DNA of 16,412 bases from Octopus sinensis (taxonomy: Eukaryota): the NCBI RefSeq assembly GCF_006345805.1, contig NW_021825205.1, forward strand, positions 1-16,412, given 5' to 3'. This document shows positions 1 to 16,412 of the stretch, piece by piece (positions within the stretch are counted from its first letter, which is position 1; every line of letters begins with the position of its first letter). The notes beneath the pieces were generated by a model. The model was not told the origin of the DNA. It worked only from the letters and a program-made list of their open reading frames with translations, and did not search any database. Position numbers and translations under genes: made by a program.

Positions 1-85
1 ATAATACATAATATATATATATATAATATATATATCTATATATATATATATAATATATATATATTATATATATATAATATATATA
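1..85. repeat. Degenerate (TA)n microsatellite
   Basis: Almost pure TA dinucleotide run up to the start of unique sequence at gttgag (86). Confidence 0.95.
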
Positions 86-206
86 GTTGAGTATAGAAAA
101 TCGGGGTGAGTGACTACTTGATAATTATAAGCACCTGTGTATACCATTTGGTGGTGTAGGTGGTGGAGTAAATTGATCAAAATAAAAACATGATGCGAAG
201 GATTCA

Positions 207-284
207 GCGGCACATATGTTTCGGGCCTTTATTAGACAGATTTATAACAATGCATAATGTATGTCTGTGGCCTTCTTCAGCCGC
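207..284 (-). ncRNA. Mirror copy of the hammerhead motif with a GUG (non-cleavable) triplet
   Basis: Reverse complement of 438-515 except at position 211 (C on +, G on -), giving GAAAC-ATAT-GTG-CCGC. The NUH rule requires H not to be G. Confidence 0.75.
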
Positions 285-437
285 GCACAACAGCTTCCAC
301 AAGGACATGTGTTACATCAAAAATTCTTGGTTGGGGATGCAAATCCTCTCATTCGCGTACGACATAATGCGGCAGCAGCATAGAATTGAAGCGTCCATCT
401 CTTTCTTCAACACATGTCCTTGTGGAAGCTGTTGTGC

Positions 438-515
438 GCGGCTGAAGAAGGCCACAGACATACATTATGCATTGTTATAAATCTGTCTAATAAAGGCCCG
501 AAACATATGTACCGC
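438..515 (+). ncRNA. Minimal type I hammerhead ribozyme motif with extended helix II
   Basis: Helix I GCGG (438-441)/CCGC (512-515). Core CTGAAGA (442-448) plus A449. Helix II GGCC (450-453)/GGCC (495-498), extended by ACAGA (454-458)/TCTGT (482-486). C499, then GAAA (500-503). Helix III lies in the palindrome ACATATGT (503-510). Cleavage triplet GUA, N17=511. Confidence 0.8.
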
Positions 516-572
516 TGAATCCTTCGCATCATGTTTTTATTTTGATCAACATATATATATATATATTCTCTT

Positions 573-866
573 GTGCCTGGTGAGAGTCATTTTCTAAGAG
601 TTACGACTATTGAAAATGTTGCAAGACGCAACGAAAATTTTAGGAAAATAAAGATAAGTAATAATTGGAAAATTTACCGGTGAGTGTGTTACATAATAAC
701 GCACAAAAAGAAAATGACTCTTCCCAGACACAGCAAAACTTTCTAAAATAATACTCAGGGTGCATTATCTCTGCTAAGCCTAGAAGTAGGTGTGTTACGT
801 AAGATTAATTTTGAGGATTTGATCAAAGACTTTTCAATTACAAAAAGTAGGAGCAAATCTTTTTAA
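573..866 (+). mobile_element. Decayed hAT (Tip100-like) transposase C-terminal dimerization-domain remnant
   Basis: Frameshifted GE.SFSK motif at about 578-598, and GALSLLSLEVGVLRKINFEDLIKDFSITKSRSKSF* at 759-866. These resemble the hAT C-terminal pattern ERSFS...L..LSIE......F...I.DF...K.R. Confidence 0.6.
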
Positions 867-983
867 TTACAAAGTAGAAGCATACAAAAATAAACATTAT
901 TTACTGTTAGTTTTGGTTCATTTTGAAAAATAAAAATTTATGTAATGGTTTCTTATTGCTTATTTTTTAATTACATATATATA

Positions 984-1027
984 GATAATGATGATGATGA
1001 TGATGATGATAATAAATAATAATATAA

Positions 1028-1101
<74 letters not shown>

Positions 1102-1124
1102 TAATAATAACAATAACAATAACA

Positions 1125-1193
<69 letters not shown>
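984..1193. repeat. (GAT)n/(TAA)n trinucleotide microsatellite
   Basis: Short GAT run followed by about 180 bp of TAA with a few CAA and TAG variants. Confidence 0.95.
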
Positions 1194-1487
1194 GAATGAT
1201 AAAAAAGGTAGTGAAACCTATTTGAAAATGATACCAGGCTTACCATCCCTACAGGAAGTGGGAAAAAATCGTGTTAACTGGTACGGCTCATGTACTGAGA
1301 ATAGCATTATCGCTGTGAAAACAACATCCATTCATGAATATATTTATTTATTAATTTTTTTTAAATACATATTTTACCTGTGAATTTGCGTGTGTAATCT
1401 GGGAATGCATACAATGACCTTCTCTGCCCTAGGTGTACGGAAAGCACTCGGTGAGAAACAGAAGAAAATTTGAAGAAAGAAGGAAAA
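1194..1487 (+). mobile_element. 5'-truncated R4/Dong-like non-LTR retrotransposon (ORF C-terminus plus 3' UTR) inserted in a (TAA)n array
   Basis: Reads MIKKGSETYLKMIPGLPSLQEV, +1 frameshift, KIVLTGTAHVLRIALSL* (stop 1316-1318). This matches the QK.VL.GTA..LR..L* terminus typical of R4-clade RLE elements. (TAA)n lies on both sides. Confidence 0.7.
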
Positions 1488-1546
1488 ATAATAATAAAAT
1501 AATAATAATAATAATATAATAATAATAATATAATAATAATAATAAT
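1488..1546. repeat. (TAA)n microsatellite
   Basis: Pure TAA run directly after the R4-like 3' end. Confidence 0.95.
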
Positions 1547-1964
1547 AAAGATAGTAAGGATTCTTATCTTAACTGATATATACAGGCATATACAGGCAAA
1601 TATAAATATCAACATACATATATATATATACACAATATATCCCCTTGCGTATATGTTAATATGTTTGTATATACAACGTTTGATGTTGTTTGTTAAAGAA
1701 AGACGAGAAGAGAAGAAAGAAAAAAAAGGTAGAATCGAAGAAGTGGTGGGGTGAGGAGAAGAGAGAAAGAGAAATGTATGAACTAGCGTTCATACAGATT
1801 ATCATGCTGGAAAAAGAAAATGAAGAAAAATAAATAAGGTTCAGTGAAAATCTCCTGTGTGTATACCCATGCCTGTATACGCACACATATAAATAGACGT
1901 GCGTAAACATACCCTCATAAATACATGCATATATATATACATAGTAGACACTTGTATACACGCA

Positions 1965-2222
1965 TACCGCCATTTTCGGTTGTGGATATCAGCTGCCCTC
2001 TGGACACCAATGTGGTTTTAAACAGATACAAGAGAAAAAGCATGTCTATAACCTCGTCTTTCGGTTCACTGATTTGTACAATTTCAAATCGATTTTCCCT
2101 TATCAATGACATGCACTGCGATACCAGTTGGTCGTGGTGTTATGTTTATCAACGACCCGGGCAACGCCGCACTACATTGTGTGTGTTGCGTACGTTCCGC
2201 TTAAACGCGAAAGTTGAGTAAA
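1965..2222 (+). mobile_element. Possible 3' fragment of an RLE-type (restriction-like endonuclease) non-LTR retrotransposon
   Basis: VVDISCPLDTNV, then in a shifted frame QEKKHVY...DLYNF, then IPV. This resembles the RLE pattern (V/I)(D/E)(V/I)..P.D.N......K...Y..L.....Y......P.V.G. Heavily frameshifted and abuts the (CATA)n array. Confidence 0.45.
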
Positions 2223-2224
2223 TA

Positions 2225-2399
2225 CTATATACATACATACATACATACATACATACATACATACATACATACAACATACATACATACATACATACATACA
2301 TACATGCATGCATACATACATACATACATACATACATAAATACATACATACATACATACATGCATGCATGCATACATATATACATACATACATACATAC

Positions 2400-2430
<31 letters not shown>

Positions 2431-2689
2431 CATACATACATACATACTATATACATACATACATGCATGCATGCATACATATATACATACATACACATAC
2501 ATACACACATACATACATACATACATACATACATACATACATACATACATGCATGCATACATACATGCATGCATGCATGCATACATACATACATACATGC
2601 ATACATACATACATACATGCATGCATGCATGCATATATACATACATACATACATACACACATACATACATACATACATACATACATACA

Positions 2690-2723
<34 letters not shown>

Positions 2724-3020
2724 CATACATACATGCATGCATGCATACATATATACATACATACATACATACAACATACATACATACATACATACATACA
2801 TACATACATACATACATACATGCATGCATACATACATGCATGCATGCATGCATACATACATACATACATGCATACATACATACATGCATGCATGCATGCA
2901 TATATACATACATACATACATACACACATACATACATACATACATACATACATACATACATACATACATACATGCATGCATGCATACATACATACATACA
3001 TACATACATACATACATACA

Positions 3021-3055
<35 letters not shown>
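2225..3055. repeat. About 830-bp (CATA)n tetranucleotide array with CATG, TATA and CACA variant units
   Basis: Direct reading. It is the source of all the MYVC and HTYI ORFs in the track. Confidence 0.97.
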
Positions 3056-3260
3056 GCAGTCTCCATGATAGATCATTAGCCACTACAGATATTTTTTCTC
3101 TCCTTGTTTCTCTCCTTGATTTTTCTGTGTCCCTTTCTGTCGAAGAGCGTAGGCTCGAAACGTAAAAGACTTTTTCTATTCCTGAGCGTTATACTAATAT
3201 ATCTGTTTATTTTGTACACCACCTGTCTTCGTCCTTTTTGTCTTTTTCGTAAACTCTCCC
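3056..3260 (+). mobile_element. About 205-bp hammerhead-bearing mini-element (solo pLTR or retrozyme-like monomer) between microsatellites
   Basis: Pyrimidine-rich leader, HHR motif at 3133-3168, TTCCTGAGCGT at 3179-3189 and a T-rich tail. Flanked by (CATA)n and (TA)n. Same layout as 9966-10177. Confidence 0.65.
3133..3168 (+). ncRNA. Minimal type I hammerhead motif with an A6>U core substitution
   Basis: CTTT-CTGTCGA-A-GAGC-gtag-GCTC-GAAAC-GTA-AAAG. Helix I CTTT/AAAG, helix II GAGC/GCTC, helix III reduced to the ACGT palindrome, triplet GUA. Confidence 0.7.
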
Positions 3261-3382
3261 TATATATATATATATATATATAAACATACACACACACATA
3301 AACACACACACATATATGTTTACATACATATATACATAAACACACACACACACACAAAACATATATACGCATACATATATAT
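3261..3382. repeat. Mixed (TA)n/(CA)n microsatellite
   Basis: Direct reading. Confidence 0.9.
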
Positions 3383-3980
3383 TCATGACAGTGTGTCTGG
3401 TGTATTGAATATTAAAAATAAAAATAGAAGTTGTTGAAAGAAGAAACAAATTAGTGGAATTTCATAGGTGTAGATTAAATAAAAATCAATTATATTAAAT
3501 TACTAAAAACGTGTATCAACACTGGTAATACAATGATAAATAAATTCAACGATACTAAAATGATAAATAAAAAAAATTACAAAATAATTACAAATAGATA
3601 CAAAAATTACAAAAAGCTGCAAAACATTACAAAAATACCAAAAAATACATTCATGTATTCAATATCTTTAAAACACATTTTAAGCGGTTGTAGATAAAGT
3701 TTTGATAGCTGTGCATTAAAAATCAACGTTGAGAAGTTTTTATGGGCTAAATTTCAATGTAAAAAACACTTCCATATAATCTTAAAAGATGCATTTAAAA
3801 GTAAATGTTAGAATAAAATAAAAATAAAAAAATAATAAAAACAAAGTAAAGATAAAAGTAGAGATATATAGTTTGTATATAAAGGGGTTTTTTGGGAAGG
3901 CGAAAGTGTAAAATGAAAGTTAATACAAAATGGTGCCGGTTTTGTGTGGAAAAGGTCAAATTCAAATGTGAAAGTCAATG

Positions 3981-6084
3981 TTATCCGTACGGTAGTTTTT
4001 CACTCAACATTTTATACTTCGTGACGTGTTTGCAGGGATTTAAAAGTTCCAATCTTTTGTTCAGAGCGTATTTAGCCTGGAACAGGATGAAAACATTTTT
4101 CAGTCAGGCACAAATCGCACCTCGTTGGGCCTTTATATGCTCCATGTTTGTATGGTGCTACTTTTTCCAAAATTGTCCGGCAGATTTCGAAAGGACGGGT
4201 ATCATTTACTTTCAATTGCCAGACATGTTTAGCTAGACTCGTTGCTGACCTATTCTCAGGGTAAAGAAATGAATTTCGATGGGAATATAATCTAGTGTTG
4301 AAGGAATTTTCTGAGGCTCCTGTACATGTCTTGTATTCTTGAGTCATCTATTTGCACCATAGTTCTGTATGCTATTCGTTTCTCAAAACAATTTCCTCCC
4401 AATGGACAGCAATTTTGTCTTTACAATTACAATTCTTGTTATTATTTCCAGCACTATGGTTACTCCTAACGGTTTTCGCGTTGTGCTGGTTAATTAAAGA
4501 GGCAAAACTCTTGCAGCAAGAGTTCTTGCAACAAAAGTTCTTCAGCCTTCTTCTATTAAAAATTCTTTGGAATGTATGCTTTGCTTGAAAGTGCTTAGAA
4601 ACTAGTTTTAAGAATTCCCTCCCTATATTGGTTTTTACTGCAATACTAAGAGTTGGATTAAACCACAAAACATTCCTAGTTCTACTTTCTACCTGCTCTA
4701 TTATTGTTAGCTGTACTTTGACAATTCTTGATCTTCTCTGAGAATCCATTGTGTCTTAATACATTATTATAATACGGCGCGGAATTTTGAAACGCTGTCT
4801 CGTCTGAAGATATGGAAGATATTCACCTTCCTATATTGCTAACTAGATTCTTAAATAGTATGGGTAGATGATTAGATCCTTTGTTACTATAATATAGCTT
4901 TACATTGAGCTTACGGTAGGATTTTAATTTAATTGCAAAACTAAGTTAATATCTAAAAAACTCTACACTATTTAGTTTCTGTCGTTATTCGTAAGGCCAT
5001 TCTTTGGAAGAAATTTATGAGATTCATCCTAAGTCTATCTAACTCATGACCATTCTTATTACGAGAGACTATTAGACTTTCATCCTTGAATAATCCAGCA
5101 TCTATAAAAGGGAATTCCAGATGCAGATTGTGTAGAATATAAACTCCTGTATACATAATTCAGCACATCGAATAAAAGGCCCTCGCTTTTTTAATCCAGG
5201 TAAAATCGTCGTAAAAGAAGATGGATTTCCTTGCTTGCAGTGTAATATCTATATCCAAATTGTCGACGGAGACATATTGTTGGTGAAGCTTGATGCTTTA
5301 AGGAGTAACGGCCTTGACATTGACGGGTAGAACTCCGTTAATATCGAACTCCGTGAATTTGCAGTTACACTTATGGCCAATTCTCTTGAGTCAATCTATA
5401 ACTGACTTACTATTGTTCCAAATCTGTAAATTTAATTCCATATTTAACTTGTTTAAAATATAATCTAAGATATTTTTGCTATTAATACCTATTTCTGTTT
5501 TAGCTGGGTTGATTAGCCTACATTTAGGATTTCAACTAAAATTAGCTTTGTGGTCCTTAAGAGTGATAAAGGTTGGCGTGGGGGAAGGTATCCTATCCTA
5601 TCACTAATTTTAAGATTGTTAGCGATCCTTCTTACTTCCATAGTCACCTCTATATATAAGTTAGCGTTAGCTTTTTTATAAGTGTCTGTGATATTATTAG
5701 AAAGAAGTCGTTTTTAAAATCTTTTTCAATGCTTAAAGATATTTTTTTACGAAATTTTTATCTGAATTCTTAATGTTTCTAAATTTTTCGTTCATAGTTC
5801 CTAGAGCGAATTGGTTATTTTATGGGATTTTATCCTTCTATTAAGTTCGAAAAGGTCTTTTTTAAAAGCTTCTAATTCTAAAATAGGTGGCGGTTTTTTT
5901 TAGAAGATTTAAGTCCATACTTTTTCATATTAACCTGCAGCTCTTTCATGTCAATGAAATAAGCCCGCCATCTTATTCTTCGGAAAAAATCTTCCGTTTT
6001 TCTAATCAGGTTTTTAATGTATTGCTTCTGCGTCAGGATCGGTATGTTTTTTTTTATAGAAAAATCCAGCAGGTAGATTTCCAT
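3981..6084 (-). pseudogene. Disrupted Penelope-like retroelement ORF: reverse transcriptase plus C-terminal GIY-YIG endonuclease
   Basis: Across several frames: FSIKKNIPI...RRIRWRAYF...YGLKS, NNITDTYKK, FITLKDHK...NPKCRLINPAK, FDI/EFYPS, RKSIFF...WIKK, GLFKDES (decayed YRDD), FLDINL, SNH, SAPYYN, RNVLWFNPT...TNIGREFLKLVSKHF, CNC..CPL..C, Y(I)G.....F.TR...H..SF, LAKHVW, CDLCLTEK, LNKRLELLNPCKH. Stop at 3981-3983. Many stops and frameshifts, and the MGS.DG part of RT motif B is deleted near 5165. The AT-rich 3383-3980 is the probable 3' UTR. Confidence 0.9.
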
Positions 6085-6119
6085 TTTTTCTGCTGTTTCT
6101 TCTTCTTACCTGTGGAGAG

Positions 6120-6266
6120 TCAGCAACTGAGTGTATTGGGCCCTATTCAAATTACCATTAATTTTAACCAATTTTCTTGAACCATCACTTTTTATGTATC
6201 CCCAAAGCATTGGACTCTTACGCCTAAACTTTACTGCTTTCGTCGTGTACCGCAGGTCGTTTCGCT
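6120..6266 (-). mobile_element. Inverted Tc1 transposase fragment (left arm of a foldback)
   Basis: Reads KRNDLRYTTKAVKFRRKSPMLWGYIKSDGSRKLVKINGNLNRAQYTQLL. Homologous to the + strand copy starting at 6280. Confidence 0.8.
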
Positions 6267-6387
6267 TTCTCATAAGCGAAGCGAAACGACCCACGTTACA
6301 CGACAGTGAAGTTTGGGGGTAAGAGTCTGATGCTTTGGGGATTCATAAAACGTGATGGCTCAAGAAAATTGGTTAAAATTGACAATA

Positions 6388-7225
6388 GGCGGAGGAGTGG
6401 CTATGTGGTAAGTAGCTTGCTTACCAACCACATGGTTCCGGATTCAGTCCCACTGCGTGGCACCTTGGGCAAGTGTCTTCTACTATAGCCTCGGGCCGAC
6501 CAATGCCTTGTGAGTGGATTTGGTAGACGGAAACTGAAAGAAGCCAGTCGTATATATGTATATATATGTATGTGTGTATATATGTATGTATATATATATA
6601 TGTAGTGGTGGCGCAATGGCCCAGTGGTTAGGGCAGCGGACTCGCGGTCATAGGATCGCGGTTTCGATTCCCAGACCGGGCGTTGTGAGTGTTTATTGAG
6701 CGAAAACACCTAAAGCTCCACGAGGCTTCGGCAGGGGATGGTAATGATCCCTGCTGTACCCTTTCACCACAACTTTCTCTCACTCTTACTTCCTGTTTCT
6801 GTTGTACCTGTATTTCAAAGGGCCGGCCTTGTCACTATCTGTGTCACGCTGAATATCCCCGAGAACTACGTTAAGGGTACACGTGTCTGTGGAGTGCTCA
6901 GCCACTTACACGTTAATTTCACGAGCAGGCTGTTCCGTTGATTCGTATCAACCGGAACCCTCGTCGTCGTAACCGACGGAGTGCTTCCAATATATATGTA
7001 TGTGTGTATATGTTTGTGTGTGTGTGTTTGTCCCCCTAGAATTACTTGACAACCGATGCTGGTGTGTTTACGTTCCCGTAACTTAGTGGTTCGGCAAAAG
7101 AGACCGATAGAATAAGTACTAGGCTTACAAAGAATAAGTCCTGGGATCGATTTGCTCGACTAAAGGCGGTGCTCCAGCATAGCAGCAGTCACATGACTGA
7201 AACAACTAAAAGAGTAAAAGAGAGT
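6388..7225 (+). mobile_element. tRNA-derived SINE with an internal microsatellite, split by a second SINE, with AATA target duplication
   Basis: Box A-like TGGCTATGTGG and box B-like GGATTCAGTCCC. CORE-like CCTTGGGCAAGTGTCTT. 5' half 6388-6550, 3' half about 7025-7225. AATA at 6384-6387 and 7226-7229, and removing the insert restores the Tc1 frame IDNNLN. A diverged copy lies at about 15110-15385. Confidence 0.85.
6605..6990 (+). mobile_element. Second tRNA-derived SINE (tRNA-Arg-like head, reminiscent of octopus OR-type SINEs) nested in the first SINE's internal (TA/TG)n
   Basis: Box A TGGCCCAGTGGTT and box B GGTTTCGATTCCC in a tRNA-like head, followed by about 300 bp of non-tRNA body. TATATATGTA-type repeats on both sides. 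Confidence 0.8.
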
Positions 7226-7858
7226 AATAACTTGAATAGTGCCAAACACATCCAGTTGCTGAAGGACAATTTGATACCAGACTTGGATGAAGGTGAGATC
7301 TTTCAGCATGACGGATTTCCATGCCACAGATCTCATGCAACACAAGTATCATCGAGCAAATGCGGACAGAAATAAAGGGAAGAATTCATCAGAAGAATCC
7401 ACGCAATCTTGAAGAGTTGTGGGAGCTCAGCCACTGAGAATGGCATCTTATACCTGTCAAGATAGTGAAGGATTTGTGCGCATCAATTCCTAGGCGCATT
7501 GAAGCAGTTATTCAAGCTAAGGTAAGCCACACGAAAGATTAACAATGTACAGTAACTTCTTGAAATGAACTTTATGTAATAAATTTTCATTATAGACATT
7601 TTTTTTTGTTTTAAAATACTGTATCTTAGCCGGTTTTATATGAGGTGGCCGATAACTTTGGCCATTTTTGGTGGTCGTCTCGCAACTTCCCCTCTCATTG
7701 AGAACTCCTACGACAAAATAGAATGATTAGCTTTGGAAATGGCTCCAACAGGGCCAACGTTTCATCTGTAAAAATTGCAATGCGAAACATCCACTTATAA
7801 GTTGGCCATTCGTTGAAATGAACAACAGTTTAAATTAACCGAAGGCTTTTCCACGGTA

Positions 7859-7900
<42 letters not shown>

Positions 7901-8408
7901 TAAGGAAAAGTTTGTGCGCCGTGTTAAAATAATGCTTTTTTGTATATATTTTGTGGTGTGTGTGTTCATTCAGTTCATTATTTTAACATGGCACACGAAC
8001 TTTTTCTTCAGCCTAGTATATATATATGTATATGAATTGTTTTTGAGCATACATTGTCTGGGAGACTCTTCTTATAGTAGAGGAAATAGCTAAATTCTTT
8101 GGCTGCTATTTCTAAAAGTTCGGTATGTGGTAAAGCAAATTTTTTTGCTGAACCCTAATTATATAAAGTAATGTTTAAATTTACCGTAAATGGTCCTTTT
8201 ACATACTGAACACTGCTTGGTAAAATTATTAATTACTAATTAATTCATTAATTTTACCCTTATTATTACTGACTATATGTTATATATATATATATATATG
8301 GAGGCACTAAAATCTTTAAAGTGTTTAGGGACTCTATGTATGGGTCTTAATTCGGTCGTAATAACGGGTTTCTCAAGAAGAACCTACAATTCTCCCTTTT
8401 TTTTTCAG

Positions 8409-8496
8409 CAGAATTCCGAAGACACGAAAGCAGTTTTGTCCTGCCTTGCTAAATTATTTCCTAAATCCTTGATATACAAAATGATGGAATTCTCAG
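8409..8496 (+). CDS. Candidate internal coding exon of an unidentified host gene (QNSEDTKAVLSCLAKLFPKSLIYKMMEFS-G)
   Basis: Strong acceptor (CCCTTTTTTTTTCAG, NAGNAG CAGCAG) and perfect donor CAG|GTGAGT. One open frame (phase 0 to phase 1), with stops in the other two. Product not recognised. Confidence 0.5.
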
Positions 8497-8608
8497 GTGA
8501 GTTCGGCTAAATAACGGAAAACCGGAAGATAAATATCAAACAAGTACTCATTTTTAAGTTGGTCAAAGTCATTATTTTTAAGTTGAGGTTGATGAGGTTA
8601 CTCTAGGT

Positions 8609-9159
8609 CAGGGGTCGGCGAACCGGGGTAAATTACCCGAAGTGGGGTAAAAATGAAATTCTTAGGAGTAATGAGGGCTTATTACACATAAATAAAATTA
8701 TATAAAAATCGTGTTCCTTGTTACAACAGAAAATTTTCTTCTAGCATGAGAAGGCAGTCAAAAAATTGCTACCTTTTGCAACAACCTACTTTTGCTAACA
8801 AGGTTTTTCCATTAATCGATTGAACCCCGAAGAGTCTATCCAAATTGCACTGGCGCCAAAATGCCCCAATTTTGATGTAATTGTAACAAAAATGAAACAA
8901 CATTATTTCTCCAAAACCTGAAGTGAAAAAGTTTCTAGAAAAATCCTAGAAAAATCCTTTTGTTTCATAATGAGGATATTTATTTCATCGCATTTTTTAA
9001 ATGCTTTTTATATTTATATTTGTATTCTCGATATCAATAGATTCAATAAACCTTTTGAATTCAAAGAATCTACGGTTTTTCTTCCTTTCAAATCAAAACG
9101 TTGGCGTAAATAATATATATTTTGGGGTAATTAGTTTTAAAAAATGTTCCCCGACCCTG
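8609..9159 (+). mobile_element. Internally deleted hAT (Charlie-type) element, 551 bp
   Basis: TIRs CAGGGGTCGGCGAAC and GTTCCCCGACCCTG. 8-bp flanks CTCTAGGT and CTATAGCT (6/8 match, NTCTAGAN-like). Internal remnant EKAVKKLLPFATTYFC*QGFS..NRLNPEESIQIAL of the Charlie C-terminal domain. Confidence 0.85.
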
Positions 9160-9316
9160 CTATAGCTCGTGGGATGCTACCTTTTCAGGCGTCAGCGTTC
9201 AGTATGCCACAGTACTGTTGAATTGTATTGATATAGTCTGACAAAACCCCACCCAAAAATAACAAAAATTCAGAGGTAATAAAGGGTCTGCAATACACAC
9301 ATCTCCCCATATATAT

Positions 9317-9695
9317 CGGGTTGTCCGGAAAGTTTGTGCCGATTTATAGTAGCTTACCTTTCGACTTATTTTAGAACATGGTTGAGTCCATAAAATAGGA
9401 TTTTACTACACCTCCATTTAGAGCACAATTTAAGCTATCTTTTTCTGGAAGAAGGTTTATGTTCCTATAACCTGTGTTAATTCTGTAACCCTTTAAAATG
9501 GAAGATAATAAAGTTCATTTTCGCCACTTGATGCTTCAGGAAGCAGACAAAAATTGCTACAGCTCGGCTGTGATGTGTTCCCCCCCCCCTCCATATTCAC
9601 CAGATATTGCTCCTTTGGATTTCTACTTATTCAGGTCTCTGCAGAATAGTCTTAATGGTAAAAATTTCAATTCCTTATACGACATCACACCATAC
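9317..9695 (+). mobile_element. Internally deleted, 3'-truncated mariner remnant
   Basis: TA followed by TIR-like CGGGTTGTCCGGAAAGTTTGTGCCGATTT. Start MEDNKVHFRHLML is fused to QKLLQLGCDV and PPYSPDIAPLDFYLFRSLQNSLNGKNFNSL (YSPDLAP motif). Confidence 0.88.
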
Positions 9696-9699
9696 TAAT

Positions 9700-9937
9700 C
9701 ATATCTGTCAGGCATATGGAAGGGAGTGTAATTCGGCAGGAGGACTTAAACGACATGCAAAGGTACATGAAGCCTAGTTACAACTACAACCGGCTACTGC
9801 CGGTAAAGGTTTTAGCTGCCAATTCTGTACCAGACATTGTAGATCTTTGGCTGGGCTAAAAAGTCACATTAGATCACAGCACCAATAACAGTTAAGCTAC
9901 GTGCAATGGGCATACTCGATAACGAGGGGGGCAACCA
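9700..9937 (+). mobile_element. 3' end of a LINE (RTE-like) with two decayed C2H2 fingers and a short 3' UTR
   Basis: HICQAYGRECNSAGGLKRHAKVHEA*...FSCQFCTRHCRSLAGLKSHIRSQHQ* (stop 9886-9888). This matches the C..C.R.C.S..GL.SH.R pattern of RTE-type ORF ends. About 50-nt UTR, then (TA)n. Confidence 0.55.
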
Positions 9938-9965
9938 TTATATATATATATATATGAATATATAT

Positions 9966-10177
9966 AAATGTGACCGCGTGTGTACCGTTGGCGATTTTTT
10001 CCTACGTCTTCCCTTCTCTGGATCTTTCCTTCTCCTATGTTTCCGACGAAGAGCTCCGCTCGAAACGTTAAACCCCCCTTCTTCCTTTCCTTCCTGAGCG
10101 TCAAATAATACTATATTTGTTCCACGTCCTCACGTTGTTGTGCTTTCTTTTTGTGTTTTCATGTTTGGATTAACTTT
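9966..10177 (+). mobile_element. About 210-bp hammerhead-bearing mini-element between (TA)n runs
   Basis: Pyrimidine-rich leader, HHR motif at 10039-10073, TTCCTGAGCGT at 10091-10101 and a T-rich tail. Same layout as 3056-3260. Confidence 0.65.
10039..10073 (+). ncRNA. Minimal type I hammerhead motif with a U4>C core substitution
   Basis: GTTT-CCGACGA-A-GAGC-tcc-GCTC-GAAAC-GTT-AAAC. Helix I GTTT/AAAC, helix II GAGC/GCTC, ACGT palindrome, triplet GUU. Confidence 0.72.
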
Positions 10178-10229
10178 ATATATATATGTATATCTGTGTA
10201 TGTATGTATGTATGTATGTATGTATATAT

Positions 10230-11174
10230 GATCCGGTTCTTGACTGAAGATTGAAGGCTTCGAATGTCCCGTCCGTGTTTCTTGTATCGTCTTCTAAATG
10301 TTTTACGTTCTTGTCTCAGTTTGTATTTTTCTACATAAAATAATATATATAGCGACGTCCGTACCCTCGTTGGCCTTATGTAAGTACATATTCCTGTAAA
10401 TTTGGTACGACTCTACACACTATCTCTCTCTCCTACATTTCTCTGCCTTTCACACTTTGCACTCTACTTTGATCTGTCCCCTTCTCTCTCTCTCTCTACT
10501 TCTCCTCCTTTTCTCTTTTCTTGCCTCTGATTCTTTGGTCTACTCTTCCCCCCAATCTCTCACAATTCTCTGTCTTTCTCACCTTGCACTCACTAGCCCT
10601 TCTTGGCACGCACTCTTTCTTCTCCCCTCTTTAATTCCTTCTTTCTCTCTCTTCTCCCCCCCCCTTTGTTGCCTTCGTCCCTCTTTCTCTCTCTCTTTGT
10701 TTTTTGCCCCCTTTCTTTTCTCTCTCATCTGTCACGTGACCGCTGGTCAAAATCAGCCTTTTGGCCTCCGACCACTGCCGTGAAAAGATCTGTTGTCTTC
10801 GTCTGCCGATAAAGGCATTTTTTCAAAATACGCCAGCTAAACTTGTTGAACTGTTTATTAGTCGTAAGACACCCGCTGTTTTTTGTCCTGTTTTTACCAT
10901 TATTGTTTTTGTATTTTATATTCGTGTGGCATCGTCCGTTTTTCTGTCCCTGTTTCGTATACATTCGATCCTTCTTCCAAGAAATCTGATGCTCGTAGCT
11001 TAGGTTTTCCTTGGGGCTGGCCGGATCGGAGCGATCTCAAGATTAATCAGCCGAAATTGCGAGGATGATCCGGTTCTTGACTGAAGATTGAAGGCTTCGA
11101 ATGTCCCGTCCGTGTTTTTTGTATCGTCTTCTAAATGTTTTACGTTCTTGTCCCAGTTTGTATTTTTCTACATA
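10230..11174 (+). mobile_element. Non-coding element copy A: 837-bp unit preceded by a 108-bp copy of its own 3' end
   Basis: 10230-10337 and 11067-11174 are direct repeats matching at 106/108 positions. CT-rich body, flanked by (TATG)n and (TA)n. Strand is arbitrary. Confidence 0.8.
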
Positions 11175-11189
11175 TAATGTATATATGTA

Positions 11190-11228
<39 letters not shown>

Positions 11229-11245
11229 ATTATATATATATATAT

Positions 11246-11785
11246 AAGGTATGTAGAAAAATACAACATGGACAAGAACGTATAACTCTTAGAAGACGAT
11301 ACAATAAACACGGACAGGACATTCGAAACCCTCAGTCTTCAGTCAAGAACCGGATCATCGTAGTAATTTCGGCTGATTAATCTTGAGATTACTAGATCAC
11401 GGCCAGCCCTCCAAGAAAAACTAAGCAACGAGCATTAGAAAAACTAAGCTGGGAGCGTAGATTTCCTGGAAGAAGGATCGAATGCATACGGACACCAGGA
11501 CAGCACAAGGGACGAATATAAAAAAAAAAATAAAAAAATAAAATAATGGAATACAGAAACATGAACTACAGAAGCATTAACGGTGAAAACAACAACAAGT
11601 GTCTTACGACTGATAACAAGCAAACAAATTTTTTCTCTGGCGCAAGGAAAGGAGCCTTATCGGCGATGCCTATAGCGGCGGACGAAACACAACGATGTTA
11701 ACACGACGCTGGTCAGAAGCTGAAAGGCAGATTTCGGCCAGCAGTCACGTGACAGAGAAGAGAGAAAAGAAAAGAAAGAGAAGCA

Positions 11786-11824
<39 letters not shown>

Positions 11825-12136
11825 GGACAAACGCGACAAAGAGCGAGAAGAGAGAGAAAGAAGGAATCAGAGAGGAGAAGGGATGGGTGTCGAAGAGCGA
11901 CCTGTGAGTGCAGAGCGAGACAAAGAAATAGGAGGGTAGTGGAAGATTAGACCAAAGAATCAGAGGAAAGAGAAGAGAAAAAGAGGATGAGTAGGAGAGA
12001 AGGGGACAGATCAAGTAAAAGTGAGAGAGAGAGAAGAAAGACAACAAGAGTCGTACCAGTTATTAAGAATATGTGCTCACATTAATGTTAAGAGGGTACG
12101 TGGCGCCTGGAATATATGTTAAGGTATGTAGAAAAA
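11246..12136 (-). mobile_element. Non-coding element copy B (diverged, inverted relative to A): 875-bp unit with a 16-bp terminal direct repeat
   Basis: Collinear reverse-complement similarity to copy A throughout (GATCCGGTTCTTGACTGAAGA, GATTAATCAGCCGAAAT, GTCACGTGAC, CTGATTCTTTGGTCTA, GATCTGTCCCCTTCTCTC, GGTACGACTCT, CGTACCCTC). AAGGTATGTAGAAAAA occurs at 11246-11261 and 12121-12136. Confidence 0.8.
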
Positions 12137-12779
12137 ATGTATGTATGTATGTATATATATATGTATATATGTATATATATATAATATATATATATAATAA
12201 TCTATATATATATTTATGTATATAATGTATGTATGTATGTATGTATGTATGTACGTATGTATTATGTATGTACACTATATTTCGAAGGAGATGCAAACTA
12301 GCAAATGGAGCATACATACTCGCACATATATAGATACATACATACACCATACATATAAATGAGTATGTGTGTGTGTGAGTGTCTGTCTGTCAATGTATGC
12401 AATTGTGAGAGCGTTTATTTGAAAGTTTCTATGCCTGAGTGACTGAGTGCGTACCTCCTCTCCCCCCTTCCACCCCACCACACCACCCTTCTATGTTCTC
12501 TACGTTACTACAAATTATTTAGGTTATGCCTACCTACATATCGATCTCTCAACGCCTGCTTTACAACAATCCTACAACAGAAGCACGCTTGTTCCTCGCT
12601 GAAGTAAAAACACACTCAATAACACTTTACCTCACTCTCAAAATATTCCCCCCACCCTCTTCTCCTTTTCTTCTTCTATCACTCTCTCTCTCTCCATTTC
12701 GCTCTCTCTCTCTCTCTCTCCCTATCTTGCTTTCATTCTGTCTTTCTCTCCACAGTGTCTTTCACACGCTTTAACTCAC

Positions 12780-13520
12780 AACCGTCCACACATACTCGCG
12801 CGCACACACACACACAACACACAACATACACACATATACACATCACCTTCTCTCTCACTCCCCCCCTCTTTATGTGTCATCTTTCTATGTTTCGCTCGGC
12901 TTCAACTTAATTTCTTTTTTTTACACTCTCTTTGTTTCTCTCTTTCTCCCTCTCGTTCTCTCTCACTCTCTCTTTCTTTTTTCTTTCTCTCTCTGTATTT
13001 ATAGATACACACACTATAGATATACATATATACATATATATATACATATATATATAATTATATATATATTTATAAGTATATACATAAACATATATATAAA
13101 TGTACATATATATATATGTATATATATATGTCTGTATACATATACAATTATTTATACATATATGTACATATATATGTAAATATATATATTACATACATAT
13201 CTACATATATATGTGCGTATACATATATATATATAGACATATGCATTTATATATATAGATATATATACATATATATATCATATATATACATACATATATA
13301 TGCATATATATACATATATCATATATATATACATACATATATATACATATATATATATATATTCATATATATATACATATATATATATATTCATATATAT
13401 ACATATATATATACATATATATATGTATATATATATATATATATGCATACATACATATATATATATATATACATACACGCACACACACATATATGTATTT
13501 ATATACACGCACACACATCT
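12780..13520. repeat. Compound low-complexity block: (CA)n, (CT)n and about 500 bp of degenerate (TA)n
   Basis: Direct reading. Source of the IY-rich ORFs. Confidence 0.92.
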
Positions 13521-13825
13521 CTCCCCTCTCTCCCCTCTCTCTTACCCTGAATTTTGTCCATGCTTATCCATGCCACTCTCTCTTGCTGGTCCACGAACTC
13601 CATATTTTGTTGTTTCCCCCCCTACTCCCGCCCCTCTCCCTCTTACTCTCAATCTCTCTGAGAAATCGTTTATTTGTGGATGCGATGTGTGCGTGTGAAC
13701 GCGCCAGTGTGTATGTGTGTGTGTGCGCGCGCGGGCGTTTGTGTGTACATGTGAGCATAATGAAGCCAGTTTATTCATTTCCCTAACTGCCTACCCTGTA
13801 TATCTGACTCATCAATCGGGTGTCA

Positions 13826-14510
<685 letters not shown>

Positions 14511-14980
14511 ATCTCTACTCTCAGTACAGACATGCTCACATTCTGATATGGAGCCCTGTGTACGCACACGCGTTTACACAGGTGTAGTTGCTTATGTGGT
14601 GTATATGAGTATATATATATATATATATATATTTAATTATGAAAATAATAAGTGTCGTATACAATATTGATTTCTTAGGCGTAATGTTTATACATAAATT
14701 TCATGCGTACGTATGTGTGTATACGTGAACGAAAGTGCCTGCCTTTGCGTGTATGCATGTGATATATATATGTGTGTGTGTTGGTGTTTGTATATACGTA
14801 TGCGTATGTTGATAGAAATAAAGAGAGAAGTATAAATACGTAAAGAGATAACGTGCGAATTCTATAAATATATATCAAAACAACGTAAAAACGAGCGTTG
14901 TAATTTGCTTGAAGCATTGTAACATAAAAGTAACATCAACAAATGACGAAGATGAAGAGCTTCTTACAATGTTTTATAAG

Positions 14981-15017
14981 CTTTATATTTCGGGTAGAAA
15001 GACCCCTCTTCAGATCG
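14981..15017 (-). ncRNA. Decayed hammerhead-like core
   Basis: Minus strand CTGAAGA-G-GGGT-ctttct-ACCC-GAAAT-ATA. Core and helix II are intact and there is an ATAT palindrome, but helix I has only 1 bp. Confidence 0.4.
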
Positions 15018-15109
15018 ATGCAGATGTGGTTCTATGCAGTACAGGCCATGTTGATCGTTGTGCGAATAGCAATCCCGCTGTGTCTGTCTGAATGCTGTTG
15101 GCAAAAGTT

Positions 15110-15385
15110 TTAGGAGAGCATCTTTTGCCATAGCCCCTGGTCAACCGATGACTTGTGAGTGAATTTTATGCACAGAAACCGTGCGGAAGCCCATCGAATA
15201 CATATGTGTCTACGTGTGCGTGTGAATTGTGTGTGTATGTGTGCATGTTTGAGTCTGTTTGTCCTGCACAGTACTTGACAACCGATATTGGTTTGTTTAC
15301 GTTCTCTCAACTTGGTAGTTCGTCAAAACGGGATCGATGGAATAAGTATCAAACTTTAAAAAAAAGTAAGTGCAAGAGTCGATTT
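15110..15385 (+). mobile_element. Old, 5'-truncated copy of the SINE family at 6388-7225
   Basis: CATAGCCCCTGGTCAACC..TTGTGAGTGAATTT..GAAGCCCATCG, an internal (TG)n, then TACTTGACAACCGAT..TGTTTACGTT..GAATAAGTA, in the same order as the 6388 copy. Confidence 0.75.
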
Positions 15386-15509
15386 CTTGTATATACATGT
15401 ACATAAGCCTGTGTTCGTGCGCATGCGTGTGTATGTGTCAAGATGCATGCATAAACACCAAACGTACATAAATATTTGTACATACATACATACGAATACA
15501 CACACACAA

Positions 15510-15542
<33 letters not shown>

Positions 15543-15960
15543 GCTTAAATAATTTGTGAAAACGGATGTCCAAATCAATCAGGTACAACCCTTCAGCATT
15601 ACCTGCATCTGCATATCGTACCTTGGGGTCTTATTTATCATATATTTATATATTAATCTAGAAATAGACAAAATATCTAATAAGTCAATAATAATTCAGT
15701 TTTGGGGATTAATAGATATGCGGGTATTCTATTTCAAATTATACCCCAAAAAATAATAACCTTATGAGTAGATCTGAAAGTAAACTCATGGTATCCATTT
15801 GCACATCACAAAATAATCTACATATATATATATAGAGAGAGAGGGGGGGGAAGAGAGAGTGAATGAGAAAGTGAATGAGTGAGTGAGAGAGAGAGAGAAA
15901 GAGAACACGAATGATATTCGCTGAGGAACCTTGTTTCGGAGAACAAATTTCTCTCCACAG

Positions 15961-16001
15961 ATTTCGTGCGTTAAATAGCGCACAAGACTTGGATACCTTA
16001 G
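15961..16001 (+). other. Weak candidate small exon (FRALNSAQDLDTL)
   Basis: Acceptor TTTCTCTCCACAG and donor TAG|GTACGT, with one open frame (phase 2 to phase 1). The phases do not chain simply with the other candidate exons. Confidence 0.3.
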
Positions 16002-16156
16002 GTACGTTATGCCGCAAGCGACGTCAAACTTAATGACCACTACATAAGGTTATCTTTTAAGTCATGTTTAACACCTTCATAGCCCTGTTAAACAAGGAAT
16101 TGTTGCTTCCGAGACGTATCTAGGTGTCGCGTGTTCAACTGATATTTCTTCTCCAG

Positions 16157-16234
16157 GTGCCATTTGAAAATTGTAAGGATTTTTTTCCTTTGGTTTCTTT
16201 CGGGAAAATGCTGAATGCAACAGAAGTAATTCAG
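16157..16234 (+). other. Weak candidate exon (VPFENCKDFFPLVSFGKMLNATEVIQ)
   Basis: Acceptor ATTTCTTCTCCAG and donor CAG|GTAAAG. 78 nt, open only in phase 0. Product not recognised. Confidence 0.3.
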
Positions 16235-16412
16235 GTAAAGCTGTATAGTAATTTTGTTACGTGATGTGAGCTCGGATTTTCTAGGGGCCGTTTGGATTAG
16301 GAGCCAAACCTTGGGTAATTTGTGAATATGATACCGGTTTCGTTTTGGCAATGTTGATGGAATAATTTTCTGCATTCTACAATTGATATAACGCTATCGG
16401 TTTGAAACTCGC

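What the first reader, a model, noticed from the sequence alone, without database searches (positions are those of the whole stretch)
9966..10177. Second mini-element shows compensatory base changes against the first, supporting a real ribozyme family
Seen: compared with 3133-3168, helix I changes from CTTT/AAAG to GTTT/AAAC (a C-G to G-C swap). Helix II keeps GAGC/GCTC while its loop changes (GTAG to TCC). GAAACGT is invariant and the triplet stays NUH (GUA to GUU). Both elements carry TTCCTGAGCGT 15-22 nt downstream, while other flanks have diverged strongly. The two core deviations are at different positions (A6>U and U4>C), so the implied consensus CUGACGA is canonical. Inference: structure was under selection during the family's history, and TTCCTGAGCGT is an unexplained conserved motif (possibly an RT recognition site or a tertiary partner).
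Basis: partly seen in the sequence, partly recalled or inferred. Interest (0 to 1): 0.85.

Follow-up and report, generated by a model that had tools for sequence, protein, structure and literature searches.

The report
Decayed Penelope-type minimal hammerhead relics
The two short elements are old, mutated copies of the "minimal hammerhead ribozyme" that Penelope-like retrotransposons are already known to carry, so the motif is real but ordinary and probably inactive at this locus.

Summary
Window 3133-3168 and 10039-10073 carry the same hammerhead-like motif inside two homologous ~200-nt elements, each bracketed by (TA)n. TTCCTGAGCGT lies 15 and 22 nt 3' of the predicted cut site.

The architecture is that of the "min-HHR" described for Penelope-like elements (PLEs) in 2014:
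- no helix III, with a palindromic ACGU in its place;
- a 4-bp helix I;
- an extra A between A9 and G10.1;
- a G10.1-C11.1 pair.

An exact-pattern scan for the shared core found at least 120 matching stretches in metagenome contigs, mostly coral holobiont samples. The same pattern gave one chance hit in 596 Gb of prokaryotic genomes. In 61 distinct sequences helix I shows two-sided covariation. One locus has the motif downstream of an RT plus GIY-YIG ORF, the PLE architecture.

So the ribozyme family is real and its consensus core is canonical, but it is a known kind. The single C-G to G-C swap between two copies is weak evidence on its own. Each window copy has one core substitution (A6U, U4C), has no tandem partner and cannot form helix III alone, so I expect both to be inactive relics. 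TTCCTGAGCGT is specific to this lineage and its role is unresolved. Interest is low.

The parts
3056..3260 (+). Copy A of the repeat. It lies between (TACA)n(TA)n ending at 3055 and (TA)n starting at 3261. It is alignable with copy B from about 3091 (ATTTTTTC) to its 3' end.
3133..3168 (+). Copy A min-HHR. Helix I 3133-3136/3165-3168; core CUGUCGA 3137-3143 (A6U at 3140); bulged A 3144; helix II GAGC 3145-3148 / GCUC 3153-3156; loop GUAG; GAAA 3157-3160; palindrome ACGU 3160-3163; H17 = A 3164, with the predicted cut after 3164.
   Evidence: 41.6 bits with model R1
3179..3189 (+). TTCCTGAGCGT box of copy A, 15 nt 3' of H17.
9967..10176 (+). Copy B of the repeat (the finding). It lies between (TA)n ending at 9966 and (TA)n/(TATG)n starting at 10177. 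It is alignable with copy A from about 9993.
10039..10073 (+). Copy B min-HHR. Helix I 10039-10042/10070-10073; core CCGACGA 10043-10049 (U4C at 10044); bulged A 10050; helix II GAGC 10051-10054 / GCUC 10058-10061; loop UCC; GAAA 10062-10065; palindrome ACGU 10065-10068; H17 = U 10069.
   Evidence: 44.1 bits with model R1
10091..10101 (+). TTCCTGAGCGT box of copy B, 22 nt 3' of H17.

Best explanation
Copies A and B are two independent, old, solitary insertions of the 3'-terminal (pLTR/3'-UTR) part of a Penelope-like retroelement, or of a short element mobilised by one. Each carries the PLE-type minimal hammerhead ribozyme.

How it would work in an active, tandemly transcribed element (inferred from published work on PLEs, not shown here):
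- The motif has no helix III of its own.
- Two copies pair through the palindrome A15.1-C15.2-G16.2-U16.1 (ACGU) to form a double hammerhead, which cuts after GUH.
- The PLE RT-EN protein nicks AT-rich or (TA)n DNA.
- It then starts reverse transcription internally, roughly 90-110 nt 3' of the ribozyme. This defines the 3' end of the insertion.

At this locus the copies are relics. Each has one substitution at a conserved core position (A6U in A, U4C in B). They are 6.9 kb apart, not tandem. The flanks have drifted to about 50% identity.

Shown here: the homology of A and B, the motif architecture, the existence and covariation of the wider family, its link to an RT + GIY-YIG ORF elsewhere, and the (TA)n bracketing.
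Inferred: PLE-mediated insertion, dimeric cleavage in the ancestor, and present inactivity.
For: 1. Architecture matches the published min-HHR criteria (PMC4209133): no helix III or loop 3, helix I of 4 bp, one nucleotide between A9 and G10.1, a G10.1-C11.1 pair, and palindromic 15.2-16.2.

Seventy-nine of the 80 fetched loci are AT-rich eukaryote-like contigs. Ga0126343 is a Cyphastrea coral metagenome. The same pattern gave 2 hits in 596 Gb of prokaryotic genomes, one of them a coral-family contaminant, and 0 in IMG/VR.

3. Among unique sequences the core is CUGANGA in 45 and CCGANGA in 24, and H17 is C, U or A in 69 of 70.

4. Helix I covaries. Pair 2 is C-G 30, G-C 12, U-A 3, A-U 2. Pair 3 is G-C 31, C-G 7, A-U 2, U-A 2. 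68% of cells are paired, against 17-39% when the partner is slid. The covariation score is 0.144 against 0.093 +/- 0.011, with 0 of 500 shuffles reaching it.

5. L065 has RVT_1 (E = 5e-8) followed by GIY-YIG (E = 6.6e-4), and the same motif about 670 nt downstream on the same strand.

6. Many related loci show head-to-head inverted pairs, as described for PLEs.

7. Both window copies are bracketed by (TA) runs of at least 4 units; only 1.5% of random ~200-nt intervals are. PLE endonucleases prefer AT-rich or (TA)n targets.

8. The element ends 96 nt (A) and 107 nt (B) 3' of the predicted cut. In the Anolis PLE PAc, the RT start sites are 85-92 nt 3' of the cut.
Against: - No PLE RT or EN remnant is detectable on the + strand of the window (tblastn with the L065 ORF; Pfam on window ORFs). 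The link to PLEs for these two copies is therefore by motif and insertion context only.
- Only two copies of this particular subfamily are available. None of the 80 related loci shares its flanks or TTCCTGAGCGT.
- Helix II (4 bp) is shorter than the 6-8 bp reported for Schistosoma and Drosophila PLE min-HHRs.
- Both copies become alignable at the same distance 5' of the ribozyme. This fits a short unit with fixed ends better than random 5' truncation.
- Minimum-free-energy folding is no better than shuffles (z = -0.4 to +1.7).
- Rfam hammerhead models do not match. They also miss canonical-core min-HHRs, so this negative is uninformative.
- The metagenome search pattern was derived from A and B, so helix II and core conservation in the larger set are fixed by construction.
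Confidence: 0.8

Rival explanations
1. A and B are monomers of a short (~165-210 nt) non-autonomous element with fixed 5' and 3' ends. It parasitises PLE machinery in the way a SINE does, or like a solitary non-LTR retrozyme. TTCCTGAGCGT would be its RT/EN recognition or initiation signal.
For: Both copies become alignable at the same point (ATTTTTTC, 42-46 nt 5' of the HHR) and end at homologous 3' termini next to (TA)n. TTCCTGAGCGT is significantly better conserved than its surroundings. Recent work argues that animal retrozymes are non-autonomous PLE derivatives (bioRxiv 10.64898/2026.07.22.740005; PMC7229834).
Against: There are only two copies, so two similar truncation points could be coincidence. 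There is no tandem arrangement, which is the defining feature of non-LTR retrozymes. The motif is a minimal hammerhead, not a canonical type I with loop-loop contacts. The box is absent from all 80 related loci.
Confidence: 0.15
2. The two copies are the decayed flanking pseudo-LTRs of one ancient ~7-kb PLE on the + strand, whose interior (3261-9966) has been overwritten.
For: They have the same orientation and are 6.9 kb apart. PLEs carry one min-HHR in each flanking repeat.
Against: Each copy is separately bracketed by its own (TA)n on both sides. The two are only ~50-72% identical, whereas pLTRs start out identical. No + strand RT or EN remnant lies between them. The interior holds an unrelated minus-strand retroelement relic and other repeats.
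Confidence: 0.03
3. The resemblance is chance: an unrelated dispersed repeat whose best-conserved hairpin happens to look like a hammerhead.
For: Both cores are non-canonical. MFE folds are not significant. There is no Rfam hit. A one-mismatch descriptor hit is expected in about 5% of shuffled windows.
Against: The same 26-29-nt core with an intact CUGANGA recurs at least 120 times in animal-associated contigs, against about 1 chance hit in 596 Gb of prokaryotic DNA. Helix I covaries. The motif sits 3' of an RT-GIY-YIG ORF in L065.
Confidence: 0.02

Closest known systems
Minimal hammerhead ribozymes (min-HHR) of Penelope-like elements (Cervera & de la Pena 2014, Mol Biol Evol; PMC4209133)
   Same: No helix III or loop 3, with palindromic 15.2-16.2 (ACGU). 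Short helix I (4 bp). An unpaired nucleotide between A9 and G10.1. A G10.1-C11.1 pair. A GUH site. Mostly solitary, dispersed, sequence-heterogeneous copies. AT-rich or (TA)n insertion context.
   Different: Helix II is only 4 bp (5 in some relatives), against 6-8 bp in the Schistosoma and Drosophila examples. Both window copies carry a core substitution. No RT-EN ORF or second flanking repeat is present at this locus. The subfamily has a lineage-specific TTCCTGAGCGT box.
Coral-associated min-HHR families found here (L025-L104; for example Cyphastrea metagenome Ga0126343), in line with the more than 4000 minimal HHRs reported in Acropora millepora (PMC7229834)
   Same: Identical core string: C(U/C)GANGA-A-GAGC-loop-GCUC-GAAACGU-H. 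A subfamily with U4C, as in copy B.
   Different: Helix I is GCU/AGC or GCGU/ACGC, not (C/G)UUU/AAA(G/C). H17 is mostly C. The flanks are unrelated and there is no TTCCTGAGCGT. Copies are often arranged as head-to-head inverted pairs.
Metazoan non-LTR retrozymes (Cervera & de la Pena 2020, NAR; PMC7229834)
   Same: A small (170-400 nt) non-coding unit carrying a type I hammerhead, probably dependent on PLE machinery.
   Different: Retrozymes are tandem arrays with canonical type I HHRs (helix III plus loop 1-loop 2 contacts) that give circRNAs. Here the copies are solitary and the ribozyme is the minimal form.
Poseidon PLE of Anolis carolinensis (PAc; Frangieh et al. 2024, Mob DNA; PMC11167929)
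   Same: The HHR lies near the pLTR-ORF junction. The 3' end of insertions is set by internal RT initiation 85-92 nt 3' of the HHR cut (96 and 107 nt here). AT-rich targets.
   Different: No sequence similarity was tested. PAc has an intact ORF and a protein-assisted active ribozyme. The initiation site there is an AC-rich stem-loop, which I did not identify here.

Membership tests
Hammerhead ribozyme (catalytic motif) | 5' core box C3-U4-G5-A6-N7-G8-A9 | tested here: not met
   Copy A has CUGUCGA (A6U) and copy B has CCGACGA (U4C). The related loci have CUGANGA in 45 of 70 unique sequences.
Hammerhead ribozyme (catalytic motif) | 3' core G12-A13-A14, A15.1-U16.1, and cleavage triplet NUH | tested here: met
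   GAAA, then C-G-U, then A (copy A) or U (copy B), in both copies.
Hammerhead ribozyme (catalytic motif) | Three helices around the core, including an intramolecular helix III | tested here: not met
   Helices I and II have 4 bp each. 15.1-15.2 and 16.2-16.1 are contiguous (ACGU), so no hairpin is possible and helix III can form only between two molecules (sequence).
Hammerhead ribozyme (catalytic motif) | Self-cleavage after H17 | not testable with these tools
   This needs in vitro transcription of monomer and dimer constructs.
Rfam hammerhead families (all hammerhead models in Rfam release 15) | Covariance-model match | tested here: not met
   No hammerhead hit at E <= 10 in 181-nt searches round A and B. 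Control: canonical-core min-HHRs in L031, L065 and L095 are also missed, so the models do not cover this form.
PLE min-HHR (Cervera & de la Pena 2014) | No helix III or loop 3, with palindromic 15.2-16.2 | tested here: met
   A-C-G-U in both copies and invariant in 61 related sequences.
PLE min-HHR (Cervera & de la Pena 2014) | Unpaired nucleotide between A9 and G10.1, and a G10.1-C11.1 pair | tested here: met
   A at 3144 and 10050; GAGC/GCUC in both copies.
PLE min-HHR (Cervera & de la Pena 2014) | Short helix I (4-5 bp) and long helix II (6-8 bp) | tested here: inconclusive
   Helix I has 4 bp, which meets the criterion. Helix II has only 4 bp, or 5 in some relatives.
PLE min-HHR (Cervera & de la Pena 2014) | Consensus families with covariation and compensatory changes | tested here: met
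   Met for the wider family (two helix I pairs with two-sided changes; 0 of 500 shuffles reach the score). For the window's own subfamily n = 2, with one swapped pair only.
PLE min-HHR (Cervera & de la Pena 2014) | Location in the flanking repeat or 3' region of an RT + GIY-YIG element | tested here: inconclusive
   Not seen in the window. Seen in related locus L065. The literature says most genomic copies are solitary.
PLE insertion signature | AT-rich or (TA)n target, and a 3' end about 90-120 nt past the HHR | tested here: met
   Both copies are bracketed by (TA)n, against 1.5% of random intervals. The 3' ends lie 96 and 107 nt after the cut, against 85-92 nt in PAc.
Non-LTR retrozyme | Head-to-tail tandem repeats of 170-400 nt with a canonical type I HHR | tested here: not met
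   Only two copies, 6.9 kb apart, with no helix III or loop-loop motifs.

The most novel reading that the evidence does not exclude
The ~165-210-nt unit is not a random PLE truncation. It is a dedicated non-autonomous mini-element with fixed ends. Its lineage-specific TTCCTGAGCGT box, whose GAGCG repeats the 5' strand of helix II, would be the signal by which a PLE RT-EN recognises or primes on the RNA, or a switch that competes with helix II. Together with the coral subfamily that amplified while carrying U4C, this would mean the hammerhead fold is kept for protein recognition rather than for cleavage.
Probability: 0.15. Interest if true: 0.45.

Novelty: new member of a known kind. Interest (0 to 1): 0.2.

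Why it matters
It matters little beyond annotation. These are two more relic copies of a ribozyme class already known to occur in thousands of copies in invertebrate and lower-vertebrate genomes.

Three practical points follow:
1. Rfam 15 has no model that detects min-HHRs, so such motifs will keep being flagged as new by scans.
2. The core string CUGANGA-A-GAGC-loop-GCUC-GAAACGU is shared between this genome and stony-coral contigs, which gives a handy exact-match probe.
3. U4C is fixed in an amplified coral subfamily. This agrees with published hints that PLE spread does not need ribozyme cleavage.

Tried and rejected
- **Rfam scans.** The whole window and 181-nt pieces gave only low-complexity miRNA noise and no hammerhead. 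This was later shown to be uninformative.
- **MFE folding.** A and B fold no better than shuffles.
- **GAAACGT-N12-32-TTCCTGAGCGT in IMG/VR.** 21 hits, all chance, with no hammerhead upstream.
- **CGAAGAGC-N3-6-GCTCGAAACGT in IMG/VR.** 0 hits.
- **The 30-base three-block pattern in metagenomes.** 0 hits, so the TTCCTGAGCGT linkage is not found outside the window.
- **Fishing for more copies through spurious ORFs.** I used concatenated six-frame translations of A and B as a protein query. It drew 8000 word candidates and none scored E <= 10.
- **Look-ups of window ORFs to find the source record.** Not on record, so the organism is not established. SSR load and 25-45% GC only suggest an invertebrate, perhaps a crustacean.
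- **The minus-strand retroelement relic next to copy A as a PLE partner.** Pfam finds nothing, similarity to the L065 EN is not significant, and there is no hammerhead on its strand. I rejected it as evidence.
- **A possible third copy at 15292-15332 (-).** It scores 8 bits, E = 0.84, and is part of a different repeat shared with 7001-7153. Rejected.
- **Coding explanation for the conserved blocks.** The loop indel shifts the frame between A and B. Rejected.

Full report
**What is there**

The window is AT-rich and full of microsatellites (TA, TACA/TGTA, ATCT, AAT, CT). It looks like an invertebrate nuclear genome. I could not identify the source.

- Copy A, 3133-3168: cuuu-CUGUCGA-a-GAGC-guag-GCUC-GAAA-cg-UA-aaag.
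- Copy B, 10039-10073: guuu-CCGACGA-a-GAGC-ucc-GCUC-GAAA-cg-UU-aaac.

TTCCTGAGCGT follows 15 nt (A) and 22 nt (B) after the residue that would be H17. It occurs nowhere else in the window.

**Is it more than chance?**

The two ~200-nt stretches are real homologues. Their local alignment score is 52, against 21.2 +/- 3.2 (maximum 37) in 1000 dinucleotide shuffles. Each is the other's best match in the window.

Identity is uneven: about 50% upstream, 72% in the hammerhead block and 46% downstream. The matches cluster into exact runs of 8 nt (CGAAGAGC), 11 nt (GCTCGAAACGT) and 11 nt (TTCCTGAGCGT). Two 11-nt runs have P = 0.00045 under column shuffling.

I wrote a descriptor for a hammerhead without helix III. 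It allows one core mismatch, requires helices I and II of at least 4 bp, and permits an optional bulge. It hits only these two sites on either strand, against 0.05 sites per shuffled window. A covariance model run with filters off also finds only A and B; the next hit scores 9 bits.

The 'compensatory' evidence proper is one pair (C-G in A, G-C in B), and its 5' column sits beside a 3-nt indel. With this base composition a random pair of columns is complementary in both sequences about 15% of the time (my estimate). The two-copy comparison therefore does not carry the conclusion.

The 8 differences inside the 36-nt motif fall as follows: 3 in loop 2, 1 at H17, 2 in the swapped pair and 2 in the conserved core. 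That is what one expects from an ancestor under structural selection followed by neutral decay of each copy.

**What it is**

- an unpaired A between A9 and G10.1;
- a G10.1-C11.1 pair;
- a helix I of only 4 bp;
- no helix III at all, with positions 15.1-15.2-16.2-16.1 forming the contiguous palindrome ACGU.

These are the published hallmarks of the 'min-HHR' that Cervera and de la Pena (2014) found in the flanking repeats of Penelope-like elements (PLEs), and in thousands of solitary copies in metazoan genomes. The form is thought to act only as a dimer (PMC4209133; PMC6155905).

Rfam has no model for this form. It reports no hammerhead for A or B even in 181-nt searches at E <= 10. It equally misses canonical-core examples in L031, L065 and L095.

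**Relatives elsewhere**

A strict three-block pattern that included TTCCTGAGCGT found nothing in metagenome contigs.

Of the 80 loci fetched, 79 are AT-rich eukaryote-like contigs from a few host-associated projects. Ga0126343 is a Cyphastrea stony-coral metagenome. This fits the thousands of minimal HHRs reported in Acropora. One locus (L076) is a GC-rich bacterial chance hit.

As a control, the same pattern was run elsewhere:
- 596 Gb of prokaryotic genomes gave two hits. One is a 70%-GC chance hit. The other is a contig carrying the coral family sequence.
- IMG/VR gave none.

Among 70 unique sequences the 5' box is CUGANGA in 45 and CCGANGA in 24. CUGUCGA is seen only in window copy A. H17 is C 58, U 9, A 2, G 1.

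On an alignment of 61 distinct sequences, helix I next to the core shows two-sided changes:
- Pair 2: C-G 30, G-C 12, U-A 3, A-U 2.
- Pair 3: G-C 31, C-G 7, A-U 2, U-A 2.
- 68% of cells are paired, against 17-39% when the partner is slid.
- The covariation score is 0.144 against 0.093 +/- 0.011, and 0 of 500 shuffles reach it.

Helix II was fixed by the search pattern. Extra copies found with the model differ mainly by A-U to G.U (GGGC/GCUC).

In L065 the motif lies about 670 nt downstream, on the same strand, of an ORF remnant with RVT_1 (E = 5e-8) followed by GIY-YIG (E = 6.6e-4). This order of domains defines canonical PLEs. Many loci carry two copies head to head on opposite strands, as described for PLE insertions.

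**Fit of the window copies to the PLE insertion model**

Both copies are bracketed on both sides by (TA)n. Only 1.5% of random ~200-nt intervals in this window are. PLE endonucleases prefer AT-rich or (TA)n DNA.

The elements end 96 nt (A) and 107 nt (B) 3' of the predicted cut, at homologous termini. In the one PLE studied in vitro, reverse transcription starts internally 85-92 nt 3' of the hammerhead cut, and this sets the 3' end of genomic copies.

No RT or EN remnant is detectable on the + strand of the window. These are therefore solitary fragments, like most copies in the literature.

**State of the copies**

- A monomer cannot form helix III, because the ACGU residues are contiguous.
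- The nearest partner is 6.9 kb away.
- Each copy has a change at a conserved core position.
- MFE folds are no better than shuffles.

I therefore expect no self-cleavage at this locus. This is an inference and was not tested.

A6U looks like a private decay mutation, since it is absent from all relatives. U4C is less clear. In the coral loci it is diagnostic of a whole amplified subfamily: 15 of 15 copies in one subfamily carry CCGA and 15 of 15 in its sister carry CUGA. A master copy with C4 evidently kept spreading. This agrees with published observations that catalytic mutants of a PLE ribozyme still insert in vitro, and that PLE clades without hammerheads proliferate.

**TTCCTGAGCGT**

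The box is conserved beyond its surroundings in A and B, but it is absent 3' of all 80 related motifs. It is a lineage-specific feature.

Its GAGCG repeats the 5' strand of helix II; in copy A the hexamer GAGCGU occurs twice. It could therefore compete for GCUC, but predicted folds do not use that pairing.

A role in RT recognition or priming is plausible by position. It is untested, and two sequences cannot settle it.

**Verdict**

The main inference, a genuine hammerhead family with a canonical ancestral core, is right, though for reasons outside the two-copy comparison.

The family is the already described PLE minimal hammerhead, and these two copies are decayed, solitary relics. This is a new member of a known kind, of low interest.

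The one open point is whether this ~165-210-nt unit with apparently fixed ends and its private box is a dedicated non-autonomous element or simply a truncated PLE tail.

Noticed in passing
window 4072-5650 (-): Degenerate retroelement ORF with stops and frameshifts. It has an RT-like part (..LKDHKANF..CRLINPAK.., ..FLDI..) followed by a CxC...C cluster, a GIY/YIG-like stretch (..YKTCTGASENSFNTRLYSHRNSF..) and a C-terminal CDLCLTEK. Pfam finds nothing. The one homologue is P0001 (53% identity) on ~1.3-kb Logan contigs from SRR11869384/391/394. An RT followed by a GIY-YIG-like domain would make it PLE-like, but similarity to the L065 EN is not significant (E = 2.5), and there is no hammerhead on its strand.
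   Followed up: partly
L025-L104 (for example L051 206-288, L084 6254-6337, L052 2804-2883, L094 9711-9790, L095 597-696): In the coral-type contigs many min-HHRs occur as head-to-head inverted pairs joined within 0-20 nt of the 5' edge of helix I. One partner often has GGGC rather than GAGC in helix II.
   Followed up: partly
L025-L104: U4C (CCGACGA) is fixed in one amplified coral subfamily (15 of 15 copies), while its sister subfamily has CUGACGA (15 of 15). A master copy with a non-canonical core evidently kept proliferating.
   Followed up: partly
window 173-313 / 409-549: Near-perfect (99%) inverted repeat with 141-nt arms and a 95-nt spacer, followed by (TA)n at 551-566. It looks like a foldback or MITE-like element or a long hairpin.
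   Followed up: no
window 10228-12136: Large imperfect palindrome (about 70% over 1.9 kb) centred on (TA)n at about 11196-11246. The left arm is CT-rich and the right arm GA-rich. The inner arms 11014-11158 / 11265-11409 are 86% complementary. 10228-10350 is repeated at 11065-11186 (96%). It starts about 50 nt after copy B but contains no inverted copy of B.
   Followed up: partly
window 6476-6591 + 7001-7153 and 15121-15238 + 15230-15385: Two copies (71-74% identity) of another dispersed repeat (..ACTTATTCTATCGGTCTCTTTTGCCGAACCACTAAGTTACGGGAACGTAAACACACC..). Each adjoins TG/TA microsatellite. A palindromic segment lies at 6160-6380. ARAGORN calls no tRNA in the window. A weak model hit (8 bits) to this repeat is not a hammerhead.
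   Followed up: partly
L146 (CBDDTI010000485.1, labelled 'MAG: bacterium'): A 7.5-kb, 42%-GC contig in a prokaryotic MAG carries the coral-family min-HHR with its typical flank. It is probably host (animal) DNA binned into a bacterial genome.
   Followed up: no
Rfam release 15: No Rfam model detects PLE-type minimal hammerheads, even ones with a canonical core (L031, L065, L095), so genome scans will not annotate this widespread motif.
   Followed up: yes

What the first reader, a model, noticed from the sequence alone, without database searches (positions are those of the whole stretch)
10230..12136. 840-875 nt non-coding element with a 'partial 3' end plus full unit' structure and a junction shared by two diverged copies
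Seen: copy A is a 108-bp terminal fragment followed by an 837-bp unit. Copy B is a 16-bp terminal fragment followed by an 875-bp unit. In both, the end (...TTTTCTACATA) runs into the start through a similar junction (A: CTACATAAAATAATATATATAGCGACGTCCGTACCCTC; B: CTACATACCTTAACATATATTCCAGGCGCCACGTACCCTC). Both sit in TA-rich microsatellites, and I see no ORF, TIR, tRNA head or poly(A). Established: partial-tandem insertions with variable 5' truncation typify PLEs and retrozymes. Inference: this is a non-autonomous retroelement copied from a circular or multimeric RNA for slightly more than one turn, possibly an undescribed family.
Basis: partly seen in the sequence, partly recalled or inferred. 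Interest (0 to 1): 0.75.

Follow-up and report, generated by a model that had tools for sequence, protein, structure and literature searches.

The report
Non-coding Penelope-like retroelement, two copies
Two old, diverged copies of an 840-875 bp non-coding mobile element sit tail-to-tail in one TA-rich microsatellite, each preceded by a short re-copy of its own 3' end; this matches the known insertion signature of Penelope-like retrotransposons, so it is probably an unclassified member of a known kind and not a new mechanism.

Summary
Copy A (+ strand) has a 108-nt fragment (10230-10337) that is 106/108 identical to A's own 3' end (11067-11174), with a period of 837 nt. Copy B (- strand) has the 17-mer TTTTTCTACATACCTTA at both ends, with a period of 875 nt. 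A and B are 86% identical in aligned columns with many indels, and the last ~180 nt are the best conserved part. All outer flanks are (TA)n or (TGTA)n repeats.

There are no terminal inverted repeats, no tRNA head, no poly(A) and no ORF with homologues. No hammerhead or other ribozyme was found. Neither the unit nor its 3' domain folds better than shuffled sequence.

A fixed 3' end, a variable upstream partial copy, (TA)n targets and no hammerhead together match what is published for Naiad-type Penelope-like elements and their non-autonomous derivatives. I read this as a non-autonomous, pseudo-LTR-forming retroelement, with confidence 0.5.

The circular-RNA idea has no support from the sequence but is not excluded. 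Membership could not be proven. No further copies and no autonomous partner could be reached in any accessible database, so everything rests on two copies. The "shared junction" is weak: the spacer is 58% identical and TA-rich.

The parts
10179..10230 (.). Left flanking microsatellite, (TA)n then (TGTA)8.5
   Evidence: TRF; sequence
10230..10337 (+). Copy A upstream partial copy (pseudo-LTR). It repeats the last 108 nt of the element. With 2 nt of microhomology and 4 nt of tail the repeat spans 10228-10341.
   Evidence: 106/108 identical to 11067-11174; 114 nt at 97%
10338..10351 (+). Copy A TA-rich spacer (AAATAATATATATA) between the partial copy and the unit. It resembles A's own 3' flank, TAATGTATATAT.
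10352..11174 (+). Copy A body, from GCGACGTCCGTACCCTC to TTTTTCTACATA. The repeat period is 837 nt.
   Evidence: Alignment with copy B
10420..10730 (+). Pyrimidine-rich low-complexity core of copy A (C 40%, T 46%). It carries short (TC)n runs and its length varies between A and B.
10726..10745 (+). Conserved palindromic block CTGTCACGTGAC (contains CACGTG), present in both copies
10998..11174 (+). Best-conserved 3' domain of copy A (86-88% identical to B). It includes the 25-nt block ATCTCAAGATTAATCAGCCGAAATT and the 108-nt segment that is re-copied upstream.
11175..11244 (.). (AT)n / (GTATATAT)n microsatellite between the two 3' ends, which face each other tail-to-tail
   Evidence: TRF row 11172-11246
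11245..11261 (-). Copy B 3' terminus, TTTTTCTACATACCTTA on the minus strand
   Evidence: 17/17 identical to 12120-12136
11245..12106 (-). Copy B body on the minus strand, from GCGCCACGTACCCTC at 12106 to CTACATACCTTA at 11245. The period is 875 nt. It includes a 23-nt internal duplication at 11414-11456.
12107..12119 (-). Copy B spacer (ACATATATTCCAG on the minus strand)
12120..12136 (-). Copy B upstream partial copy, 17 nt, including the B-specific CCTTA
12137..12272 (.). Right flanking microsatellite, (ATGT)33 with (TA)n
   Evidence: TRF

Best explanation
This is a small (about 0.84-0.88 kb) non-coding, non-autonomous retrotransposon. Its sense strand is the pyrimidine-rich one, and its 3' end is ...GTATTTTTCTACATA plus a short TA-rich tail.

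**Shown**
- There are two independent, diverged insertions in opposite orientation inside one (TA)n/(TGTA)n microsatellite.
- Each consists of a complete unit preceded, after a 14-18 nt TA-rich spacer, by a 5'-truncated second copy of its own 3' end (108 nt in A, 17 nt in B). This is a pseudo-LTR.

**Inferred mechanism**
- A reverse transcriptase/endonuclease supplied in trans nicks TA-type repeats.
- The TA-rich RNA tail pairs with the nicked target and primes reverse transcription from the conserved 3' domain.
- After reaching the 5' end, synthesis continues onto a second template. That template could be another RNA copy, a read-through dimer or, less likely, a circle. Synthesis stops at a variable point, giving the partial tandem.

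**Most likely partner.** A Penelope-like element of the hammerhead-less, (TA)n-targeting Naiad type. That would make this an animal counterpart of the non-autonomous Chlamys elements such as MRC1.
For: - The polar architecture is measured directly: A 106/108 and B 17/17, with periods of 837 and 875 nt.
- Each partial copy carries its own copy's variants. B's includes the B-specific CCTTA. A's differs from B's 3' end at about 12 sites but from A's 3' end at only 2.
- The conservation gradient peaks in the last ~180 nt, as expected if the 3' end is what the enzyme recognises.
- All four outer flanks are TA/TGTA repeats. Such repeats cover 16% of the window outside the element, so two independent hits by chance would be about 0.025.
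- There are no TIRs, no tRNA head, no ORF with homologues and no ribozyme.
- Published features match. PLEs are 5'-truncated and form partial tandems (pLTRs). Naiads prefer (TA)n and lack canonical hammerheads. Non-autonomous Chlamys elements form pLTRs and share only their 3' ends with autonomous families (PMC8557442; PMC8969392).
Against: - There are only two copies, so 'fixed 3' end, variable 5' start' rests on n=2.
- No autonomous element shares the 3' end, and the window contains no Penelope-type RT or endonuclease (Pfam gave no hit on 10 selected fragments).
- Target-site duplications and any 30-40 bp PLE 'tail' cannot be read because the flanks are simple repeats.
- The partial and full copies could be two successive insertions of one subfamily into the same repeat. 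This locus already shows that repeated hits happen.
- The (TA)n flanks could partly have grown from the element's own tail and not be a pre-existing target.
- LINEs with (TA)n tails also seem to be present nearby (9700-9966).
Confidence: 0.5

Rival explanations
1. A LINE-dependent, SINE-like element with a (TA)n tail. An RTE/CR1/L2-type LINE that uses TA-rich tails mobilises it. The partial tandem arises either from two successive insertions (a severely 5'-truncated copy, then a full copy landing in that copy's TA tail) or from template jumping by the LINE reverse transcriptase.
For: - The spacers between partial and full copies are TA-rich and poorly conserved (about 58% identical), as microsatellite tails would be.
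- This locus already shows two independent insertions into one repeat.
- A LINE-like ORF end followed by (TA)n lies 300 bp upstream, at 9700-9966.
- In penaeid shrimp both RTE-BovB and Penelope are reported to carry long (AT)n (PMC7878876). The host of this window is not established.
Against: - Both copies show the same arrangement in the same relative orientation, and each partial matches its own full copy. That would need four coordinated events.
- The 3' UTR of the nearby LINE-like fragment has no similarity to the element.
- There is no pol III head.
- Partial tandems are a hallmark of PLEs and are not typical of LINEs.
Confidence: 0.2
2. A retrozyme-like element copied from a circular RNA by rolling-circle reverse transcription for slightly more than one turn.
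For: - The slightly-more-than-one-unit structure with a head-to-tail junction is what a circular template would give.
- Animal retrozymes are proposed to be non-autonomous PLE derivatives (bioRxiv 10.64898/2026.07.22.740005).
Against: - No hammerhead, HDV-like, twister or other ribozyme was found at E<=10.
- The element has no CUGANGA...GAAA core.
- The unit is not compactly folded: MFE -122.9 against a shuffled mean of -134.6, z = +2.0. The 3' domains give z = +1.7 and +0.5.
- The junction is the least conserved part of the 5' region.
- By my recollection (not checked against a paper here), the unit is 2-5 times longer than described animal retrozymes.
Confidence: 0.07
3. DNA-level origin without reverse transcription. 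One route is unequal exchange or slippage between the flanking TA repeats, producing tandem duplicates that were later eroded. Another is reintegration of rolling-circle-amplified extrachromosomal circles. A third is a Helitron-like rolling-circle transposon read on the opposite strand, with a fixed start and a variable overrun past one turn.
For: - The element is bracketed by near-identical simple repeats that favour unequal exchange.
- On the minus strand the structure reads as 'full unit plus a variable re-copy of the start'.
Against: - Two independent copies would have to end at the same base and differ only on one side.
- The 5' starts, GATCCGG and TTTTTCTAC, are not in TA-rich sequence.
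- There are no Helitron termini (5' TC, 3' CTRR with hairpin, A/T insertion site) and no inverted repeats.
- Conservation is concentrated at one end.
Confidence: 0.1
4. A miniature LTR retrotransposon (TRIM-like) with 108-114 bp LTRs. In this reading copy B has lost most of its 5' LTR.
For: - Copy A alone looks like LTR-body-LTR, with 97-98% identical terminal repeats.
- A short purine run, GCGAGGATGA, precedes the 3' repeat.
Against: - The repeats run GATCC...ACATA, not TG...CA.
- The 5' repeat is followed by a TA-rich spacer, not a tRNA primer-binding site.
- B's 17-nt repeat ends at exactly the same 3' base as A's and abuts the flanking microsatellite, so B's difference lies entirely at the 5' start.
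- MRC1 in Chlamydomonas was misread as a non-autonomous LTR element for the same reason.
Confidence: 0.05

Closest known systems
Naiad-clade Penelope-like elements (Craig et al. 2021, PMC8557442)
   Same: Frequent 5' truncation; partial tandems that form pseudo-LTRs; preferred insertion into (TA)n microsatellites; no canonical hammerhead ribozyme. They are abundant in marine invertebrates, including decapods.
   Different: Naiads are 3.4-4.4 kb and encode an N-terminal GIY-YIG endonuclease plus a reverse transcriptase. This element is 0.84-0.88 kb and non-coding. No sequence link to any Naiad could be tested.
Non-autonomous Chlamys elements such as MRC1 of Chlamydomonas reinhardtii
   Same: Short non-coding derivatives that still form pLTRs and head-to-tail insertions. 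They resemble their autonomous partner only at the 3' end, and were once misclassified as LTR elements.
   Different: They come from green algae and target (CA)n/(C)n. Here the host is an animal and the target is (TA)n/(TGTA)n, and the partner is unknown.
Metazoan non-LTR retrozymes
   Same: Non-coding, head-to-tail repeated, and thought to be non-autonomous PLE derivatives.
   Different: Retrozymes are defined by a type I hammerhead in every unit and produce circular RNA. Here no ribozyme was found and there is no compact fold. By my recollection the unit here is also several-fold longer.
LINE-dependent SINEs with simple-repeat tails, and microsatellite-targeting LINEs of the R1 clade (the latter recalled from general knowledge)
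   Same: 3'-end-first insertion, a simple-repeat tail that matches the target, and 5' truncation.
   Different: There is no pol III head, and the upstream partial self-copy is not a usual LINE/SINE feature.
TRIM / LTR-retrozyme type miniature LTR elements
   Same: Copy A alone shows ~110-bp direct terminal repeats around a non-coding body.
   Different: The two copies have unequal repeats (108 and 17 nt). There are no TG...CA ends and no PBS next to the 5' repeat.

Membership tests
Penelope-like elements (non-autonomous derivative) | A full unit preceded by a 5'-truncated tandem copy (pseudo-LTR) | tested here: met
   A: 108 nt, 106/108 identical. B: 17/17 identical. Both are followed by a full unit.
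Penelope-like elements (non-autonomous derivative) | Invariant 3' end with variable 5' truncation across copies | tested here: inconclusive
   The two copies agree with it, having the same 3' end and 5' starts at -108 and -17. But n=2, and no more copies could be found.
Penelope-like elements (non-autonomous derivative) | 3'-end similarity to an autonomous element encoding a PLE-type RT and a GIY-YIG endonuclease | not testable with these tools
   The window's open frames show no PLE RT or endonuclease (Pfam gave no hit on 10 selected fragments). No eukaryotic genome database was available.
Penelope-like elements (canonical Penelope/Neptune/Nematis clades) | Hammerhead ribozyme inside the pLTR | tested here: not met
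   Rfam scans at E<=10 found none. The core pattern is absent from the element. Naiad and Chlamys PLEs also lack it.
Naiad-type PLEs | Insertion bias for (TA)n microsatellites | tested here: met
   Both copies are flanked on both sides by TA/TGTA repeats. Such repeats cover 16% of the window. This is weak statistically because n=2.
Naiad-type PLEs | [quoted passage not shown] | tested here: inconclusive
   Only a 5-13 nt copy-specific TA-rich tail can be recognised. Anything beyond merges with the flanking repeat.
Non-LTR retrozymes | A type I hammerhead ribozyme in each repeat unit | tested here: not met
Non-LTR retrozymes | Circular RNA with a compact, highly paired fold | tested here: not met
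   The fold is no better than shuffled sequence (z = +2.0 for the unit; +1.7 and +0.5 for the 3' domains). Circularity itself cannot be tested here.
LTR retrotransposons / TRIMs | Equal-length LTRs with TG...CA termini | tested here: not met
   Repeats of 108-114 nt and 17 nt; the ends read GATCC...ACATA.
LTR retrotransposons / TRIMs | A primer-binding site after the 5' LTR and a 4-6 bp target duplication | tested here: inconclusive
   The 5' repeat is followed by AAATAATATATATA, not a TGG... PBS. The target duplication is unreadable in simple-repeat flanks.
SINEs | A pol III-derived head (tRNA, 5S or 7SL) | tested here: not met
   ARAGORN found none. There was no tRNA, 5S or 7SL match in Rfam.
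Helitrons | 5' TC and 3' CTRR termini with a subterminal hairpin, inserted between A and T | tested here: not met
   The ends on either strand do not fit, and the element has no inverted repeats or hairpins apart from the CACGTG palindrome.

The most novel reading that the evidence does not exclude
A ribozyme-free non-coding element that nevertheless replicates through a circular or multimeric RNA and is reverse-transcribed for more than one turn at TA microsatellites. This would be a hammerhead-less counterpart of animal retrozymes, and a family that helps seed TA-type repeats in an SSR-rich genome.
Probability: 0.08. Interest if true: 0.6.

Novelty: new member of a known kind. Interest (0 to 1): 0.3.

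Why it matters
- **Annotation.** If the reading is right, this is an unclassified non-autonomous Penelope-like family in an animal genome where about 22% of this window is simple repeats. Such elements are routinely mis-annotated as LTR, LINE or 'unknown'.
- **Link to repeat growth.** They target TA repeats and carry TA-rich tails, so they bear on how transposons and microsatellites expand together. That link has already been proposed for penaeid shrimp (PMC7878876).
- **Scope of the gain.** It would also show that hammerhead-less PLE lineages have small parasitic derivatives in animals, as Chlamys does in algae. This improves annotation and natural history but does not reveal a new mechanism.

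Tried and rejected
**Searches for more copies (all failed)**
- Exact 21-25-mers from the two most conserved blocks gave 0 hits in viral contigs and 0 hits in prokaryotic genome contigs.
- The same approach gave one hit in metagenome contigs. It was only a 25-37 nt chance match (L001).
- Two protein-database searches used frames that stay open across the element, hoping to catch spurious ORF calls from the same species. Neither found anything.
- An exact look-up of a window ORF found no record.
- The best relative of a decayed transposon protein in the window is only 53% identical and lies on 1.3-kb contigs. The source species therefore seems to be absent from the accessible collections.
- Supplementary consensus sequences of the Naiad paper are not held.

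**Ideas rejected**
- Ribozyme or retrozyme.
- Conserved RNA structure.
- tRNA head.
- TIRs or MITE.
- Relatedness of the 200-bp block at 9967-10180 to the element: its alignment score is no better than shuffled sequence.
- A hammerhead-core-like string at 14988-15013: no Rfam support, and 0.68 such matches are expected by chance per window.

Full report
**Context.** The window is eukaryotic, almost certainly animal, and is dense in repeats and transposon remnants.
- Simple repeats with periods up to 8 cover 22% of it, and TA/TGTA-type repeats cover 15-16%.
- It holds decayed Tc1/mariner transposase fragments and a LINE-like ORF end followed by (TA)n.
- The repeat load resembles that reported for penaeid shrimp (PMC7878876). 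I could not establish the host, so I treat this only as a lead.

**The observation.**
- On the + strand, 10230-10337 repeats 11067-11174 with 106/108 identity. With 2 nt of upstream microhomology and 4 nt of tail, the repeat is 10228-10341 against 11065-11178, 114 nt at 97%, with a period of 837.
- On the - strand, the 17-mer TTTTTCTACATACCTTA occurs at 12136..12120 and 11261..11245, with a period of 875.
- Reverse-complemented B aligns with A end to end: 657 matches, 110 mismatches and 179 gap columns. That is 85.7% identity in aligned positions, K2P 0.16.
- The last ~180 nt are 86-88% identical, against 51-75% elsewhere.
- A and B face each other tail-to-tail across (AT)38. The outer flanks are (TGTA)8.5 and (ATGT)33.
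- No other copy or fragment is present in the window. The neighbouring 200-bp block at 9967-10180 is unrelated.

- B's fragment is 17 nt, not 16.
- The end-to-start 'junction' is only about 58% identical and TA-rich. The two copies share an arrangement (3' end, a 14-18 nt TA-rich spacer, then the 5' end GCGaC.../GCGcC...) more than a conserved junction sequence.
- In each copy the spacer starts with the same copy-specific bases that follow the downstream 3' end: A has TAAT-R-TATATAT and B has CCTTA then ATATAT. The functional 3' end therefore includes a short TA-rich tail.

**What it is not.**

| Candidate | Result |
|---|---|
| Terminal inverted repeats | None. The only palindrome is the conserved CTGTCACGTGAC block. 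|
| tRNA-like head | None. |
| Terminal poly(A) | None. |
| Protein coding | ORFs reach 108 aa only in the 311-nt core, which is 86% pyrimidine, so stops are rare. They have no homologues in a 5.8-billion-protein database. |
| Self-cleaving ribozyme | Rfam with permissive thresholds found no hammerhead, HDV-like, twister or other ribozyme in 10150-12200. The hammerhead core pattern does not occur in the element. |
| Structured RNA | The 3' domains fold differently in A and B and no better than shuffles (z = +1.7 and +0.5). The whole unit gives z = +2.0. |
| LTR element | Unequal repeats, GATCC...ACATA ends, and a TA-rich spacer where a primer-binding site should be. |
| Helitron | The termini do not fit on either strand. 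|

**What it most likely is.**
- One end is invariant and best conserved. The other carries a re-copy of that end of variable length.
- Each re-copy matches its own copy's variants. A's partial differs from A's end at 2 sites but from B's end at about 12, and B's partial includes the B-specific CCTTA.
- This polarity is the expected outcome of 3'-end-first, target-primed reverse transcription that continues onto a second template.
- The published description of Penelope-like elements fits point by point:
  - They show frequent 5' truncation.
  - A full copy is preceded by a truncated copy, forming a pseudo-LTR.
  - In the Naiad clade, (TA)n is the preferred target and canonical hammerheads are absent.
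  - Non-autonomous Chlamys elements such as MRC1 form pLTRs and share only 3' ends with their autonomous partners, and were once mistaken for LTR elements (PMC8557442; PMC8969392).
- Naiads are abundant in decapods and bivalves.
- I therefore read A and B as two independent insertions of a non-autonomous, pLTR-forming retroelement into one TA/TGTA microsatellite.
- Independence is supported by 16% divergence between A and B against about 2% within A's repeat pair.

**Shown and inferred.**
- Shown: the architecture, the polarity, the conservation gradient, the repeat context, and the absence of coding, ribozyme and TIR features.
- Inferred: the RNA intermediate, priming on TA repeats, the second-template step, and the identity of the enzyme.

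**Limits.**
- Everything rests on two copies. I could not reach the source genome.
- Exact-word scans of viral, metagenome and prokaryotic collections gave only one chance match.
- The protein routes found nothing.
- The best relative of a transposon protein in the window is only 53% identical, so the species seems absent from the accessible data.
- Target duplications are unreadable in simple-repeat flanks.
- Two alternatives remain live. The partial and full copies may be two successive hits of one subfamily into the same repeat. A LINE with TA tails may be the partner.
- The circular-RNA version is neither supported nor excluded. It predicts copies with two or more units and RNase R-resistant RNA.

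**Verdict.**
- The retrozyme/circular-template refinement lacks support.
- It is most probably an unclassified member of a known kind, and of modest interest.

Noticed in passing
window 173-549: Near-perfect foldback: 141-nt arms (173-313 and 409-549) that are 99% complementary, with a 95-nt loop. (TA)n follows directly on the right (552-566), and a long (TA)n lies at 1-85 on the left. It looks like a young inverted or head-to-head insertion, or a foldback element, in a TA repeat.
   Followed up: partly
window 4075-4755 (- strand): Two adjacent frames of a decayed ~220-aa protein with a WFNP motif, a CxC...C cluster and a GIY-YIG-like Y..T...F..R..H stretch. Its homologues are 208-374 aa proteins without any Pfam domain; the best is 53% identical, on 1.3-kb Logan contigs. 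It is probably an uncharacterised transposon protein. No adjacent RT was seen, so I do not read it as a PLE.
   Followed up: partly
window 6109-7372 and 9489-9695: Tc1/mariner transposase remnants. Two overlapping fragments lie on opposite strands at 6109-6485. Others are at 7082-7372 and 9489-9695. These are recognised by eye from motifs; Pfam gave no hit on the short pieces.
   Followed up: no
window 9700-9966: An ORF end with two C2H2-like zinc fingers, a stop at 9886-9888, a ~45-nt untranslated stretch and then (TA)14. It looks like the 3' end of a LINE-like element with a TA tail, so TA-tailed retroelements other than the one studied seem to be present.
   Followed up: no
window 990-1200, 2150-3070, 13000-13500, 13780-14450: Very long simple-repeat arrays: (AAT)n, about 0.9 kb of (TACA/TGCA)n, a TA-rich complex array, and about 0.7 kb of (TCTA)n. 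Simple repeats make up 22% of the window. They produce many false microRNA-family matches in Rfam.
   Followed up: partly
window 14988-15013 (- strand): CTGAAGAGGGGTCTTTCTACCCGAAA fits the hammerhead core pattern with a possible stem II. However, no Rfam hammerhead model matches the region, and 0.68 such matches are expected by chance per window.
   Followed up: yes
window 8410-8497 (+ strand): An 88-nt open stretch bounded by ttttttcag and gtgagt. It looks like an internal exon of a host or transposon gene.
   Followed up: no
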